Assembly (NCBI GenBank): GCA_020427965.1 | Contig: JAGQNT010000188.1 | Coordinates: 708-64,707, forward strand | Direction of reading: 5' to 3' | Source of the DNA: Candidatus Saccharimonadota bacterium | GTDB lineage: Bacteria > Patescibacteriota > Saccharimonadia > Saccharimonadales > UBA4665 | Length of the DNA: 64,000 bases | Part shown: piece by piece, positions 1 to 64,000 of the stretch | How the letters are laid out: each line of letters opens with the position of its first letter | Position numbering within the stretch: position 1 is the first letter of the stretch | The notes under the pieces: model-generated | What the model was told of the DNA's origin: nothing | What the model saw: the letters and a program-made list of their open reading frames with translations, nothing else | Databases searched by the model: none | Made by a program: the position numbers and the translations under genes

Positions 1-438
1 GGCGCCGCCAGAAACAGTGCCAATTAACGTGCCATGGACTGAATGACGCTTGGTCCAGCCATACAGCACCACATAATCAATGAAGGCCACTAAGCCGATC
101 ATTGTTACGAGCATCGTGGTGCCAAGGATCAATATCGCAAAGCCAGTCACGCCTAGCATAGTTGCGTACCACAGTGCCTGTTGGGCGCTGATTGTTCCAT
201 TGGCCAGAGCGCGTTTTTGGGTACGCGCCATTTTTGCGTCAATGCCACGGTCTATGTAATTGTTGAACACACAGGCCGAAGCAATGACAAGCCCGATGCC
301 AATCACGAGATACGCCAGTAGTAGCCAGTCAACATGCCACTGCGTCGCAAACAAGTAACCAGCAAAGGCGGTCAGGACGTTGGTGTAGAGGATGCCTGGT
401 TTGACTAACTGATAGTATTGACGCAGTTTAGAGCCCAT
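1..438 (-). CDS. cyoE: Heme O synthase (protoheme IX farnesyltransferase), 3' end cut by window edge
   Basis: Absent from the ORF track because it runs off the window. My minus-strand translation from ATG 438 reads MGSKLRQYYQLVKPGILYTNVLTAFAGYLF...FNNYIDRGIDAKMARTQKRALA, which is UbiA-prenyltransferase-like. It overlaps the cyoD stop by 11 nt and is last in the cyo operon. Confidence 0.8.
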   Translation of the reverse strand, partial: MGSKLRQYYQLVKPGILYTNVLTAFAGYLFATQWHVDWLLLAYLVIGIGLVIASACVFNNYIDRGIDAKMARTQKRALANGTISAQQALWYATMLGVTGFAILILGTTMLVTMIGLVAFIDYVVLYGWTKRHSVHGTLIGTVSGGA

Positions 439-784
439 CTTGGCTGTGCATATATTCGTTCATTTGCTCGGGAGAAGCCATCATGTTGTAGTTGAGGTTA
501 TTCATAATCCATAGACTGCCAACTACGACAATCACCACAACCAGCAACATAAACCAGAATGTCGCTAGCTTTAGTCGCGGCTTGGGCTCCTGGCCGAGGT
601 GTAGGAAGAAAAACATCTGAACGCCAAACTGTGCGAGTGCCAGCGCGGCAACACTTCCAATCAGTAGGCTGTGTGAAAATTTGTCGTGCTGCACCAGATA
701 AAACGAGGTCAGTGTCAGGAGAATCGACAGCACAAAACCAATGATATACGCATTACGACTACGGGTTAGTTCCAGCTTGCTCAT
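428..784 (-). CDS. cyoD: Cytochrome o ubiquinol oxidase subunit IV
   Basis: Small protein with three TM segments after cyoC. I chose the internal start MSKLELTRS at 784 (ATGA overlap with the cyoC stop) rather than the track start at 853. Confidence 0.8.
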   Translation of the reverse strand: MSKLELTRSRNAYIIGFVLSILLTLTSFYLVQHDKFSHSLLIGSVAALALAQFGVQMFFFLHLGQEPKPRLKLATFWFMLLVVVIVVVGSLWIMNNLNYNMMASPEQMNEYMHSQDGL

Positions 785-1371
785 ACGCCGATGACTCCAA
801 ACAGATATACAATTGTGAAAATAAATATCCAGACCACATCTAGGAAGTGCCAAAACATACCAAATAATGTGAGTTGGCGGAGGGTGTTATTGCCAAGCCC
901 GCGTTTCATGACGCGAATTGCCAATGTAGCTAGCCACAGTAAGCCAACGGTAATGTGCGCCCCGTGCGTCCCAACGAGCGTGAAGAACGACGACAAGAAG
1001 GCGCTTTGCCTCCAGCTGTTGCCCTCAAGTGCCAAATGTCGGAATTCGCTCACTTCGAGTGCCAAGAACGCAGCGCCCAGAATGAAGACGAGTCCGTACA
1101 AGAGCAGCGCCCGGCCGGCATCTTTTCGTCGGGCAGATAGGAGAGCCATGCCAGCAAAGAAGCTACTTGTCAGTAGGATCATGGTTTCCAGTAGCACAAA
1201 GTTTAGGTCAAACAGTCCTGCTGCACCTTCCCCACCGTTCGTGTTAGCGTGGAGTACCGCGTAAGTGGCAAACAGACTCGCAAATAGCACACAGTCGGTC
1301 ATCAAGTAAATCCAGAAGCCCAAGTACGTCTTGCTGTCGTGGTCGACTGTGGCGGAAGCTACGTCGCTCAT
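781..1371 (-). CDS. cyoC: Cytochrome o ubiquinol oxidase subunit III
   Basis: 196 aa heme-copper oxidase subunit III-like protein (FWIYLMTDCVLF, WHFLDVVWIFIF). Position is in the cyoABCD order. Confidence 0.9.
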   Translation of the reverse strand: MSDVASATVDHDSKTYLGFWIYLMTDCVLFASLFATYAVLHANTNGGEGAAGLFDLNFVLLETMILLTSSFFAGMALLSARRKDAGRALLLYGLVFILGAAFLALEVSEFRHLALEGNSWRQSAFLSSFFTLVGTHGAHITVGLLWLATLAIRVMKRGLGNNTLRQLTLFGMFWHFLDVVWIFIFTIVYLFGVIGV

Positions 1372-3338
1372 GCCGTACCCCCTTCTAGGTCCAATTTCTT
1401 CAGGCGATCGGCAGAAATTGTCCGTTCGGTATCGTCAAAGGTAGATCGTACAATAACCGAACCAATTACACCGAGTAGCCCAATAACTGTCAGCCACCAA
1501 ATGTGCCAAACGATGGCGAAGCCGGCTACAAATGCAAAGGCACCGATGATCGGCCCAACACCGCTATTTTTGGGCAGATGAATAGCGCTATACGGACCAC
1601 TGGCGACAGCCTGTTTGTGTTGCTTTGCCTCCCAGAAGGCATCACGTGAGGATACTGCGGGTAATCGGGCAAAATTGTATTCGGGTGAAGGCGAGCTGGT
1701 TGCCCATTCGAGGGTGCGAGCGTTCCACGGATCACCGTCCACACGATTTTCATCGCGCTTCCAAATGCTGTATGCCAGTTGTAACAGCTGGAAACCGACA
1801 CCCGCTAACACAAACGCCACTCCAACTGCTGCCACGATAAACAGCCATTGCCAGCCGAGGCTTGCGTCGTAGTGATCAAGTCGTCTGGTGGCGCCCATGA
1901 GCCCAAGAATGTATAGCGGCGTGAACGCTAACGTAAAACCAATGATCCAGTTGTAGAACGCATAGCGCCCAAGTCGTTCGTTGAGTTTGAATCCAAAAAC
2001 CTTTGGAAACCAATAACTGACGCCCGCAAACATACCAAACAGCACGCCACCAATAATCATAGTGTGAAAATGCGCTACCAGAAATAAGCTGTTGTGTAGC
2101 TGGAAGTCGGCTGGCGGTACGGCCATGACAACACCGGCTACACCACCAATCGTAAAGGTGACAATAAAGCCCATAAACCACAGCATGGGCGTGGCGAACA
2201 GAATACGGCCGCGATACATCGTGAACAGCCAGTTGAATACCTTGACGCCTGTCGGAACTGCAATAATCATGGTCATGATGCCAAAGAACGCATTAACGTC
2301 AGCACCGGCGCCCATGGTGAAGAAGTGGTGCAACCAGACGATGAATGATAGGAAGGTAATGGCCCCAATTGCCCAGACCATTGACGTGTAGCCGAATAAG
2401 CGTTTGCGCGAGAAGGTAGCGACCACTTCGCTGAAGACACCGAAGGCCGGCAGCACGAGGATGTAGACCTCTGGGTGCCCCCAAGCCCAGATGAGATTAA
2501 CGTACATCATGGCATTGCCGCCACCATCGCTTGTAAAGAAATGCATGCCGAGCGTGCGGTCCAAGGCAAGCAGCGCCAACGTCGCGGTCAAGATCGGGAA
2601 TGCGAAGATGACCAGCATCATACTGCCCATGACACTCCAGGCAAAAATGGGCATTTGCATGAGCTTCATACCAGGTGCCCGCATTTTGAAAATTGTTACC
2701 AGGAAGTTAATACCCGACATCAGGCTGCCGACGCCGGCAATTTGCAGTGCCCAGATCCAATAATCAATACCAACGCCCGGACTGTAGGCTAGCTCGGACA
2801 GCGGTGGGTAGGCTAACCAGCCGGCGGCCGAAAATTCACCAATGATTAGCGAGACATTTACCAGCATCATACCAGCCGCAAATAACCAAAAACTGACTGA
2901 GTTCAAAAACGGAAAGGCTACATCACGAGAGCCGAGCATCTGTGGCAAAACGAGATTGATCATGGCAAAGATAAAGCCCATGGCCACGAAAAAGATCATG
3001 ATGGTGCCATGAGCCGAGAAAATCTGCTGGAAGTGGTACGAATCCATGATGCCATCTGACCCAGATGCTGTTGCCTGCTGAGCGCGCAGGAGCAGCACGT
3101 CGGCCAGTCCACGCAGTAGCATCAGTCCGGCGACAACCAGATACATGATGCCGATCTTTTTGTGGTCCAAAGACGTTAGCCATTCGCGCCACAACCAACC
3201 GACTTTCTTGAAGTACAGGAGAGCTGCGGCAGCACCAAGGCCAACGACAAGCATTGAGATGACGCCACCAAGTGTAATTGCGTCACGCGGTATCGCGTCT
3301 AGGCTGAGTTTGCCAAGTAGGCTCGCAAAAAACATCAT
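1368..3338 (-). CDS. cyoB: Cytochrome o ubiquinol oxidase subunit I
   Basis: 656 aa with heme-copper oxidase subunit I signatures (WAWGHPEVYILVLPAFG, HFHTMIIGG, WLHHFFTMG). Confidence 0.95.
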   Translation of the reverse strand: MMFFASLLGKLSLDAIPRDAITLGGVISMLVVGLGAAAALLYFKKVGWLWREWLTSLDHKKIGIMYLVVAGLMLLRGLADVLLLRAQQATASGSDGIMDSYHFQQIFSAHGTIMIFFVAMGFIFAMINLVLPQMLGSRDVAFPFLNSVSFWLFAAGMMLVNVSLIIGEFSAAGWLAYPPLSELAYSPGVGIDYWIWALQIAGVGSLMSGINFLVTIFKMRAPGMKLMQMPIFAWSVMGSMMLVIFAFPILTATLALLALDRTLGMHFFTSDGGGNAMMYVNLIWAWGHPEVYILVLPAFGVFSEVVATFSRKRLFGYTSMVWAIGAITFLSFIVWLHHFFTMGAGADVNAFFGIMTMIIAVPTGVKVFNWLFTMYRGRILFATPMLWFMGFIVTFTIGGVAGVVMAVPPADFQLHNSLFLVAHFHTMIIGGVLFGMFAGVSYWFPKVFGFKLNERLGRYAFYNWIIGFTLAFTPLYILGLMGATRRLDHYDASLGWQWLFIVAAVGVAFVLAGVGFQLLQLAYSIWKRDENRVDGDPWNARTLEWATSSPSPEYNFARLPAVSSRDAFWEAKQHKQAVASGPYSAIHLPKNSGVGPIIGAFAFVAGFAIVWHIWWLTVIGLLGVIGSVIVRSTFDDTERTISADRLKKLDLEGGTA

Positions 3339-4237
3339 GTGCCCAAACTCCCGTCAGGCTGCTCCATGGCGGCCATGCTATGTGAATGCCCCATAAACTT
3401 AGAGTGTATCAGACTGAATAAATCGGCCTGGGTCGCACCGTAGAGCTGCGTATCTGTATTGCGGCTGGGCTTTGCGAGCTGTTCGTAGGAGTCAAACGTA
3501 AGGAATCGGGGTGACTGCTGCACGGCCGCCAGCCAGTCGTAAAACGCTGTAGAGCTGTCGGCCCGTACATCGAAATGCATGTCAGAAAAACCCTTGCCGC
3601 TAATATTGGCAGAGGTACCGTAATAATCACCTACGTTGTCGGCCTGGAGATGCAGCTTGGTAACCATCCCAGCCATGGCATACACCTGGCCACCAAGTTG
3701 CGGTATCCAAAACGAATTCATGGGCGCATCAGCAGTAATTTCGAAATTTACTGGTTGCCCCACGGGTATTTGCAAGTGATTGACACTAGCAACGCCTAGA
3801 TCAGGGTAGATAAATAGCCATCGCCATTGCAGTGCGATTACCTGCACCCGGAGTGGTGTAGCGGTGCTAGCCAGTGGACGGTACGGGTCTAGATCGTGGC
3901 TACTGTTCCAGGTAACGACTGATAGGATCAGAATAAGTATGGTTGGCACCAGCCACCAAATCGTTTCAATGCCGCGATGATGATCCCAGTTGGGTTGGTA
4001 CGTAGCATGATTACCCTCACGGTACTTGTAGGCAAACAAAAATAGCATTACGAACACCGGTATGACGACAATCAATGAAAGCCCAAAGGCGAAATAGATG
4101 AGATTTCGTTCCTTCAGCCCGATGATGCCTTGCGGTTCCAAGACCGGAACATTGGCGTAGTGGATTACTACTGCGAAGATGCCAACGACGACTGCTATCC
4201 CAAGCAGCACCAGCAGCCAGGCTCGCTTAGTCGTCAT
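3335..4237 (-). CDS. cyoA: Cytochrome o ubiquinol oxidase subunit II
   Basis: Two N-terminal TM helices plus a cupredoxin-like domain (ALQWRWLFIYP, SFWIPQLGGQ). Start set at MTTKRAWLL (4237), not the track start at 4303. Confidence 0.9.
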   Translation of the reverse strand: MTTKRAWLLVLLGIAVVVGIFAVVIHYANVPVLEPQGIIGLKERNLIYFAFGLSLIVVIPVFVMLFLFAYKYREGNHATYQPNWDHHRGIETIWWLVPTILILILSVVTWNSSHDLDPYRPLASTATPLRVQVIALQWRWLFIYPDLGVASVNHLQIPVGQPVNFEITADAPMNSFWIPQLGGQVYAMAGMVTKLHLQADNVGDYYGTSANISGKGFSDMHFDVRADSSTAFYDWLAAVQQSPRFLTFDSYEQLAKPSRNTDTQLYGATQADLFSLIHSKFMGHSHSMAAMEQPDGSLGT

Positions 4238-4309
4238 GACCTGCCTGATGGTAGCGTTTGTCTTGCTTAAACACCTGGTCCATATCTGGAGCCAGTATAG
4301 CACTTATGG

Positions 4310-5314
4310 TTAGGCGTCTGCCATCGGCAGTTCAATGTTCGCGGTTGTGCCCTTGCCTACCTCGCTGGTGATCGTAATACTGCCGCCATGAACGTCAGCA
4401 ATCAGCTTGGCGATGGACAAACCCAGGCCGTAGCCTGAGGTATCGTTACGGGTCCGTGCCGCATCTGCCCGATAGAAACGGTCGAAGACATGATCGAGTG
4501 CAGCCGGTTCTATGCCGATGCCCGTATCTGTAACGGCTACTTTCACGCTGCCCTTTTCCTGGGCGCTACTGATGTTGATCGTGGCCTTGTCATCACTGTA
4601 TTTAATGGCATTGTCGAGCAAAATTGTCATGAGCTGCGTCAAGCTGGTCCTGTCCCCCCGGGTAGTTGCGGGCTTGACGGTGTTTTTGATTGTAATCTTT
4701 TTGTCTTTGGCGCGCTGTGTCACGTCAGTGACGGCATCAGTCACAATGGTTGCGATGTCCATGTCTGTAAATTGCTCCGCAAGCTCACTCGCTTCCAGTC
4801 TGGTCAGTTTAAACAAGTTATTAATGAGTGATTCTAGTTTGACAGCTTCTTCCAGGTTACTGGCGAGCGTGTCACGGAGACTCGCCTTGCTGGCCGCGGT
4901 ATCCATAAGGGCGACCTCGGTATCCATCTTGAGAGCAGTGAGTGGTGTGCGTAGTTCGTGAGAGACATCAGCAGTAAAGCGTTGCTGTTGACGATGGGAC
5001 TCTTCAATAGGTCGAAGCGTCTGTCGGGCCAGCAAAAAGCTCGCAAAACCACCAAAAACCAGCACGATCAGGTTGAATTCTACCAAATTAACCAAAATAC
5101 GATGAGCCGCCCGGCTTGAATCCCAATCTGGCTTGAGTGCTGGGTCGAAGTCAAAGCCAGGATACTCGTCGATAACTCGTTGTGATTGATTAGTTAGGCC
5201 ACGGTGTACTTCGTGAATTGCGAATTGATAGATGGCCGCGCTAAACATCAGACAAATAGCGCAGATAATCGCCATGTAGTAAAACGTTAATTTTATGGTG
5301 GCAGATTTAAACAT
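4310..5314 (-). CDS. Membrane sensor histidine kinase
   Basis: Two TM segments, H-box FTADVSHELRTPL, and an HATPase_c G-boxes region (DTGIGI, GYGLGLSI). Confidence 0.9.
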   Translation of the reverse strand: MFKSATIKLTFYYMAIICAICLMFSAAIYQFAIHEVHRGLTNQSQRVIDEYPGFDFDPALKPDWDSSRAAHRILVNLVEFNLIVLVFGGFASFLLARQTLRPIEESHRQQQRFTADVSHELRTPLTALKMDTEVALMDTAASKASLRDTLASNLEEAVKLESLINNLFKLTRLEASELAEQFTDMDIATIVTDAVTDVTQRAKDKKITIKNTVKPATTRGDRTSLTQLMTILLDNAIKYSDDKATINISSAQEKGSVKVAVTDTGIGIEPAALDHVFDRFYRADAARTRNDTSGYGLGLSIAKLIADVHGGSITITSEVGKGTTANIELPMADA

Positions 5315-5315
5315 G

Positions 5316-5996
5316 TTAGGCGGCCGCTAATTTGTACCCAAAGCCTCGGACGGTCTGCAGTAATGACGGCCTGTCATTAAAAGGTCGGTCGATTTTGTTA
5401 CGCAAATATCCGACATACACTTCGACAGTGTTAGGTAAGATGTCAGAATCCTCGTTCCAAACATGACTAATAATCATATCCTTGGTGATAACTTGGCCCT
5501 GGTGATGCATAAAATATTCCAACAAGGCAAATTCGCGCTGTGACAAATGGATTGGTTGGCCATCACGGCTGACTTCGTAGTTATTTGTGTCTAGCTTGAG
5601 ACCTTCCAGATTTAGTACGCTGCCGGTGTGTTGTTTTGGTCGACGGAGCAGTGCTTTGATGCGAGCCGTCAGTTCGTCGAACGAAAATGGCTTGACTAGG
5701 TAGTCGTCTGCACCACTATTAAGCCCCTCGACCTTGTCGCCAATAGTGCCCCTGGCGGTTAGCATTAGAATGGGAACAGAGACATTTTGCTCTCTGACTT
5801 TTTGTGCCAACTCAGCTCCCTCCATGCTGCCGGGAAGCATACGATCCAAAATGACCGCATCGTAGTCATCGTCCACAGCGTAGCTGTAGCCCGTGTCCGA
5901 ATCGTGTACGGCATCGACTGCAAAACCTTTCATCTCTAGGCCTCGCTTGATGGCGGCGGCAATTTTTTGATCGTCCTCTATAACTAATATTCTCAT
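5316..5996 (-). CDS. OmpR/PhoB-type response regulator
   Basis: Receiver domain (MRILVIEDD...DAVILDRMLPG...LTAR) plus a winged-helix C-terminus (LSQREFALLEYF, VRGFGYKL). Confidence 0.9.
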   Translation of the reverse strand: MRILVIEDDQKIAAAIKRGLEMKGFAVDAVHDSDTGYSYAVDDDYDAVILDRMLPGSMEGAELAQKVREQNVSVPILMLTARGTIGDKVEGLNSGADDYLVKPFSFDELTARIKALLRRPKQHTGSVLNLEGLKLDTNNYEVSRDGQPIHLSQREFALLEYFMHHQGQVITKDMIISHVWNEDSDILPNTVEVYVGYLRNKIDRPFNDRPSLLQTVRGFGYKLAAA

Positions 5997-6104
5997 GCCT
6001 CCTAGTATAGTGGTTTGGCTGGTATTTTGCTGTGAATTCTGAGAATTTTTGGGCGCGTAATGAATATTGCAATATCAGGGACGGCGTGTACAATCATAAG
6101 CATC

Positions 6105-6527
6105 ATGGGTCGCTCAAAATCAACATTTCGCCAACGCGGTGATACGATCGTAGAAGTCCTTATTTCCCTGCTGATTATTTCATCAATCTTGGCTGGTGCC
6201 TTTGTCTTGTCAAGGACGAGTAGTCGCAATGTGCGTGATTCCGAGGAGCATTCACAGGCACTAGGTCTGCTTCAGGGTCAGGTCGAGCTCTTGCGCACAG
6301 CAGCAGAAGTCACCGGTGGTCTCAACGGCCATCCTGCTACTTTTTGTATGAATTCAGATGCGCAACCTGTCAATAATGGCACGTGTCTAGTGAATAATCG
6401 TTATCAACTGGCCATTACTTCTGACGGGGCTACGCCAACCAGCACCTTTACCTTCAAGGTAACGTGGGATCGCCTGGGTGGTGGTACCAGTGCAGAAAGT
6501 TTTGTCTACCGCGTCGCTGTCAACTAG
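6105..6527 (+). CDS. Prepilin-type (type IV pilin/pseudopilin-like) protein
   Basis: Class III signal MGRSKSTFRQRG|DTIVEVLISLLIISSILAGAF, with G at -1, E at +5 and a hydrophobic helix. Start moved to ATG 6105. Confidence 0.65.
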   Translation: MGRSKSTFRQRGDTIVEVLISLLIISSILAGAFVLSRTSSRNVRDSEEHSQALGLLQGQVELLRTAAEVTGGLNGHPATFCMNSDAQPVNNGTCLVNNRYQLAITSDGATPTSTFTFKVTWDRLGGGTSAESFVYRVAVN

Positions 6528-7531
6528 CCGTTGTTGGCTTTTCGTTTTGATCGTTCTATGGCCATTTGGGACAACTTGCGTCGTTGCGCGGGTTGCTTGC
6601 GTGCGTTGTGTATAGTGCGCGCAAATTCCCGCTCCGCTTCGCTGTCTGCGTAGCGGGCAATGGGGTCATTGAGTAAGATTGACGTCTTGTTCTCTTGTTC
6701 GTCAACATCTTTGAGGAGCGTGATTGCGTAGTGTTCTAGGAGCCACTCGCGACCAGGTGCGGTCTCACCGATGGCGGTCAAATGCCAGATGTTTTGACCA
6801 GCCTCAGTAGTTTTCATGGTCGTTAGTGGACTCACTACCATTAATGGACCACTTGGCAAACGCAAATTGGCTCGCTCTACCAGCTGTTTGCCTTTTTCTA
6901 GGTCGGTTACGAAGAGCTCTATGGCCATCGTACGGATGCCCTTGGGCGAGATTCTAACAGCCTGGATACTTTGGTTATTGATCCAAATAACTTCACCGTT
7001 GAGTCCTCGCACTCTGGTGCTGCGTAGCGTGACCCGTTCGACGACACCCTGCAGGTCGGCAAACGGCTCAACTCGAATGTGATCACCAACACCGAACCAA
7101 TGTTCGGCCATCATGACACTGCCAGAGGCTAAGTCACGGAGTAATGGGCTCAGGGCTCCGGCTAAAACGATTGCCACCACCGCGCTGGCGCCGATAATGG
7201 CAGTGGGCTGCTGGGTGGGGTGGACAAAAATCCACCAGAAGTAGATCGCAAAGGCAATCAGTAGCGTTCTGAGTACCGCTATTGAGAGTACGATGAGTGT
7301 TTCGATGCGGCGTAGACTGTTGACACGCTGGAGACTGGTGCTGCGATCGGCCTGTTTACTGATAGTTTTAGTGAGACGACGTAGAATAGTAGCCAGAAAA
7401 CGACCGGCGAAATACGCAAAACCGACGGCAATGATCAACACAAACAACGATCGAAAGTTGAATATGTTATTAATAACGGTTTCGAAGGTACTTTGCGAGT
7501 GCTCAATAGTGTTATCGATGGTTGCGAACAA
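6524..7531 (-). CDS. MscS-family mechanosensitive channel
   Basis: Three TM segments followed by an MscS beta-domain-like stretch (VGDHIRVEP...GVVERVTLRSTRVRGLNGEVIWINNQSI). Confidence 0.75.
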   Translation of the reverse strand: MFATIDNTIEHSQSTFETVINNIFNFRSLFVLIIAVGFAYFAGRFLATILRRLTKTISKQADRSTSLQRVNSLRRIETLIVLSIAVLRTLLIAFAIYFWWIFVHPTQQPTAIIGASAVVAIVLAGALSPLLRDLASGSVMMAEHWFGVGDHIRVEPFADLQGVVERVTLRSTRVRGLNGEVIWINNQSIQAVRISPKGIRTMAIELFVTDLEKGKQLVERANLRLPSGPLMVVSPLTTMKTTEAGQNIWHLTAIGETAPGREWLLEHYAITLLKDVDEQENKTSILLNDPIARYADSEAEREFARTIHNARKQPAQRRKLSQMAIERSKRKANNG

Positions 7532-7655
7532 GGAAGACTCCTGCGAATTACATGAATTGTGTCAACACCAGAATATACGAATTACCGAAGAAAATCGAGA
7601 GTTGATCTCATGAGATTTTCAGGTTGCTGTAGTATAATTGAGCGAATACCACAAT

Positions 7656-9143
7656 ATGCGTAAAAAGTCCTCAAAGAAGTTAGCAATGGATGCCACCGTG
7701 CCCTCACGGGGCTATGTTGGGGTATCTCGTCGAGATTCATTTCCGGACGTTGGGCGGACGCTTTCAACCTACCGCTATGATGCTTTTCAGCACAAGCCGG
7801 CTAAAAAACTAAAGAAACGTCGCTGGACAAAAAAGAAAATTGGTATCCTCATCGCCCTGCCCTTCATCTTGGTCGGCTTGTGGCTGGGCATTAAGTTTGC
7901 CTACAACGCCTCAAAGATATTCAACGGCAATTTGTTTGGTATTTTTACAACCACCAAGCTCAAGGGTGAGGATCAGGGTCGAGTTAATATTCTAATGGCC
8001 GGCAACAGTGCTGACGACGTTGGACATAACGGGGCGACATTGACCGACTCCATCATGATCGTTAGCATCGACACGGTTCATAACACTGCGGTTATGTTGA
8101 GCGTGCCACGCGACCTATACGTGAATATCCCCGGCTATGGTCATGCCAAGATTAACGAAGCCTATGTTGATGGTGAGCGTGGTGACTTCAGTGAGTCGGG
8201 CTATGCCAAAGGTGGAATGGGGCTGCTACAGAAGACCATTTACGAATCACTTGGGATCAAGACCCATTACTACGCACTCGTTAACTACACGGCCTTCAAA
8301 GATGCAGTAGACGCCGTTGGCGGCATCGACGTCACTATCAATAGTTCGAACAGTCGGGGGCTCTATGATCCCAGCAAGGACTGGTCAACCGGTGGACCAC
8401 TGGTGAATTTATCAAACGGCACGCACCACCTGACTGGTCATCAGGCTCTTAATTTGTCCCGTGCTCGTGGCGACGCCTATGGTTCATACGGCTTTGCCAA
8501 TAGTGATTTTACCCGCACCTCCAACCAGCGTATGATGCTCCTTGCTTTAAAGAAAAAAGCACTTTCTGGTGGTACGCTCGCCAACCCTGCCAAACTCAGT
8601 AGTCTTGCTGATGCACTAGGTAAAAACGTTCGTACCGATTTCCAGATCAGTGAACTCCGTAGGCTGTACGACATTATGAAGCATATCAATAACGGCAATA
8701 TTAAATCCTACGGTCTCAACGACATCAATGGCACCAACTACTTGGCCAGCTACCGCAACTCGCGTGGCCAGTCAACGCTGATACCGGCTGCTGGTCTGGA
8801 TAATTTCACGCAGATACAGCAGGTTATTCGTCGGCTCACCAGTAATAACCCGCTGGTTCGCGAGGACGCTATGATCGTTGTACTCAATGCTACTGACACT
8901 AATGGCGTGGCGTCAGAGAATCAATCACTGCTGATCAGTCGTGGTATGAGCGTCACCAATATTGCCGACGCATCATCCACACAGGCTACGAGCCAAATTA
9001 TCGACGCCTCCAGTGGTAAAAAGCCTAAAACCTTGGCGGCGCTCGAGAAGATATACGGTAACAATGTACTGACTTCAAACCCGTATGCCAGCCGCTACCC
9101 CGATGCTGATTTCATCATTCTGGTCGGTCAAGACAAAGTCTAA
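7656..9143 (+). CDS. LytR-CpsA-Psr (LCP) family cell-envelope phosphotransferase
   Basis: N-terminal TM then an LCP core (VNILMAGNSADD...TDSIMIVSID...LSVPRDLYVNIPGYGHAKINEAY). ATG 7656 is preferred over TTG 7638, but the start is uncertain. Confidence 0.85.
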   Translation: MRKKSSKKLAMDATVPSRGYVGVSRRDSFPDVGRTLSTYRYDAFQHKPAKKLKKRRWTKKKIGILIALPFILVGLWLGIKFAYNASKIFNGNLFGIFTTTKLKGEDQGRVNILMAGNSADDVGHNGATLTDSIMIVSIDTVHNTAVMLSVPRDLYVNIPGYGHAKINEAYVDGERGDFSESGYAKGGMGLLQKTIYESLGIKTHYYALVNYTAFKDAVDAVGGIDVTINSSNSRGLYDPSKDWSTGGPLVNLSNGTHHLTGHQALNLSRARGDAYGSYGFANSDFTRTSNQRMMLLALKKKALSGGTLANPAKLSSLADALGKNVRTDFQISELRRLYDIMKHINNGNIKSYGLNDINGTNYLASYRNSRGQSTLIPAAGLDNFTQIQQVIRRLTSNNPLVREDAMIVVLNATDTNGVASENQSLLISRGMSVTNIADASSTQATSQIIDASSGKKPKTLAALEKIYGNNVLTSNPYASRYPDADFIILVGQDKV

Positions 9144-9201
9144 TTGATAAGCCCCAGTCGCATTCGCATGTTCTCAGCAAGCGGTGTACACTTTATATAC
9201 C

Positions 9202-9885
9202 ATGAACAGTGACGTAGCATCAGTCGAGCAGTCATTTTTCAGTAACTATCCGGCCAAAGAATTTCAAAAGGGCGAGATAGTCGTCTTTCAGGGTGAAGCG
9301 CCCCGCTACACATACGTTGTCAAAGAAGGTGTTGTCAAATCGTATAATCTGAGTGTCAATGGCGACGAGAAGCCAGTTAGTTTTTATGACCAAGGCAGCG
9401 CTTTTCCAGTGCCCTGGACCTTCGGTAAGGCCCCGAGCTCGTTCTACTACTTTGAAGCTTTTACAGATGCAAAACTCTATTGTGTGCCACGTGAAGCCTA
9501 TCTACAGTTCGTCCAGCAGCATCCGAGCGTCATGTATCGCTTACTAGAATCATTTGTCATCGAGCATATTGGCAACACGATGCGGCTCAACGCGCTGCAA
9601 CATTCTCGGGCGAGCGACAAACTACTCTACACGCTCCATTACTTGACGATGACGCATAGCCGGCCAATTGGTCCACGCCAGGTCGAAATCACACTGAGCC
9701 TGACGCACCAAGATTTCGCTAACTTGACGGGACTGACGCGCGAAACCACTGCCACGGAACTCAACAAACTGAAAACACAAGGCGTCATCAGCTATGGCAA
9801 GCAAACGTTATACAAGGTCAAACTGGACAAGTTGCATGATGTTATCAACGACCAATTCTTGGCCGATATGGAGATGACGCCCTAG
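9202..9885 (+). CDS. Crp/Fnr family transcriptional regulator
   Basis: cNMP-binding-like beta barrel plus a C-terminal HTH (THQDFANLTGLTRETTATELNKLKTQGVI). Confidence 0.8.
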   Translation: MNSDVASVEQSFFSNYPAKEFQKGEIVVFQGEAPRYTYVVKEGVVKSYNLSVNGDEKPVSFYDQGSAFPVPWTFGKAPSSFYYFEAFTDAKLYCVPREAYLQFVQQHPSVMYRLLESFVIEHIGNTMRLNALQHSRASDKLLYTLHYLTMTHSRPIGPRQVEITLSLTHQDFANLTGLTRETTATELNKLKTQGVISYGKQTLYKVKLDKLHDVINDQFLADMEMTP

Positions 9886-10266
9886 TTAGGCGTTTACGTG
9901 ATTGCCCTCCAGGGCTTCGTTAATAACGTGAGTGAGGTTCTGCGGAGCCGTCCAGGACTTGATGATACAACGGTGCGCGCCGAGGCTGTAGGCTTCGTTC
10001 ACTTCGGGAGAGTTTTCCATATTGGTGAAAATAAGAACTTTGGTACCCTTGTGCTTGTCTAGGTCATATTTCTGCAAAAATTCCAGGCCGCCCATAACAG
10101 GCATCAAGAGGTCGAGTAGTATTAGCTCAGGTTCAAAATCTTTGAGTGCTTGCAGTGCTTCTTTGCCGTTAAAAACCGACGCGACTGCGTGTCCGTCGTG
10201 CTCCAGGATGATTGAGTATGCATTATTAAGATCTTTATCGTCTTCGACCACCAAAATATTAGCCAT
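9886..10266 (-). CDS. Single-domain (CheY-like) response regulator
   Basis: 126 aa, receiver domain only (MANILVVEDD...LILLDLLMP...FTNM...K). Confidence 0.85.
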   Translation of the reverse strand: MANILVVEDDKDLNNAYSIILEHDGHAVASVFNGKEALQALKDFEPELILLDLLMPVMGGLEFLQKYDLDKHKGTKVLIFTNMENSPEVNEAYSLGAHRCIIKSWTAPQNLTHVINEALEGNHVNA

Positions 10267-10350
10267 CAGTCCCCCGATTACATCGTTGTTACATGCTTAC
10301 TTATTAGTTGTATCACATTTTTTACCATATGCTGTAGGATTTTTAACGGC

Positions 10351-11487
10351 CTAACTCACAATAGTAGGCTTTTTGGGTAATTCCAAATAAAATGTGCTAC
10401 CAACATTTTCTTCGCTCTTGAACCAGATCTTGCCATCCAAGTTGTCGACTAAGCCCTTGACTAGGTACAGGCCGAGGCCTGAGCCCGTTGTCTCGGTGCG
10501 CATGACGTTTTGGGCGCGGAAAAACTTGGAAAAGATGTGGTCTTGGGAATATTTCGGGATACCGATGCCACTATCGGCAACGCTAAAGACAGCACTGTCG
10601 GCCCTGGCACGCAAGCGAATGGTGACTTTGCCGCCATCAGGCGTATATTTGATGGCGTTGGTAATAAGGTTAGTTAGCACTTCTTTCGCAATTAAGTTGT
10701 CAGTCCTTACGTGCACGAGCGTTTTAGGTTGTATAAAAACGAGCTGAATATTTTTCTCGCGAGCCTGCAGGGCTAGCTCTTTTTCTAGCTCGCTCATGAG
10801 TTTGTTTAGGTCGTGTCGCTTGATGTTTAGGGTAATGTTGCCGCCCTCAATACGCGATACGTTCAGCAGTAGGTTGATCAGTTCATTCATGCGGTCGCTG
10901 GCGGAAAGGATAGTGTCCAGCGCCTTTTGCTGTGAGGCGCTGAGTTCCCCCATAAAACCATCAATCAGCATGTGCGAGTACGTTTTGATAGCTGAGAGCG
11001 GGGTGCGGAGTTGGTGCGAAGCCAGCGAGATAAATTCACTTTTCATACGATCAACTTCCCGTTCTAGTGTGATGTCGCGGAAAACTTCGATTGCGCCTAT
11101 TGGTCGCCCATCAAGCAGTATCGGTGATACGGTGGCAGCCACAGGCCGATGTTCACCTTCTCTGGTGCGGTACAGTAGCTGATCCGAGATGGTTTTGCCG
11201 GTCAAAAAGGCTTTGGTGATCGGCCGGTCTAGCAGGCTGATGGGGCTTTTTGTCTCGTCCAGGGCGACCACGACCTTTGGAAACCACTCGCCAATAAATT
11301 CCGACTCTTCATAGCCAAGGAGTCGGAGTGCTACGGGGTTGACCCGGACAATACGTCCAAATTCGTCAGTTGCGATGGCGCCGTCTCCCATACTATTGAA
11401 TAGGGCTTCGCTTTGCGCCAATACGCCAGCGCTGCGGGCGGCCAATTCGTTGCGTTCAGCTTCTTCGTCGCGGGGTATATCGGTCAT
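10351..11487 (-). CDS. Cytoplasmic PAS-domain sensor histidine kinase
   Basis: No TM segment. PAS region, H-box FISLASHQLRTPL, HATPase_c (DSGIGI, GSGLGLYLV). Confidence 0.9.
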   Translation of the reverse strand: MTDIPRDEEAERNELAARSAGVLAQSEALFNSMGDGAIATDEFGRIVRVNPVALRLLGYEESEFIGEWFPKVVVALDETKSPISLLDRPITKAFLTGKTISDQLLYRTREGEHRPVAATVSPILLDGRPIGAIEVFRDITLEREVDRMKSEFISLASHQLRTPLSAIKTYSHMLIDGFMGELSASQQKALDTILSASDRMNELINLLLNVSRIEGGNITLNIKRHDLNKLMSELEKELALQAREKNIQLVFIQPKTLVHVRTDNLIAKEVLTNLITNAIKYTPDGGKVTIRLRARADSAVFSVADSGIGIPKYSQDHIFSKFFRAQNVMRTETTGSGLGLYLVKGLVDNLDGKIWFKSEENVGSTFYLELPKKPTIVS

Positions 11488-11493
11488 AGCTGG

Positions 11494-11751
11494 CTACTTT
11501 GGTTCCTTGTCTGGTCGGCTAATGGTTCGCAGTTCATGGATATAGTCTTCAACGATGTCACTGTCCTCTGTCAGTAGTGACACGGCAATCTGAATCCAGT
11601 CGATGAGTTTACTTAGGTCACTCCGTGTTAGATCTTCGGGGCGTTTATGAAGGTGATTTTGTACCTGTCTGGCTATGAAGCGCTCAGCGGCAGGCCCCAG
11701 ATAAGCGTGGGTAACTTTAACCACTTGGGTATAGACTTCTGTACTACTCAT
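11494..11751 (-). CDS. Hypothetical 85-aa protein (operon with the PAS kinase)
   Basis: ORF tightly packed between the membrane protein (4-nt overlap) and the kinase. No family recognised. Confidence 0.5.
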   Translation of the reverse strand: MSSTEVYTQVVKVTHAYLGPAAERFIARQVQNHLHKRPEDLTRSDLSKLIDWIQIAVSLLTEDSDIVEDYIHELRTISRPDKEPK

Positions 11752-12587
11752 ACTTTTTCTATCTGACTCAATTGTTTTGCACCGTTACCGAGCAGAACGA
11801 AGCCGGCAGCCACGCTGGCATACAGTAGGTATCTAGTCAGTAGCACACCACCGAATACCAAGTTATCGTGTCCAGCATGAATCGAGTTCAGGCATTGCAG
11901 CAAAATCGTCGACGTAATAACAATAAACAGTCCCATAGCCAACCGCTGCAGCCCTCGTTGATACAAAATGCCGGGCGTATGCCTGCCAACTGCCCGAATA
12001 TCTAGGGCTGCAAGTAGGCCGACAAACCAAGCATAAACATATGGAATCATGACGGTTGTCAAGAGCAGGCCAGTCGACAGGTGGTATGGACTAGGTCCTC
12101 TCAGAGCGTGACTGAGGACAAAGTAGCTGTAGAATGTCACTAGACTGAGGAAAATCAACATGCCAATGCGGGTGCTACTCAGACTAGGGCGTACTTTTAC
12201 CCTGTCAGCGAGTAGTCGTGCTCCCCGTCCAATAATCGAGAACGCGATCAGTGAACCGATGAGTGTTGCGTAGTTGCCGATGATAATTGCCGCTGGCAAA
12301 AAACTTGCTGACGAATTAGAGATTGCTCGCAGCAACAATAAAAGCAGCGAAATACTGGGTAGCAAAAAAGCGGCCCATTTGACGCCCATGGCTAGACGCT
12401 CGAAGCCTTCGCCCTCCTTGCTGTTCTTGACAGTATTGACGTACTTTCTAACCTGTTCGTAGCCATAGAACGCCGCTAGCCACATGAGGGTCGCAGGTAT
12501 GGCGATAGCCGAAATCAGCACCGCCCGGTAGGCTATGTTACTCAGATGATACTGGGCAATAGTTTGCGGGTTGCTGGGCATGACCAA
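11748..12587 (-). CDS. Polytopic membrane protein, unknown function
   Basis: 279 aa with about 7-8 hydrophobic helices. First gene of the membrane protein/85-aa/kinase string. Confidence 0.6.
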   Translation of the reverse strand: MVMPSNPQTIAQYHLSNIAYRAVLISAIAIPATLMWLAAFYGYEQVRKYVNTVKNSKEGEGFERLAMGVKWAAFLLPSISLLLLLLRAISNSSASFLPAAIIIGNYATLIGSLIAFSIIGRGARLLADRVKVRPSLSSTRIGMLIFLSLVTFYSYFVLSHALRGPSPYHLSTGLLLTTVMIPYVYAWFVGLLAALDIRAVGRHTPGILYQRGLQRLAMGLFIVITSTILLQCLNSIHAGHDNLVFGGVLLTRYLLYASVAAGFVLLGNGAKQLSQIEKV

Positions 12588-12774
12588 GATTATCAGAATA
12601 AATGCGGCCGCTAGTATGCAAAACCAACGGTAGGTCGATAGTTTGGTGATAACGTATTCCTCCCTTTCTGCCAGTATACATCCCAGTGCGTCTACGAGGT
12701 GTGAGATATTTAGCTGTGTTAAGCGTCTGGTGACTCGTTTGACCTTGCTTTTTGTGTTTTGGACGCTTATGCTT

Positions 12775-12796
12775 GTTACGTAGCATGTTACGTAAC
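12775..12796 (+). promoter_or_regulatory. 22-bp tandem palindrome GTTACGTAGC-AT-GTTACGTAAC (copy 1)
   Basis: Lies 15 nt upstream of the AbrB-like ATG. An exact reverse-complement copy is at 35289-35310. Confidence 0.5.
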
Positions 12797-12811
12797 AAAT
12801 AAGGAGTTAAA

Positions 12812-12970
12812 ATGGCAAAAGTTGTACGAAAGTTGACTAGGGTTGGTAAGCGGTCACTGTCAATTGTGATCCCAGCGGAGATCGTCGACGAGATGGGTTT
12901 ACGCGAGCGCCAAAAGATGACGATTCACCGCTATGGCAAGAAAATCGTCATCGAGGATTGGGTTGAGTAG
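12812..12970 (+). CDS. AbrB/MazE/SpoVT-type small DNA-binding protein (52 aa)
   Basis: Below the ORF-track size cutoff. AAGGAG RBS at 12801-12806. Translation MAKVVRKLTRVGKRSLSIVIPAEIVDEMGLRERQKMTIHRYGKKIVIEDWVE looks like a swapped-hairpin SpoVT-AbrB fold. Confidence 0.65.
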   Translation: MAKVVRKLTRVGKRSLSIVIPAEIVDEMGLRERQKMTIHRYGKKIVIEDWVE

Positions 12971-13009
12971 TCTAAAACAAGGTGTGCAATCGCTAAGCCA
13001 GATACACTT

Positions 13010-13516
13010 CTATTCGAATCGAAAAATGTCAGTATTTTTGCGCACTTCACTAGATGAAAATACACCGCCATTCATTGAAAGGTAAACGCCTGGTTCTAGG
13101 CTGTCGAGTAGGCCAATTGCATAGCCAAGATTGAATCCAGCATCTGAGGATGCAAAACCGGTAATCGGTATCATTGCTCCGGTTATAATGATTTTTTTAT
13201 CCTTTGGCAATTGTTTTTCAATAAATTCTGCGGTGTTCCGCATGGTAAAGGTGCCATGTGTGATGACAATATTCTTATGTGGCGAGGATGCAATAGCCGC
13301 TAGTAGCTTTTGCCTATCCTCCTCAGTGATGTCACGGCTGTCCTTGGAGAATGCTTGCTCGATACTGTAGGTGAAGTGAGGTTGGATTAGTTTGCTAAGG
13401 TAACTATCGATAGATGAATCTAGCTTTAGGAGGATATTATTCATGTCCTCGTATGCCGGATCGTGAAACTCAATAGTTCCTCCGGTTTTTATGATGTGTA
13501 CATGAGATCTCGTCAT
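13010..13516 (-). CDS. L-asparaginase-family (N-terminal domain type) protein
   Basis: HIIKTGGTIEF contains the asparaginase TGGTI motif; also ITHGTFTM. Start set at MTRSHVH (13516), because the longer track ORF runs into the structured RNA region. Confidence 0.7.
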   Translation of the reverse strand: MTRSHVHIIKTGGTIEFHDPAYEDMNNILLKLDSSIDSYLSKLIQPHFTYSIEQAFSKDSRDITEEDRQKLLAAIASSPHKNIVITHGTFTMRNTAEFIEKQLPKDKKIIITGAMIPITGFASSDAGFNLGYAIGLLDSLEPGVYLSMNGGVFSSSEVRKNTDIFRFE

Positions 13517-13548
13517 GAGAACTATTGTAGCACTGTCATCGTTATTGC

Positions 13549-13652
13549 GGAGGGACTCAACCTTGCCTTCGGCAACCCGGCTCCCATGGTCGCCGGGCTT
13601 CGGGCGGCTGAGTGCCACTGGCACTCGCGTTCGAATCCTAGCTGCAGAGCCA
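13549..13652 (+). ncRNA. GC-rich structured RNA candidate with a tRNA-like 3' end
   Basis: Hairpins TTGCC-TTC-GGCAA, CCCGGC...GCCGGG and GAGTGCC-ACT-GGCACTC, then GTTCGAATCC...GCCA, followed directly by a terminator. No complete cloverleaf could be drawn. Confidence 0.3.
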
Positions 13653-13687
13653 CGAAAAAACCGGACATTAAGTCCGGCTTTTTCGTG
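13651..13687. terminator. Bidirectional intrinsic terminator
   Basis: CACGAAAAAACCGGAC-ATTAA-GTCCGGCTTTTTCGTG: a hairpin with A-run and T-run flanks, between the convergent RNA candidate and tRNA-Gln. Confidence 0.7.
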
Positions 13688-13760
13688 GCTGGGACGGAGG
13701 GATTCGAACCCCCGAATGCCGGGACCAAAACCCGGTGCCTTACCACTTGGCGACGTCCCA
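13686..13760 (-). tRNA. tRNA-Gln (anticodon UUG), CCA encoded
   Basis: Hand-folded cloverleaf: TGGGACG/CGTCCCA acceptor, anticodon loop TTTTGGT, T-arm GGGGG-TTCGAAT-CCCTC, then G-CCA. Confidence 0.9.
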
Positions 13761-13809
13761 TTGACGCTTGGCTACGAGTTGTGATTATACTAAACTATCT
13801 CTGTTATTG

Positions 13810-14586
13810 CTAGTAGCTGGTGCCGCCGCTGACGTCGAAAAATTCTTCCATTGTTTCGGTGCCGGTGCGATGCATTTCTTTTGATAGATAGGTGCCGATG
13901 TACCTAAAGTGCCAGGGTTCGTATTCGTAGCCTGTGATTTTTTGCTTTCCTTCTGGGTAGCGTAGCAAAAATCCGTACTTGTAGGCATTGGCCGCTAGCC
14001 ATTTTCCCTCTGGCAAGTTGCCAAAACATTGTTCGACTGGACATTTTCCACTCTGAGCCCTGATGTCTACCGCCCAGCCGGTTTGGTGCTCGCTGTAGCC
14101 GGGACGGGCACTCTGGGTGTCGGCGACGGCTTTTCCCTGTCTGGCGACGTAGCCGTTGTAGAGCGTGGCCTGGTAGCTGTAGCCGCGGTAAGCAGTCGAA
14201 ACGAGTAGATTGATATTTTGCTTTGCGGCCGCCGCAAACATCTTTTCCAGGGCAACGGCAGCGGCTTTTCGCAGTTTCATTTCAGTAGTACCAGGGACAC
14301 GTTGCGTAACGTCGGGCAAAACGAGATCACTTGGTACGTACGTTTTTGGTTGCAACGGATGTTGCTTGTTAACAATGACCCAGATGCTGGTTGGTTGCGT
14401 TAATGAATAACGGGTTTTGTTGAAAGTTGCCGTAGTTTTGGTGCTGGTTTGCTGGCTTGACGGACTCGTTGTGGTCGCAGTTTGTTGAGTGGTTGGCGCC
14501 TTTGAATGGCCCAGCCAAAACCACGTAACCGCTAGGACAATGGCTACAACGCCGACAATGGTGACAAATCGCTTCATCGGTGGCAT
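13810..14586 (-). CDS. VanY/M15B-type D-alanyl-D-alanine carboxypeptidase
   Basis: N-terminal TM and a Thr/Ser-rich linker. Motifs SARPGYSEHQTGWAVDI and YEPWHFRY. Confidence 0.85.
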   Translation of the reverse strand: MPPMKRFVTIVGVVAIVLAVTWFWLGHSKAPTTQQTATTTSPSSQQTSTKTTATFNKTRYSLTQPTSIWVIVNKQHPLQPKTYVPSDLVLPDVTQRVPGTTEMKLRKAAAVALEKMFAAAAKQNINLLVSTAYRGYSYQATLYNGYVARQGKAVADTQSARPGYSEHQTGWAVDIRAQSGKCPVEQCFGNLPEGKWLAANAYKYGFLLRYPEGKQKITGYEYEPWHFRYIGTYLSKEMHRTGTETMEEFFDVSGGTSY

Positions 14587-14604
14587 TGTAGCATATGTGC
14601 TACC

Positions 14605-15840
14605 ATGAGAACTGTTATGAAGCGGAAAAAACAGCGACGAATTAAACCATTATTATTCGTTGTAGTAGGTGCGGTGCTCGTCGTTGCGCTCTGGTGGGTG
14701 TTTGGGCGCACTGATTCGACCGGGCCAGTCGCAAACACTGAACCCGAGCCGACTACGCAAACTACCACCAAACCCAAGCAAACCAAGACGACATTACGGT
14801 TAATCGCCACTGGCGATATGCTACCGCACGACACGGTCAACCAGGCCGCCAGAACAGCGACCGGCTATGATTACCGGCCGATTTTTTCGAACGTGTCACA
14901 GTATCTGCGGGATGCTGATATGGCGTATTGTAACCAGGAATCACCCTCTGCTAAGCAGTTTTCCGTCAGCGGTTACCCAACCTTTAACGCACCAACCGAA
15001 TTCGCCCAGGATCTGAGTGACGAGGGTTGCAATATCATTAATTTGGCCAATAATCACGCCAACGACCGTGGTCAAGCCGGCATTAATGGCACGTTGAACG
15101 TGTGGGATAGTTTGCCGACACTGGCTGTTGCAGGTACCGCCCGGAATAGCGCCGGACAGGATAGGATAGCATACTTCACCAAAGGTGGTATTAAATTTGC
15201 CTATCTTGGATACAGCAAGTGCTCTAACAGCACACTGGCAAACTCCTACGGCCTAAATCTGCTGAGTCGCTCGCTGTTTAACTCACAGCTTGCTGAAGCC
15301 AGAGCTGGTGGCGCCCAGATGATCATTGTCGGCACGCACTGGTGCCGCGAGAATATTTCAACGCAGACTGCCGAGCAAGACGAATGGGCTAATTATTTTG
15401 CCAGCAAGGGCGTAGACATTGTGATTGGCACAGGACCTCACTGGCTACAACCAGTCAAATCGTTGCCGCGCGCTGGCGGCGGCAAAACAATCGTTTGGTT
15501 TAGTCTGGGAAACTTCCTGAGTACGCAGTTGGAGCTCAATGGTTTGATTGGCGGCATTGCCGTTATGGACATCGATATCAGTTCACATAGTGTGACGGAC
15601 GTTGGTTTCATGCCAACTTACATGCACTATGAATGGACAGCTTCAGAAAAGGCGCGTGGTGATTTGCTAGCTCGACATAATCTAAAACTATATCCGCTTG
15701 ATCAAGCTGCAGGTGCCCTGGCTCGCTCCCAAAACCATACCAGCGTCTCTGCGCAAACGCGCCGTGTCACTGACCTTATGAACAAATACACCGACGTGAC
15801 GATGCTAACCAGCAAGACGTACGCGAGTTTTGGCCGCTAA
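14605..15840 (+). CDS. CapA/PGA_cap family metallophosphatase-like protein
   Basis: TM then LRLIATGDMLPHD...NLANNHANDRG...VGTHWCRE, typical of CapA-family proteins. Confidence 0.8.
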   Translation: MRTVMKRKKQRRIKPLLFVVVGAVLVVALWWVFGRTDSTGPVANTEPEPTTQTTTKPKQTKTTLRLIATGDMLPHDTVNQAARTATGYDYRPIFSNVSQYLRDADMAYCNQESPSAKQFSVSGYPTFNAPTEFAQDLSDEGCNIINLANNHANDRGQAGINGTLNVWDSLPTLAVAGTARNSAGQDRIAYFTKGGIKFAYLGYSKCSNSTLANSYGLNLLSRSLFNSQLAEARAGGAQMIIVGTHWCRENISTQTAEQDEWANYFASKGVDIVIGTGPHWLQPVKSLPRAGGGKTIVWFSLGNFLSTQLELNGLIGGIAVMDIDISSHSVTDVGFMPTYMHYEWTASEKARGDLLARHNLKLYPLDQAAGALARSQNHTSVSAQTRRVTDLMNKYTDVTMLTSKTYASFGR

Positions 15841-15898
15841 CACTCCAGGTGGGCGTTGATTATCAGGGGTAATTCTTGTACAATCACAAAAACGTGCT

Positions 15899-16831
15899 AT
15901 GAAAAGATCAACAGCCGATACACCGGCGGATTACATCCAGCCGCTTAATATGAACCGCCTGCGTGGGCGTGTCTTGCATTTACCCGCCAAGAAACCCGGT
16001 GCCCCAGAAATTTTGTTTGTGTATGGGCATCATTCATCACTGGAACGCTGGTGGGGGGTCGTGAAGTTCCTAAACCGTTATGCTGCTATCACCATGCCAG
16101 ATTTACCTGGTTTTGGGGGTATGGACAGCTTTTACAAGATTGGCAAAGAAGGTTCTATCGATAATTTGGCGGATTACCTTGCCTCCTTCATAAAGCTGCG
16201 CTACAAGCGGCGACAGGTAATCGTGGTAGGTATGAGTCTCGGTTTCGTAGTGGCCACGCGCATGCTGCAACGAAGCCCAGAAATGGCAAAAAACATCAGC
16301 AAATTGGTCAGTTTTGCGGGCTTTGCACACTGGGAAGATTTTACCTTTAGCCGTACAAAGCGATTGACCTATTACTGGATTTCAAAATTACTTACCTTCC
16401 GTGGTCCGGCTTGGTTATTTCGGTATGTGGCACTCCACCCTCGCCTGATCAGAATGGCTTACAAAAACACCGGCAATGGGAAGTTTAACGGCGTGATGCA
16501 GGAAGAGTTTGACGAGTTGATCAAATTCGAAGTAACCCTATGGCACGGCAATGAGGTGCGGACCTGGGCAAAGACAACGACCGAGTTTCTGCGGCTTAAC
16601 AATTGTCACAAGCACGTCGATATGCCGGTATATCATGTCGGCATCAAGGACGATCATTATTTTGACAATAACCACGTTGAGCAGCACATGCAGGTCATAT
16701 TCTCTGAGTATCACTTAGTTGACTTATTAGACCTGGACAAGCATGCGCCCAGCGTTATTGCAGATGAAAAGTCGGCTGCTGCGTATGTGCCACCAAAGCT
16801 TCGTCGTATGTTGATGCGTGAGGCCAAATAA
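15899..16831 (+). CDS. Alpha/beta hydrolase fold protein
   Basis: LFVYGHHSS and a nucleophile-elbow-like VVGMSLGF. Confidence 0.7.
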   Translation: MKRSTADTPADYIQPLNMNRLRGRVLHLPAKKPGAPEILFVYGHHSSLERWWGVVKFLNRYAAITMPDLPGFGGMDSFYKIGKEGSIDNLADYLASFIKLRYKRRQVIVVGMSLGFVVATRMLQRSPEMAKNISKLVSFAGFAHWEDFTFSRTKRLTYYWISKLLTFRGPAWLFRYVALHPRLIRMAYKNTGNGKFNGVMQEEFDELIKFEVTLWHGNEVRTWAKTTTEFLRLNNCHKHVDMPVYHVGIKDDHYFDNNHVEQHMQVIFSEYHLVDLLDLDKHAPSVIADEKSAAAYVPPKLRRMLMREAK

Positions 16832-16856
16832 AGCCGGATGGTATACTAGACGCAAG

Positions 16857-17987
16857 ATGAAAATCGGACTATTTTGCCCGTACAGTATGGCCCACCGTGG
16901 TGGTGTGCAAGAATTTGTGCGTGATATGTACCAAGAACTAAAGCGTCGCGGACATGAAGTCAAGATTATTACACCGCAACCCAAAGATATCGTCAGTATT
17001 GATACCACGGACATTATTTTTGTTGGTTCAGCTAGTGATTTTCGATCACCACTCGGAACCACGTCGGCGGTATCGGCCAGTATCGACAACGAGGCAATCG
17101 AGCAACTGCTAGAAAGTGAAAAGTTTGACGTACTACACTTCCATGAGCCATGGGTACCGTTTTTGAGTCGACAAGTGTTGAGCCGTAGTAGTACTGTCAA
17201 TATTGGCACGTTCCACGCCAAAGTTCCCGAAAATATCGTCAGCCGTTCGGTCGTCAAAGTAGTGACACCATACACCAAATCAGTCCTGAAGTACCTGGAC
17301 GAATTGACGGCAACAGGCCCCCCGGCGCTGGAGTATATTAGCTCACTGACTGATCGCCCGGTTAGTGTTATCCCCCTGCTCGTGGACTTGGATCGTTTTA
17401 AGCGGCCAGCTAAGCGCTCGTCGGCAGCTGGTAATACAATTTTGTACGTAGGTAGATTGGAACGTCGCAAAGGAGTCAGATACTTACTTCGAGCCTACCA
17501 GCTATTGCAGCAGGAAGTCGATGACCTGTCGCTACTGATTGCCGGTGACGGTCCAGAGCGAGAGATGCTGGAAGAGATGGTTGTAGACCTTGGGCTTCAT
17601 AACGTTTCTTTCCTGGGTTATATCAGTGACGAGGAAAAAGTTAAGTTACTACGAACTTCAGATCTGTTCTGTGCACCCTCGATTTACGGCGAAGGTTTCG
17701 GCATTGTCCTACTTGAGGCCATGGCTATGGGTATAGTTGCGGTCGCGGGTGATAACTCGGGTTACGCTGCGGCTCTTCAGGAAATGGGTGCAATTTCGCT
17801 TGTCAATTCTCGTGATAGCAAGGATTTTGCCCGACGCTTGAAATTGCTACTGACAGAGCCAGCTCTACGCAACGTTTGGCAAGATTGGGCGGCGGAGTAC
17901 GTGCAACAATTTGGCCGGGATCAGGTAATGGACCAATTCGAGGAACTCTATGAGCAGGCGCTCGAAAATCACCGCAGCAAACAGTAG
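16857..17987 (+). CDS. Glycosyltransferase family 4
   Basis: MKIGLFCPYS...GGVQEFV and the C-terminal motif EGFGIVLLEAMAMG. Start moved to ATG 16857. Confidence 0.85.
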   Translation: MKIGLFCPYSMAHRGGVQEFVRDMYQELKRRGHEVKIITPQPKDIVSIDTTDIIFVGSASDFRSPLGTTSAVSASIDNEAIEQLLESEKFDVLHFHEPWVPFLSRQVLSRSSTVNIGTFHAKVPENIVSRSVVKVVTPYTKSVLKYLDELTATGPPALEYISSLTDRPVSVIPLLVDLDRFKRPAKRSSAAGNTILYVGRLERRKGVRYLLRAYQLLQQEVDDLSLLIAGDGPEREMLEEMVVDLGLHNVSFLGYISDEEKVKLLRTSDLFCAPSIYGEGFGIVLLEAMAMGIVAVAGDNSGYAAALQEMGAISLVNSRDSKDFARRLKLLLTEPALRNVWQDWAAEYVQQFGRDQVMDQFEELYEQALENHRSKQ

Positions 17988-19119
17988 ATTGAAGATCGGG
18001 CTCGTCCTAGACTCATCGTTGGATCTCGAGGATGGCGTGCAGCAATACGTCATGGCAGTCGGTGAATGGTTGCGCCGTGAAGGTCACGACGTACATTACC
18101 TTGTGGGTCAAACTGAATCAAGGCAATTACCAAACATTCATTCGTTATCCAAAAACATGGTCGCCTCGTTTAACGGCAACAAGATTAACTTTCCACTTTG
18201 GGCCAAATCAAAAGTGGTTCGTAAACTTCTAGAGAACGAGAAATTTGACGTCCTACATGTCCAAACGCCACATCATCCCTTGATGGCGCAACAGATTATT
18301 CGACTGGCACCAAAAACAACTGCTATTGTTGCGAGTTTTCACATATTGCCAAATTCTCGGCTGGTGACGTTGACAAACACCTTCTTGGGCTGGTTACTAA
18401 AACCTTCCCTGAAACGTATTGACACCATGCTGGCCGTCTCTCCCGGAGCAGCACAGTTCGAAGCCAAGACTTTTGGATTACCGGCACGTGTGTCACCAAA
18501 TGTATTCGATTATTCTTTTTTTCACGATGCAAAACCGTTCGATTCACCCAAGAACACACAGACAATTCTCTTTTTCGGTCGCCTAGTCCCTCGAAAAGGT
18601 TGCGTTACGTTGCTACAAGCCGTCCAGCGTTTGGCCGAGATGCAGAATGTCCCTGCCTTTCGGGTGATTATTTGCGGCAAGGGAGAGCTTGAGCACGAGC
18701 TCAAGTCATTTGTGGCCCAACACAAGCTACAGGATCAAGTAGAATTTACGGGTTTTGTGAGTAACGAGGACAAGCCCAGGTATTATGCTACCGCTGACAT
18801 AAGTGTCTTCCCAAGCTACGGTGGCGAAAGCTTCGGCATCGTCCTACTTGAGGCTATGGCAAGCGGTCAGTCGGCAGTGCTGGCCGGAGATAACCCCGGT
18901 TATGCCAGTGTTATGGAGCCCCAACCCGATCTAATATTTAGCGCCAAAGACGATGCGTTGCTGGCCGATAAAATTCTTTCTTTACTCCATGACCAAGCGC
19001 GCCGTCAAGAGTTTGCAGCGTGGGGTGAACGCTACAGCAGTCGCTTCGATGTTGGCGTAGTTGGCAAGGAGCTTGTACAGATATATCGGGATGTTATCGC
19101 TGCCAAAAACATGCAATAA
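17950..19119 (+). CDS. Glycosyltransferase family 4 (paralog of the previous gene)
   Basis: LKIGLVLDSSLD...GGESFGIVLLEAMASG. Start uncertain: the track start overlaps the upstream gene by 38 nt. Confidence 0.8.
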   Translation: MSRRSKITAANSRLKIGLVLDSSLDLEDGVQQYVMAVGEWLRREGHDVHYLVGQTESRQLPNIHSLSKNMVASFNGNKINFPLWAKSKVVRKLLENEKFDVLHVQTPHHPLMAQQIIRLAPKTTAIVASFHILPNSRLVTLTNTFLGWLLKPSLKRIDTMLAVSPGAAQFEAKTFGLPARVSPNVFDYSFFHDAKPFDSPKNTQTILFFGRLVPRKGCVTLLQAVQRLAEMQNVPAFRVIICGKGELEHELKSFVAQHKLQDQVEFTGFVSNEDKPRYYATADISVFPSYGGESFGIVLLEAMASGQSAVLAGDNPGYASVMEPQPDLIFSAKDDALLADKILSLLHDQARRQEFAAWGERYSSRFDVGVVGKELVQIYRDVIAAKNMQ

Positions 19120-19127
19120 TAACTGCT

Positions 19128-20222
19128 ATGGCAAAGAAAGAACACGAAGTCACCGAAGTATCGCTAACGATCAGTGCGAGGACAGTCGTGAAGGTTGTTT
19201 TGCTGATTGTTGGCACAACCTTACTGTTGGCTGCGCTGCGTAAAGTGAGTCATGCACTCATTCTGATTGGTACTGCAGGCTTTCTGGCATTAGCATTGAA
19301 TGCCCCTGTTAGCTGGGTGGCCAAGCGAATTCCGGGCAAACGGCGTGGCAGCCGGGTACTAGGTACCAGCCTGTCGTTCATACTCGTGGTTGTTGTTCTA
19401 ACTGCCTTTATTGCCAGCCTCATTCCGCCTATTTACCGCCAGACTAGCGAGCTAGTCGACAATGCACCGCAGATTGTACGCGACCTCAGGAGTGAAGATA
19501 GTGATGTTGGTCGTATCATCAAAAAGTACAACCTCCAAGAACAAGTAACCCAATTCTCGAATAAACTATCCTCCCGCCTACAAAATGTTGGTGGGTCCGC
19601 ATTTTCAACAGCGGGTAAGATTGGCACCAGTGCCTTTTCGGTTTTGACTATCTTAGCACTTACATTCATGATGCTCATCGAGGGACCAAAGTGGATCGCC
19701 CTGGGTACCGAATTGACGCCCAAGCGCAAGCGTGAGCACACCGAAGCGGTGCTGAACGAGATGTACAAAGTCGTCAAAGGCTATGTTAACGGGCAGGTCG
19801 TGTTGGCGGCCATTGCGGCACTAATGCTCCTGCCGGGTCTGTTGATTTTTGACGTAAGCTATCCGGTCGCGTTGATGGGGGTGGTGTTCATCTGTGGACT
19901 GATTCCGATGATTGGACATACGATTGGGGCTATTCTGGTCACGATTGTCGCGCTGTTTACCTCGCCGTTGTCGGCTATCGGTATTCTAGCGTACTACATA
20001 CTCTACCAGCAGATTGAGAATTATTTGATCCAACCGCGTCTGCAGGCCAATACGACGAATATGTCTCCGCTACTCGTGTTTGCCTCACTTGTCATTGGTG
20101 TGAGTTTCGGTGGTCTGTTTGGTGGCCTCGTGGCAATACCGATTGCCGGTTGCCTACGTATCTTTGTGCTCGATCAGCTCCACCGGCGCGACATGATTGA
20201 CGCTACTCCCGTTAAATCCTAA
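19128..20222 (+). CDS. AI-2E/PerM (UPF0118) family transporter
   Basis: 364 aa polytopic protein with a PerM-like layout (GLIPMIGHTIGA, YQQIENYLIQPRL). Confidence 0.85.
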   Translation: MAKKEHEVTEVSLTISARTVVKVVLLIVGTTLLLAALRKVSHALILIGTAGFLALALNAPVSWVAKRIPGKRRGSRVLGTSLSFILVVVVLTAFIASLIPPIYRQTSELVDNAPQIVRDLRSEDSDVGRIIKKYNLQEQVTQFSNKLSSRLQNVGGSAFSTAGKIGTSAFSVLTILALTFMMLIEGPKWIALGTELTPKRKREHTEAVLNEMYKVVKGYVNGQVVLAAIAALMLLPGLLIFDVSYPVALMGVVFICGLIPMIGHTIGAILVTIVALFTSPLSAIGILAYYILYQQIENYLIQPRLQANTTNMSPLLVFASLVIGVSFGGLFGGLVAIPIAGCLRIFVLDQLHRRDMIDATPVKS

Positions 20223-21622
20223 AGCGGGAACCAGATAACGCCGTCTGGTGTATCGCGTAGGCCAATCTTGTATGTCTCTAGCTTTTTTCGGACTTCATCA
20301 GCGGCATCCCAGTCCTGGTGTGCTCGTGCTGTTTCACGTTGGGCGATCAGTGCTTTTTGCTCCTCGTTGATATCATCGACTTCCGCCAGCTTAGTACCAA
20401 GCAGCGCGTCGATGTCCTGAAGCATTTTCTCAAACGCAGGGACTTCCTCTTGGCTGACCAATACAGCCAGAGTTTGTTTACTGATTGAGCTGAGGTAGTG
20501 CAGCGCGGCTTCTGTATGTAGGTCTTCGCTCAGAATGGCTAGTAGCTCGCCTGCAACATCACTAAATTCAAACGTGGCATGGTCGTGTAGTGCAGCGATT
20601 GGCTGCCATCGCAAAGCAGCCATGGCCTTGTAGTCGAGTAAGCGATTGTGGGCCGCCGCGAGGCTATCCCAGCTGAAGCGACTCTGGCTTCGGTAGTGAG
20701 ACTCTAGCACGTGTAGGCGTAGATCTTCCATGGAGAACCCCTTGCCTTCGATGTCTTCCAGAGTAATACCGTTACCGGTGCTTTTGGCAATCTTCTCGTC
20801 ATTAATCAGGATATGGTTGGTGTGCATCCAATAATGTGCAAATGGTTTACCGGTTGCAGCTTCGCTTTGCGCAATTTCGTTGGTGTGATGTACTGGAATG
20901 TGGTCGATGCCCCCACTGTGTATGTCGAGTGTTTCGCCAAGATATTTCATACTCATGGCTGAACATTCTAGGTGCCAACCCGGGAAACCCTTTCCCCATG
21001 GGCTGTCCCATTCCATGTCGCGCTGTGCGTCAGATGGACTAAATTTCCATAGCGCAAAGTCAGTCGGTTGATGCTTTTGCGGATTATGTTCCACCCGAGC
21101 ACCTGCTTGCAGTTCATCGAGATCTAACTGGGCGAAGTCACCATACGTGGGAAACTTTGACGTATCAAAATAGATGCCGTCATCGATCTGGTACGTGAAG
21201 CCTTTTGATTCCAGGAGACGAATAAGTTCAATCTGTTCCTGAATGTGGTCGGTTGCACGCGGCAAATGAGTAGGTTTCACGAAGTTGAGTCGGTCAATGG
21301 CATTAACGAAATAGTCACCGTAGAACTTGGCAATATCCCAGGCGGTTTTGCCTTCGCGTTTTGCTCCCTTCTCAAGCTTGTCTTCACCGTCGTCAGCATC
21401 ACTCACTAGGTGTCCGACGTCAGTTATATTCATGACCCACGCAACGGTTTGCTGATTGGCCATGAGTGTTCTGACTAAAATGTCGTAGCGTATGAAGGTA
21501 AACCAGTTGCCAATGTGAGGGTAGTCATAGACAGTAGGGCCACAAGTGTAAACAGTTGTCCTTGCCGGATCTTGTGGGGTGAATGGTTCTAATTGTTTGG
21601 TCAGTGTATTGTAGAGTTTCAT
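20219..21622 (-). CDS. cysS: Cysteine--tRNA ligase
   Basis: Class I HIGN (YDYPHIGN) and KMSKS-like (KIAKSTGN) motifs; MKLYNTLT N-terminus typical of CysRS. Confidence 0.95.
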   Translation of the reverse strand: MKLYNTLTKQLEPFTPQDPARTTVYTCGPTVYDYPHIGNWFTFIRYDILVRTLMANQQTVAWVMNITDVGHLVSDADDGEDKLEKGAKREGKTAWDIAKFYGDYFVNAIDRLNFVKPTHLPRATDHIQEQIELIRLLESKGFTYQIDDGIYFDTSKFPTYGDFAQLDLDELQAGARVEHNPQKHQPTDFALWKFSPSDAQRDMEWDSPWGKGFPGWHLECSAMSMKYLGETLDIHSGGIDHIPVHHTNEIAQSEAATGKPFAHYWMHTNHILINDEKIAKSTGNGITLEDIEGKGFSMEDLRLHVLESHYRSQSRFSWDSLAAAHNRLLDYKAMAALRWQPIAALHDHATFEFSDVAGELLAILSEDLHTEAALHYLSSISKQTLAVLVSQEEVPAFEKMLQDIDALLGTKLAEVDDINEEQKALIAQRETARAHQDWDAADEVRKKLETYKIGLRDTPDGVIWFPL

Positions 21623-22641
21623 GTCTGGCTTTCGTGCGTGAGATTGTCAATAAGTTCTGAGGCATAGGAAAGACACTCTGATTTAACCTCGTTAAATGGC
21701 TTGCCATTGGTCAGCTTGAAACCGCTAGCGTACTCGTGACCACCACCGCCCATTTTCTCCGCTAGTTGGCCAGCGACCGGGCTGTTGTAGTTGGCGCGAA
21801 TGGCTGCGGTGATTCGACCATTGTCGTACTGCTTGAAGACGATCGATAGCTTAACGCTATCGACCTGCAGCATGTCAAATTGTACTAAAGCTGCCGGATT
21901 ATAGATCGGACTAAAATCGTTGATTTCGTTCTGAGGAACTAGCACAGTGGCAATCTGGCCGTCATGCAAGAACTCAGTCCGCTCCATGAGACGAGATTTG
22001 TACTTAAATATCTCCACGGGCATCTTACTGGCTTGTCTGCGCAGTTCTTCCAGATTACTTCGATCAACACCCAGCTTCAATAATTGAACCATTGTTTCAT
22101 AGGTAGAGATCTTGGCGAGTGCGTTGCTGAGGCCCTGGGTGTCACCCAAGATTGCAGCCATAATATATTGTCCTGCAGCGCTATCGACCTGCCAGCCTAA
22201 CTGCTGAGCTAGCTGAAAAATCAACTCCCCAGTTGAGGAAATCGTATCATCACAGATCGTTACGGCACTAAAGTCGATACCGTTCTGTACTAAGGCGTGG
22301 TGATCCAGAACGATGAGCGGTCTACTTTTGATCCAGCCAAGATTGCCAGACTCGCTGAGTCGCTCGAATAACGAAAGTGTGGAGGCGTCGACGATGATTG
22401 CTATGTCAAATGATGTGGGTAGGTCTTTTTGGACGCGGTCCCAGCCCCCGAGGTAGCGCAGGTATGAAGGCATATCTACAGCGCAGTACAGACTAACTTC
22501 TTTACCTAACTCGCCTAATAGTTGCTCAAGTGCTAAGGCACTGCCTAGGCTGTCGGCATCGGGGTTGTCCGCCTGCAGGACGACGACATGCTGCGCTGCC
22601 TCGACCAATTCTTTTACTTGATTAGCTTCAGGATATTCCAT
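21619..22641 (-). CDS. DHH/DHHA1 phosphoesterase (NrnA-like)
   Basis: DNPDADSLGS, DHH (VLDHHA) and GGGHEYASG motifs. Confidence 0.8.
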   Translation of the reverse strand: MEYPEANQVKELVEAAQHVVVLQADNPDADSLGSALALEQLLGELGKEVSLYCAVDMPSYLRYLGGWDRVQKDLPTSFDIAIIVDASTLSLFERLSESGNLGWIKSRPLIVLDHHALVQNGIDFSAVTICDDTISSTGELIFQLAQQLGWQVDSAAGQYIMAAILGDTQGLSNALAKISTYETMVQLLKLGVDRSNLEELRRQASKMPVEIFKYKSRLMERTEFLHDGQIATVLVPQNEINDFSPIYNPAALVQFDMLQVDSVKLSIVFKQYDNGRITAAIRANYNSPVAGQLAEKMGGGGHEYASGFKLTNGKPFNEVKSECLSYASELIDNLTHESQT

Positions 22642-22664
22642 ATCTACCCTGTCATTATACGGTA

Positions 22665-23270
22665 TTAGAGCGCTCGACGATTCTCGAGTGCACGTCCCAA
22701 GGTTATTTGGTCGGCATATTCTAAGTCGACGCCGATTGGCAGCCCTTGTGCTAGCCTGGTGATAGTTACTTTTTGTCCCGCTAGTTGCTGTTGAATGTAC
22801 AGTGCCGTCGACTCGCCTTCTACGCTGGCGTTCGTGGCTAATATAATCTCTTTGACTGTATCATCACCAACGCGTTTGACTAGCTCGGTAATGTGCAGAC
22901 TCTCCGGCCCAATACCATCTATGGGAGACACAAGCCCGCCAAGCACATGATACGTACCTCGGAATTGGCCCGTTTTTTCTAGTGCCACCACATCGAACGG
23001 TTCGGCAACGACTGCCACGAGCTGTTTGTCACGCTCTGGATCGGTGTATAGATCTGATAATTCCTGACCGGAAGCAACAAACATGAATGTTTTCTGACAG
23101 TAGCTAACGCCCTCGTGTAGGCTTGATAGTGCATCGGCTAATTGAGCACTACTCTGTTGACCATGCTTCAGAGTGTAATAAGCATATCGTTCGGCTGTGC
23201 GTGGCCCTACGCCAGGCAAAGAGCCAAACGCTTCTATAAGCTTCGTAAGCGCTGGAGGCAAGACGGACAT
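22665..23270 (-). CDS. recR: Recombination protein RecR
   Basis: LPGVGPRTAER helix-hairpin-helix, a Toprim region and 201 aa length. The zinc-finger region is degenerate. Confidence 0.9.
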   Translation of the reverse strand: MSVLPPALTKLIEAFGSLPGVGPRTAERYAYYTLKHGQQSSAQLADALSSLHEGVSYCQKTFMFVASGQELSDLYTDPERDKQLVAVVAEPFDVVALEKTGQFRGTYHVLGGLVSPIDGIGPESLHITELVKRVGDDTVKEIILATNASVEGESTALYIQQQLAGQKVTITRLAQGLPIGVDLEYADQITLGRALENRRAL

Positions 23271-23273
23271 ATA

Positions 23274-23567
23274 CTATAAGCCGAGATCGCCCAGGGCACC
23301 CATCATTGGCTGCATTTTTTCAGCTGCAACGCGTTGACTCTGCTGGATAGCTTCCTTGACGGCATCCTCAACCCAGCGCTCTAGCTGGCCAATATCATCC
23401 AGATCAACACTCTCGGGATCAATGTGGATCTTTTTAATCTTTTGATCCCCGGTAATTTCTACACGAACCGCACCGTCACCTTCCTCGATCGTAATAATTT
23501 GTTTCTGTAGCTCCTTTTGGATCTTCTTGACGCGCATCAACATTTTGGCTTGATCAAATCGACTCAT
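23274..23567 (-). CDS. ybaB: YbaB/EbfC nucleoid-associated protein
   Basis: 97 aa, adjacent to recR, with a typical YbaB layout (KKIQKELQ...VEITGDQKI). Confidence 0.85.
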   Translation of the reverse strand: MSRFDQAKMLMRVKKIQKELQKQIITIEEGDGAVRVEITGDQKIKKIHIDPESVDLDDIGQLERWVEDAVKEAIQQSQRVAAEKMQPMMGALGDLGL

Positions 23568-23587
23568 TTTTCCTCCTATATCACTGT

Positions 23588-24820
23588 TCAGTATAGCAAA
23601 CTATCGTCGCTATTTTTACCCAGCCTGCTCCCGGCATGAAACGCTTGAGCCGTGTCGGGATGATGAGGCCAGGCGATGAAATACTGACGCAAGCTATAGG
23701 CGCTTGAAATAACCAACGCCAGCAACACTAGACCAATACCAAGTGTTCGAGCTAATGGATTACGTGGAAATATGCGCAACCACAAGTGCAGAATGTAGGC
23801 TATGCCACCCGCAGCTACCAAATATAAAAGCGGTACAAGGAGGCTCCGAGTAACAACTCCCTGAATGGCGACAAGTACAACGCCGAGGCCGAAGGATGCC
23901 AATAGTAATTTGGATCTATTTGCACTGCGGTGAAGTACGTAAAAATAGATGCCAGCTACGAGCATCATTGACAGAAATACGTCCAGGACTGGCAAATGCG
24001 CGAGCCAGAGTGCAGGATTACTTGGTGTCCAAAGCGAAACGAACAACAACGACTGACTAGCGCTATGGAGTATTGACATGATACCTGGCCAGGCTGTAGG
24101 TAATCCCATCCATGTTGCACTGTAGTGTAGGATGGGGTTTTGAAACACTCCCCATACTAGTGGAATCAGGAGAAATACGCCGACAAATGCTAGACCGAGT
24201 CTAGGCCACAACTCGTACCAGTCATCGAGGGCATCTTGAATGCTTTGTCGCTGCCAAATAGCATTGAGCACAACAAACCAAACAAGACCAGGAATATACA
24301 GGAGGACACCCATAGCAACAAGCCAAACTGGCAAGACACGGCTTGGATGCTCGGTTCGATCCAACCAAACATGGCTCGCAAGTAATAGTGGAAAGGCCGC
24401 AAAATATGCAATCTCCACTCCCCCTGAGCGTGCTACGTGCAAAAACCAGGCGCTGGTTGCAACCGTCAGGCACCCAAATATGGCTGTGCGAGGTCCATAC
24501 CACTTCATGAGTACATAGGCCACCAGACTAAAAGTGCCCAGTCCAAATATTACACTGGTCAGTCGTAGCGTCGTCACTAGCGTAAATGGCGTCACTATAT
24601 CCAAGACGCGTTGAAGCCCTGTCACTGGCAAGAACAGCGGATTGTCTACTACTGCGTGCCAACTCCGGCTGTGTTGAGCGGCACGAAGTTCAGGAGCACT
24701 TAGCCCGTTACCTGGCAGCGAGTCAAGCCGATAGGTCAGTAGTAGCGCGACGACTAGCATGGCGGCGCCAATAACTAGCCATTTTCGCCATGACAGCGAC
24801 TTCGCTTTTTTTCGTCTCAT
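23588..24820 (-). CDS. Polytopic membrane protein (possible GT-C/ArnT-like glycosyltransferase)
   Basis: 410 aa with more than 10 hydrophobic helices. The family guess rests on topology only. Confidence 0.45.
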   Translation of the reverse strand: MRRKKAKSLSWRKWLVIGAAMLVVALLLTYRLDSLPGNGLSAPELRAAQHSRSWHAVVDNPLFLPVTGLQRVLDIVTPFTLVTTLRLTSVIFGLGTFSLVAYVLMKWYGPRTAIFGCLTVATSAWFLHVARSGGVEIAYFAAFPLLLASHVWLDRTEHPSRVLPVWLVAMGVLLYIPGLVWFVVLNAIWQRQSIQDALDDWYELWPRLGLAFVGVFLLIPLVWGVFQNPILHYSATWMGLPTAWPGIMSILHSASQSLLFVSLWTPSNPALWLAHLPVLDVFLSMMLVAGIYFYVLHRSANRSKLLLASFGLGVVLVAIQGVVTRSLLVPLLYLVAAGGIAYILHLWLRIFPRNPLARTLGIGLVLLALVISSAYSLRQYFIAWPHHPDTAQAFHAGSRLGKNSDDSLLY

Positions 24821-24859
24821 GTACTTCCAGTATACCGGTTGTGGTTTGTTTTGCCCATC

Positions 24860-26215
24860 TTACTGAAACGGTACATCCGTATGGCGCTTGTCGAGGGATC
24901 GGAATCTCTGTTTGTCATTATCGAAATAAAGCTCAAAGTTACCAACGGGACCATTACGGTGTTTTTTGACCAGTATGTCAGTAATCTTCTTTCGTTCAGT
25001 CTCGGGATTGTAGTAATCCTCTCTGTAAATAAACGCAACAACATCAGCATCCTGTTCGATTGAGCCCGATTCTCGGAGATCGGCGAGTTGAGGTATCTGA
25101 GGATTGCGACTTTCGACAGATCGACTAAGCTGACTCAGGGCAATCAGTGGTACGTTCAATTCTCGTGCTACCCCCTTTAGTCCGCGAGAAATCTCAGATA
25201 TTTCTTGAACTCGGTTGCCTTCGCTGCCATATCGCCCACCGCCACTCATGAGCTGTAAGTAGTCAACGATGATGAGACCCAGGGGTCGTTGGTGTGCTTC
25301 ACGGCGGGCTTTTGTGCGCAAATCACTAACGGTGATACCTGGGGTGTCATCTATAAAAATCGGCGCTTCGGATAATGTGCCCATGGCCTGCCCGATTTTC
25401 TCAAAGTCCTTGTCTGTCAGGTTACCGGTACGAAGTGCCCAGGCGTCTACACCCGACTCCATCGATAACAGCCTGTCGACGAGCTGTTCTTTGCTCATTT
25501 CTAGACTAAAAATGAGAACTGGCTCTTGGGCCTGTACGGCTACATTGTGTGCCAAGTTGAGCTGAAAGGCGGTTTTTCCCATGGAAGGCCTAGCAGCCAA
25601 AATAAACAAATCGGATCGCTGCAGACCCGCCAACAAGTTATCCATATCCTTGAAGCCCGTCGGGATACCTCGTAGTTTTTGCTTGTCCTTGTGTAGGTCA
25701 TCAAGTCGCTCAAAACTCTCCGAGAGAATGTTCTCGATGCTAATGATATTTTGTTTTACGTGACGCTGTGAGACTTCAAAGAGTCTTGTTTCGGCTTCTT
25801 CAATAACCTCTTTAATACTTTTCGTCTCATCCGTGCTGGTGGTGGCAATTTCTTGGGCAGCACCCATCATTCTGCGTCGCACAGCCTTCTGCGAGACGAT
25901 GTCAGCATATTGCTCAGCATGAGCAGCGGTCGGCACGAAATTGGTTAGTTCAGTCAAGTAACTCGGGCCACCGACTAGATCGAGGTACCCATTATTTTTT
26001 AGTTGATCGGCCAGTGTCAGTACGTCAATCGGACTACGCTTTTCGTATAGCTGCATGACGGCATCAAAGATTCGTTGGTGTCGAATATCAAAAAAATCAG
26101 TTGCCCCAATAGAATCGGCAATTTTAACCACGGCATCACCATCGATAAGGATAGCGCCTAACAGAGACGCTTCAGCGTCCACATTCTGTGGTTCAGTTTT
26201 TGACGTTGGCTCCAC
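24860..26215 (-). CDS. dnaB: Replicative DNA helicase DnaB
   Basis: N-terminal DnaB domain (AEASLLGAIL), Walker A ARPSMGKTAF, and IVDYLQLM. Confidence 0.95.
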   Translation of the reverse strand: MEPTSKTEPQNVDAEASLLGAILIDGDAVVKIADSIGATDFFDIRHQRIFDAVMQLYEKRSPIDVLTLADQLKNNGYLDLVGGPSYLTELTNFVPTAAHAEQYADIVSQKAVRRRMMGAAQEIATTSTDETKSIKEVIEEAETRLFEVSQRHVKQNIISIENILSESFERLDDLHKDKQKLRGIPTGFKDMDNLLAGLQRSDLFILAARPSMGKTAFQLNLAHNVAVQAQEPVLIFSLEMSKEQLVDRLLSMESGVDAWALRTGNLTDKDFEKIGQAMGTLSEAPIFIDDTPGITVSDLRTKARREAHQRPLGLIIVDYLQLMSGGGRYGSEGNRVQEISEISRGLKGVARELNVPLIALSQLSRSVESRNPQIPQLADLRESGSIEQDADVVAFIYREDYYNPETERKKITDILVKKHRNGPVGNFELYFDNDKQRFRSLDKRHTDVPFQ

Positions 26216-26230
26216 GTCTCCTCCTTTGTA

Positions 26231-27727
26231 CTACGATTCTAGCAGTTCGCCGCCGCCAAAAATATTGCTTACGGTTGCTAAAGATGAAGTAGGAATCTGA
26301 GCAGTCGGTTCCGGGTGATCTGGATTGGCAGCACCTATCGGTTGCTGTAGTGGTGTCGCTTCACTGTCTTGGACGCACGAAATTGAAATGTGCTCCCCCG
26401 TTAATTCGTGTAACTTTTCTTCAATCAACTTGCGATGTTTGGCCTCGTTCATTCGATTTTGGTGGAATGCAAAGCGAAATCGCAGGCTTAATTCTCCACT
26501 GCCAAATTCCGGCTGCGCCATACGCATGATACCGTACAAAGTGTTATGGGTTGCCTTGAGTGAATCAAGTAGCTGTGGCCATACATCTTCAGGGACGGTA
26601 GCGTCGCTCTTTTTGACTTTGGCAGCTCTGGTTTCGGTGTCTTTGGAGATTGTCGGAGGCGTCACCTCTGGTTTGATGGCTGGAGTCGGGGTAACCATTT
26701 TCTTGGCTGGTGGCGGAGTTTCTGGTGCAGTTGGCGTGGCTTCCGTCACTACTGCGGAATTGGATGGTCTTGTCGGTAGGCTTTCTAGCAGACAAATCTC
26801 CAACATGCGTGCAGGGTCGCTGGCAGCTGGTACATCTAGCAAGCTTCTGAGTAGCGACAATTGTGCATCGTAAGCAAGCTGAGGTGTTTCTGCCAAAAGA
26901 GATTGGCGGAGAAAATTACCGAGTTGTTTGGCAACTGCAGTGGGCCTAAAGCCCTGGTCGTACAGATAGTCAAGTTGAGTAATTAGTTCGTTGGCATTTG
27001 CCGATTGTAGACCTTCGGCAATGGACTGCAAAGCTGCTACAGGTGGTACCCCAAGCATAGCTTCGGCGATTTGTCTCGTGACTTTTTCAGCGCGATTACC
27101 GGCCTGATCCAGCAGACTAATGCTGTCGCGGAAACTGCCAGCTCCGTGTTCAGCAAATAATTCCAGTGCATCATCGTCAATGCGTATTTTTTCCTGTTCG
27201 GCGATGGTCTTGAGATGGCCAACGACTTTGCTTTTCTCTACGGGGCGGAATACGTACCGTTGAGTTCGACTGATGATTGTCTCTGGCAGTTTATGAACCT
27301 CTGTTGTAGCTAGGATAAATATAACGTGTTCAGGTGGTTCTTCGAGAGTTTTGAGGAGCGCATTGAATGCTGGCGTAGTCAGCATGTGGACCTCGTCGAT
27401 TATGTAGACTTTGTATTTTGCGCTAGCGGGTGCCATGTAGACTTTTTCGCGCAAGTCACGGATCTCGTCGATACCTCTGTTAGATGCGGCGTCAATTTCG
27501 ATAATATCAATATGGTTGTCTTCGTGCTCGTAGGCGAGTCCATTGATTTCGTGCGCTAATATCCGAGCAATGCTGGTCTTGCCCACGCCCCGAGGACCCG
27601 TGAAAAGGTACGCGTGACTCACGCGTCCCTGCTTAAGTGCGGCCGATAGTGTGTCGGTGATATGCTCTTGGCCAACAATATCGCCGAGTCGCTTTGACCG
27701 GTACTTTCTGTATAAAGCCTGCCCCAT
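26231..27727 (-). CDS. dnaX: DNA polymerase III subunit gamma/tau
   Basis: YRKYRSKRLGDIVGQEH, GPRGVGKTS, and IIDEVHMLT. Confidence 0.9.
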   Translation of the reverse strand: MGQALYRKYRSKRLGDIVGQEHITDTLSAALKQGRVSHAYLFTGPRGVGKTSIARILAHEINGLAYEHEDNHIDIIEIDAASNRGIDEIRDLREKVYMAPASAKYKVYIIDEVHMLTTPAFNALLKTLEEPPEHVIFILATTEVHKLPETIISRTQRYVFRPVEKSKVVGHLKTIAEQEKIRIDDDALELFAEHGAGSFRDSISLLDQAGNRAEKVTRQIAEAMLGVPPVAALQSIAEGLQSANANELITQLDYLYDQGFRPTAVAKQLGNFLRQSLLAETPQLAYDAQLSLLRSLLDVPAASDPARMLEICLLESLPTRPSNSAVVTEATPTAPETPPPAKKMVTPTPAIKPEVTPPTISKDTETRAAKVKKSDATVPEDVWPQLLDSLKATHNTLYGIMRMAQPEFGSGELSLRFRFAFHQNRMNEAKHRKLIEEKLHELTGEHISISCVQDSEATPLQQPIGAANPDHPEPTAQIPTSSLATVSNIFGGGELLES

Positions 27728-27834
27728 TACTCACTATTATACTCGTGCTTTAGTCGAAAATCTGCTGTAAAATGCACGATTCAACTGTTGAAAAGCCGAC
27801 ACAAACGCGCCGGCTGTCAGACTAGTCAAAGCTA

Positions 27835-28344
27835 TTATAGGGCGGCTTCGAGGGCAGCCCACTCGGCGTTGCTGTCGTCTTCTGGGACGTTCACGCTGAC
27901 CTGGTCACCTGGTTTTGCCTTGAAATAAGTGACGCTGGCTAGCAAGACGCGGAATTTTTTGCTGTTCGCATCGACAAAATAATGACCGTTTTCCAGAATG
28001 AGCGCACCAACAATTTGCTTTCGCGGCACGGGACCGATCTGCTTGTACAGGAATGCACCGTCATCAGCAATGGTTAGCTTCAGGATATCTCCCTGAACCA
28101 GCTTGGATTTGCTAGCGTAGTTGGCCGGAACTGGGTATGTTTTGCCGTCACTGCCAACCATGTTTTGACCGTCGAATACGCCTTCGATGACCTTGCCGAG
28201 TGTATCTTCACGGGCAACGGGGGCAACTTTAGCATCATCACCAACAATACTCACTAGTAATTCGGTTGCTGCAGCCAAACTTGTCTCAGCCTCCTGTATC
28301 AGGGTGCGGAGTCGTTTGACCTGTTTCTCTGGGACATCTGCCAT
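27835..28344 (-). CDS. Hypothetical 169-aa protein
   Basis: Clean ORF with a coiled-coil-like N-terminus and a beta-rich C-terminus. No family recognised. Confidence 0.55.
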   Translation of the reverse strand: MADVPEKQVKRLRTLIQEAETSLAAATELLVSIVGDDAKVAPVAREDTLGKVIEGVFDGQNMVGSDGKTYPVPANYASKSKLVQGDILKLTIADDGAFLYKQIGPVPRKQIVGALILENGHYFVDANSKKFRVLLASVTYFKAKPGDQVSVNVPEDDSNAEWAALEAAL

Positions 28345-28459
28345 TTTGTGTTACCTTTTCCAAATCTTCAAACGTAAGTGTTTGTTTGCACTTCACCCTA
28401 AAAGTACCATGGTTACCCTGTCAAGTCAAAAGGCTACCCCCTACCTGTGGATAACTTCA

Positions 28460-29227
28460 TTATCTATCTGGGCGCTGGGCTACCGATAACCCCGGCAAGA
28501 CATTGTCCCATGCCTCAGCAGGTGTATCACTGTCTACTTGCTCAATCAGATCACTAACGTCGAAGTATCTGTCGATAAGCATCTTCGGTATATCCCGCGA
28601 ACCAAGGCCGTGACCAAAGTATTCGTCAAAAATCTTCCGATAACCAAGATGCCACGTCATGTCAGTTTGTCGTGGAAAGCTAATCCCGCCCTTTCTGGGA
28701 GCACTACCCATTGTCCGATAATAGTTGGCGATCAGTAGTGCTTCGGGCATCGCGGTACCATCTTCTAGATTAGCCCGCCCTACGGACAGAATAGGTGCAA
28801 CTGCTCTGCCAATATAATCCTCACCATTTAGTTCTACCGAATACTGAAGGGGTTCCAATGCAGCCCTTTCGGGTAGGCGAGCATAACGCTCGCCAAAATT
28901 TGCCGGCAAGCGGAATGTATGTGCCCCACTTTGCATCATGACCTCAAGCGAGCCGAGCGAATTGCCAATCCGTTGCAATTCAAAAAATGTGTCCTCTTCA
29001 GGGTTTGGCGTGCCGGGCCGACGCCCAGCTATCGGATCAATGTCAACACCTCCAAAGGCCAGCGCGAAGGCACTAACATCAGTCGTTCTGCCATCAAGGT
29101 TGTCTACTATGTAGGCGGCAGCATTATCCATCGCTTCAACGCGGCTCCTTGCGGTCATTTCATCAATTTGCCGTAATTGCTGCCTAATGTCGGTAAACGC
29201 GGCAGTCGCTTCTCTTCCGTGCGCCAT
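28460..29227 (-). CDS. Hypothetical 255-aa protein
   Basis: Start set at MAHGREATAAF (AAGGAG RBS upstream), not the track start at 29287. No family recognised. Confidence 0.55.
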   Translation of the reverse strand: MAHGREATAAFTDIRQQLRQIDEMTARSRVEAMDNAAAYIVDNLDGRTTDVSAFALAFGGVDIDPIAGRRPGTPNPEEDTFFELQRIGNSLGSLEVMMQSGAHTFRLPANFGERYARLPERAALEPLQYSVELNGEDYIGRAVAPILSVGRANLEDGTAMPEALLIANYYRTMGSAPRKGGISFPRQTDMTWHLGYRKIFDEYFGHGLGSRDIPKMLIDRYFDVSDLIEQVDSDTPAEAWDNVLPGLSVAQRPDR

Positions 29228-29289
29228 GAGTTCTCCTTTGAAGCCTATTATTCTACGCTCTGGGGGTGAGCGCAAGCACAAGGACAATC

Positions 29290-29316
29290 AAAAACCGCCC
29301 CGGAGGGACGGTTTTT
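29290..29316 (-). terminator. Intrinsic terminator after rplL
   Basis: Minus-strand AAAAACCGTCCC-TCC-GGGGCGGTTTTT. Confidence 0.7.
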
Positions 29317-29335
29317 GTGCCTAAGTTACGTGTGA

Positions 29336-29722
29336 TTAGGCAAGTTCGACAGTAGCGCCAGCGTCCTCGAGGGCTTTCTTGGCGTTTTCTGCGTCTTCTT
29401 TAGCGGCTTTCTCGAGCACAGGCTTTGGTGCGCCGTCTACGAGAGCTTTCGCCTCACCCAGACCAAGACCGGTCAGGTCCTTAACAGCCTTAATGACCGC
29501 AACTTTCTGAGCGCCAGCGTCCTTCAGAACGACGTCGTATTCGCTCTTTTCGTCAGCGGCGGCTGCACCAGCGTCACCGCCAGCAGCCGGGCCAGCAACT
29601 GCAACAGCTGCAGCAGCAGGTTCAATACCGTATTCGTCCTTTAGGACTGTTTTTAGTTCGTTTACTTCGAGAACTGTCAGTTTTGTCAGTTCTTCGGCTA
29701 GTTTCTTTACATCTGTAGCCAT
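29336..29722 (-). CDS. rplL: 50S ribosomal protein L7/L12
   Basis: Ala-rich hinge and C-terminal domain ([28 protein letters not shown]). Confidence 0.95.
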
Positions 29723-29745
29723 GATTATCTCCTTACTGAATGATA

Positions 29746-30270
29746 TTAGGCCGAAGCCTTTGCCTCTACGCCGTCTAACAGAGCGTGTAGGTTGCCACTA
29801 AGGGCGTTAGTAACGTCATGAACTGGGCTGAGCAGCATAGCAACAGTTTCAGCGATAAGCTGGTTCTTGCCAGGCAGATTTGCTAGTGCCTTGACATCGT
29901 CGGCTGATACAAAAAGGCCCTCTGGGCTAATTGCACCGACAAATTCAATCGATGGGTTGGTTTTTGCAAATGTGCTAAGCACCTGAGCGGCTGCGACTTC
30001 GTCTTCGCCGTTAAAAGCGTACAGGAGCATGCCTTCCAGGGCGCTTGTCTCAACAGCTTTGAGCCTGTCGTCACCCTGTAGGGCTTGGACTACCAGGCGG
30101 TTTTTAACCACCTTGACCTTAGTACCGTTGTCGCGAGCGTCGCGGCGTAGCTGCTGCATGGCCTTCACCGTCGTTCCTTGATATTTGGCAACGACGGTCA
30201 TTTTTGACTCCTTCAGCAGGGTGCTGACTTCGTCAATGACGTCACTTTTCTGTGATTTAGTTAATGCCAT
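29746..30270 (-). CDS. rplJ: 50S ribosomal protein L10
   Basis: 174 aa directly upstream of rplL with an L10-like N-terminus ([19 protein letters not shown]). Confidence 0.95.
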
Positions 30271-30410
30271 TTGGATATATCTCCAATTTGGTTACTTAAA
30301 ACGGTTATCGACCTCTAGTTGAACCGTTATGTTGCCGTAAAAAATACGCCTTTGGCAAAGACGCATAAAACATTCATAAGAATTGTTTTACCTCGGCGAC
30401 TGATTAAGGA

Positions 30411-30431
30411 CTTATATAATTAATTATATAA
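30411..30431. repeat. AT-rich palindrome CTTATATAATTAATTATATAA (copy 1)
   Basis: 20-bp perfect palindrome (30412-30431), about 140 nt upstream of rplJ. The same 21-mer recurs at 57146-57166. Confidence 0.8.
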
Positions 30432-30586
30432 TTTCCGGTCGCTGTCTTTGGCAACTTAAGACTAATTATATCTGTTAGGCGACTAAAAATCAAGCGCTGG
30501 TACCTGATGTAGTTACCAAAACTTCTGTTTCACGAAGCGCAGTGACAACTTGTAACTTTGGCGGAGGAGCACCAGCGAATCGGCAT

Positions 30587-30850
30587 CTACTCAGTAGATT
30601 GGCTTGTAGACATTTCTCCAAGATAAATTCGTTGTCGCCTGCGTAGTTCCTCGGCATCGAATTTTGCGAGTTCGAGCGGATCGATACCTGTAGCGTGGTG
30701 CGCGGCATAGATACCCTCTACGTCTTCTTCCAGTAAACGTCTGGCCAAGACATCTATACTATCTGGATCTTCCTGTTGCCCGAGGCGGTGTCCTCCGGTA
30801 ATTTCTTCTTCTGGCCGAGGGTCCCTGGTAACATACCTTTTTTCATCCAT
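30587..30850 (-). CDS. Hypothetical 87-aa acidic protein
   Basis: Start at MDEKRYV with an AGGAG RBS. Part of the small-ORF string. Confidence 0.45.
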   Translation of the reverse strand: MDEKRYVTRDPRPEEEITGGHRLGQQEDPDSIDVLARRLLEEDVEGIYAAHHATGIDPLELAKFDAEELRRRQRIYLGEMSTSQSTE

Positions 30851-30863
30851 AGTGTACCTACTC

Positions 30864-31112
30864 CTAGTCTGCCACCATTGAGTCGGGAGCAACGAAGCCA
30901 CACTCACGCTGATAGTCTGTATCCGTTACGACAAGTGTGCTGTGAGAGACCGCTTCTCTAGCGGCTCTTTTGGCGGCTACATCAAAGGGATCGCGCAGCA
31001 AGTCGGGATCTGCGTCCCAGTACCTCAGCAGTGCTTCCTCTGCACTGCTCATGCGATGTGCTGTTGTGTTTGTAACTGGCTGGTGAAGTACACCCCGTTC
31101 ATTGTTAGCCAT
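30864..31112 (-). CDS. Hypothetical 82-aa protein
   Basis: Start at MANNERGV, with GGAG 9 nt upstream. Confidence 0.45.
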   Translation of the reverse strand: MANNERGVLHQPVTNTTAHRMSSAEEALLRYWDADPDLLRDPFDVAAKRAAREAVSHSTLVVTDTDYQRECGFVAPDSMVAD

Positions 31113-31161
31113 TTTTGTTAACTCCATTCTTACTTTGCATAGTTTTTAGCATACTGATGTT

Positions 31162-31335
31162 TTACATATCCATTACTTCAAATACGACCTCAGTTGGTAC
31201 ACCGTAGTCACCACCGTTCATGCTGGCTTGGACAGCTAAGACAGCAGGACTCCTGTCCCCGAATGTAGCATAAAAATCTTCCCAAGTTGGCCCGACCACG
31301 TTATCAGTTGTCGCTTCTGGTGTTTGTTGTGTCAT
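31162..31335 (-). CDS. Hypothetical 57-aa protein
   Basis: Below the track cutoff. GGAGAA RBS. Translation MTQQTPEATTDNVVGPTWEDFYATFGDRSPAVLAVQASMNGGDYGVPTEVVFEVMDM. Confidence 0.4.
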   Translation of the reverse strand: MTQQTPEATTDNVVGPTWEDFYATFGDRSPAVLAVQASMNGGDYGVPTEVVFEVMDM

Positions 31336-31344
31336 TGATTTTCT

Positions 31345-31379
31345 CCAAAATTTAAAATAGGCTTCGGTTGAAGCCTATT
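31345..31379 (-). terminator. Intrinsic terminator/attenuator hairpin
   Basis: Minus-strand AATAGGCTTC-AACC-GAAGCCTATT followed by TTAAATTTT. Confidence 0.55.
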
Positions 31380-31405
31380 GCTTGGTTTCGGGGCTGTGCG
31401 GTGAG

Positions 31406-31507
31406 CTATCGCTCGGTGGCTTCAACCATAGTGAAGCACAGCCCTTGTAGGCCGAGAATAATGAGAATGAGTTGCTTCGCTTGGTTAAAGTTCACAATGC
31501 GAACCAT
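31406..31507 (-). CDS. Putative 33-aa hydrophobic peptide
   Basis: GGGAGAG RBS 5 nt upstream. Translation MVRIVNFNQAKQLILIILGLQGLCFTMVEATER. Hand-found and speculative. Confidence 0.3.
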   Translation of the reverse strand: MVRIVNFNQAKQLILIILGLQGLCFTMVEATER

Positions 31508-31557
31508 TTAACTCTCCCGAAAGTCACTTGTCAAGTTTTTTAGCGTTAGCGTTACCC

Positions 31558-31586
31558 TTGACAGCGTGAGATATATCACGTAGTAT
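31558..31586 (+). promoter_or_regulatory. Sigma70-like promoter for 31607 gene
   Basis: TTGACA, 17-nt spacer, TAGTAT. The spacer holds the inverted repeat CGTGA-GATATA-TCACG. Confidence 0.45.
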
Positions 31587-31606
31587 TTATCGTTGGAAAA
31601 TTATAT

Positions 31607-32077
31607 ATGGGAAGTACCAGCAGAGGCACAGTCGAGAACCTATCAATCGCAGAACGTCGAATTATTGTTACTGCTGCTGGGCTTGTTAGTCGTTACGTCG
31701 ATACTCGTGACCGAGAAGTACGCCTACCGCTTATAGCAATGACAAGACGTTGCCTGGAGGTTGTTACCGGAACGAGACGTCCAGCACCACATAGCGGCCT
31801 TCCGATCAGTCCAGTCACTCACGAAGTGGTCTTGGAGGCGGATCAAGCGGGTAAGTTGGATGTTGCCGCACAACAGATGTTGGCACGTATGGCAACCATG
31901 GGAGACCCGGTGGCCGCTTGTGAGCGACTCGGTCAGGTTGAGACAACGGTCTTTGACGTGCCTTTCCTGAGTGATGCTGGCCTAGAGCTGAACCGTGTTA
32001 CTATCCCCGATGATGCGTTGGCGCGCTATACATTACACAATATCGATACTGGTCTGGATACACCATCCAAACTATAG
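31607..32077 (+). CDS. Hypothetical 156-aa protein
   Basis: Only plus-strand ORF in this block. No family recognised. Confidence 0.5.
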   Translation: MGSTSRGTVENLSIAERRIIVTAAGLVSRYVDTRDREVRLPLIAMTRRCLEVVTGTRRPAPHSGLPISPVTHEVVLEADQAGKLDVAAQQMLARMATMGDPVAACERLGQVETTVFDVPFLSDAGLELNRVTIPDDALARYTLHNIDTGLDTPSKL

Positions 32078-34411
32078 ATTTTGCAGCTTAAACTGCGTGT
32101 AGCGTTCAGCGGCGAGGCGTGTAAGTGCCTCGTCTTCGCCTTGATTCACGAATTTCATGGCCTCACCAAGCAACGGATGCACTTGGCTGAGTTTTTCATG
32201 CATCTGTAGTACCAACTTACGATAGCCAGGGTGACCTTGTGGGCTAGTCCTGAGTTCGTGTAGGTGGAACGCTTCGCGGGCATTGTACGTGACCTTCCAG
32301 CGCATGCGGTGACCCATCAGTGTGGCGTATTGAGCATCGACTTCGTGACCGGCGCGTTGCAGGACGCTGTATAGCTTTAGGCTTAAATCAAAGCACGCTT
32401 CAAACTGATCTGTTAAGCCGGCATCTTCGACTAACTTCGGTATTTCATAGCCGTAGCGTGGTGTTAGTTGCTGCCAATTTAGGTCATCAACCATGCGGTG
32501 ACGTTGCAGGTCACGGAAAATACCATAGTCACAGACCAGATCCCAACTGTAGTGAGCTTTTTCCAGAGCCCTACCCGGTTTGTGGCGACGGTTGAGGCGT
32601 TCGCCCATATAGGCATCAAAAACACTCAAGCGTTTTTCATAGTGCCAGCCAGCAACTTCGTCGCGGATCTTCCGTAGTGGCTGGTCGACATGTTCGTACA
32701 GCATGTCGGCGACAATATCCAACTCGTTACGTGGCCAGACATCAGTGAGTGTAACGGGCTCACCAGCCTCGCTGTAACCTGCGGGCAGATACTCATCGGC
32801 TAGCTCTCTGACAGCTTCCTCTGTGTTGGCACGGTATGCAATGGTGGCACCGCCACGTTCTGGTTTGTCGGCACGTTCTAGGAATGTCGGCGTCACTTTC
32901 CGTCCGGCGTCTAGTAGCTGCTGGCCCACGGTCCGGGCCTCTTCTAGGCGATCACTTTGCAGGTGCATAATCAGGCTTTCCAGCGCCTGTCCGGAGGCAA
33001 AAATACCAACCGTAGAAGTTGTAGCAACCGGCAATACCGCTCGGGCCGCATCGCAAGCCTGGGCACGGACAGCACCCTTCCACGCGACATCTCGTTCTTC
33101 TTTTGGCGTGTCAGAGTTGCCGGCAACGTAATCGGTTAATTCGTGTACCATCTGAGAATAGAGTGCGAATATCTCGTCCATGATATCGCAGTAGATTTGT
33201 TTGATGCGCTCGTCAAAATGCTCCGGCACGTGGTAGCGATACTTACCGTTCTGATCTTTTTCATCGAAGTAAATGTAGCGCGTTGACTGTTCTAGATATG
33301 CGGCCAGCCTGCCCCACTCAAGTTTTTTGGTTAACAGATTCGAGGCGTTCTCCACAACCAGGTGGATACCTGTCAACTGTTGTACCGAGTCGTCTCCGTA
33401 GGCAGTAATGACGCGTTGCAGCAGTTTTTCGTCCTTGCCCATGGCGTGCGCAAATTCATCTAGAATCGTTATACGCATATCGTCAGCGCGGCGACTGAGG
33501 CGTGCCATGGCGGCCGCAATAGTAACGGGGCTGAGCTTGTCGCCAAAGGCGTAAACATTGCCCTCAGTGTCAGTGACGGCATCAGACAAGTAATTTCGCC
33601 CAGCATCCGTCATGACCGTGTGGCGGCCTTGCTTTTCAACATAGGGATTATCAGCCGTTTGATTCGGTGGTTGAGCAGTTTTTTCGCTGGCAATTGCTGA
33701 TCGATTGGTTTTTTCTGGCAGCAACGGTGCTATCTTTTCCCACAGGATTTTATGCACCTCGTCGATACTCAGTAACTTGTCACCGCGAACACAGTCAATA
33801 CGAGTGAAATCCTTCGGGAATAGCTGACACATGTCGTCGTATACCTCTACAGCTCGGCTGAGGTGGTTTAGGTCGGCTTCATGAAGGTCGCGTTTTTTAG
33901 TGGTGTAGCTACGAGCTTCTTTCTGGTCGACCAGCTGTTGTGCGGTTTCGGCCGGAACTCGAAGTACGAAATTAGCATCTGGACGCGGAATGTGAAGCAT
34001 CTGAAATTCTAAGTTATCCAGCCAAATAAAATAGCCGCGTCGTTCCTCGGCATTAGCAAATTTCGTGCCTTGATGACCCATATTAGAGCCAGTAAAGCGA
34101 TTTGTGATGACTACCTTGCCAGCCTCTAAGGCTTTTCTGATCTGGAATGAGGCTTCGTAACGGTCCAGGGCGTAGAATAGCGAGCCAGTGTACGGGCCAA
34201 CCTCGTCTGACGTCCCATAGCCACCGTTTAGGTATTTGCGCACGAAATAACTAGAGTCCTGTTCGTATTGTGGAAAATCAAAGGTTGCTACATCATACCC
34301 TTCGCTCTCAAGCCTCTCAACCAATCGCTTAAACTGCGTCCCCTTACCAGACCCGTCGGTACCCTCTATGGCAATAAAAATGCCGTTTGAGCTCGGTTTT
34401 GCGGGGCTCAT
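32072..34411 (-). CDS. Fusion protein: thymidylate kinase (N-terminal) plus FAD-dependent thymidylate synthase ThyX-like region (C-terminal, about 520 aa)
   Basis: Tmk P-loop IAIEGTDGSGKGTQ and FDFPQY. The C-terminal region has the ThyX-type motif FRDLQRHRM and HLHELRTSPQ. Confidence 0.8.
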   Translation of the reverse strand: MSPAKPSSNGIFIAIEGTDGSGKGTQFKRLVERLESEGYDVATFDFPQYEQDSSYFVRKYLNGGYGTSDEVGPYTGSLFYALDRYEASFQIRKALEAGKVVITNRFTGSNMGHQGTKFANAEERRGYFIWLDNLEFQMLHIPRPDANFVLRVPAETAQQLVDQKEARSYTTKKRDLHEADLNHLSRAVEVYDDMCQLFPKDFTRIDCVRGDKLLSIDEVHKILWEKIAPLLPEKTNRSAIASEKTAQPPNQTADNPYVEKQGRHTVMTDAGRNYLSDAVTDTEGNVYAFGDKLSPVTIAAAMARLSRRADDMRITILDEFAHAMGKDEKLLQRVITAYGDDSVQQLTGIHLVVENASNLLTKKLEWGRLAAYLEQSTRYIYFDEKDQNGKYRYHVPEHFDERIKQIYCDIMDEIFALYSQMVHELTDYVAGNSDTPKEERDVAWKGAVRAQACDAARAVLPVATTSTVGIFASGQALESLIMHLQSDRLEEARTVGQQLLDAGRKVTPTFLERADKPERGGATIAYRANTEEAVRELADEYLPAGYSEAGEPVTLTDVWPRNELDIVADMLYEHVDQPLRKIRDEVAGWHYEKRLSVFDAYMGERLNRRHKPGRALEKAHYSWDLVCDYGIFRDLQRHRMVDDLNWQQLTPRYGYEIPKLVEDAGLTDQFEACFDLSLKLYSVLQRAGHEVDAQYATLMGHRMRWKVTYNAREAFHLHELRTSPQGHPGYRKLVLQMHEKLSQVHPLLGEAMKFVNQGEDEALTRLAAERYTQFKLQNL

Positions 34412-35121
34412 CGCGCTTTTAAACCTTGAATAGGCTCCGGCAGGGCCCGTTTATCTTTGTAGGCGCGTGGCAGCATCAGCTCTGGTCGCCAGTTTTTGAT
34501 TAATTCGTTAATGTCGGTGCCACTTTGATATTTGCCGCTAAAGTCGTCGTCGCGTCCTTTGCCATAGTTACCGTCAACCTCGCCCGTTTCCAGGAAAACG
34601 ATCTGAGCAATTCGCTCACCAACCGGTAGCAGTACGGTTTCGTGTTGATTAAGATTGTAGATTTCGAGCGTCAGGCGGTTGATGTAGCCCGGGTCAATCC
34701 AGCCAGCGTCAAAACAGACTGCAATACCATTACGACCCCAGCTGCTGCGTGACTTTACTTCGCAGGCACCTGGCGGCCGGATACCAAAGAATTCATGGGT
34801 ATGCGCCAAAATACGTTCACCAGGACGCAGCGGAATCACCGGGTGCTCTGCTGGTATACCCTCGAGTAGCGCAACGCCGTTGGCGGCACACCAGTCAGCA
34901 TGTGGTACGGCCTGCAAGGCGGGCCCAAAGTAGCGGCGCACATCCGCCTCATCAAACGGATTGTATACATAGCCGGCCTTTTCCTGGCCGGTTCGGTAGT
35001 AATAATGCCCGAGCGTCACGTCCAAACTGGCGTGACTCACGTGCTTGTCATTAAACGGTACGCAGACGATGTGCCCCCCATCGATCGCCTGACGTATCTG
35101 CGTGTTGCTAAACACACCCAT
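34408..35121 (-). CDS. dcd: dCTP deaminase/dUTPase-superfamily protein (long form, 237 aa)
   Basis: Dcd-like N-terminus (IRQAIDGGHIV...ASLDVTLG). 4-nt overlap with tmk-thyX. Confidence 0.8.
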   Translation of the reverse strand: MGVFSNTQIRQAIDGGHIVCVPFNDKHVSHASLDVTLGHYYYRTGQEKAGYVYNPFDEADVRRYFGPALQAVPHADWCAANGVALLEGIPAEHPVIPLRPGERILAHTHEFFGIRPPGACEVKSRSSWGRNGIAVCFDAGWIDPGYINRLTLEIYNLNQHETVLLPVGERIAQIVFLETGEVDGNYGKGRDDDFSGKYQSGTDINELIKNWRPELMLPRAYKDKRALPEPIQGLKAR

Positions 35122-35288
35122 TAGTTGTTAACCCTCCAAACTAGCTATATTTTCGCAACTATTTGCCGTAAGCGCAAATGTAAAAAGTACATTGGTTTTT
35201 GGCTTGTCGAATTGGCAGTTATGTCAACCGCTTGGTTGCCACGAAATGACAAATGTAAAAATTTCGCTTTGCATTTAACAGAGGCCGT

Positions 35289-35310
35289 GTTACGTAACAT
35301 GCTACGTAAC
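35289..35310 (-). promoter_or_regulatory. 22-bp tandem palindrome (copy 2)
   Basis: Exact reverse complement of 12775-12796, so it has the same orientation relative to the downstream gene. It lies 167 nt upstream of the dcd ATG. Confidence 0.5.
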
Positions 35311-35334
35311 ACGACCTCCTCGATGTGCTATGTC

Positions 35335-36303
35335 TTAGTTGACGCTCGTCAGCTCAACCGGAATCGACGGACCCATAGTTGTTGTCAGGTGAATGGCCTT
35401 TACATATGCACCCTTCACACTAGTGGGCTTGTTGGCTTTGAGGCTGGCAAATACGGCCTCTGCATTAGCGACAAGCTTATCTGCGCCAAAGCTGACCTTG
35501 CCGATGCCTAAGTGAACAATGCCGGTGCTATCAACGCGATACTCTACACGACCAGCCTTGGCTTCGGTGACGGCTTTGTCTAGGTCGGTAGTGACGGTGC
35601 CACTCTTTGGGTTGGGCATTAGGCCGCGTGGACCGAGTAGGCGGGCGTACTTGCCAAGTTTTGGCATATTTGTTGGCGTGGCGATGAGAATATCAAAGTC
35701 AATTGTTCCCTTTTCCAGAGCCTGCGTGATGACTTCAACGCCACTAACATCAGCCCCTTTGACGGTGTCGTCACTAAACACGGCGATACGAACAGTTTTA
35801 CCAGTACCCGATGGCAAGACAAGGTTGTCACGAATGTTTTGGTCGGCGTGACGTGGGTCAACGTTTAGGTTGACGTGGAGTTCGACTGTCGCGTCAAACT
35901 TGACGGTGCTCGTTTTGGTTGCCAATTCTAGCGCTGGCTTCAGTTGGTATACTTTGTCAGCTTCGATCTGTTCGGCTGCTTTACGGTAGCCCTTGGCGCG
36001 GCGCTCCAAACGGCTGCGGGTGGGCTTTACAGCTTTTTTCGGCTTTTCCGCCTCTTGTGCGACTTCCTCATCACGGTGCTGCTGGTGTTCTATCTTCTCA
36101 GCTTTAGCTTCTGCCTCGGCGATGCCCTTAGTGCTGCGTTTGCCGGCCTTGGCGGTTGGCTTAGTAGTGTCAGTTGGTTTTTCCGCCTCCGGTTCTGCAC
36201 CGGCAGCCTGTAAAGCTGCTTCGATTTCAGCAATTGTATTCTTGCTACTCACATCCAACTTTAGTTTGTGAGCTTGCTCTAGTAATTCGGCTTTCTTGGC
36301 CAT
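35335..36303 (-). CDS. rplA: 50S ribosomal protein L1 with an N-terminal extension of about 97 aa
   Basis: L1 core (KFDATVELHVNLNVDPRHADQNIR...GTGKTVRIAVF). Start at MAKKAELLEQ (36303), with GGAAGGAG RBS. Confidence 0.9.
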   Translation of the reverse strand: MAKKAELLEQAHKLKLDVSSKNTIAEIEAALQAAGAEPEAEKPTDTTKPTAKAGKRSTKGIAEAEAKAEKIEHQQHRDEEVAQEAEKPKKAVKPTRSRLERRAKGYRKAAEQIEADKVYQLKPALELATKTSTVKFDATVELHVNLNVDPRHADQNIRDNLVLPSGTGKTVRIAVFSDDTVKGADVSGVEVITQALEKGTIDFDILIATPTNMPKLGKYARLLGPRGLMPNPKSGTVTTDLDKAVTEAKAGRVEYRVDSTGIVHLGIGKVSFGADKLVANAEAVFASLKANKPTSVKGAYVKAIHLTTTMGPSIPVELTSVN

Positions 36304-36530
36304 TATTGTTCTCCTTCCGTGGTGCTGTCGGCTCCCGCCTCCCACGCGTTAATTATTCTTGTCCACACTCCACCAAACATGGTCATTGTGGCTAGGTTAC
36401 CTGGCAATGGCTTTCGAGGTGCTGCGCCCTCTTCGGGCTCTCTGGCGATCCTCTCGCCCCAAAACTCTTCTACTATCTCAGGATCTACTCCTGCAAATAG
36501 TTCTTCGTTTGGATCAAATAATTCGGTCAT
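36303..36530 (-). CDS. Hypothetical 75-aa acidic protein
   Basis: Its stop shares TAATG with the rplA start. No family recognised. Confidence 0.45.
   Translation of the reverse strand: MTELFDPNEELFAGVDPEIVEEFWGERIAREPEEGAAPRKPLPGNLATMTMFGGVWTRIINAWEAGADSTTEGEQ
36304..36356 (-). promoter_or_regulatory. Structured leader repeat, copy 1 (immediately 5' of rplA)
   Basis: Minus-sense GUGGGAGGC-GGGA-GCCGACAGCACCACGGAAGGAG: a GNRA hairpin next to the SD. A paralogous copy is at 36531-36578. Confidence 0.5.
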
Positions 36531-36578
36531 CGTTTCCTTCCGTGGTGCAATCGGCTTTCGCCTCCCACAGGTTATCTG
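36531..36578 (-). promoter_or_regulatory. Structured leader repeat, copy 2 (5' of the 75-aa ORF)
   Basis: Minus-sense GUGGGAGGC-GAAA-GCCGAUUGCACCACGGAAGGAAACGAUG. Confidence 0.5.
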
Positions 36579-36737
36579 TTAAAAATCCCAAGTTCCGTCT
36601 GGCTCTTTGGCCGCGAGGTCTGCATTTGGATTTGCGGTACCTGGCGTGTAGTCGTTCCTGTCCCTGAAGCCATTCGGTAAGATTTGACCAGCGTCAACTT
36701 CTTCTGGGAGGGGTAGCTCCGGCACCGTTTCGCTCAT
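36579..36737 (-). CDS. Hypothetical 52-aa acidic protein
   Basis: Below the track cutoff. ATG lies 1 nt after the rplK stop. Translation MSETVPELPLPEEVDAGQILPNGFRDRNDYTPGTANPNADLAAKEPDGTWDF. Confidence 0.35.
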   Translation of the reverse strand: MSETVPELPLPEEVDAGQILPNGFRDRNDYTPGTANPNADLAAKEPDGTWDF

Positions 36738-36738
36738 T

Positions 36739-37167
36739 TTAGGACTCTACCTCTACGCCCATACTTCGTGCAGTGCCGGCAACCATCTTCATAACGGCTT
36801 CGACATCGTCAGTGTTCATGTCCATGGCTTTTTCTTCAGCAATCTTACGAAGATCGGCCTGGCTGAGTTTCTTGGCTATCTTTTCAGTGTTTGGACGACC
36901 CGAACCCTTTTGGATCCCCAGGGCTGCGCGAATACGATCGTCAGTCGGCTCTGCAACTACACGGAAGTCCATGGTGCGGTCATCATAAATAGTGATGTGT
37001 GCCGTCACGGTCTTGCCCTGCATGTCCTTGGTCGCGTCGTTAAATGGATTGATAAAATCCATCATATTAACACCGTACTGACCGAGCGTGCTACCAACGG
37101 GTGGAGCCGCGCTGGCTTGGCCACCACGAATCTTCATCTTAAGATTGGCCTTAACTACTTTAGCCAT
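36739..37167 (-). CDS. rplK: 50S ribosomal protein L11
   Basis: GGQASAAPPVGSTLGQYGVNMMDF is a typical L11 N-terminal domain. Confidence 0.95.
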   Translation of the reverse strand: MAKVVKANLKMKIRGGQASAAPPVGSTLGQYGVNMMDFINPFNDATKDMQGKTVTAHITIYDDRTMDFRVVAEPTDDRIRAALGIQKGSGRPNTEKIAKKLSQADLRKIAEEKAMDMNTDDVEAVMKMVAGTARSMGVEVES

Positions 37168-37367
37168 ATCGTTTCCTTTCTATTGCGAGGGTTCATCTTC
37201 CGGCGAGTACCGGTTTGAAGCAAGATTACTAGCTCTCCTACATAATTTTGTAGTGCGTAACTGCAGAAATTGTACCAATTTTTCACCTTTTTGTCCATAG
37301 AAATGTGTTTGTGCTTGCAAATCATACTGAAATGTTATATTATCCTAATAGTTGTTAGGAAAGTTTA

Positions 37368-38363
37368 ATGCGAAAAACGAAGAAGATTACTAAGGTACGC
37401 ATACAGAAGCAGCGCTCACAGAAGCGTTTATTTGCGGGCGTAATGGTATCACTACTAATTGCAGCAACAGCGTACCAGGTCGTGAACCAGCGTATCAGCG
37501 CCTCGTCTAATGCCGCCTCGATTAGGATGGTGACATACAACGTACTCATTAGCACTACTTCAAAACAGACCATTTCCGATATAAAAAGAATCGTTTCACT
37601 CAAGGATCCGGACGTGATCTCGCTACAGGAACTGTACCAACACGGAAAGCGCAACGAAGTCCTAAAAGCGATTGCTTGTAACGACGGTTGTGCCTACGAG
37701 GCCTACGCACCGAACGGTGGTGGGGCAAAAGAAGAGCTAGTCATTTTATGGAAGCGAAGCCATTATTCCCTCGATACCAGCGGTAGTATCAAGACTGCAG
37801 ACGGTTGGAACGAACTCGGTCGCCATCACGGCGCCCTTTATTTCAATTTCGTTAAACTCAACGATATTACTTCACCCGAAAGGCAGATTATTGTCGGGAC
37901 AAACCACCTGCCATCACTGGTTGACCGCGATGATGATGGTCGACCTAACTGGAAAAAAATGCCAAAAAGAGTGGCCGCCTACAAGCAGCACATGCAAAAG
38001 GTAAACGAAAAAATCAGTTTCTGGAATACGAACTGTCAAAACGCTGCTATTTTCATCACCGGTGACTACAATGTCAATTATCGCAAGGACAGCAAAGTGA
38101 AGGTTAGTTTCTTCCCGTACGCCTCTTTTGCTAAGGTTGATGGACACTCGAACTGGCAAACGACTCCATTCGCAACAAACCATCCTAAAGCTACGACACT
38201 AGTACCATCCCCACCGATACCGGGTCAACCAAAGAACCGTCTCATAGATTACGTCTTCTTAGTTAAGAATGGCGCAGCGATTGATATTACTGGTAGCTCG
38301 ATCATATCAAAGCAAATGCACTCCGACCACAACGCAGTCGTCGCAAGCTATAAATACCAATAA
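37368..38363 (+). CDS. Endonuclease/exonuclease/phosphatase (EEP) family protein, secreted or membrane-anchored
   Basis: N-terminal TM; VTYNVL...LQEL...GTNHL...GDYN...SDHNAV motif series. Confidence 0.75.
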   Translation: MRKTKKITKVRIQKQRSQKRLFAGVMVSLLIAATAYQVVNQRISASSNAASIRMVTYNVLISTTSKQTISDIKRIVSLKDPDVISLQELYQHGKRNEVLKAIACNDGCAYEAYAPNGGGAKEELVILWKRSHYSLDTSGSIKTADGWNELGRHHGALYFNFVKLNDITSPERQIIVGTNHLPSLVDRDDDGRPNWKKMPKRVAAYKQHMQKVNEKISFWNTNCQNAAIFITGDYNVNYRKDSKVKVSFFPYASFAKVDGHSNWQTTPFATNHPKATTLVPSPPIPGQPKNRLIDYVFLVKNGAAIDITGSSIISKQMHSDHNAVVASYKYQ

Positions 38364-38369
38364 ATCGAA

Positions 38370-39098
38370 CTAGTCTGTCTCGGACACGACGTTGCCAGTC
38401 GCCAATAATACGTCTTTAATGGCGCCGATCTCGCGATTAATGGCTATGCCCTGCTGCGCAAGAGTGACATTATGGTCTGACGGCTCAATGATTGCTTGCT
38501 CCATTGCGACGTGAACCACTCGCCTGAGATGTTTACGGTGTCGATGGAATAATTTTGGCGAAACCTCACGCTCATCTGTCTGTAACGGCGTTATTACCTC
38601 ATCAAAGATTTCCGTCACTTGTCCTGTCAGCGTAGCGTCACTATGCAGTGTTGCTATTGGCTGGGCATGCGCTGCTAGCGTGTCTATTGCCTGGAGTGCT
38701 TCCTTAGCGTCACTGCACGTACTATCAGCGATCTTGCCGAGCTGCCGGGCGGTCACGAATAAAGGATTAAAACCAGGGTCCTGGATATTAGCAACGCCGA
38801 GCACCAGACTATCTCTTGCAGTCAAAATAAATTTGCGGCTAAACCGTATGTTCTCTGCCATTTCAGCGCTGCCGTCGTTAGTAACGATTTGCTGCCGCAG
38901 CAAATCATAAGGTAACACTGACAATATCTGGGTAGCCATGGCATGCAACGCCTCAGAGGACCAATCCGTAACCGCTAACCGGACATCGTCGGCCCACTCA
39001 CCGATTGGTTGTGGCCGGATCGGCCGCGCACTGGCCAAGAGGTCATCCAGTTGGCCAAGTACCGGATGATAATCTGACCACCCGATGGTAGTTCGCAT
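38370..39098 (-). CDS. Hypothetical 242-aa protein
   Basis: Its start overlaps the nusG stop. No family recognised. Confidence 0.5.
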   Translation of the reverse strand: MRTTIGWSDYHPVLGQLDDLLASARPIRPQPIGEWADDVRLAVTDWSSEALHAMATQILSVLPYDLLRQQIVTNDGSAEMAENIRFSRKFILTARDSLVLGVANIQDPGFNPLFVTARQLGKIADSTCSDAKEALQAIDTLAAHAQPIATLHSDATLTGQVTEIFDEVITPLQTDEREVSPKLFHRHRKHLRRVVHVAMEQAIIEPSDHNVTLAQQGIAINREIGAIKDVLLATGNVVSETD

Positions 39099-39643
39099 TA
39101 GACTCGTTTGACTTGCAGGCTGTCCAGCTCGACCGGTGTTTCGCGGCCAAACATGTTAACAAGGACTTTTAGCTTGCCTTTGGCGGCGTCAATTTCGTTA
39201 ATGGCACCATCAAAGCCCTTGAACGGACCATCGATGATATTGACGACTTCACCAAGTGCAAAGTCAATTTTGTGTTTAGGCTGCTCAAGACCCATTCGCT
39301 TCTGAATCTTTTCAATTTCGTCCTGACCGACGGGTGTTGGATCGGTGCCAGAGCCTACGAACCCTGTGACTGACGGGGTGTTACGGACGATGTACCAGGC
39401 ATCTTCGCTTAGCTTCATTTGTACTAGGACGTAGCCCTGGAAAATTTTCTTCTCGACGACTTTTCGCTTGCCGTTTTTTATCTCGATCTGTTTTTCCTTC
39501 GGTACGAGTACTTCAAAGATCTTGTCTTTCATGTCCAATGAATCCGCACGCTGACGGATAGATTCGGCCACCTTTTCTTCATAGCCACTGTACGTGTGTA
39601 TGGCATACCATTGCTTGGTTGCGTCGTATCGTTTGTTGCTCAT
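39098..39643 (-). CDS. nusG: Transcription termination/antitermination factor NusG
   Basis: WYAIHTYSGYEEKV (NGN domain) and a C-terminal KOW (GEVVNIIDGPFKGFDG). Confidence 0.95.
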   Translation of the reverse strand: MSNKRYDATKQWYAIHTYSGYEEKVAESIRQRADSLDMKDKIFEVLVPKEKQIEIKNGKRKVVEKKIFQGYVLVQMKLSEDAWYIVRNTPSVTGFVGSGTDPTPVGQDEIEKIQKRMGLEQPKHKIDFALGEVVNIIDGPFKGFDGAINEIDAAKGKLKVLVNMFGRETPVELDSLQVKRV

Positions 39644-40059
39644 TACTTTAGTAACACCTCTTTAAATAATTTATCTAGGACAAAATCGATGAAGGCAATC
39701 GCGACACCGAATACTGCCGAAAAAGCCAACACTGCAAAGGTTAATCGCCAGGTCTGGCGCCAGTTTGGCCAGGTAACAAGTCGCAGCTCCTTGAAGCTGT
39801 TTCGTACGTATGGCGGCGCTATGACATGGCCAATAATTCGACCGATGAACCGAAATGGCTTCCACCATTTGGTTTGCCAGAAACCCCAGCTAGCAATTTT
39901 ACGAAACGGCCAGCCAATTGCGGCAAGTACTCGTCGCCTACGACTTCTTGGTTTTGCCAATTTGCCCTGTGCGGTTAGTTGACGTTGACGAACTGTCTCT
40001 GCCGGCGCCTTTAAGCGTCGTTTTGGCCGCTTTTCGGCCGATTTGATGTCTTTTGCCAC
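39643..40059 (-). CDS. secE: Preprotein translocase subunit SecE with a basic N-terminal extension
   Basis: C-terminal ELRLVTWPNWRQTWRLTFAVLAFSAVFGVAIAFIDF. GTG start. Located upstream of nusG. Confidence 0.8.
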   Translation of the reverse strand: MAKDIKSAEKRPKRRLKAPAETVRQRQLTAQGKLAKPRSRRRRVLAAIGWPFRKIASWGFWQTKWWKPFRFIGRIIGHVIAPPYVRNSFKELRLVTWPNWRQTWRLTFAVLAFSAVFGVAIAFIDFVLDKLFKEVLLK

Positions 40060-40083
40060 CGTAGGTTTGCCCCTTTACAAACT

Positions 40084-40146
40084 AAAAAGCCTGCATTTTG
40101 CAGGCCTTATCAAGTCAAGTTTAGCACACGTATCACCAGAGGTCAA
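40084..40146 (-). promoter_or_regulatory. Candidate secE promoter followed by a terminator-like leader hairpin
   Basis: Minus strand: TTGACC (40146-40141), 17-nt spacer, TAAACT (40123-40118), then GCCTGCA-AAA-TGCAGGC plus TTTTT (40105-40084), ahead of the GTG at 40059. Confidence 0.4.
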
Positions 40147-40192
40147 TGACTAATCTAGGCTCATCTTGATTACGATACGGTATTATAGAGTC

Positions 40193-41701
40193 ATGTCAGA
40201 AGCGCTCATCGTCTTCTTGTTGGTTGCGGTCACACAACTCGTGATTTGGGCTCCACCCCTCTGGAAATATCATGTTTTAACCGCACGCGCCTACCTGGTT
40301 GCCACTACATTGTCGTATACCTGGCTACTGATAGACAACCCAACCTTCCTGGTAGTTTTGCTTGGTTGTTTGGCAGCGTATCGCCTCGTTAACCTGGGTC
40401 GAGTGGCCAAAAATCGTATGCGTGACGAATATCTTCGTGGTGTCACATGGCGAACCGCTTGGTGGTTTTTATCAATCGAAATTATAAGCGTTAGTGTATG
40501 GTGGCTGCTTTCACGCATGGATCGTGACGCGGGTGCCTTTTGGTATTTGTTGATAGTGTTCCAGGCAGTATTTGCGGTAATTCTGCTCCTGGTGACGTCT
40601 CGACACATGTATGCAACGCGACCACCCAAAAAAGTCGCGACTGTCAGTACGAAGGCTCTGCCGAGCTTAACAGTCGCAGTGCCGGCTCGTAACGAAGACG
40701 AGGCGCTTCGACGTTGTCTGGAGGATCTGGTTGCCAGTGACTACCCAAAGCTTGAGATTATTGTCCTAGATGATTGTTCGCAAAACCGCAATACGCCGGA
40801 AATTATCCGTAGCTTTGCTCACGCTGGCGTGCGTTTTATTGCTGGTGTTGAAGCCGAAGAATATTGGTTAGCCAAAAATTTTGCTTACCAGCAATTGGCG
40901 GATGTAGCCAGTGGCGAATACATCCTATTTTGTGGTACTGACGCACGGTTTGAGCCAGGCAGCCTACGGCTGCTGATCGAAACGATGCTGCACAAGAAAA
41001 AGAACATGGTCAGCGTCATTCCCCGCAATGTCGTACCTAAAAATCAGATCGGTCTCGCCATGCTCGTCCAGCCAATGCGGTACGCATGGGAAGTCTCACT
41101 ACCACGCAAGACGTTTCGTCGTCCACCAGTTCTCAGTACTTGTTGGGTAATCCAACGAAAGCTACTGGAAAACTCGGGCGGATTTAAAGCTGTCAGCCGT
41201 TCTGTGGTGCCAGAAAGCTATTTTGCCAGAGTAGCCGTAGTGCACGATGGCTACAGTTTTATGCAAAGTGATCAACGGATCGGTATTCGCTGCGACAAAG
41301 ACTACGGTACGCAGCACGACACAGCGACACGTACGAAGTACCCCCAGCTACATCGCCGTCCGGAACTCGTCTTTCTTTTAACGCTCGCAGAACTGATAAC
41401 AATACTGCTACCGCTGTGTCTCTTGGTAGCCAGTATTGGTACACCTGCGCTTCGCGGCGAAGCTATTACGGGCGGTATCACGACAGTCGTATTAGTCTTG
41501 TGGTACATGCTTGTGGTCACATTTACCTATCGGCGGCCAGTCTGGCTCAGTTTAATTGCGCTGCCATTTGCGGTACTGCACGATGTTGCGTTACTTAATT
41601 ATTCCATGCTCAAATACGAATTCTCAGCCGTACTCTGGAAAGGTCGCAACATTTGCATACCGGTTATGCGAATAGAGAGGTCGTTAAAGACCAAGTCCTA
41701 G
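40193..41701 (+). CDS. Membrane-embedded glycosyltransferase family 2
   Basis: N-terminal TM bundle, GT-A core (LTVAVPARNEDEAL...IIVLDDCS...GTDARF) and C-terminal TM segments. ATG 40193 chosen. Confidence 0.8.
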   Translation: MSEALIVFLLVAVTQLVIWAPPLWKYHVLTARAYLVATTLSYTWLLIDNPTFLVVLLGCLAAYRLVNLGRVAKNRMRDEYLRGVTWRTAWWFLSIEIISVSVWWLLSRMDRDAGAFWYLLIVFQAVFAVILLLVTSRHMYATRPPKKVATVSTKALPSLTVAVPARNEDEALRRCLEDLVASDYPKLEIIVLDDCSQNRNTPEIIRSFAHAGVRFIAGVEAEEYWLAKNFAYQQLADVASGEYILFCGTDARFEPGSLRLLIETMLHKKKNMVSVIPRNVVPKNQIGLAMLVQPMRYAWEVSLPRKTFRRPPVLSTCWVIQRKLLENSGGFKAVSRSVVPESYFARVAVVHDGYSFMQSDQRIGIRCDKDYGTQHDTATRTKYPQLHRRPELVFLLTLAELITILLPLCLLVASIGTPALRGEAITGGITTVVLVLWYMLVVTFTYRRPVWLSLIALPFAVLHDVALLNYSMLKYEFSAVLWKGRNICIPVMRIERSLKTKS

Positions 41702-42238
41702 TGAGACAGTACTCGCAACGACCCCAGCCGTGGTACCAGCATTAAATAACTGACTCGAGAGGTCGTGTCTGAGGCTGAATACACCAACCGCATAAGGTCC
41801 GTCAAGAGACCCTAGTGGATATACTCTGACAGAAACGTAAAGTCGTCGACCGTTTTTATGATGATGATAACTGTGATTCGGTAGTGAGTCTGTATAACGA
41901 CTCCAAGCTTCTAGGTTTTCTGGTGTCCGTGCATTTCCGATAGCAGGCAGCTTTGACTCTGTATCAATATGCGAGAACGATAGCTCTTGAAGTTCGTTTC
42001 TTTCGTACCCTAATATTGTAGATGCAGAATCACTGGCAGCGATAATTTTGCCTGTTGGCATGAATGCCAGTACGTATCGATCCTGATTCTTTCCGATTAG
42101 CATATCGAATGAATGAAGTAAATTGATATTACCACAACGTGGGCATTTGACTTCCAATACGCCCATACCAAGCAAACCCTTAAATAGGAGTTTGTTGCAC
42201 TTTTCGCATCTACGATCGTTCAAACTAACTGCCAACAT
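41684..42238 (-). CDS. Com-type zinc-ribbon plus PAS-like domain protein
   Basis: N-terminus RCEKCNKLLFKG...VKCPRCGNINLL (CxxC...CxxC). It is followed by a PAS-like segment (IIAASDSASTILGYERNELQELSFSHI). Confidence 0.6.
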   Translation of the reverse strand: MLAVSLNDRRCEKCNKLLFKGLLGMGVLEVKCPRCGNINLLHSFDMLIGKNQDRYVLAFMPTGKIIAASDSASTILGYERNELQELSFSHIDTESKLPAIGNARTPENLEAWSRYTDSLPNHSYHHHKNGRRLYVSVRVYPLGSLDGPYAVGVFSLRHDLSSQLFNAGTTAGVVASTVSLGLGL

Positions 42239-42268
42239 TGCTACTACAATAGTAACACAGTAGCAATA

Positions 42269-43378
42269 TTAATGTGGTTCACTGTCAATGTTTGGGACAG
42301 TGACTTCAAACTCAGAGCCTCTGTTTAGCTGGCTAGAAACTTTGATATCGGCTTGTAATAACTTAGCGAGCTTAGCCGTGACATACAGACCTAAGCCAGT
42401 GCCATTCGTGGAGCGGGTTCGAAAATCCTCTGATCGGAAAAACTTGTCAAAAATACGCTTTTGGTCCTGTCGACTGATGCCGATTCCAGTGTCTTTGACG
42501 ACAAATTTTATCCCGTTACCAGACTGGACGGCACTAATCGAGACACCACCGTGCTCGGTGTACTTCAGTGAATTCGTAACAAAGTTTTGCAGTACTTCCC
42601 TGACGTACAGCAGGCTACTACGGAGCTTGAGTCCGTCAGCGGCCCGCGCATCCAGCGTCAGGCCTTTATCGGTAGCTTGCTGCTTGTAGCTGTTTTGCAG
42701 ATCATGAACCAAACTCGTAACATCAATATCTTCTGCCTCGAGCACCAAAGCACCGCGTTCGGCTCGTGATAAGGTACTCAGGTCATTTATCATGTCTGCC
42801 AAAAATAGTACTTGGTTATGTGCCTCCTCGAGCGCCTTCTTGATCGGGTCTGCTCCCGTCTTTTCCGCCATAAACTGGGCATTGCTAAGGTTGCCCTCGG
42901 CAATCGCAATAGGCGTGCGTAATTCGTGACTCACGACGCTAATGAACTCATCACGCTCTTCTTCGAGTGATTTTTCGTGGGTAATGTCGCGCAGCATAAT
43001 AACGTAACCACGTTGACCGGTATCTCCGTAGCCAAGCCGCACTGGCGCAATACTGATGTATAAGTTTATTTTGCTCCCGTCTCCGTACTGCAACAGGAGA
43101 TCCCTGTTCGTGGTGGGCGTTTTAACATTTTGGATAATGGTCGTAATGTCAACTGGCTGGCCATCTTTATTGACCGGCTTTAGCACGGTATGCAGTAGGT
43201 GGTTTTGCATATTGCCGTTAACGTCCAAGATATTTAGGGCGGCACCGTTGTAGAGCTGGATTTTGGTGTGCTCATCGACGGCAATAACTCCGTCAGCCAT
43301 ACTGTTGATGAGGCTGGTGAGCCGTTCGTGCTCTAGTTTTGCACTCGGGAGTTTCGGTTTGGTTGCACGTCGGAACAT
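42269..43378 (-). CDS. Cytoplasmic PAS-domain histidine kinase
   Basis: PAS region, H-box FISVVSHELRTPI, HATPase_c (DTGIGI, GTGLGLYV). No TM segment. Confidence 0.9.
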   Translation of the reverse strand: MFRRATKPKLPSAKLEHERLTSLINSMADGVIAVDEHTKIQLYNGAALNILDVNGNMQNHLLHTVLKPVNKDGQPVDITTIIQNVKTPTTNRDLLLQYGDGSKINLYISIAPVRLGYGDTGQRGYVIMLRDITHEKSLEEERDEFISVVSHELRTPIAIAEGNLSNAQFMAEKTGADPIKKALEEAHNQVLFLADMINDLSTLSRAERGALVLEAEDIDVTSLVHDLQNSYKQQATDKGLTLDARAADGLKLRSSLLYVREVLQNFVTNSLKYTEHGGVSISAVQSGNGIKFVVKDTGIGISRQDQKRIFDKFFRSEDFRTRSTNGTGLGLYVTAKLAKLLQADIKVSSQLNRGSEFEVTVPNIDSEPH

Positions 43379-43467
43379 ATTGCTTGCATTCTATCACGCT
43401 AATGGCAAAACGGGGTTAGCTGCACAGTCGTAACCAAACCGTATACTACACTGCTTCGAGAGTTAGG

Positions 43468-43498
43468 CCCGTCCTAGGGCCTGTACGTGCGTCACAGG
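43468..43498. repeat. 31-nt GC-rich intergenic repeat (copy 1)
   Basis: CCCGTCCTAGGGCCTGTACGTGCGTCACAGG matches 53163-53193 at 29 of 31 positions. Confidence 0.8.
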
Positions 43499-43524
43499 CC
43501 CCATTTGACATGGTTGACCGAGGG

Positions 43525-44244
43525 TTATTTGAGGGCTTGCATAACGTTGAAGTTTGGCTGATAGCGGCGAATTTGTTTGCGTAATTGCTTTGCCTTCGGC
43601 TCGTGCTTGAGAAAACTATCCCAAAAATCCGGTCCATGATTGAGATGCCGGGTATGAATGAGTTCGTGTAGCAATACATAGTCGATGAGTTCCCACGGTA
43701 GCTGCATCAAGTACAGGTTTAGGACAATGCGTTTGTCTTGGTCGCAACTTCCCCAGCGACCTTTCAGTTGCTTGATAGACACTGATTTGTATGAAAATTC
43801 ATGGCGCTCGGCAATAGCAGCAAGCCGTGAGGGTAACTGGGCTTCCGCCTCATTGCGTAGTGCCTTGGTACTAGCTTTGATAGCGGCAGACTGAACGACT
43901 TGGTCGCTAGCGTCAATTCCGGCCGGATATGAAACTCTGACTTCGGTGTTGGTAACACGAGTAGTGGGCTTCTCGGCCTGAAAATTGACGCTCAGAATCA
44001 GCCGGTGATGTTTGCCGATTTCCTGCCCATTTTCAAGGGAGTAACTGCGCTGAGATGACTGTGCTTGCAGCCACGTTCGCTTACTGTGTGCAAAAGCCAG
44101 ACCAGTTTGATACGGAGCGTATGACGGAATCGTGACGCGTATTTTGCCATCAGATGTAACGCTAAGACGCATCGTGCGACTACCCCGCCGTTTATAGACA
44201 GTCAGCGGCCCAATGCCGTCCAAATTGAATTGTTTAAAAGCCAT
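43525..44244 (-). CDS. DUF45/YgjP-like (M48-type) metal-dependent hydrolase
   Basis: HELIHTRHLNHGPDFW zinc motif near the C-terminus; 239 aa. Confidence 0.75.
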   Translation of the reverse strand: MAFKQFNLDGIGPLTVYKRRGSRTMRLSVTSDGKIRVTIPSYAPYQTGLAFAHSKRTWLQAQSSQRSYSLENGQEIGKHHRLILSVNFQAEKPTTRVTNTEVRVSYPAGIDASDQVVQSAAIKASTKALRNEAEAQLPSRLAAIAERHEFSYKSVSIKQLKGRWGSCDQDKRIVLNLYLMQLPWELIDYVLLHELIHTRHLNHGPDFWDSFLKHEPKAKQLRKQIRRYQPNFNVMQALK

Positions 44245-44247
44245 GTA

Positions 44248-44910
44248 TTAGCGTATTACGATGTTGCGCCGCGTCATGTCGACACGACCAGAAGCTGGGT
44301 TGGGTACAAGATTAACGAGTCCGGGTTTTACGGCTTTGCTGTTGGCGTCACCACTCCCCAACATACCCAGTTCGCGCATACGGCGGGCCAGTGCTGAAAA
44401 TTGAGTGTTAAAGGTGTGTTTACCGCTAACAACCACAAAATCTTCATTTGGCTTCGGGTTTTGCATATGACCCACAAGGTCGTCAAAAGTCGCCCGGTCC
44501 ATTGCGGGCGAATACTTGTCGTCAGCACGGCGTCGATCTCGCTTGATGCTACGTGCGAATGAGCTCTCTAGGTCAACCTGGAACCAAACAACAACCGGAA
44601 CGGCATGGCAACGTCGCGCCAGCTCGCGCAGCTCTAAGCGCTGACGGGCACGCATTGAGTTGATGTCATACACCACACTCAGGCCGGCTTCCAGGAAAGA
44701 TTCGGTCATATACATCATTAGCTGGTTTACGACGTTATTTTCCTCTTTGTCGTAGCGAGGTTGCTCAAATAACTCAGCGCGAATGCGGTCGCCCTGGACA
44801 TGGGCTGCCTGGACACCTTCAGCAAATTGACGAGCAAAGTACGTCTTACCCGAACCAGGGTAGCCATACAACATAATCAGTGCCGGTTTGGTTGTGGCGA
44901 TTTTAGCCAT
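44248..44910 (-). CDS. P-loop kinase (AAA_33/zeta-toxin-like or polynucleotide-kinase-like)
   Basis: Walker A LYGYPGSGKTYFA, small-kinase size and layout. Substrate unknown. Confidence 0.65.
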   Translation of the reverse strand: MAKIATTKPALIMLYGYPGSGKTYFARQFAEGVQAAHVQGDRIRAELFEQPRYDKEENNVVNQLMMYMTESFLEAGLSVVYDINSMRARQRLELRELARRCHAVPVVVWFQVDLESSFARSIKRDRRRADDKYSPAMDRATFDDLVGHMQNPKPNEDFVVVSGKHTFNTQFSALARRMRELGMLGSGDANSKAVKPGLVNLVPNPASGRVDMTRRNIVIR

Positions 44911-45008
44911 ATTCTATCCATGTATAGCAGATTTCTCTCTGATTGAAAAGGGGAAACAGATGACAGATGTATCATTTTCGATTATCATAAAGCAGTCTTT
45001 GCCTTCGT

Positions 45009-45157
45009 AGGGGAGTAGCTCAGTTGGTAGAGCACCGGTCTCCAAAACCGGGTGTCGCAGGTGAGAACTGCCTGTGGCAGTTCGCAAGGGAGACCACTCT
45101 TGCAAACTGGTTTGCAAAGATGTGGCGACGGGGTCGCGGAACGTGACCAAGTCCTGC
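45009..45157 (+). pseudogene. tRNA-Trp(CCA)-like gene with an 85-nt insertion in the T-loop; no matching 3' acceptor strand
   Basis: The first 54 nt differ from the tRNA-Trp at 45191 at one position. The insert (45063-45147) follows the first T of the T-loop (T54). CAAGT-CCTGC then closes the T-stem, and the next 7 nt (CAGATTT) cannot pair with AGGGGAG. Confidence 0.55.
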
Positions 45158-45190
45158 CAGATTTGAACCTTTTCAGTAAAATTCTGTAGT

Positions 45191-45266
45191 AGGGGAGTAG
45201 ATCAGTTGGTAGAGCACCGGTCTCCAAAACCGGGTGTCGCAGGTTCAAGTCCTGTCTCCCCTGCCA
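45191..45266 (+). tRNA. tRNA-Trp (anticodon CCA), CCA encoded
   Basis: Hand-folded: AGGGGAG/CTCCCCT acceptor, anticodon loop CTCCAAA, T-arm GCAGG-TTCAAGT-CCTGT. Confidence 0.95.
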
Positions 45267-45309
45267 GAACTTATTCCGAAATGAAACCTACTTTTGCTAC
45301 AATCCAATC

Positions 45310-45591
45310 ATGCACTTAGATAATGGGGATTTTGGGACAGGATTATTGTTGTTAATCATTTCGGTTCCTGTGATTCTTGCAATTCTTACTCGTCATAAGC
45401 GGTCTATCGTCACTGTGGGAGTTTTATTGGCTCTTGGAGCTTACCCTGCATATGCTGCGATAAGTTTAGCGCTGACCGGCTGTTGCGGAGCGCCCAGCAC
45501 AGGCCTGGAATGGGTGGGCCCACTCGTAGGAATGCTAATGTTCGGGGCAGGCATACTTCTACTATCCTTTACGTCAAAAATCAGTAGATAA
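45310..45591 (+). CDS. Small membrane protein (93 aa)
   Basis: Three hydrophobic helices. No family recognised. Confidence 0.45.
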   Translation: MHLDNGDFGTGLLLLIISVPVILAILTRHKRSIVTVGVLLALGAYPAYAAISLALTGCCGAPSTGLEWVGPLVGMLMFGAGILLLSFTSKISR

Positions 45592-45707
45592 ACTGCGAGT
45601 TGTCTTTAATTTAAGCAAACTTGCTTGTTGAGTGTGATCTGAATCAGTAGCATCTCCGTTAGCCTTCGTTCTGCGTTTTTGTATCTTGAAAACATTGTGA
45701 ATAATGC

Positions 45708-45736
45708 TTGCGCTCTCTCTGTATAACGCTTATACT
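45708..45736 (+). promoter_or_regulatory. Sigma70-like promoter for the glucan operon
   Basis: TTGCGC, 17-nt spacer, TATACT, about 50 nt upstream of ATG 45786. Confidence 0.4.
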
Positions 45737-45785
45737 AAAACCAAATCATTCGTCAGTGGTTTGTAAACAGAAATAGAACAGGGGT

Positions 45786-46997
45786 ATGAAAGTATTAATG
45801 CTTGGGTGGGAGTTGCCACCTCACAATAGCGGGGGTTTAGGTGTAGCATGCTATCACCTGTGTAAGTCGCTCGCTAAAAAAGACATTGATATCGAGTTTG
45901 TACTCCCCTACGACTCCGCTGAAGACCACGAATTTATGAAAGTAACTGCCGCCATGCCCTACGGCGTCAAAACTATCCTGAAAGCCGGTATTGCGTACGA
46001 CAGCTACAAATACGTCTACAAGGATGGCAAGATCGAATGGCACGACATCTACAGTCAGCAGGCCGGCTACGAGGCCGCCGTTGATGCCTTATCAGATGAG
46101 ACCGACTTCGACATCGTACACGCCCATGACTGGCTTACCTTCCGTGCGGCCATGCGCCTGAAGGTCAAGCGTGATGTACCAATCGTTCTCCATGTCCACT
46201 CCGTTGAACGAGATCGCGCCGGAGGTAACGCTGGCAATCCAATGGTTCGAGAAATTGAGGAGATGGCCTTCCACATGGCGGATCACATTATCGCAGTCAG
46301 TGGGCACACCAAGAAAATGATCCACCAAGACTACAATATCCCGCTGGAAAATATAGAGGTCGTCCACAATAGCCTTGAAGCGAGCACGATCGAACCATTA
46401 GACCAGGACAACACCTATCGCTACCTAGAATCATTGCGTGGCCAAGGTTACAGAATTGTAACCAACATCGGTCGGCTAACCATCCAGAAAGGCCTCCCTA
46501 ATCTATTGCGAGCTGCCCAACTTGTGGTACAACAACGCCCCAAGACGATGTTTTTGATTGTTGGTAGTGGCGAGCAATACGTTGAACTCATCGAACTAGC
46601 TGCCGAGCTTGGTATCGGCAAAAACGTTATCTTCACTGGTTTTTTGCGTGGCAAGGCCTGGCGTGACGCCTTTGCCATTTCAGATTTGTTTGTCATGCCA
46701 TCAGTATCCGAGCCATTCGGCCTCACACCCCTGGAGGCCGCTGGCTACGGAACACCATCTATGGTCAGTAAGACCTCCGGCGTGAGCGAGATCCTTTACC
46801 ATGCTCTGAAAGTCGACTATTGGGACGTGGACGAAATGGCTAACCAAATCCTGGCTGTCGTCAATAATGATCCGCTGCGTGACCAACTGACGGAAGGTGC
46901 TCAAACAGAAGTCTTTAAGATGTCGTGGAGCAAGGCAGCTGATCGTATTTTTGACATCTACGATCATCACCTACGCCGAAAGGCGGTTGCAGTATGA
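45786..46997 (+). CDS. Glycosyltransferase family 4 (glycogen/alpha-glucan synthase-like)
   Basis: MKVLMLGWELPPHNSGGLGVA and SEPFGLTPLEAAGYG. Confidence 0.8.
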   Translation: MKVLMLGWELPPHNSGGLGVACYHLCKSLAKKDIDIEFVLPYDSAEDHEFMKVTAAMPYGVKTILKAGIAYDSYKYVYKDGKIEWHDIYSQQAGYEAAVDALSDETDFDIVHAHDWLTFRAAMRLKVKRDVPIVLHVHSVERDRAGGNAGNPMVREIEEMAFHMADHIIAVSGHTKKMIHQDYNIPLENIEVVHNSLEASTIEPLDQDNTYRYLESLRGQGYRIVTNIGRLTIQKGLPNLLRAAQLVVQQRPKTMFLIVGSGEQYVELIELAAELGIGKNVIFTGFLRGKAWRDAFAISDLFVMPSVSEPFGLTPLEAAGYGTPSMVSKTSGVSEILYHALKVDYWDVDEMANQILAVVNNDPLRDQLTEGAQTEVFKMSWSKAADRIFDIYDHHLRRKAVAV

Positions 46998-48205
46998 GCA
47001 CAAAGGCTATTGTCCTGTATCTGCACGTCCATCAGCCCTACCGGGTTCGTCACTACACCGCTCTAGACACTGGCAAGACGCACGATTATTTCGATGCAGA
47101 TTACGACCATCAGACAAGTAATGAACGCATTTTGAAGAAAGTCGCCGAAAAGTCCTACTTACCGACGAATAAGCGGCTACTGAAACTACTCGAACACCAC
47201 CCCGAGTTCAAACTAAGCTTATCCATAACCGGTACGGTACTGGAGCAGTTAGAAAAGTGGTCTCCAGACGTCCTTCGTTCTTTCCAGGATCTCGTCAAAA
47301 CTGGCCGTGTTGAGATCGTTGCCGAGACGTATCACCACAGTTTGGCTTTCTTCTATTCTCGGCCCGAGTTTGAAATCCAGGTTGACATGCACAAGGCCAA
47401 AGTAATGGAATTATTCGGTGTTGAACCAGCCGTCTTCCGTAATACCGAGCTGTCCTACAATAACGATATTGCAGCCTGGGCCGAACAAGCTGGCTACAAG
47501 GGCGTACTGGCCGAAGGTTGGGACCCGGTACTCGACTGGCGTAGCGCCAATTACGTCTACCGTCCGACTGGTACCGATCACATAAAGCTATTGATGAAAA
47601 ATTACAAGCTCAGTGATGACATCGCCTTTCGCTTTGGCGACCGCGAATGGGCAGAATGGCCACTGACAGCCGACAAATTCGCCCACTGGCTCAGCGAAAC
47701 AGGCGATGCGACTAATTTTGACCTTTTCATGGACTATGAAACTTTCGGTGAACACCAATGGGAAGATAGCGGAATTTTTGAATTCCTAGAAACGTTGCCG
47801 GCCGAATGGCTCAAGGGTGAGGGCCATACTTTCATGACTGTTAGTGAAGCGTGTGATGCTTTCGAACCAGTTGACGAAATTGACGTCCAGTTCACGACGA
47901 CCTGGGCTGATACTGAACGAGACCTTAGCGCGTGGCTTGGTAACAAGATCCAACAACAGTCCATCCACGCTCTGTATGACCTCCAGGACAGCATATTACA
48001 CACTGGCGATCTTGCGCTCATCGAAGACTGGCGACGGTTACAGACATCAGACCATTTCTACTACATGTGTACCAAGTGGTGGAATGACGGTGATATTCAC
48101 GCCTACTTCAGTCCGTATGATTCACCGTACGAGGCTTACATTAACTTTATGAACGCATACCATGATCTGAGATTCCGCCTGAGTGAAAAGGGCGTCTCGG
48201 TCTAA
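46994..48205 (+). CDS. Glycoside hydrolase family 57 protein
   Basis: LYLHVHQPYRV N-terminus, then ETYHHSL...DYETFGEHQWE. Confidence 0.8.
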   Translation: MSTKAIVLYLHVHQPYRVRHYTALDTGKTHDYFDADYDHQTSNERILKKVAEKSYLPTNKRLLKLLEHHPEFKLSLSITGTVLEQLEKWSPDVLRSFQDLVKTGRVEIVAETYHHSLAFFYSRPEFEIQVDMHKAKVMELFGVEPAVFRNTELSYNNDIAAWAEQAGYKGVLAEGWDPVLDWRSANYVYRPTGTDHIKLLMKNYKLSDDIAFRFGDREWAEWPLTADKFAHWLSETGDATNFDLFMDYETFGEHQWEDSGIFEFLETLPAEWLKGEGHTFMTVSEACDAFEPVDEIDVQFTTTWADTERDLSAWLGNKIQQQSIHALYDLQDSILHTGDLALIEDWRRLQTSDHFYYMCTKWWNDGDIHAYFSPYDSPYEAYINFMNAYHDLRFRLSEKGVSV

Positions 48206-50193
48206 TGGCCCGCCCGGTCGTACTCAGTAATGGGCAAGTTTTTGTTGGGCTCGACGAAAATGGCTTGGTCCATGACTTCTATTACCCATATGTAGGTCTG
48301 GATAACCTCGCAAATGCGCGTAAGTCTGCCCATAAGATAGGCCTATGGATTGACGGTAAGTTTAGCTGGACCGAAAACACAGGCTGGGTAATCACAACTG
48401 ATTTTGACAGTGATGCCCTAGTCAGTAGCGTTCAAATGCGTTCTGACGCGCTAAAAGTGGTTTTAGAGTTCCGAGATTTTGTTGATTCGGAGCACAATGC
48501 GTTTGTACGCTGTGTTGCCATACGTAACCTAGCTGAAAAAGCACGAGAAATACGCCTCTTTATGCACCAAGTTTTTGAAATATCACGAGCTGGCCGCGGC
48601 GACACGGCTATGTATGTACCAGACGACAACTACATCCTTGATTACAAAGGTCGCTGCTGCTTGCTGATTGGTGGCAGACAGGGTGACGGCTCCAGTTTTG
48701 ACCAGTACTCAGTAGGTAATTATGGTATCGAAGGCAAAGAAGGCACGTTCGTTGACGCCGAAGACGGTGAACTGACCAATAATCCTATCGAACACGGTGG
48801 CGTTGATAGCGTTATTCGGTTCGTGAACCGAGTTGAGCCTGGCCAAAGCACCCATCTTGACTATTGGGTGGTAGCGGCAGACAGCCAATCAGACGCACAA
48901 ATTATTCACGAAAAATTAATGGGGGACATGGCGGACCAGTGGATGCATTCAACCAGACAATACTGGCACAACTGGCTGCAGACAAGCGACGACAAATTGT
49001 CTCGCATGGGCGAAGCCGACCGACGTCTGACACGCAAAAGTATGATGGTCGTCAAGGCGCATTGTGATGCTCGGGGCTCTATTCTCGCGAGTGGTGACTC
49101 CAGTATTTTTAATTATGGTCGTGATTATTACTGTTATTGCTGGCCACGCGATGCCGCGTACGCCATGTGGCCCCTGCTGCGCCTCGGTGAATTCGACGAG
49201 GCACGCAAGTTTTTTGAGTTCGCTCGTGACACCATGCACCCCGACGGATATCTGATGCATAAGTATCAGCCCGATCGAGCTATTGGCAGCACCTGGCATC
49301 CCCTCGTCCATGGTCGTGCCAAGGAGCTAGCTATTCAGGAGGACGAGACTGCCATAGTTGTATACATGATGGGTTTGTACTACAAAGCAACGAAAGACAA
49401 GGCATTTCTGGAAAGTTTCTATGAAACATTTATCGCCAAAGCCGCTCAGTTTATGTCCGAGTTTGTGGACGAGGCAACAGGCTTACCTCACGCCAGCTAT
49501 GACCTGTGGGAAGAAAAGTTCCTAACAAACACATATACGGTGTCGACCGTCATAGCCGCCCTAGAAGTGGCCTCAGAGCTGGCTACCGAGCAGAATCACC
49601 CTGATGACGCCGTGTACTGGCAGAAAATCGCTGGCCAGATGCGACAATCGATGGATGCGCTGTATCACCCCGACGGTTATTTCAGGAAAGGTTTCCTACT
49701 GCAACCGGACGGCAGCTTGGCATACGATGACACCCTTGATATTTCAAGCCTGTACGGTCCGCTAATGTTTGCGAATTTTGATACTGACGATCCTCGTATG
49801 GTTGGCACCCTAAAGGCGGTCGAACAGAAACTGCACAATGCCACGCCCATCGGTGGTGTTATCCGTTACGAAGGTGACACCTACTTCCGCGACAAAAAGC
49901 AGTACAGCGGTAACCCATGGATAGTGTGTAGTTTGTGGCTGGCGCAGTACTATCAGGTCATGGGCTTGCACGACAAAGCCTCGCAACTGCTCGATTGGGC
50001 CAAGAAACGTGCCTATTCCAGTGGTATTATGAGCGAACAGTTCGATCCCGTGACTGGCTTTTCGCTCGGCGTCGCGCCACTGGTGTGGAGTCATGCCGAG
50101 TTTATTAACACCGCCCTTGATCTAATGCAACGTCCAGAGTCCAAAAAACCGCTCGACACGAGCGGTTCCGATGGCGAATATATCCTAACCTAA
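48205..50193 (+). CDS. Glycoside hydrolase family 15 (glucoamylase/glucodextranase-like)
   Basis: YCWPRDAAYA, LWEEK, and a GH15 (alpha/alpha)6-like C-terminus (PLVWSHAEF). Confidence 0.85.
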   Translation: MARPVVLSNGQVFVGLDENGLVHDFYYPYVGLDNLANARKSAHKIGLWIDGKFSWTENTGWVITTDFDSDALVSSVQMRSDALKVVLEFRDFVDSEHNAFVRCVAIRNLAEKAREIRLFMHQVFEISRAGRGDTAMYVPDDNYILDYKGRCCLLIGGRQGDGSSFDQYSVGNYGIEGKEGTFVDAEDGELTNNPIEHGGVDSVIRFVNRVEPGQSTHLDYWVVAADSQSDAQIIHEKLMGDMADQWMHSTRQYWHNWLQTSDDKLSRMGEADRRLTRKSMMVVKAHCDARGSILASGDSSIFNYGRDYYCYCWPRDAAYAMWPLLRLGEFDEARKFFEFARDTMHPDGYLMHKYQPDRAIGSTWHPLVHGRAKELAIQEDETAIVVYMMGLYYKATKDKAFLESFYETFIAKAAQFMSEFVDEATGLPHASYDLWEEKFLTNTYTVSTVIAALEVASELATEQNHPDDAVYWQKIAGQMRQSMDALYHPDGYFRKGFLLQPDGSLAYDDTLDISSLYGPLMFANFDTDDPRMVGTLKAVEQKLHNATPIGGVIRYEGDTYFRDKKQYSGNPWIVCSLWLAQYYQVMGLHDKASQLLDWAKKRAYSSGIMSEQFDPVTGFSLGVAPLVWSHAEFINTALDLMQRPESKKPLDTSGSDGEYILT

Positions 50194-50194
50194 G

Positions 50195-50398
50195 CTACTT
50201 CTTTGGTTTTACTTCGTTACGACCGAGATTTTTCTTGGTTTCAGTAAAGACAACATGTTTACGTAACTTGGGGCTGTATTTACGCAAGCTCAACTTGTCA
50301 GGAGTATTCATAGTGTTTTTGCTGGTGTAATAAATACGCTCGCCACTCTCTTCAGAGACAAGTCCAATCAACTTACGCTTTTCGCCTTTTTTGGCCAT
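50195..50398 (-). CDS. rpmG: 50S ribosomal protein L33
   Basis: [53 protein letters not shown] is L33-like, with a short C-terminal tail. Confidence 0.9.
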
Positions 50399-50482
50399 CT
50401 TGTAGAATCCTATTCGTTATCGTTGCTATTGCTTTGATAACATTTTAACAGATATGGAGTGGGCTGTAAACTATCCAAAGGC

Positions 50483-50518
50483 ACAAAAATAGGAGTTGAT
50501 CAAACTCCTTATTTTTGT
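50483..50518. terminator. Bidirectional terminator-like hairpin
   Basis: ACAAAAAT-AGGAGTT-GATCA-AACTCCT-TATTTTTGT. Confidence 0.5.
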
Positions 50519-50762
50519 ATCCTTGCAAGAATGTTGTTTGTAAGTGTTCGTTTTTTACGCGTTCATCTTACATATTCGTAAACTAGCATAGTGCTTACGC
50601 TTTTGTCAAGCCCTATTGCATGTGTTCGAGCTTTTTTATACCCCCGCGAAGGTTGCGGGGGTATCGGGTGCTTTAGCTTGAAGCTCTTTAGAACCAAATA
50701 TCGTTCTTAAGCACGTCTCTATATAACTACGTTTAACTTAAGCTTGGCTGTGATTATTTTTA

Positions 50763-51490
50763 CTATGCGACTGTGATTTTCTTAAAGCCCTGTTCGTCAA
50801 GCGATTGAGAAATGAGCGTATAAAGATTATCCCAGTCAGGGGCGGTTGCTTCTGGCGACCAGTCGTGTCCAGTTTGGTTGTATGCCCGGCCCAGTACAAA
50901 TGTAGCAACGTTGGCTTTCCTAGAACTTATGGCGTTAGCAATACTGTCCTCAACCATAATGTGTGCACCTAGTTTATCTCGCAAAATCGTGCCTTTGTCG
51001 GCCTGTGTTTCGCCTATAAAATCTGGGTCGCCAGAGAAATGCAGTTCGTCTATTAGGTTGTCGTCACCCTCGCCAACGCCAAAATGTTCACCAAGTGCCC
51101 TAAGCGTTACGTCCTCAAGGTTGCCTTTATCTCGTGCAGTCAGGGCGTGTAGTGATGCACCATACTCGTGCTTGAGTCGTGCAAGAACTTCTCTCGCACC
51201 AGGTATCAACAGGTAATTGGCAACATACTTTTGCGCACCATAAAAGCCGTCATCAAACTTTCCGCCAGTTTCTTTGTCGGTTTCCATGCCGCCCTCGTGC
51301 CAATGGCGGAACTTCTCCTTATCGTGCTTGGCATTATGTCAAAGATGTCCTCAACCTTATAGTCAGTACCGTGTATGCTGTTCCAACGCTCAACGGCGTG
51401 TTGCGGAGTGTCAAATAATACTCCGTCAATGTCTACGACAATAACCGGATTTTCTTTCAATACTTCTGGACCTGTCGATTGTTCTGTCAT
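50763..51490 (-). pseudogene. HAD-superfamily (5'(3')-deoxyribonucleotidase-like) gene split by a 1-nt frameshift
   Basis: The N-terminal ORF carries HAD motif I (VVDIDGVLFDT). The C-terminal ORF continues in another frame. Both frames read through only around 51332-51340 (...VEDIFDI / NAKHDKEKFRHWHEGGMETDK...). Confidence 0.6.
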
Positions 51491-51509
51491 GGTTATTCGT
51501 ATCAATTAA

Positions 51510-51584
<75 letters not shown>

Positions 51585-51627
51585 ATTTAACCCGTCAATA
51601 GTAGCAAAGTTACAGCGTATTTGCTAG

Positions 51628-51951
51628 TTAAGACGGAATGAGTTCGACGGCATCTTGCAACAGCCGATAGTGTCGATGGACGTGCTCATGAGCACTCAGC
51701 ACTTCGCCGACTATACTTCTTGGTGGCCGTGACGCATCACCTATTACAAGCCAATCAAATTCTATGACCGGTGGCACGGTCTGCATCAGATGATCTATCG
51801 CATCATAAACGTCTTGCGTGCCCAGGGTTTCTTGGCCTCGTTGCTGTAACCCGCGTAGTATTTCGAAGCCCGTAAACCATCCATCACGCTCAGGTGGTAC
51901 GGTGCGGTTCTCGGTCAGGAAATCTTGAACAAGGTGTGTTGTCTCTGTCAT
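51628..51951 (-). CDS. Hypothetical 107-aa protein
   Basis: Start set at MTETTHLVQDF, because the longer track ORF runs through the RNA element upstream. Confidence 0.45.
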   Translation of the reverse strand: MTETTHLVQDFLTENRTVPPERDGWFTGFEILRGLQQRGQETLGTQDVYDAIDHLMQTVPPVIEFDWLVIGDASRPPRSIVGEVLSAHEHVHRHYRLLQDAVELIPS

Positions 51952-51993
51952 GGTGATACTATACAACAGGTTTGATGGAAAGCAATGATTTAT

Positions 51994-52140
51994 GTTGGGG
52001 AGAGGGATTCGACCTGCGTTCCGCAGGCCCGAAACTTCACGATGACAAGCACAGCTTGTCTCGGAAGATTTCCTTGCGAATTGCCACAGGCAATTCTCAC
52101 CCCGAAGGCTTTCCATCGAGTGTGCGAAGCTTTCTCTACC
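51994..52140 (-). ncRNA. tRNA-Tyr-like T-arm fragment carrying an 86-nt insertion, homologous to the one in the tRNA-Trp copy
   Basis: Minus-sense ...AGCCTTCGGGG-T-[86 nt, 52098-52013]-TCGAAT-CCCTC-TCCCC. The flanks match the 3' part of tRNA-Tyr (11 plus 15 nt). The first 27 nt of the insert match the Trp insert apart from a compensatory pair. Confidence 0.4.
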
Positions 52141-52149
52141 AATCTAAAA

Positions 52150-52170
52150 AGCCACCTTACGGTGGCATCT
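52150..52170 (-). terminator. Terminator-like hairpin after tRNA-Tyr
   Basis: Minus-strand GCCACC-GTAA-GGTGGC followed by TTTTT. Confidence 0.55.
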
Positions 52171-52175
52171 TAGAT

Positions 52176-52260
52176 TGGTGCAGGGAGAGGGATTCGAACC
52201 CCCGAAGGCTGAGCCAGATGATTTACAGTCACCCGTGTTTGACCGCTTCACTATCCCTGC
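52176..52260 (-). tRNA. tRNA-Tyr (anticodon GUA), long variable arm, CCA encoded
   Basis: Hand-folded: GCAGGGA/TCCCTGC acceptor, anticodon loop CTGTAAA, variable arm GGC-TCA-GCC, T-arm GGGGG-TTCGAAT-CCCTC. Confidence 0.9.
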
Positions 52261-52328
52261 AGATTAGGAGCGTTACGCTCCTGCTTTGATTGAAGGTGCT
52301 TCCCTTTTTGCGAAAAAGAGACGAAAAC

Positions 52329-52405
52329 TGGAGCCACCTGTCGGATTCGAACCGACGACCCTCGGTTTACAAAACCGATGCTCTAACCAGCTGAGCTAAG
52401 GTGGC
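52329..52405 (-). tRNA. tRNA-Thr (anticodon UGU), CCA encoded
   Basis: Hand-folded: GCCACCT/AGGTGGC acceptor, anticodon loop TTTGTAA, T-arm GTCGG-TTCGAAT-CCGAC. Confidence 0.9.
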
Positions 52406-52453
52406 ACTCTAACTCAAAAATTGTACCAGAACAGAGGTAATGTGACAACTATC

Positions 52454-53107
52454 CTATATCACGACCCGACGAGGGCGAATGGCACGTTTGGATTTGTGAG
52501 AGCTGGCAATCAACTTCTTAAGTCGATCAGCCACAATGTCCGCTTCTGCCTCCATGCCTTGGCTTTCGTAGGCCTTTTGGAGTAGTGTGAGAGTTTCTTT
52601 GTTTGGCTCCAACTCGACAGCACGCTCTAACTCCTGGAACATCAGCTTGGTGTTGCCGAGCTTTTCAACGACCTTGGCATAGGCCACGTGACGTGCGGCC
52701 AGCTCGTCCTCGAGCTTTAGGGCCTGTTCAAAGGCGATAGCCGCCTTTTCGTAGTTTTCGGTCTCGTAATAAATTAACCCTAAGTTATGTAGGCTGGAAG
52801 CGGTCGCTTCGATACTACTGGCAATCTCAAAACAGTCAATGGCGTCCTTGTACTCCTTCTGTTTGGCGTAGAGGATACCTAGGCGGTTATACGCTGCTGC
52901 GTTCTTTTCGTCGATCTTTAGTATGGTCAGCAGAGCCTTTTCGGCACGCAGAAAACGGTTTTCGCGCATACCCTGGTGTGCAATGTCCCACAGACGGCCT
53001 AGTCGATCACCAACACGTCGGGAGACTTCAGCGAACTCGTCGTCGCGGATACGAGAGTTTCGATAGCTAAACCAGCCAAATGCGGCTACGATTGCTAGTT
53101 CAAACAT
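52454..53107 (-). CDS. TPR-repeat protein with N-terminal membrane anchor
   Basis: Repeated A-x-x-Y-N-L-G/Y-x-x-A 34-mer patterns (AAAYNRLGILYAKQKEYKDAI and others). Confidence 0.75.
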   Translation of the reverse strand: MFELAIVAAFGWFSYRNSRIRDDEFAEVSRRVGDRLGRLWDIAHQGMRENRFLRAEKALLTILKIDEKNAAAYNRLGILYAKQKEYKDAIDCFEIASSIEATASSLHNLGLIYYETENYEKAAIAFEQALKLEDELAARHVAYAKVVEKLGNTKLMFQELERAVELEPNKETLTLLQKAYESQGMEAEADIVADRLKKLIASSHKSKRAIRPRRVVI

Positions 53108-53162
53108 GCGAGCATAAGTATAACAGTTTGAAGTAGTATTGCATACTGCTTCTGGGGTAAAA

Positions 53163-53193
53163 CCCGTCCTAGGGCCTGTAGATGCGTCACAGG
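53163..53193. repeat. 31-nt GC-rich intergenic repeat (copy 2)
   Basis: CCCGTCCTAGGGCCTGTAGATGCGTCACAGG, between the holB stop and the TPR gene start. Confidence 0.8.
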
Positions 53194-53207
53194 GGCACTT
53201 TGGAGGC

Positions 53208-54116
53208 CTAGAAACTCAGTAGGTAGCGGGAAAGGACCAGTTTTGGTTGCACATAGCGGCTGAGATCCTCGCCGGCAGCTAGCGCACCCGCTAGTATCTG
53301 GCGCCATTTCTTGAGCTGATTTGGGGTAATAGTAGGACTCTTTAGCGCAATTGAGGCCATTTGGCCCAGCATGGCGCAGGTGTCGATCGCCAACTGCCTT
53401 TCTTTGGCCAGCTGATCTACGAGGCATTGTCGTTCGAAAACGGTTGCCGAAAGCACATTGCGGGCCTGTTGCGCAGCGGCCTGCAGTGGATGCCCCTGGT
53501 CTTCCTCCAGGAGTGCTGCCATCAGGCCCGGCAGACCGCCACTCATACGTAACGCCCTCACGACTGCTTCATTCGTATGTCCCGCTTGCTCAAAATAGCC
53601 AATGAGCGCATCCTGCGTTGGCTTGGTGATTGCAAAGTGCTGCACTCGAGAACGAATTGTTGGCAACAGTGCGTGTTCGCTAGCTGCGGTTAGTATAAAC
53701 ACACTATCCTTTGGCGGTTCTTCCAATAACTTTAGGAGCGCATTTTGTGCCTCAACAGACATGACATGACTATCCTCGATGATTGCCACCCGTGTAATTC
53801 GTTTGTTGGTGGTAGTTTTTAGGCTCATAAAGTGTTGTAGATTCCGGACTACCTCAATACCAATGCCACCTTTCAGGGGAGATATCTTCAAAATGCCCGG
53901 TTCCAGGCTCGCATCCGCATGATCTGAGGCCAATAGGCGGAGTGCTAATGCAGTCGCAAGACTCCCCTTGCCTAGCCCACTCAGGCCACTCATCATCAAG
54001 GCCTGTCCAGGGTTGGCAGCAAATTGATCAACAGACTCCTGTGTGCGAGGATGAACAACGAAATTAGCCACGAACTGCCGCCTTGAAAGATTTAGGGACA
54101 GGTACCGTGAATACAT
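53208..54116 (-). CDS. holB: DNA polymerase III delta' subunit-like AAA+ protein
   Basis: GLSGLGKGSLA P-loop-like, IIEDSHVMS, LLKLLEEPP, and SRVQ sensor. Start uncertain: the track ORF overlaps the upstream gene by 53 nt. Confidence 0.7.
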   Translation of the reverse strand: MYSRYLSLNLSRRQFVANFVVHPRTQESVDQFAANPGQALMMSGLSGLGKGSLATALALRLLASDHADASLEPGILKISPLKGGIGIEVVRNLQHFMSLKTTTNKRITRVAIIEDSHVMSVEAQNALLKLLEEPPKDSVFILTAASEHALLPTIRSRVQHFAITKPTQDALIGYFEQAGHTNEAVVRALRMSGGLPGLMAALLEEDQGHPLQAAAQQARNVLSATVFERQCLVDQLAKERQLAIDTCAMLGQMASIALKSPTITPNQLKKWRQILAGALAAGEDLSRYVQPKLVLSRYLLSF

Positions 54117-54918
54117 GACGTTCTCTGTTAGGCAGCGTCAGCTCCAAACGGTAGGCATGCAGCATCATCCGCTTGGCTTCCGGGCCACCATATAGGGTAT
54201 CACCGACAATGGGATGACCCAGGTTTGACAGATGTACGCGCAGCTGGTGGGTACGTCCGGTTTCGGGGTTGAGCTCCAGCAGTGCGTATTTGTCACCAGA
54301 TTCCATTACCTTATATGCGGTGACGGCAGACTTGCCATTGGCATGGACCCGGAAAGTTGCCGGCGCTTTCGGGTTTCGCTCTAGGGGCATATCAATAATA
54401 GCCTCGGGCTGCTTGGGTGTGCCGACCACAACTGCGTAGTATGTTTTCTTGGTGCGTCGCTGCGAAAACTGACGTTGCAGCCATTTTAGTGCCTCTGGTG
54501 TCTTGGCACAGATCATGACACCAGATGTAGCGCGATCCAGTCGGTGTACAATACCGGCCCTCTCACCTGTGACTTTGGTTTTACTGCGGAGCCAGGTTTC
54601 GACGGTAGGCTCAGGATTAAACTGGCCCTTGCTATGAGTCAGCAAGCCTACGGGCTTATTAATAACGATGCAGTCGTCATCTTCGTACAGTACATCTAGT
54701 TTTATTTCAGGAATATCAGCCAATTCTTTCAGATCAAAGTTGACTTTTACCTGGTCGCCTTCACGCAACTTATAGCCTGGCTTGGTCTGGACTTCTTTAT
54801 TGACGGTCACCTTGCCCTCTTCGATCAATTTAGTACCGTAGGCACGGCTGAGTTCTGGAATCAATTCCACCACTTTTTGATCCAACCGCTTTGCTCTGGA
54901 TATTTCGAGGTTCGCCAT
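54064..54918 (-). CDS. RluA/RluD-family pseudouridine synthase
   Basis: N-terminal S4 domain and catalytic HRLDRATSGVM motif. Confidence 0.9.
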   Translation of the reverse strand: MANLEISRAKRLDQKVVELIPELSRAYGTKLIEEGKVTVNKEVQTKPGYKLREGDQVKVNFDLKELADIPEIKLDVLYEDDDCIVINKPVGLLTHSKGQFNPEPTVETWLRSKTKVTGERAGIVHRLDRATSGVMICAKTPEALKWLQRQFSQRRTKKTYYAVVVGTPKQPEAIIDMPLERNPKAPATFRVHANGKSAVTAYKVMESGDKYALLELNPETGRTHQLRVHLSNLGHPIVGDTLYGGPEAKRMMLHAYRLELTLPNRERHVFTVPVPKSFKAAVRG

Positions 54919-54919
54919 A

Positions 54920-56113
54920 CTAGCGCAGGCCCACCGCCTTTTGGACTTCTAATAGTGTTGCGTTGGCTTTGTCGCGCATCTGGGCTTCGCTGCTTTGCAG
55001 CTTGGCCATGAGGGCGGCTTCGTCGACAGACTCCAGCTTGGTCTGAAAGTCGCTCAGGAATGCCTTGACTTGATCCGCAACCTTGCCTTTGAACTCGCCA
55101 TAATTCGTCTGTCCTTCGTGGTGCTGCAAGACCTCTTCCAGGGGCTTGCCGGCCAGCAAGGCGTGTATTTGCAGTAAATTACTAATGCCTGGCTGGTTTT
55201 CAACATCAAAGTGGACGGCCCCAACAGAGTCAGTAGCAGCCGACATGACCTTTTTGGCTGCCTCATCCGGGTTGTCACCGAGGAAAATGATACCTTTGTC
55301 ACTAGCTTCGCTTTTGCTCATTTTGCGACTCGGGTCTTGGAGGTCTTTAATGCGCAGACCTTGGTCTTTGCCAAAGAATTCATGCTGCTTTTTGACCGGT
55401 TCCGGTACAACGAACAGTTCACCGAACTTATTGTTCATACGTTCGGCAATATCACGCGCAAATTCTAGGTGCTGCGTCTGATCCTCTCCAACGGGTACGT
55501 ATTTCGCACCGTAAAGCAGAATATCTGCCGCCATCAAGACAGGGTAATTAAATAGACCAACACTGCTTCCTCTCGCATCTTCTGCGGTCAAGCCTTGGAT
55601 ATATTTTAAGATTATCTTAAGTAGTTCTTTGTCATTCCCTTTTGATTGAACAGTACTTTGCAGTAGTTCGTCCATTCTTTCTTGGCCTAGATCATTCGTT
55701 GCTCGGGCAAGAGCTTCTTTTGCTTGTTTTTCTCTATCGATACCCGACTTCTCCTTAAATTGGATCATGCGATTTAACTCGCCGAAGTATGCAAAACAAT
55801 CAAGGATCCAGGTCAATTCGCTGTGGGCGGGAATGAAACTTTGGCGGTAAATATGGATATTTTCGTTGTCTAGTGGTAAACCAGCAGCCACGAACAGCTT
55901 TAGGTTACGCATGATCTGTCCTTGAAGCTGGCTATGGTCAATCGGTGTCGTAAAGCTGTGCAGATCAGGTACAAACAGGTTGATTTCATACTCATCGGCG
56001 TGGCTTTTGGCCATATCAATAATAGGCAGCAATGCGCCAAAATAATTGCCGATGTGCAGGTCATTGTTGGCCCTCAGCCCCGTTAGAATTACTGGTTTAG
56101 TCATTATCTTCAT
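54920..56113 (-). CDS. trpS: Tryptophan--tRNA ligase (with an internal insertion of about 55-60 aa)
   Basis: LHIGNYFGAL (HIGH-type), KMSKS, and YPVLMAADILLY. 397 aa. Confidence 0.9.
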   Translation of the reverse strand: MKIMTKPVILTGLRANNDLHIGNYFGALLPIIDMAKSHADEYEINLFVPDLHSFTTPIDHSQLQGQIMRNLKLFVAAGLPLDNENIHIYRQSFIPAHSELTWILDCFAYFGELNRMIQFKEKSGIDREKQAKEALARATNDLGQERMDELLQSTVQSKGNDKELLKIILKYIQGLTAEDARGSSVGLFNYPVLMAADILLYGAKYVPVGEDQTQHLEFARDIAERMNNKFGELFVVPEPVKKQHEFFGKDQGLRIKDLQDPSRKMSKSEASDKGIIFLGDNPDEAAKKVMSAATDSVGAVHFDVENQPGISNLLQIHALLAGKPLEEVLQHHEGQTNYGEFKGKVADQVKAFLSDFQTKLESVDEAALMAKLQSSEAQMRDKANATLLEVQKAVGLR

Positions 56114-56119
56114 TATAAC

Positions 56120-56401
56120 CTACGCTTGCAGAGTTCTGGAATTTCCAAAACCCCTCGTGACACTTAAACTTTCCAGTAGCACGAACCTACATTCGTCCGC
56201 TGCGACTGCCCTTACTTCTGGTTCGGCAGCGACTTGGTCTCGAACATTCTCGGTTGTGACACCGACGCCGACCCCTGTAGTGAGTTCTGCGGCACTTCTG
56301 ACGGTCAGACGCGCTACCCTGGCGCACATTATTTTACTATCGTCAGGTGCGAGCTGTGCCAAGGGGCAATGTTCGCAGTCTAGTGGGTTAATCTTTTCCA
56401 T
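56120..56401 (-). CDS. Hypothetical 93-aa protein
   Basis: AAGGAG RBS. N-terminal CEHC pair. No family recognised. Confidence 0.45.
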   Translation of the reverse strand: MEKINPLDCEHCPLAQLAPDDSKIMCARVARLTVRSAAELTTGVGVGVTTENVRDQVAAEPEVRAVAADECRFVLLESLSVTRGFGNSRTLQA

Positions 56402-56416
56402 ATTTCTCCTTTCTTA

Positions 56417-56440
56417 ACAAAAAACCGCCGGGTGGCGGTT
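56417..56440 (-). terminator. Intrinsic terminator
   Basis: Minus-strand AACCGCC-ACCC-GGCGGTT followed by TTTTTT. Confidence 0.7.
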
Positions 56441-56590
56441 GCGCTGTTGATTGATTAGGATTATGTACGTACAGTGCTAACCGCTTCGGCATATTTACCG
56501 AAGAAAAACCAGAAAGCAAAAAACTGTTTTACAAAACCTGACATGAGCATGAGTCTACTCCTAATAACTCTGTATTGCAAGGGGTGGACG

Positions 56591-57061
56591 TTAGCCTCCA
56601 ATAATCTTCACAATATGATCGGCCGTAATGTCTTCTGTTTTTTGTCCATAATCGGCGTATTGCAAGCGAGTTGGCGTGATTTTGAGTGGCACGTAGTTGC
56701 CGGAGTGAATTTTGTCTACCGGAGGATGCCAATGTTCGTCATCGTCGGGTTTTAGGTTGGCAAACTTTGGTAACAAGTCGTGGGCGTATTCGTTCAGATC
56801 AACTTTTGACACCGTACCGGCTAGCTGCACTGTCACCTGAGATTGCCTGTCTACTACTGTGAGCGCAACCTGCGGGTTTTGATCAATATCACCGAACTTT
56901 TGTGTGCCTGTACGCGTCAGGAAGTAGAAGTTAAAGTCGTCGTCTACTAAAAAGAAGATAGCCGCACCCCAAGGTTGGCCGTCTTTGTCCGACGTCGAAA
57001 GTACGCCAAACTGTTGACTACGCACAAATGCGAGTGCTTTGTTTCGAGATTCTGTGTCCAT
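56591..57061 (-). CDS. Pyridoxamine 5'-phosphate oxidase-like FMN-binding protein
   Basis: 156 aa split-barrel-like pattern (GVLSTSDKDGQPWGAAIFFLVDDDFNFYFLT). Confidence 0.7.
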   Translation of the reverse strand: MDTESRNKALAFVRSQQFGVLSTSDKDGQPWGAAIFFLVDDDFNFYFLTRTGTQKFGDIDQNPQVALTVVDRQSQVTVQLAGTVSKVDLNEYAHDLLPKFANLKPDDDEHWHPPVDKIHSGNYVPLKITPTRLQYADYGQKTEDITADHIVKIIGG

Positions 57062-57142
57062 GCCCTAAGCATAGCACGACAATCACTGTTTGATAGCGAT
57101 TTTTGGTACCATGTTGCCGGAAAATAACAGATGAAATAAGGC

Positions 57143-57170
57143 CGACTTATATAATTAATTATATAAGTCG
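57143..57170. repeat. 28-bp perfect AT-rich palindrome (copy 2)
   Basis: CGACTTATATAATT|AATTATATAAGTCG. It shares a 21-mer with 30411-30431 and lies about 85 nt upstream of the 57061 start. Confidence 0.85.
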
Positions 57171-57190
57171 ATACGTGATTGCCTGTTTGG

Positions 57191-57412
57191 CTATCTGAAG
57201 CCTAGGGCTTCGACCGCCGGGGTTATCTCGGCCAATAGTTCGGCGCGTGCTTCGGGTGTCAATGCCAAGCAGTTGCCTGGGGTGCTGTGGCCTAGGTCTA
57301 CAACGTTCGCTGGTTCTCCTATCGACCGTAAGTATAACCCCACACGGTCTGCATTTGATAGTGCCAGTTCTTCGCCGGTGATATCTGTTATTTTTTCTGG
57401 TCCACTAGTCAT
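57191..57412 (-). CDS. Hypothetical 73-aa protein
   Basis: ORF only. No family recognised. Confidence 0.4.
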   Translation of the reverse strand: MTSGPEKITDITGEELALSNADRVGLYLRSIGEPANVVDLGHSTPGNCLALTPEARAELLAEITPAVEALGFR

Positions 57413-57428
57413 TGTTATCCTCCATGTA

Positions 57429-57950
57429 CTACTTATTTACTGAATACTTTGAATGAATACGGCCAAGATTTCTTAGCTCTGAGCTGATTAGAGTCAGCGA
57501 TAAATCCAAATCATTGCCGACGAAAACAGGTCTTCCTTTACCCAAAATGTGAGGGTTGTAGGTTAGCCACACCTCATCAATGAGCTCTCTAGATAGAAAT
57601 TGGCTATTTAGTTTACCACCTCCGATTACTAGTGCGGTGTCTATTCCCAGATTGCGCACAATATCCAACGCTTCTTCTGGACTACGGACGACCGTGTAGC
57701 CATCTGGTGTCTGAAAGTCAGGATTACCCGTCACGATAATCTTGTTGCCGCATTCAACGTCGTCAAAGTTATGATCTGGATATAGCTTCATCACCAATTC
57801 GTAAGTCTCACGACCCATAATAAAGTTTTGGAATGTATCTACTTCTGAGACAAAATCATCCCAACCATCTTTTGGGAGCCAATCCTCTTGCCCATCTTCG
57901 CGGGCGATCATGCCATTCAAAGAAACAGATGCTGATAGTACAACCTTCAT
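57429..57950 (-). CDS. Dihydrofolate reductase-like (RibD C-terminal domain) protein
   Basis: MKVVLSASVSLNGMIA...IMGRETYE...VIGGGKLN pattern. Confidence 0.8.
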   Translation of the reverse strand: MKVVLSASVSLNGMIAREDGQEDWLPKDGWDDFVSEVDTFQNFIMGRETYELVMKLYPDHNFDDVECGNKIIVTGNPDFQTPDGYTVVRSPEEALDIVRNLGIDTALVIGGGKLNSQFLSRELIDEVWLTYNPHILGKGRPVFVGNDLDLSLTLISSELRNLGRIHSKYSVNK

Positions 57951-58005
57951 ATATCAATCATAGCAAAACCGATGCATACTAACCCAATATCTCAACCGTA
58001 GAAAT

Positions 58006-58031
58006 AAAAACTCCGGTGACCCGGAGTTTTT
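58006..58031. terminator. Bidirectional intrinsic terminator after rpsI
   Basis: AAAAACTCCGG-TGAC-CCGGAGTTTTT. Confidence 0.75.
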
Positions 58032-58048
58032 GTTGGGATTACAAATGC

Positions 58049-58453
58049 TTAACGCTTTGTAAATTGGCGCTGCTTGCGAGCACCCTTGAGGCCGAACTTC
58101 TTGCGTTCGCGCTCGCGTGGGTCGCGGCTGAGCAGGTCGGCTCGCTTCAGCGTGCTCTTGTAGTCTTCGTTGAGCGTGACCAGGGCTTTGGCAATACCGA
58201 GCTGAATAGCTTGCATTTGACCTTCGTGACCACCACCGTTAACCTTGGCACTGACGTTAAACTTGCCAGTTAATTCCAAGACAGTGAATGGCTGGTTGAG
58301 CTTATTGAGTAAATACTTACTGTCAGCGAAGTATTCCTCGGCTGGCTTGTCATTAACGGTAATGGCGCCTTTGCCGCTCATCAAACGAACGCGAGCGGTT
58401 GCGGTCTTACGGCGGCCAAGCGCGTAGTGGTAACTATCTTTCTTGTCTGCCAT
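58049..58453 (-). CDS. rpsI: 30S ribosomal protein S9
   Basis: GGGHEGQMQAIQLGIAKAL and a C-terminal ...KKFGLKGARKQRQFTKR. Confidence 0.95.
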   Translation of the reverse strand: MADKKDSYHYALGRRKTATARVRLMSGKGAITVNDKPAEEYFADSKYLLNKLNQPFTVLELTGKFNVSAKVNGGGHEGQMQAIQLGIAKALVTLNEDYKSTLKRADLLSRDPRERERKKFGLKGARKQRQFTKR

Positions 58454-58454
58454 A

Positions 58455-58895
58455 TTACTTTGCTTCCTTTACTTTAACTTCGGTTGGCTTCTGGGCTGCG
58501 TGTTGGTGTTCGGCACCGGCGTATACCTTCAGGCGCTTCAGGCGGCCATCGCGCAATTTGTTAACGGGGAGCATGCCACGTACAGCGTGCACAATGGCTT
58601 CGGTGGAGTCCTTGTCCATTTGTTCACGCAGTGTGCGTTGTTTGATGCCGCCCGGAAAACCAGTGTGTCGGTAATAGATCTTCTTGTCCTCTTTGCCACC
58701 AGTGACCTTTAGCTGGTCGGCATTGATGACGACAACGAAGTCGCCTGTGTCAATGTGATGCGTAAACTGTGGCTTGCCCTTGCCAGTGAGTAGTTGTGCT
58801 ACCTGGGTGGCAACACGGCCGAGAGGTGCCTGGCTGGCATCAACAATGAACCACTCTCGGTTTACATCAGTAGGTTTTGCGCTGTAGGTCTTCAT
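58455..58895 (-). CDS. rplM: 50S ribosomal protein L13
   Basis: REWFIVDA...LGRVAT...LTGKGKP...YYRHTGFPGG. Confidence 0.95.
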   Translation of the reverse strand: MKTYSAKPTDVNREWFIVDASQAPLGRVATQVAQLLTGKGKPQFTHHIDTGDFVVVINADQLKVTGGKEDKKIYYRHTGFPGGIKQRTLREQMDKDSTEAIVHAVRGMLPVNKLRDGRLKRLKVYAGAEHQHAAQKPTEVKVKEAK

Positions 58896-59353
58896 TATTT
58901 GGCCTCTGCTTTCTTGGCTGCTGGCTTTTTGGCCGGAGCTGGCTTAGAAGTAGCTTCTGCCTTGGGAGCCGCCTTCGCTACCGGCGCCTCTTTCAGATCA
59001 TCAACAAAGCTGATTCGCGCCATTTGAGCCTGATCACCACGGCGCAAGCGAGTCTTTTCGATGCGCAGGTGGCCACTGTCGCGACCCTTTAACTTGGGTG
59101 CGATCTCGTCAACCAGTTTGTGTGCGCTAGCAACAGTACTGAGTCCAGCTAGAACTTGGCGACGATTGTGTAAATCACCTTTTTTAGCTTTGGTGATGAG
59201 CTTTTCGAGGTATGGCACTACCTCTTTTGCCTTCGGTAGGGTTGTCTCAATAGATTCGTCGCGTACCAATGACTCAGCCAAGCCCTTGATAAGGGCGTTG
59301 CGCTGGTCGCGTTCGCGGCCGAACTTCCTACCTTTATATCCGTGACGGTGCAT
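58895..59353 (-). CDS. rplQ: 50S ribosomal protein L17 (Lys/Ala-rich C-terminal tail)
   Basis: MHRHGYKGRKFGRERDQRNALIKGLA is an L17 N-terminus. Confidence 0.9.
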   Translation of the reverse strand: MHRHGYKGRKFGRERDQRNALIKGLAESLVRDESIETTLPKAKEVVPYLEKLITKAKKGDLHNRRQVLAGLSTVASAHKLVDEIAPKLKGRDSGHLRIEKTRLRRGDQAQMARISFVDDLKEAPVAKAAPKAEATSKPAPAKKPAAKKAEAK

Positions 59354-59355
59354 AA

Positions 59356-60303
59356 CTAGAGCTCCAACTCCGCCATCTTTTCTTTGACTTCATCGAGTGC
59401 TTTGCTCCCGAAACCTTTGAGGTCGCGGAGTTCGGCGTCATTCAGGCTAAACAAGTCCTTGATAGTGTGAATGTCGTTGTTAACCAATGCGTTTGTCGTA
59501 CGGGCACTAAGGTTGAGATCTTCGATGCTTGTGTTGAGGGCGGTTGGCTCCTCGCCACCGATCATGTCGTCACCAGCGAAAGTGTCAACCGCAGGCGCAA
59601 CAGGCTCTGACTTGACGCGAGTCTTGCCAGCCAGTGCGGTGTATTGATTAACCAAGATAGCTGCAGCCTCTTCAAAGGCGTCGGTTGGCGTGATAGTACC
59701 GTCGGTGTCAACGGTAATGATTAGCTTGTCGAGGTCGGTAGCCTGGCCAACACGAGTGTTTTCTACCTTGTAGCGTACTCGGACGACTGGGCTAAATACG
59801 GCATCTAGTGCAATCGCGTCGCTCGCTTTACGAACGGTGCTTTCTTCGATGGTGCGGTAACCACGGCCCACTTCGACGACGAGGTCAACCGTTAGCTTGC
59901 CCTTAGAGCTGTCGATAGTTGCAATGACGTGGTCGGGGTTAACAACTTCGACATCGGCGTTGGTCTGAATGTCCTTAGCGGTAACAGGGCCGGCACCGCT
60001 CTTTACGATGCGCAAATTCTGTGGCTCTTCACCGTAGACGCGGAAACGGATACCCTTGAGGTTCATCATGATGTCAACGACGTCTTCTTTGACGCCCGGA
60101 ACAGCGGTGAATTCGTGGGTTTGACCCTCGATCTTGAACGACGTGACAGCAGCACCAGAGATGCTACTGAGTAGTACTCGGCGAATGGAGTTGCCAAGCG
60201 TGTTGCCATAGCCACTGTGCAATGGTTCGACTGTAAAGGTCGCGCTGGTGGCGCTGTGGTCGTCTACATTGACGAGGCCTGGTGTGTGGATAATGTTGGA
60301 CAT
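59356..60303 (-). CDS. rpoA: DNA-directed RNA polymerase subunit alpha
   Basis: EPLHSGYGNTLGNSIRRVLLSS and a C-terminal domain (LSARTTNALVNNDIHTIKDL). Confidence 0.95.
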   Translation of the reverse strand: MSNIIHTPGLVNVDDHSATSATFTVEPLHSGYGNTLGNSIRRVLLSSISGAAVTSFKIEGQTHEFTAVPGVKEDVVDIMMNLKGIRFRVYGEEPQNLRIVKSGAGPVTAKDIQTNADVEVVNPDHVIATIDSSKGKLTVDLVVEVGRGYRTIEESTVRKASDAIALDAVFSPVVRVRYKVENTRVGQATDLDKLIITVDTDGTITPTDAFEEAAAILVNQYTALAGKTRVKSEPVAPAVDTFAGDDMIGGEEPTALNTSIEDLNLSARTTNALVNNDIHTIKDLFSLNDAELRDLKGFGSKALDEVKEKMAELEL

Positions 60304-60320
60304 ACGCTTTCTTTCCTCCC

Positions 60321-60938
60321 TTAGCGTGAGTAGTATTCGACGATTAGTTGTTCATTGATGTCTGGTTCGGCGTCGTCGCGCGTTGGCAGACCTGTAATTT
60401 TCAACTCAAACTTTTTGCGGTCAGCCTTGAGCCATGCAGGTGTCTCTCCTGGGGCTGGGCTAACATCATCAAGTTTCTTGAAATATTCAGATTTCTTACT
60501 GTGGTCACGAACGACCAGGACATCGCCTTCTTTGAGGCGGATTGATGGAATATCAACGCGGGTGCCGTTGAGCATAAAGTGACCGTGGGTCACGAGCTGT
60601 CGGGCTGCGCGGCGACTTGGCGCAAAACCAGCGCGGTAAACGGCATTGTCAGCACGCTGCTCGAGTAGTTGTAGCAGGTTGGCGCCAGACTGACCTTGGC
60701 GACGAGTCGCTTCCTTCATGAGGTTGGAGAACTGCTTTTCGAGTAGACCATACAGACGCTTGACCTTCTGCTTTTCACGGAGCTGCATGGCGTATTGACT
60801 GGTCTTGACGCGACCGCGGTAACCCTGTTGTTGGCCAGGGGTGCTGGAACGCTTGACGAGGGCTTTGTGAGCCTTGGGGTGAAGCGCGTAGCCTTCACGG
60901 CGGCTCATCTTAACGATAGATTGTCGATCTCGTGCCAT
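60321..60938 (-). CDS. rpsD: 30S ribosomal protein S4
   Basis: YGLLEKQF...RLDNAVYRAGFA...S4 RNA-binding domain. Confidence 0.95.
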   Translation of the reverse strand: MARDRQSIVKMSRREGYALHPKAHKALVKRSSTPGQQQGYRGRVKTSQYAMQLREKQKVKRLYGLLEKQFSNLMKEATRRQGQSGANLLQLLEQRADNAVYRAGFAPSRRAARQLVTHGHFMLNGTRVDIPSIRLKEGDVLVVRDHSKKSEYFKKLDDVSPAPGETPAWLKADRKKFELKITGLPTRDDAEPDINEQLIVEYYSR

Positions 60939-60941
60939 GGA

Positions 60942-61388
60942 TTAGACCCTCCGTGCTTTCTTAGGACGGACGCCACCGTGTGGCACGCCAGTTACATCCT
61001 GAATTGACTCAACTTGAATATCGAGGCCAGCAAGTGCGCGGACGGCTGCATCGCGGCCCAAACCAACACCCTTGATGAACACCTCTGCTCGGCTAAAGCC
61101 GTACTGTTGCTTGGCGGCATTACCGGCTCGCTCTGCGGCGATTTGTGCGGCGTAGGCTGTACCCTTTTTGGAACCTCGGAAGCCACATGCGCCAGCACTG
61201 CTCGCAGTCAAGGCACCACCTTTGGGGTCTGTGAAAGTGACGATTGTGTTATTAAAGCTAGCCAAAATGTGTACTTGGCCGCTTGGTACACTGCGCTTCG
61301 TTTTCTTGCGTTTTGGCGCAGTTGCAGGTGCAGCAGCCTCATTTGTGGCTGGTGCTTCTGCTGTTGTAGTTGTAGTATCTTCTGCCAT
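60942..61388 (-). CDS. rpsK: 30S ribosomal protein S11 (about 20-aa Thr/Ala-rich N-terminal extension)
   Basis: GQVHILASFNNTIVTFTD...GFRGSKKGTAYAAQ. Confidence 0.95.
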   Translation of the reverse strand: MAEDTTTTTAEAPATNEAAAPATAPKRKKTKRSVPSGQVHILASFNNTIVTFTDPKGGALTASSAGACGFRGSKKGTAYAAQIAAERAGNAAKQQYGFSRAEVFIKGVGLGRDAAVRALAGLDIQVESIQDVTGVPHGGVRPKKARRV

Positions 61389-61397
61389 ATATCAGTC

Positions 61398-61784
61398 CTA
61401 GGTCTTACTTGGAGTTTTCTTAGCGGTGCCACCCACGGTTGTTTTCTTGCCACGACGAGTACGAGCATTAGTCTTGGTACGTTGACCACGACTAGGCAAG
61501 TTCGCCTTGTGGCGTGTGCCTCGGTATGCACCAATATCCTTGAGACGCTTGATGTTACCAGCAACAATTCGCTGCAGCTCACCCTCAACAGTGTATTTCT
61601 CATTGATTTGCTCTTGGATACGGCCAATCTCGGCATCCGTCAGGTCTTTGACACGGACAGTCGGCTCAACTTTGGCTGCCTTGATGATGTCGACAGCTGT
61701 CTTAGGACCGATGCCGTACACATAGGTTAACGCCACATGAACTTGCTTTTCGTTAGGGATTGTCACCCCAGAAATTCTAGCCAT
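61398..61784 (-). CDS. rpsM: 30S ribosomal protein S13
   Basis: MARISGVTIPNEKQV...LTYVYGIG. Confidence 0.95.
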   Translation of the reverse strand: MARISGVTIPNEKQVHVALTYVYGIGPKTAVDIIKAAKVEPTVRVKDLTDAEIGRIQEQINEKYTVEGELQRIVAGNIKRLKDIGAYRGTRHKANLPSRGQRTKTNARTRRGKKTTVGGTAKKTPSKT

Positions 61785-61787
61785 ACC

Positions 61788-61904
61788 TTAACCCTGCCTC
61801 TGCTTGTGCTTTGGCTTAAACTTGTTAATAACATAGAGACGACCCTTACGACGCACAATTTTGTCGTCTGGGCTGATCTTCTTGACGCTTGCACGTACTT
61901 TCAT
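61788..61904 (-). CDS. rpmJ: 50S ribosomal protein L36
   Basis: Below the track cutoff. My translation is [38 protein letters not shown]. Confidence 0.85.
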
Positions 61905-62082
61905 GTACGGATTACTGCTCCTTTCGCAAGTAACACACTGCATTAATATTATTAATTCGGTAGCACGTTTTCAGAATGGTACAGTGCGAGATGAAACGTG
62001 AATCCCGTAAACGATTCGTATCGAGAATACGATGAGTGCGGAATGGAGCGTTTCGCTCGCCATGTGCCGTTCTGTAAATGTG

Positions 62083-62304
62083 CTAACTTTTGCGATAGGT
62101 GATTCTGCCCTTAGTAAGATCGTAAGGGGTCAACTCAACCGTTACGCTGTCACCTGGCACGATACGGATGAAGTGTTTCCGCATCTTACCCGCCACGTGA
62201 GCTACAATTACATGTCCGTTTTCAAGTTCGACTTTGAACTGAGTACCCGGAAGGGTCTCGACGATTGTCCCCGTCAGCTCAATTACTTCCTTATTTACGG
62301 CCAT
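62083..62304 (-). CDS. infA: Translation initiation factor IF-1
   Basis: [41 protein letters not shown]. Confidence 0.95.
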
Positions 62305-62357
62305 AGAAATATAACCCGATTATTATAGCAGTTTAACCACGGAGTTGTAAAGACTTT

Positions 62358-63851
62358 TTACTTCTTATTTTTATTTGGAATTCTCAGTAACTTGAAACGC
62401 GGTGGCTTAGTAATGTCCTGTAGGTCTGGTTCCTGGAAGAAATCTGGTTCAGAATACTGATCGTACGTCACCATCAGGGCACGAGATTCAACGGCGCGCA
62501 TTGTCTGAAGGCTAACTGACACCAAGATCAGTACGCTGGTACCACCGATGCTGATGTTAATGTTCGGCAAGAATATTTGCCCAATTACTGGCAACAGGGC
62601 CAGGATACCTAAGCTGATGGAGCCGAACAGCGTCAGTCGATTGACTGTCTTGCTAAGGAAACGTTCTGTTTGCTCACCACCACGCAAGCCTTCAATGAAA
62701 CCACCTTGCTTGTGCAAGTTTTCGGCGATCTCCTTGCTGTTGAAGGCAATACCCGTATAAAAGTATGTGAACAGTACCACTAGGAAAAAGTAGGTCAATG
62801 GATAGATATATGCTTCCCAGCCGTTTGTTGCAAAACTACTTGCTGAAGGTGCCTGGAACCAGGTGATTAGATTGGTGCCAATATGTTGCAAACGTTCGCT
62901 ACTGTGCGTACTCAGCAACTGTCCAACAAAGCTCGGTACGCTCAAAAAGGCTACCGCGAAGATGATTGGCACGACCCCGGCGGTAATGAGTTTGACCGGC
63001 AGTATTGTTGTCACGCCGCCATAGGTCCGGTTGCCTTGGACGCGCTTGGCATAGTTGACCGTAATATTTCTGGCCGCTTCGTTCAACTTCACAACCAGCC
63101 ATGCCACCACGACCGCAGTCAATGCGATCACCGCACTATAAAATAGCGCCGTTTTGTCGATCGTATACGTGTGACCAAATAGGTGCCATTTGGAAGTTCC
63201 CGCGAAAATCGATGTCCACATTTGTTCGACTGTCTTTGGCAATGCGCTGACGATACTGACAGTAATAAGCAGTGAGATACCATTCCCTAGTCCTTGCTCT
63301 GTGATGAGCTCACCGAGCCACATGAGCAGCATTGATCCAGCCGTTAGGGCCGAAACCATCAAAACCCACTGCATGAAACTACTGTTGGCAGTTATGTCAC
63401 CTACTCCACTGATTTGAGTTGCAGCACTCTTAACCAAATAGATTGAACCGATGGACTGCACAATGGCCAGTGGAAAGGTTAGGATACGGGTGTATTGATT
63501 GATCTTCTTTTGACCAAATTCACCCTCTTTGTGGAGTGCTTCTAACTGAGGAATGGCCTTGGTCAGAAGCTGCATAATGATGCTCGCGTTAATGTATGGC
63601 CCAAGACCAGCAATCATAATTGAAAAGTTTGCCAAGGCTCCGCCAGAGAGAATATTAATGTAACTAAGCAGCGCCGTAGAATTGGTGGTGTTATAGACGT
63701 TGTCAATAACCTGGCGGATTGTTTCACCGCTGCCAAGTGGGATAGGGATGTGCGCCAGGATTTTATATATAAGAATAATGCCAACAACAGCCAGGATACG
63801 CTTCTGCATATCCCGCTTGCGCAGTGATCGTCCGATAACTTTCCAGTTCAT
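62358..63851 (-). CDS. secY: Preprotein translocase subunit SecY
   Basis: 497 aa, 10-TM pattern, GIGPYINASIIMQLL-like motif (GLGPYINASIIMQLL). Confidence 0.95.
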   Translation of the reverse strand: MNWKVIGRSLRKRDMQKRILAVVGIILIYKILAHIPIPLGSGETIRQVIDNVYNTTNSTALLSYINILSGGALANFSIMIAGLGPYINASIIMQLLTKAIPQLEALHKEGEFGQKKINQYTRILTFPLAIVQSIGSIYLVKSAATQISGVGDITANSSFMQWVLMVSALTAGSMLLMWLGELITEQGLGNGISLLITVSIVSALPKTVEQMWTSIFAGTSKWHLFGHTYTIDKTALFYSAVIALTAVVVAWLVVKLNEAARNITVNYAKRVQGNRTYGGVTTILPVKLITAGVVPIIFAVAFLSVPSFVGQLLSTHSSERLQHIGTNLITWFQAPSASSFATNGWEAYIYPLTYFFLVVLFTYFYTGIAFNSKEIAENLHKQGGFIEGLRGGEQTERFLSKTVNRLTLFGSISLGILALLPVIGQIFLPNINISIGGTSVLILVSVSLQTMRAVESRALMVTYDQYSEPDFFQEPDLQDITKPPRFKLLRIPNKNKK

Positions 63852-63920
63852 TCTATATACCCTCTGTCTCTTTTTGCGAGGTAACGCTACATAGTATAGC
63901 GCACCTCGCAGCAGAAACGA

Positions 63921-64000
63921 CTATTTTTCAGCTTTTTGGAGCTTTTTCTTGGAGGTGATTGGTCGACCAAGGCGCTCAACCTTCTCAAAACTGCCACCAG
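63921..64000 (-). CDS. rplO: 50S ribosomal protein L15, C-terminal fragment (cut by window edge)
   Basis: My translation is ...GGSFEKVERLGRPITSKKKLQKAEK*. Its position upstream of secY fits rplO. Confidence 0.55.
   Translation of the reverse strand, partial: GGSFEKVERLGRPITSKKKLQKAEK

Follow-up and report, generated by a model that had tools for sequence, protein, structure and literature searches.

A conserved structure of three covarying helices interrupts a truncated copy of tRNA-Trp in the stretch of DNA analysed here (64,000 nt, hereafter the window), and homologous structures recur beside tRNA genes in Saccharibacteria. We regard this structure, with about even confidence, as a non-autonomous, GU-targeting, intron-like mobile module that is retained as a folded RNA.

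At the Trp locus, the first 54 nt of tRNA-Trp are reproduced upstream of the complete gene, as an earlier note on this DNA had stated. The repeat comparison within the window gave 98% identity between 45007-45062 and 45189-45244, and the only difference between fragment and complete gene is C11 versus A11. The effect on the D-stem described in the note was also found, the complete gene featuring an A11.G24 mismatch. Bases 1-54 of the fragment are identical to those of tRNA-Trp in four relatives (L115, L116, L118 and L121). C11 represents the ancestral state and A11 the derived one. The ancestral tRNA-Trp promoter (44960-44988) probably now drives the interrupted copy. ARAGORN and Rfam recognise a single complete tRNA-Trp here, and the interrupted copy gives a truncated match to the Rfam tRNA model (45014-45073, 33.7 bits). 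The insert starts directly 3' of T54 and has the 85 nt first ascribed to it; it is followed by CAAGTCCTGC. The note had taken this sequence to restore the remainder of the T-loop and the 3' T-stem strand. Both follow the insert, but the restoration is inexact, since T55 is absent at the insertion point. As had been observed, the nucleotides further downstream show no pairing with the 5' acceptor strand. They form a 12-nt stretch, CAGATTTGAACC, which is the antisense of T-arm positions 64-52 and complements the uninterrupted T-arm on both sides of the insertion point. The interrupted copy has neither a 3' acceptor strand nor a CCA end.

The homologous insert that the note had placed 7 kb away is real. 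It lies on the minus strand (52098-52013, flanks 52141-51993), just 3' of tRNA-Tyr and its terminator, is also located between T54 and T55, and shares a 27-mer with the Trp copy (2 matches in the window, 0 expected). It scores 111.5 bits with the covariance model R1, which was built from 83 short-type copies. The host, however, is not a whole tRNA. It consists of the 3' third of tRNA-Tyr and the antisense of that third, and lacks the 5' two-thirds; the pieces upstream of the module pair as a hairpin that immediately adjoins it. Hairpins 2 and 3 of the Trp and Tyr inserts are distinguished by compensatory changes. The Tyr copy is placed behind the terminator of a Thr-Tyr operon, and its transcription would need read-through. 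The 7 kb between the two copies encode enzymes of glycogen metabolism (glycosyltransferase, GH57, GH15). A divergent third member, identified beside tRNA-Gln from partial R1 matches in the correct order, matches no Rfam family. Coordinates are given in Table 1.

Table 1. Features of the Trp, Tyr and Gln members in the window. P1-P3 denote the three helices.
Feature	Coordinates	Strand	Evidence
Promoter-like site, ATGACA-17-TATCAT, upstream of the interrupted tRNA-Trp	44960..44988	+	consensus scan
tRNA-Trp 5' fragment, positions 1-54, terminating in GGT (G52 G53 T54), with C11	45009..45062	+	
Structured module, Trp copy, 85 nt	45063..45147	+	model R1, 110 bits; covariation; alignment
Parts of the Trp module, in order	GA; P1 45065-45083; GCAAG 45084-45088; P2 45089-45129; GG 45130-45131; P3 45132-45148	+	
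T-loop remainder and 3' T-stem strand, CAAGTCCTGC, T55 missing, C45148 closing P3	45148..45157	+	
Antisense of T-arm positions 64-52, CAGATTTGAACC	45158..45169	+	
Promoter-like site for the complete tRNA-Trp, -10 TAAAAT	45154..45182	+	consensus scan
Complete tRNA-Trp(CCA), A11 giving an A11.G24 mismatch in the D-stem	45191..45266	+	ARAGORN, Rfam, relatives
tRNA-Tyr sense 3' fragment, TCGAATCCCTCTCCCCAACA, acceptor end decayed	51993..52012	-	
Structured module, Tyr copy, 86 nt, between T54/T55 of the tRNA-Tyr 3' fragment	52013..52098	-	model R1, 111.5 bits
Decayed antisense of the tRNA-Tyr 3' third (TGGT start), short loop, sense variable arm and T-stem 5' strand (end GGGGT)	52099..52141	-	
Complete tRNA-Tyr (52260-52176) and terminator (52166-52151), upstream of the Tyr copy	52151..52260	-	
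Divergent third member beside tRNA-Gln	13540..13647	-	partial R1 matches, correct order; fold z = -5.7
Parts of the Gln member, in order	antisense T-arm/acceptor 13647-13627; P1-like hairpin 13626-13610; middle 13609-13576; P3-like hairpin 13575-13563; sense T-arm fragment 13562-13540	-	

The family was delineated using the degenerate pattern GAGAA-N4-CTGTG-N4-TTCGCAAGG, which has 19 specified bases. In contigs from one genome per species the pattern matched 114 stretches, against about 4 expected by chance. A complementary P1 stem, not demanded by the pattern, is present in 110 of them; four matches, which have stem mismatches, lack a preceding G-T and come from other phyla, are due to chance. 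About 117 true copies from about 84 assemblies came out of the pattern search, and almost all of them carry the label Saccharibacteria, Saccharimonadales or Patescibacteria; we take the family to be specific to Saccharibacteria. A few copies occur in metagenome-assembled genomes under other labels, which are possibly mis-binned. The covariance-model search envisaged in the earlier note extended this set: on the fetched loci, R1 detected about 25 additional copies outside the pattern, which brings the family to at least 140 copies. The variants found in this way have AGU in the P1 loop, GGAAAC in place of GCAAGG at the junction, or compensated changes in the part of P1 fixed by the pattern. Three or four copies are found together in some 8-kb loci. 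In a long subtype (22 copies), P2 is different and P3 is extended and AU-rich. A scan of viral contigs with the 27-mer gave no matches. When the whole window was searched with Rfam 15, no family reached the gathering threshold over the insert, only the tRNA model touching the region, via the 5' fragment; at E values up to 10, the Trp and Tyr copies gave tRNA matches only. No description of the module was found in the openly searchable full-text literature.

All three hairpins drawn by eye in the earlier note exist and covary in 82 distinct homologues, although hairpin 2 is longer than was thought (45089-45129, one bulge) and a seventh pair of hairpin 3 had been overlooked. P1 has the form GAAnnGCC-UGU-GGCnnUUC. 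P2 is an 18-pair hairpin with one bulge, sometimes with tandem G.A pairs, and a conserved apical C-U-N-G. P3 comprises 7 pairs, in the outermost of which the third G of a conserved CGGG pairs with the T-loop base that immediately follows the insert. Both the apical C-U-N-G of P2 and the CGGG junction are conserved despite not being specified in the search pattern. When the three helices were imposed on the alignment of the homologues (A2, 82 distinct rows), 95.5% of the cells were paired, compared with 74.8% in shuffles and 25-44% in slid controls. Changes on both sides of a pair were observed at 25 of the 33 pairs, in 529 cells versus 155 in shuffles, and the covariation score was 0.53 versus 0.16. 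The module is thus a conserved structure. The note had proposed as much from two copies and had argued that the insert is not a plain decay scar; covariation rules a scar out.

Base-pair types were used to distinguish RNA from DNA hairpins. In the stems of P1-P3, G.U pairs outnumber A.C pairs (131 versus 18), but 105 of the 131 G.U cells come from two conserved positions, columns 86-103 and columns 90-99 of P3, the latter being a G.U pair in 68 of the 82 copies. The remaining 26 G.U and 18 A.C cells are close to the numbers expected from DNA hairpins or from recent neutral changes, so that the stems elsewhere do not discriminate between RNA and DNA. The overall excess, resting as it does on two positions, was accordingly downgraded as a proof of RNA. 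More informative is the hairpin in which the antisense piece pairs with the 5' exon. In 37 loci it features 32 G.U and 2 A.C pairs. The corresponding counts on the 3'-exon side of these loci, taken as an internal control for mutation bias, are 53 and 62. This difference indicates that the helix abutting the module is constrained as RNA on the given strand, and it is better evidence for RNA than the overall G.U count of P1-P3. A compact multi-hairpin RNA is predicted when the module is folded together with its tRNA piece and the local antisense piece. We infer that the module is transcribed and that the RNA is the selected entity.

Copies are immediately preceded by G-T in 115 of 117 cases. The main insertion site lies between T54 and T55 of the T-loop. 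Other copies occupy the D-loop (tRNA-Glu, -Gln and -Leu), the anticodon loop (tRNA-Pro(GGG)) or the variable loop (tRNA-Val). Of the readings offered in the note, that of a T-loop-targeting mobile RNA or DNA element is right in that the module behaves as a mobile element that targets tRNA loops and encodes a folded RNA, but wrong in restricting it to the T-loop. Nested copies lie after CGGGU within P3 of other copies (L053, L080, L111, L060 and L070), tandem copies occur within a single T-loop, and the same site may be taken by subfamilies differing in P2 and P3. Insertion 3' of G-T is strand-specific and leaves no target-site duplication; one base is lost instead. Interrupted copies are one base shorter than the native sequence, missing either a G of the G-run (23 copies) or T55 (36 copies). 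Neither a simple target-site duplication nor a shared core dinucleotide fits this constant loss.

In nearly every case the host is a truncated tRNA copy with an intact tRNA of its own kind alongside, and an intact tRNA on the same strand and at a fixed distance is found near 93 of the 117 copies. Where it precedes the copy, the intact tRNA ends 64-94 nt away; where it follows, it starts after about 122-135 nt, or after about 172-204 nt in the case of long or D-loop copies. Almost any tRNA may be the neighbour, and there is no fixed partner. Two layouts recur. Layout A (34 copies, including the Trp copy) consists of promoter, tRNA bases 1-54, insert, T-loop remainder, antisense T-arm (ending GAACC) and, 3' of it, a TATAAT-like box, each of them present in most of these loci, and the complete tRNA. 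Layout B (57 copies, including the Tyr copy) consists of complete tRNA, terminator, antisense of the 3' third starting with TGGT, a very short loop, the variable region and T-stem in sense orientation, insert, sense 3' part and, sometimes, a duplicated terminator. Antisense pieces follow the local tRNA sequence, such as the rare GATC T-loop of one locus (L037); they span the insertion point and do not contain the insert. In layout A, homology to the complete gene begins at tRNA +1. For instance, the L112 locus shows 54/54 identity and 0 nt of homology upstream. In contrast to this sharp 5' boundary, the duplicated 3' part of layout B ends at CCA, inside the acceptor strand or past the terminator, which limits the argument for a transcript-bounded duplication to the 5' side.

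Other explanations of these flanks were also rejected. Duplicated 3' parts do not consistently stop at the transcript end. A T-stem-primed fold-back as the source of the antisense piece would copy positions up to 48, not 64-52. A P-nucleotide (hairpin-opening) model is at odds, as stated, with antisense pieces that are free of the insert.

Empty and filled states of the Trp locus were compared using the kinase gene at 44248-44910, homologues of which occur throughout Saccharibacteria. Eight syntenic loci were fetched (65-83% kinase identity; gene order kinase, YgjP-like, histidine kinase). In all eight, tRNA-Trp is located 88-191 nt from the kinase start, is uninterrupted and is preceded by the promoter block ACAGATGACA...TATGAT/TATTAT, and the module is absent from the Trp site. 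Relative to these loci, the window carries 182 extra bases, made up of the insert (85), the T-loop remainder (10), the antisense piece (12), a spacer (21) and bases 1-54 of the second tRNA. The more distant L042, in which the kinase is 51%, YgjP 35% and the histidine kinase 62% identical, has the same gene order and a filled site. The P2 of this copy differs in sequence and the fold is unchanged. Retention over such a distance shows that the fold has long been maintained. The patchy pattern at the Trp site reflects either repeated gain at one site or many losses. Copies within one assembly (for example L007, L040 and L060, or the Trp and Tyr copies) diverge throughout P2 and P3, and since no near-identical copies occur within a genome, there is no sign of a recent burst.

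No protein gene is linked to the copies. Clustering of the ORFs of 110 loci (8 kb each) revealed no recurrent protein family, the commonest being present in 11 of 110. A Pfam scan around the Trp and Tyr copies identified housekeeping genes only and no integrase. No transposase was seen among the ORFs of the 110 loci or near the Trp and Tyr copies.

The Trp locus is the filled state of the site. In the reading to which we give about even credence, a module of about 85 nt would have entered between T54 and T55 of what was formerly the ancestral tRNA-Trp gene. Insertion would have left the ancestral promoter and tRNA bases 1-54 upstream, and the T-loop remainder, the 12-nt antisense T-arm and a complete second tRNA-Trp with its own -10 box downstream. 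The module would insert at GGU sites, 3' of the U, in the hairpin loops of tRNA sequences, either with the help of trans-acting factors or by means of its own RNA, and selection would act on the fold. The folded RNA would be transcribed from the old tRNA promoter in the Trp copy, or by tRNA read-through in the Tyr copy. How the module moves is a matter of speculation. Insertion into a loop of a tRNA transcript, copying back and recombination with the gene would account for partial duplications that start exactly at tRNA +1. Consistent with such an RNA intermediate, insertion takes place in the four loops that a folded tRNA exposes, and the element has the same orientation as the tRNA. Snap-back and template switching by a copying enzyme would leave a sense-antisense-sense layout. 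The nested site, which lies in a stem, and the non-uniform 3' boundaries are observations that run against an RNA route. No partner of the module (reverse transcriptase, transposase, ligase or endonuclease) was identified.

A host function would explain the deep retention of the Trp locus no less readily than a selfish element would. The module, with its tRNA piece and antisense piece, might thus constitute a family of functional, tRNA-linked small RNAs that act in tRNA processing, in regulation or as decoys for T-arm-binding factors, which spread long ago and are now inherited vertically, any mobility being merely historical. We consider this a serious possibility, if a rather unlikely one. 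One argument for it is the L042 locus, which is filled at 35-62% protein identity and keeps the same fold with a different P2. Strong covariation, the RNA-type asymmetry of the flanking hairpin (32 G.U to 2 A.C), the apical C-U-N-G of P2 and the CGGG conserved beyond the search pattern, and the promoter-like site of the Trp copy all agree with it. Very small genomes, moreover, seldom retain junk. The distribution is nevertheless patchy, with eight closer relatives lacking the module at the Trp locus, and the nesting, the tandems and the several subfamilies per site resemble insertion events. Copies also occur next to almost any tRNA and have no fixed partner, and we can name no function for such a host RNA.

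A bolder proposal, which we judge unlikely, is that the module represents a new class of bacterial mobile RNA, inserted after G-U in the exposed loops of a tRNA transcript, either by its own chemistry or by a nuclease and ligase acting in trans, then copied back into DNA and recombined next to the parent gene. The partial duplications bounded by the tRNA 5' end and the antisense pieces, which resemble snap-back products, would follow from such a cycle. The Burkholderia contact-dependent inhibition toxin CdiA-CT E479 cuts tRNAs between T54 and Psi55, that is, at the main insertion point, which makes a nuclease-plus-ligase RNA route chemically conceivable.

Alternatively, the module could be an IS200/IS605-type miniature transposon of single-stranded DNA, whose hairpins would act as DNA signals for a Y1 transposase supplied in trans and which would enter 3' of GGT in single-stranded DNA where tRNA genes form hairpin loops. 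Several features suit this explanation, namely strand-specific insertion 3' of G-T (115/117) without target duplication, hairpins near both ends, the lack of a gene inside the element, the entry of copies into their own GGGT motif, and similar numbers of G.U and A.C pairs in P1-P3 outside the two conserved positions. A conserved G.T mismatch could, in addition, serve protein recognition, as in IS608. We hold the explanation to be quite unlikely all the same. It leaves the partial sense and antisense tRNA duplications, their start at +1, the long covarying internal helix P2 and the RNA-type asymmetry of the flanking hairpin unexplained. The divergence of copies within a genome and the lack of a transposase in the 110 loci or near the Trp and Tyr copies also count against it.

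The small intron offered in the note has not been borne out, and a true intron or self-splicing ribozyme, removed to give a functional tRNA-Trp, is very improbable. About 63,000 deletion variants of the 117 copies were run through ARAGORN. Deletion at the insert's own length produced a tRNA call in a single copy, L009, which interrupts a nearly full-length tRNA-Leu and has an intact tRNA-Leu 128 nt downstream. In the other 116 copies, calls appeared only where the deletion fused the fragment to the adjoining complete gene. Besides L009, an intron is favoured by the conserved fold and by the U at -1 of the 5' junction, as in group I introns, G-T preceding 115 of 117 copies. In contrast, the Trp copy lacks a 3' acceptor strand and CCA, the Tyr copy lacks the 5' two-thirds of its tRNA, one target base is missing at the junctions, and a complete gene lies alongside. 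As the note had surmised, the insert does not fit the bacterial group I class: its 85 nt fall far short of a group I or group II core, and Intron_gpI (P3-P9 core) gave no match at the gathering score or at E values up to 10. Group II models gave no Rfam match either, the likeness of the 5' G-U|GAGAA to the group II GUGYG being superficial. No small self-cleaving ribozyme (hammerhead, twister, twister-sister, pistol, hatchet, HDV-like or hairpin) matched the Trp or Tyr copies at E values up to 10. In the fold supported by covariation, the junctions are located at the bases of P1 and P3, an arrangement that does not look like the canonical bulge-helix-bulge motif.

Finally, an inert remnant, either a decaying tRNA pseudogene or an attachment-site fragment of an integrase element, is hardly credible. 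Integrative elements usually leave tRNA fragments beside tRNA genes as their footprint (PMC9897764), but more than 140 homologous inserts covary, one layout is repeated at a wide range of tRNAs, only housekeeping genes are present between and around the copies, with no integrase or element cargo, and covariation and family size refute the reading. An integrase att-site model was rejected for the further reasons that the insert lies inside the repeated block and that the element would measure only about 180 nt.

Saccharibacteria, although their genomes are among the smallest in Bacteria, carry a precisely folded RNA module in several copies per genome. The module is tied to tRNA genes by a layout of sense fragment, insert, antisense splint and intact gene that is not produced by any known intron, transposon or integrase mechanism. 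Should the module move through RNA, it would represent a new kind of mobile element, and nature would offer an example of RNA being inserted into tRNA loops; were the mobile-RNA reading true, no intron-like retro-mobile element with a specificity for tRNA loops would have preceded it in Bacteria. As a host RNA, the module would be an abundant player in the tRNA biology of a major uncultured lineage. In either case, module loci cause false tRNA pseudogene calls, and they could be used as lineage markers.

The module shares features with several known systems. Archaeal bulge-helix-bulge tRNA introns, including the transposing introns of Thermoproteales, are likewise short, interrupt T-, D-, anticodon and variable regions, and occur as related copies at various positions and in various tRNAs, which suggests movement. 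However, they reside in functional genes and are excised by EndA at the bulge-helix-bulge, whereas the module resides in truncated copies accompanied by a complete gene. The module also differs from them in its G-U junction rule, three-helix body, conserved junction sequences and bacterial hosts. Group I introns in bacterial anticodon loops resemble the module in that they are structured RNAs that interrupt a bacterial tRNA after a U at the 5' junction. In contrast, they have a P3-P9 core and a length of at least about 200 nt, while the module has 85 nt, no core and no Rfam match, is found mostly in the T-loop, follows no terminal G rule and has an incomplete tRNA as its host.

Miniature IS200/IS605 elements (palindrome-associated transposable elements) are, like the module, non-autonomous, feature hairpins near their ends, and insert strand-specifically 3' of a short motif in hairpin-forming DNA without target duplication. 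The module departs from them in its conserved G.U pair, the 32 G.U to 2 A.C pairs of its flanking helix, its long internal covarying helix, and the locus-specific sense and antisense tRNA duplications. Furthermore, it shows neither the near-identical copies per genome that are a feature of IS200/IS605 elements nor, in the 110 loci, a transposase. The intervening sequences of 23S rRNA and the palindromic elements of Rickettsia are also small structured inserts with a patchy distribution among relatives. Their targets are loops of stable-RNA genes or, in frame, protein genes. They lie inside a functional gene, where they are tolerated or cut by RNase III, and form one long hairpin with no antisense copy of the target, as opposed to the three helices and truncated host copies of the module. 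Eukaryotic tRNA-derived SINEs, in which a tRNA-derived 5' part starting from +1 is fused to an unrelated body, are similar to module loci, and in both the boundary of the duplication at a transcript end hints at an RNA intermediate. SINEs, however, are dispersed genome-wide by LINE machinery and carry poly(A) or other 3' tails, whereas module copies stay beside the parent tRNA. We rate the module as outside the known kinds of element, with the caveat that the DNA-transposon explanation would place it within one of them; it departs in a defining feature from each known system that was tested.

A divergent third member of the module family adjoins the tRNA-Gln gene and has the same kind of arrangement as the other two copies in the window. 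Read along its own strand, it comprises a terminator, an antisense T-arm/acceptor piece, a P1-like hairpin (GAGUGCC-AGU-GGCACUC), additional hairpins, the motif CGGG, a P3-like hairpin (UUGCC-GAA-GGCAA) and a sense T-arm fragment. This fragment, GGUUGAGUCCCUCC, is uninterrupted, and the module is placed between the antisense and sense pieces, not within the T-loop. The fold z-score of the member is -5.7, and no Rfam family matched it.

Coordinates of features associated with the module copies and of other repeats in the window
Feature	Position	Strand	Remark
Third member	13540-13647	minus	adjoins tRNA-Gln
tRNA-Gln	13686-13760		
ORF, ~108 aa	51628-51952	minus	start ~40 nt downstream of copy 2
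Mechanical ORF call, 162 aa	51628-52116		overlaps copy 2
67-nt direct repeat	43441-43507		1.5 kb upstream of the Trp locus
67-nt direct repeat	53136-53202		~1 kb beyond the Tyr locus
Perfect repeat pair	12774-12797 / 35288-35311		
Perfect repeat pair	30409-30431 / 57144-57169		

The two tRNA-Trp copies differ at position 11, which is A in the complete gene (45200) and C in the interrupted copy (45018); A11 creates an A11.G24 mismatch in the D-stem of the former. Six of the eight syntenic relatives likewise have C11 in their tRNA-Trp, while the remaining two have a different D-arm. Because C11 is kept in both the interrupted copy and these six relatives, the sole complete tRNA-Trp within the window is, on sequence comparison, the one bearing a derived, weaker D-stem. 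In two relatives in which tRNA-Trp lacks the module (L116 and L119), this gene is separated from its promoter by a long structured leader (~190 nt). Part of the leader, GGTGAGAAAA...TCTCAC, bears a superficial likeness to the module's 5' end, GGTGAGAA. The covariance model of the module family, R1, did not match this leader, which may be distantly related to the module or may be a leader RNA with no relation to it.

The ~108-aa ORF following the module copy beside tRNA-Tyr (copy 2) has no match in Pfam; the longer call is probably an over-extension. Both copies of the 67-nt repeat (76% identity) are intergenic and hold two hairpins, GGCCC...GGGCC and CCTGT...ACAGG; the first copy has no match in Rfam. 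The perfect 23-24-nt repeats form two pairs and have the appearance of operator-type or promoter-type sites. The two copies of TGTTACGTAGCATGTTACGTAACA are inverted relative to each other; GACTTATATAATTAATTATATAA, a palindrome, is present twice, once inside the L10 leader region.

Copies of the element were also found in MAGs assigned to other phyla, with the labels Calothrix (L001), Limnocylindria (L046, L055 and L101) and Binatia (L095). The tRNA contexts of these copies are of the typical Saccharibacteria type, and in one of these MAGs the copies reside on contigs of 106-149 kb, which suggests that the assemblies are mis-binned or mislabelled, rather than that the element is truly present outside Saccharibacteria.

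Follow-up and report, generated by a model that had tools for sequence, protein, structure and literature searches.

Small three-hairpin elements in tRNA gene fragments of Saccharibacteria: a probably undescribed family that looks like a mobile element or RNA

What occupies the place behind a tRNA-Thr-tRNA-Tyr operon in a Candidatus Saccharibacteria genome (49% G+C), where a fragment that retains just 26 nt of tRNA-Tyr is interrupted by an 86-nt structured insert? Saccharibacteria, which are epibiotic and ultra-small, have genomes of about 1 Mb, and we know of few mobile elements or non-coding RNAs in this group. The locus is part of a stretch of 64,000 nucleotides (hereafter the window), for which the original prediction had recognized the insert as the second copy of a T-loop insert that is also present in a tRNA-Trp-like fragment, and had placed it in the slot that is taken by tRNA-Gly (glyT) in an E. 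coli cluster. As set out below, the insert, here termed element E, has the appearance of a small mobile element or RNA of a new kind, and not of a tRNA gene that was lost.

The operon comprises tRNA-Thr(TGT) (52329-52405), with a promoter upstream at 52448-52420, and the intact tRNA-Tyr(GTA) gene (52260-52176, minus strand), which is the source of the flanking fragments and lies 77 nt upstream of E. The remaining parts of the module are likewise encoded on the minus strand. An intrinsic terminator (52178-52139) closes the operon with the core GCCACC-GTAA-GGTGGC (52166-52151) and a subsequent T-run, and in its extended hairpin CCAATCTAA pairs with TTAGATTGG. Separated from the terminator by a spacer of approximately 26 nt follows the 5' flank F, i.e. 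AGCCTTCGGGG (52110-52100) plus a T at 52099, which represents the variable arm and the 5' strand of the T-stem of tRNA-Tyr with one G fewer than in the gene, and which provides the conserved ..GGGT ahead of E. F forms a short hairpin over an AAAG loop with R (TAGAGAAAGCTTCGCACACTCGATGG, 52138-52113), a degenerate inverted version of the tRNA-Tyr 3' part; taken singly, R is weak in the window (alignment score 13 versus 10-11 for controls), and it is homologous to the matching piece at two related loci (L049, L058). The body of E itself (52098-52013), assigned to what we call type A, consists of helix P1 (52096-52078, 8 bp with a UGU loop), the linker J1/2 with the sequence GCAAGG, the long bulged hairpin P2 (52072-52031), which is followed by CGGG, and helix P3 (52027-52013, 6-8 bp with a GAA loop); the predicted fold of these three hairpins has a free energy of -38.5 kcal/mol (z = -4.7). 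On the 3' side, E is joined to DR2 (TCGAATCCCTCTCCC, 52012-51998), a direct repeat of 52198-52184 with a length of 15 nt that covers the rest of the T-loop, the 3' strand of the T-stem and the first 4 nt of the acceptor 3' strand; beyond DR2, the remainder of the repeat has decayed. The prior description of this copy, with 11 and 15 flanking nucleotides identical to the variable-arm/T-arm part of tRNA-Tyr, proved accurate base for base, as did its context, namely the missing tRNA 5' half, the terminator upstream and an ORF of 107 amino acids that starts downstream at 51951. The latter is an orphan whose homologues are confined to the species of the window and therefore offers no route to synteny; it is unlinked to E at L049 and L058.

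The sister copy of 85 nt (45063-45147, plus strand) sits in the T-loop of a 5' partial tRNA-Trp (positions 1-54; 45009-45062, plus strand) that has one mismatch to the intact gene and yields a partial tRNA match of 33.7 bits. A promoter-like site at 44960-44988 on the same strand precedes this fragment and would drive its transcription. Within 45148-45190, E is followed by the T-arm remainder CAAGTCCTG and then by an inverted copy CCAGATTTGAACC (R'), with a second promoter-like site (TAAAAT, 45154-45182, plus strand) just before the intact tRNA-Trp gene (45191-45266, plus strand), which begins 43 nt after the sister copy. As had been proposed, the 27-nt 5' motifs of the Tyr and the Trp copy differ solely at both partners of one pair in the first hairpin. 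The corresponding pattern has two matches in the window, compared to 0 expected and none in 100 shuffles. A third, divergent relative that the original prediction had overlooked was spotted by eye rather than by pattern on the minus strand (13649-13547), after tRNA-Gln(TTG) (13760-13686) and its terminator. It is composed of an inverted T-arm piece (13649-13629), a 68-nt body (13628-13561) with P1-like and P3-like hairpins and a different middle, as well as a T-arm remnant TTGAGTCCCTCCGC (13560-13547). Two of the five intact tRNA genes of the window are without a module, both of them tRNA-Thr genes. Fragments bearing E can be mis-called as tRNA genes or pseudogenes, as illustrated by a partial tRNA match at 45014-45073.

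The fold was evaluated on an alignment of 73 distinct type A copies (A2), which was generated with MAFFT and from which a covariance model was built. The three-helix structure leaves 96.1% of the cells in A2 paired, and 24 of the 33 pairs display two-sided changes with 488 compensatory cells in total. None of 500 shuffles reached any of the observed measures of pairing or covariation, and in slid controls, for which the partners were moved by 1-3 columns, pairing falls to 25-43%; the pairing pattern put forward for the window copies thus withstands a covariation test. RNAalifold independently recovered the three helices plus two invariant pairs, one of which includes the U before GAGAA. One P3 pair is G.U in 61 of the 73 copies, while the closing pair is G-C in 38 and G.U in 32. 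About 30 of the 86 positions are invariant over some 75 species and all copies, among them U-GAGAA, the P1 apex CC.GU.GG, UUCGCAAGG and CGGG; the linkers that join the hairpins (U-GAGAA, GCAAGG, CGGG) are invariant as well. The covariance model scores the Tyr copy with 103.8 bits (E = 7e-23), its antisense strand with 14 bits and the Trp copy with 101.8 bits, and it merely finds a weak P1 match in the third copy (13626-13610, E = 1.1), with the bit scores being decisive and the E-values rough. The Tyr copy and the Trp copy therefore represent one and the same structured insert, as the original prediction had it. It is strongly supported that E folds into three hairpins on one strand only, the sense strand of the tRNA. 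Any resemblance of E to box C/D motifs is loose.

Element E is not confined to the window. Among bacterial and archaeal genomes, with one genome per species, the exact pattern GAGAANNNCCTGTGGNNNTTCGCAAGG matches 101 contig stretches, nearly all of which are titled Saccharibacteria, Saccharimonadales or Patescibacteria, with two to three copies on several contigs. A pattern with a free loop matches at least 120 metagenome contigs, and a looser one with four free stem positions gave no match in the viral contigs searched. In 712 kb of related loci, the covariance model detects 130 copies with up to six per locus. Besides type A, there is a longer type B body of approximately 110 nt with a different P2 and P3, and further variants exist; such divergent types are under-counted, because the census rests on exact patterns as seeds. 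Since the same layouts recur across different assemblers and in the complete chromosome OY970318.1 (L054), E is real and no assembly artefact. Taken together, E is a large, Saccharibacteria-specific family of elements of about 85-110 nt. Screening of the window with the 4227 models of Rfam 15 at gathering threshold returned tRNA and L10-leader models only; at E-values up to 10, nothing covers 51998-52110 except tRNA-derived noise, and no known ribozyme family, including the self-cleaving ribozymes of Rfam, matches E even at E = 10. Likewise, only tRNAs were found by Rfam at 15 related loci, and full-text literature searches that included sequence strings retrieved no description of E. The family is therefore probably new and undescribed.

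A census of 245 copies revealed two stereotyped layouts. In 83 cases, E starts 50-110 nt downstream of an intact tRNA on the same strand (layout B, as for the Tyr copy), in 80 cases it is located upstream of an intact tRNA (layout A, as for the Trp copy), and two copies combine both; of the others, 32 are found at contig ends and 48 are nested, orphan or in non-tRNA targets. An intact gene for the same tRNA adjoins 165 of the 245 copies. Layout B follows the order tRNA, terminator, R, short loop, 5' strand of the T-stem plus T, E and tRNA positions 55/56-76, and is often closed by a second terminator, whose homology to the first can be recognized in about 10 of 36 cases, with compensatory changes in the stem. 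Across 47 copies, the inverted, diverged tRNA 3' part R is significant, aligning with its own tRNA at a mean score of 19.1, as opposed to 12.6 for other tRNAs and 10.1 for shuffled sequences. Layout B appears in pristine form at L018, where a 51-nt repeat with 100% identity extends through the terminator and 128 nt separate the repeats. In general, the lengths of the 3' repeats cluster at 9-16 nt or at full length to CCA, and at least 13 of them cease to match the tRNA exactly at CCA. In layout A, tRNA positions 1-53/54 come first and E second; a T-arm stretch of about 10 nt and its inverted version R' then lead to a TATAAT-type box and the intact tRNA. Its 5' repeat begins at tRNA +1 (0 to -4 nt in 13 of 14 clean cases), and its modules sit behind promoter-like sites like those preceding tRNA genes. 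For Tyr-type downstream modules, no promoter-like site was found and a strong terminator lies ahead of them. Layout A is restricted to positions before the first tRNA of a cluster and layout B to positions after the last, the latter in unrelated clusters ending in Lys, His, Val, Gln, Glu, Leu, Pro, Arg, Ala, Gly, Ser or Met tRNAs. Because the flanks of the window copy stem from tRNA-Tyr and its layout is this generic, the suggestion that E fills a tRNA-Gly slot fails. More than 25 isoacceptors are involved. In addition, layout A units form tandem arrays (L038, L072), and there are orphan modules without an intact tRNA (L010, L073, L079, L090).

The term T-loop insert, as originally chosen, applies to most copies and is nevertheless too narrow, as E also resides in D-loops (positions 15-17 in Glu, Gln and Leu tRNAs), at position 23 of tRNA-Leu(GAG), in the anticodon loops of tRNA-Pro(GGG) and tRNA-Leu(TAG), inside other copies of E and in non-tRNA hairpins. 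What these sites share is the sequence ahead of the element: ..GT precedes E in 241 of 245 copies, the four bases before GAGAA being GGGT (137), AGGT (60), GAGT (17), GTGT (10), ATGT (6) or ACGT (6), so that GGGT and AGGT together account for 197. The 5' flank is thus conserved, while the 3' flank varies between the kinds of site. Nested copies (L041, L066, L076, L050, L074, L100, L104, L195, L216) are inserted right after CGGG(G)T of the host copy, and in silico removal of the inner copy renders the outer P3 contiguous. E is therefore a discrete unit that inserts without duplication of its target. An extreme case is a dead tRNA-Leu copy (L057), which harbors one E in the anticodon loop and two tandem E in the T-loop. 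Non-tRNA hairpins recur as targets, for instance one that is entered at GAGGGGG^TGGGCACCGC at four loci (L052, L091, L126, L199); the respective gene, with the sequence GAGGGGGTGGGCACCGC..., has no family match in Rfam. Relative to the intact tRNA, the junctions are one G or one T short, a possible sign that E takes a few flanking bases along.

With respect to the age of the Tyr module, synteny with the window is seen at L049 and L058 (TrpRS, RluA, holB, a TPR protein and L33 at 43-87% protein identity), and each carries E after tRNA-Tyr together with the homologous piece of R, loop and F. The module is therefore older than these species, and conservation of the locus in related genomes, on which the original prediction had been made to depend, was indeed observed. 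The module has been retained in all three species even though the flanking spacer and even holB (43% amino acid identity) diverged. At L058, the functional tRNA-Tyr has acquired a new T-stem, whereas the fragment retains the ancestral one. The closest relative of the Tyr body in the window is the Tyr body of L049 (85% identity), and that of the Trp body is the Trp body of L101 (92%). Yet among 50 bodies, just 11 are most closely related to one at the same tRNA in another genome, and bodies that are 90-93% identical occupy different tRNAs. Vertical persistence and movement (or conversion) between sites hence both occur in the history of E. Between bodies at the same tRNA, changes in paired positions comprise 63 compensatory, 7 one-sided and 31 disrupting ones. 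Insertion polymorphism was not seen among near-identical genomes, as L001 and L002 (99.5% identical to the window) both carry the Tyr copy. Two candidate pairs for an empty site had to be rejected: L074 and L100 contain the same copies, and the similarity of L026 and L062 is 95.6% for tRNA-Gln plus terminator and only 66-74% elsewhere.

From these observations we infer, with a probability of about one half, that E is a mobile but non-autonomous element, which works on single strands and which the host tolerates nowhere but in tRNA fragments that are redundant. Such an element would insert directly 3' of ..GGGT or ..RGT, in or beside the hairpin loop of a stable-RNA gene, and its targets would encompass T-loop positions 54/55, the D-loop, the anticodon loop, the P3 region of E itself and a few other small hairpin genes. 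Insertion into the sole copy of a tRNA gene would be lethal, and the surviving copies could for this reason be those in redundant partial duplicates beside an intact gene, i.e. either in a 5' part upstream of the first tRNA of an operon, as for the Trp copy, or in a 3' part downstream of the last tRNA and its terminator, as for the Tyr copy. The Tyr copy may then be regarded as an old, vertically inherited module, the outer tRNA-derived parts of which decayed, while E and the enclosing T-stem were kept. Plausible substrates are the displaced sense-strand DNA of heavily transcribed stable-RNA genes, or the RNAs themselves in combination with reverse transcription, and the structure of E may serve its propagation through recognition by a putative protein or through catalysis.

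Among known systems, IS200/IS605 transposons and their miniature derivatives (PATEs) come close to such a behavior. These single-strand "peel and paste" elements are strand specific, carry hairpins at both ends, have an affinity for single-stranded or hairpin DNA, and insert strictly 3' of a short motif without target-site duplication or terminal inverted repeats, which accounts for the conservation of the 5' flank alone that they have in common with E. Similarly, E follows a fixed ..GGGT or ..AGGT (197 of 245 copies) and has neither a target duplication nor terminal inverted repeats. However, the ends of IS608-type elements share one hairpin that is bound by the Y1 transposase, whereas the end hairpins of E, P1 (GAAYUGCC-UGU-GGCARUUC) and P3 (GGYCGCS-GAA-SGUGRCC), have no common sequence, P1 starts 2 nt from the end, and no Y1 transposase is linked to E among 30 window ORFs. 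The conserved G.U pair and the long conserved linkers of E are moreover more RNA-like, and its targets are limited to stable-RNA genes. Target motifs of the integron attC or IS91 type (G/TT, GTTC) were considered too and do not fit the junctions. REP/REPIN sequences and Rickettsia palindromic elements are short, high-copy, non-coding and strongly folded, persist in reduced genomes and can reside inside RNA genes or after terminators. E resembles them in these respects. Yet REP/REPIN are based on an imperfect palindrome of 20-40 nt, often in inverted doublets and with an associated RAYT gene, while E is a unit of 85-110 nt with three distinct helices and invariant junctions instead of a simple palindrome, has a defined 4-nt target and a near-exclusive association with tRNA fragments, and is adjoined by inverted pieces that are derived from the tRNA and not from E.

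Several observations sit uneasily with mobility. The search for an autonomous version that encodes a protein, or for a candidate transposase, reverse transcriptase or integrase, remained without result: 30 of the approximately 65 window ORFs, scanned for candidate enzymes, all turned out to be housekeeping genes without a transposase among them, among the long or odd variants other than L048, L187 and L198 no autonomous E was detected, with L163 being a truncation beside unrelated genes, and the viral contigs searched gave no match. Furthermore, the old syntenic Tyr copies are intact in three species whose proteins are 43-87% identical, and they bear compensatory changes; the persistence of E between loss-prone direct repeats is explained no worse by selection for a host function than by selfish persistence. 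The strongest rival, which we consider possible but doubtful, accordingly views E as a functional structured RNA module of tRNA operons that is enclosed by a T-stem and retained by the host. Transcription would start at tRNA promoters or reach E by read-through; the module would spread by duplication and gene conversion instead of transposition, and could act as a small RNA, as a processing or stability signal, or as a protein-binding decoy that exploits T-arm recognition. The roughly 30 invariant positions and the conserved G.U pair speak for a host RNA, and so do the excess of 63 compensatory over 31 disrupting changes in same-tRNA pairs, the retention of the Tyr module in synteny while spacer and holB diverged, and its persistence in genomes of only about 1 Mb. 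The ancestral T-stem kept at L058, the T-arm flanks as the surviving part of decayed copies and the promoter-like sites ahead of upstream modules point in the same direction. Nested, tandem, truncated and orphan copies as well as dead tRNAs with multiple inserts (L057) are, by contrast, typical of selfish repeats, which a regulated gene would not resemble. In addition, downstream modules, the Tyr copy among them, have a strong terminator ahead of them and no promoter-like site, and the distribution is patchy, with both tRNA-Thr genes of the window lacking a module. Neither a mobile element nor any other model accounts for the R/R' pieces, the 1-nt deficit at the junctions or the origin of the partial duplications, and the inverted T-arm piece beside every module in particular does not follow from simple insertion plus selection. 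A minihelix mimicking acceptor and T-stem, built from R and the 3' repeat, was rejected as a reading of the two, because the acceptor-complementary part of R is not kept (L018, L022).

Movement could also take place on the level of RNA, with a ribozyme-like E, or one aided by a ligase or reverse transcriptase, attacking exposed loops after GGGU before the cDNA recombines into the genome, and with duplications bounded by the ends of transcripts or mature tRNAs. We rate this as unlikely, although it would explain why almost only single-stranded loops of abundant stable RNAs are targeted (T-, D- and anticodon loops, E itself and small hairpin genes), why 5' duplicates start at tRNA +1, and why 3' duplicates end at CCA (at least 13 cases) or run through the terminator (about 10 of 36); the conserved G.U pair and the folding of the sense strand alone are in line with it. 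Against it stand the failure to find a link to a reverse transcriptase or ligase, the missing match to any ribozyme family even at E = 10 and the fact that all self-splicing RNAs known to us are far larger than 85 nt. Besides, the repeat boundaries are also explicable by gene conversion with the conserved tRNA, and nested inserts come about without any duplication. Elements integrated in tRNA genes, on the other hand, classically betray themselves by an intact tRNA with its 3' part directly repeated behind it (PMC9897764; Williams 2002 and Reiter 1989 cited there), and E could accordingly be part of an element arm between attL/attR scars of integrase-driven elements that cross over in the T-loop. 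E loci share with attR fragments the pairing of an intact functional tRNA with an adjoining direct repeat (15 nt in the window, 51 nt at L018), the break point in a tRNA loop and element-side sequence that restores the gene. In work by Williams from 2002, tyrosine integrases reportedly cross over in the T-loop or the anticodon loop. The "island" between the repeats nevertheless spans only about 130-180 nt (128 nt at L018, about 170 nt in the window) rather than kilobases, encodes no integrase and has no fitting ORF, while a structured unit of 85 nt, the conservation of which extends over all tRNA species, splits the repeat and is accompanied by an inverted T-arm piece. RNA-like covariation with G.U pairs would not be expected for double-stranded, protein-binding arms, D-loops, other copies of E and non-tRNA sites also contain E without any repeat, and 5' duplicates are as common as 3' duplicates. 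Owing to the small size, the missing recombinase and the RNA-like fold, attachment scars are largely refuted as an explanation and highly improbable. The least credible reading takes E for an intron or a split-gene linker that is removed from the transcript of a functional tRNA. Introns in tRNA genes are indeed known, both from bacteria, where group I introns occupy anticodon loops, and from archaea or red algae, where non-canonical positions such as the T-arm can be affected (10.1101/2020.01.27.920355, PMC9602550), and E resembles them as a structured, T-stem-enclosed insert at defined loop positions on the sense strand, with many 3' fragments keeping the acceptor strand and CCA. A group I intron, however, relies on a catalytic core (P3-P9) of about 200 nt or more and sits in the anticodon loop, whereas E comprises 86 nt with three simple hairpins, neither such a core nor a match to Rfam intron models, and neither a need for splicing nor a sign of it. 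Every checkable interrupted copy is devoid of either the 5' or the 3' tRNA part, an intact gene for the same tRNA adjoins most copies (165 of 245), and the junctions are 1 nt short of a T-loop. When stretches of 55 to 259 nt were excised in silico, at every length in this range, ARAGORN predicted no tRNA across the junctions of T-loop copies and only recovered the neighboring intact genes. As the copies are incomplete and redundant and excision restores no tRNA, an intron is refuted for the window copies.

With E, a highly conserved, high-copy structured element has come to light that is absent from Rfam and from the literature searched. Its target is precise, i.e. four nucleotides plus a loop within the most conserved genes of the cell, its architecture is stereotyped, and every targeted tRNA gene stays intact. 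In practical terms, the modules mark the ends of tRNA operons in metagenome-assembled genomes (MAGs). If E moved on the RNA level, all other self-inserting RNAs would be far larger, and E would exemplify a living intron gain of the reverse-splicing type in bacteria, and thus an unknown class of mobile element in bacteria of the candidate phyla radiation (CPR). If it is a host RNA, it would establish a new family of functional RNAs linked to tRNAs. If E is mobile as favored here, it would add a new type to the single-strand mobile elements, one for which tRNA loops serve as safe harbors, and would bring with it a new site-specific insertion chemistry to search for.

At the tRNA-Trp locus (45009-45190, +), the sister copy of the element E (a three-hairpin repeat, P1 to P3, of roughly 85-110 nt in tRNA gene fragments of Saccharibacteria) has a layout that mirrors that of the Tyr copy: a partial tRNA-Trp of 54 nt leads into E, and behind E come the T-arm remainder and an inverted copy of that remainder. 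The partial tRNA-Trp may be driven from a promoter-like site at 44960-44988, and a second such site, further downstream at 45154-45182, would serve the intact tRNA-Trp. An Rfam search takes 45014-45073 for a tRNA at 33.7 bits, which shows that such fragments are open to mis-annotation.

A third, divergent relative of E is found at 13547-13649 (-), 3' of tRNA-Gln(TTG) (13760-13686) and its terminator. Here, the inverted T-arm piece CTCTGCAGCTAGGATTCGAAC directly adjoins a 68-nt body, which is followed by the T-arm remnant TTGAGTCCCTCCGC, so that a T-arm palindrome carries the body at its apex. This body has two hairpins, one P1-like (GAGTGCC-AGT-GGCACTC) and one P3-like (GGGTTGCC-GAA-GGCAAGG); its middle is unlike that of E, and UUCGCAAGG is missing. 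The start of a called 204-aa asparaginase-like ORF (13010-13624) falls within this relative; the call is probably over-extended.

The place that E takes between an inverted T-arm piece and a tRNA 3' remnant is also occupied by different, unrelated-looking structured inserts, which suggests that the layout is common to several insert families. These were found in the related loci L062 (oriented minus, approximately 100-300 nt past tRNA-Gln(CTG)), L026 (past the second terminator) and L041 ((-) 488); one example reads GGAGGGTTCGGCGCAGCG...GCTGCAGCCGAT, then ATCCCTCATCCCCAGCCA. Orphan modules, consisting of a terminator, the inverted piece, E and the tRNA 3' remnant, occur in L010 (two, 1.5 kb apart, the entire module of about 300 nt being present in duplicate), L073, L079 and L090. 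Upstream of them stands only a tRNA remnant of 10-25 nt and no intact tRNA.

E also recurs at targets other than tRNA genes. One is a small hairpin gene or leader, ..GAACCTCTAGAGGGGGTGGGCACCGCTAGAGGTTC.. (L091 7150-7750; L052 7250-7500; L126; L199), without a match among Rfam families. As many as three interrupted units stand in tandem ahead of an intact copy, and a downstream CCCTTCAACCCACC could pair with GGUGGG. Two further recurrent targets are GAGATTTGGGGTTTGGGGT (L152, L168, L171) and GACGTTTGGTGGGT (L158, L184, L209).

In these genomes, the terminator behind a tRNA gene is a long hairpin (52139-52178 in the window and many other loci, e.g. L013, L018, L037 and L056). Its outer stem is formed by the T-run plus TGG on one side and, on the other, by an A-rich tract together with the encoded CCA end; the tRNA 3' end is thus sequestered. 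Downstream of the Tyr copy, a 107-aa ORF (51628-51951, -) has no Pfam domain, and a search of 5.8 billion clustered proteins returned homologues only within its own species. An extended 162-aa version that crosses E (51628-52116, -) is an ORF-calling artefact.

Elsewhere in the window, this Saccharibacteria genome carries a four-gene haem-copper oxidase operon (428-4303, -; COX4_pro, COX3, COX1, and COX2 plus COX_ARM domains). In a 779-aa ORF (32072-34411, -), a thymidylate kinase domain occurs together with two stretches of ThyX (Thy1), so that the protein appears to be a Tmk-ThyX fusion.

Finally, E is present on short contigs of MAGs placed in other phyla, namely L003 (Calothrix MAG) as well as L044 and L052 (Limnocylindria MAG). 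Since its tRNA contexts there resemble those in Saccharibacteria, these contigs are probably mis-binned. E could be used as a lineage marker.
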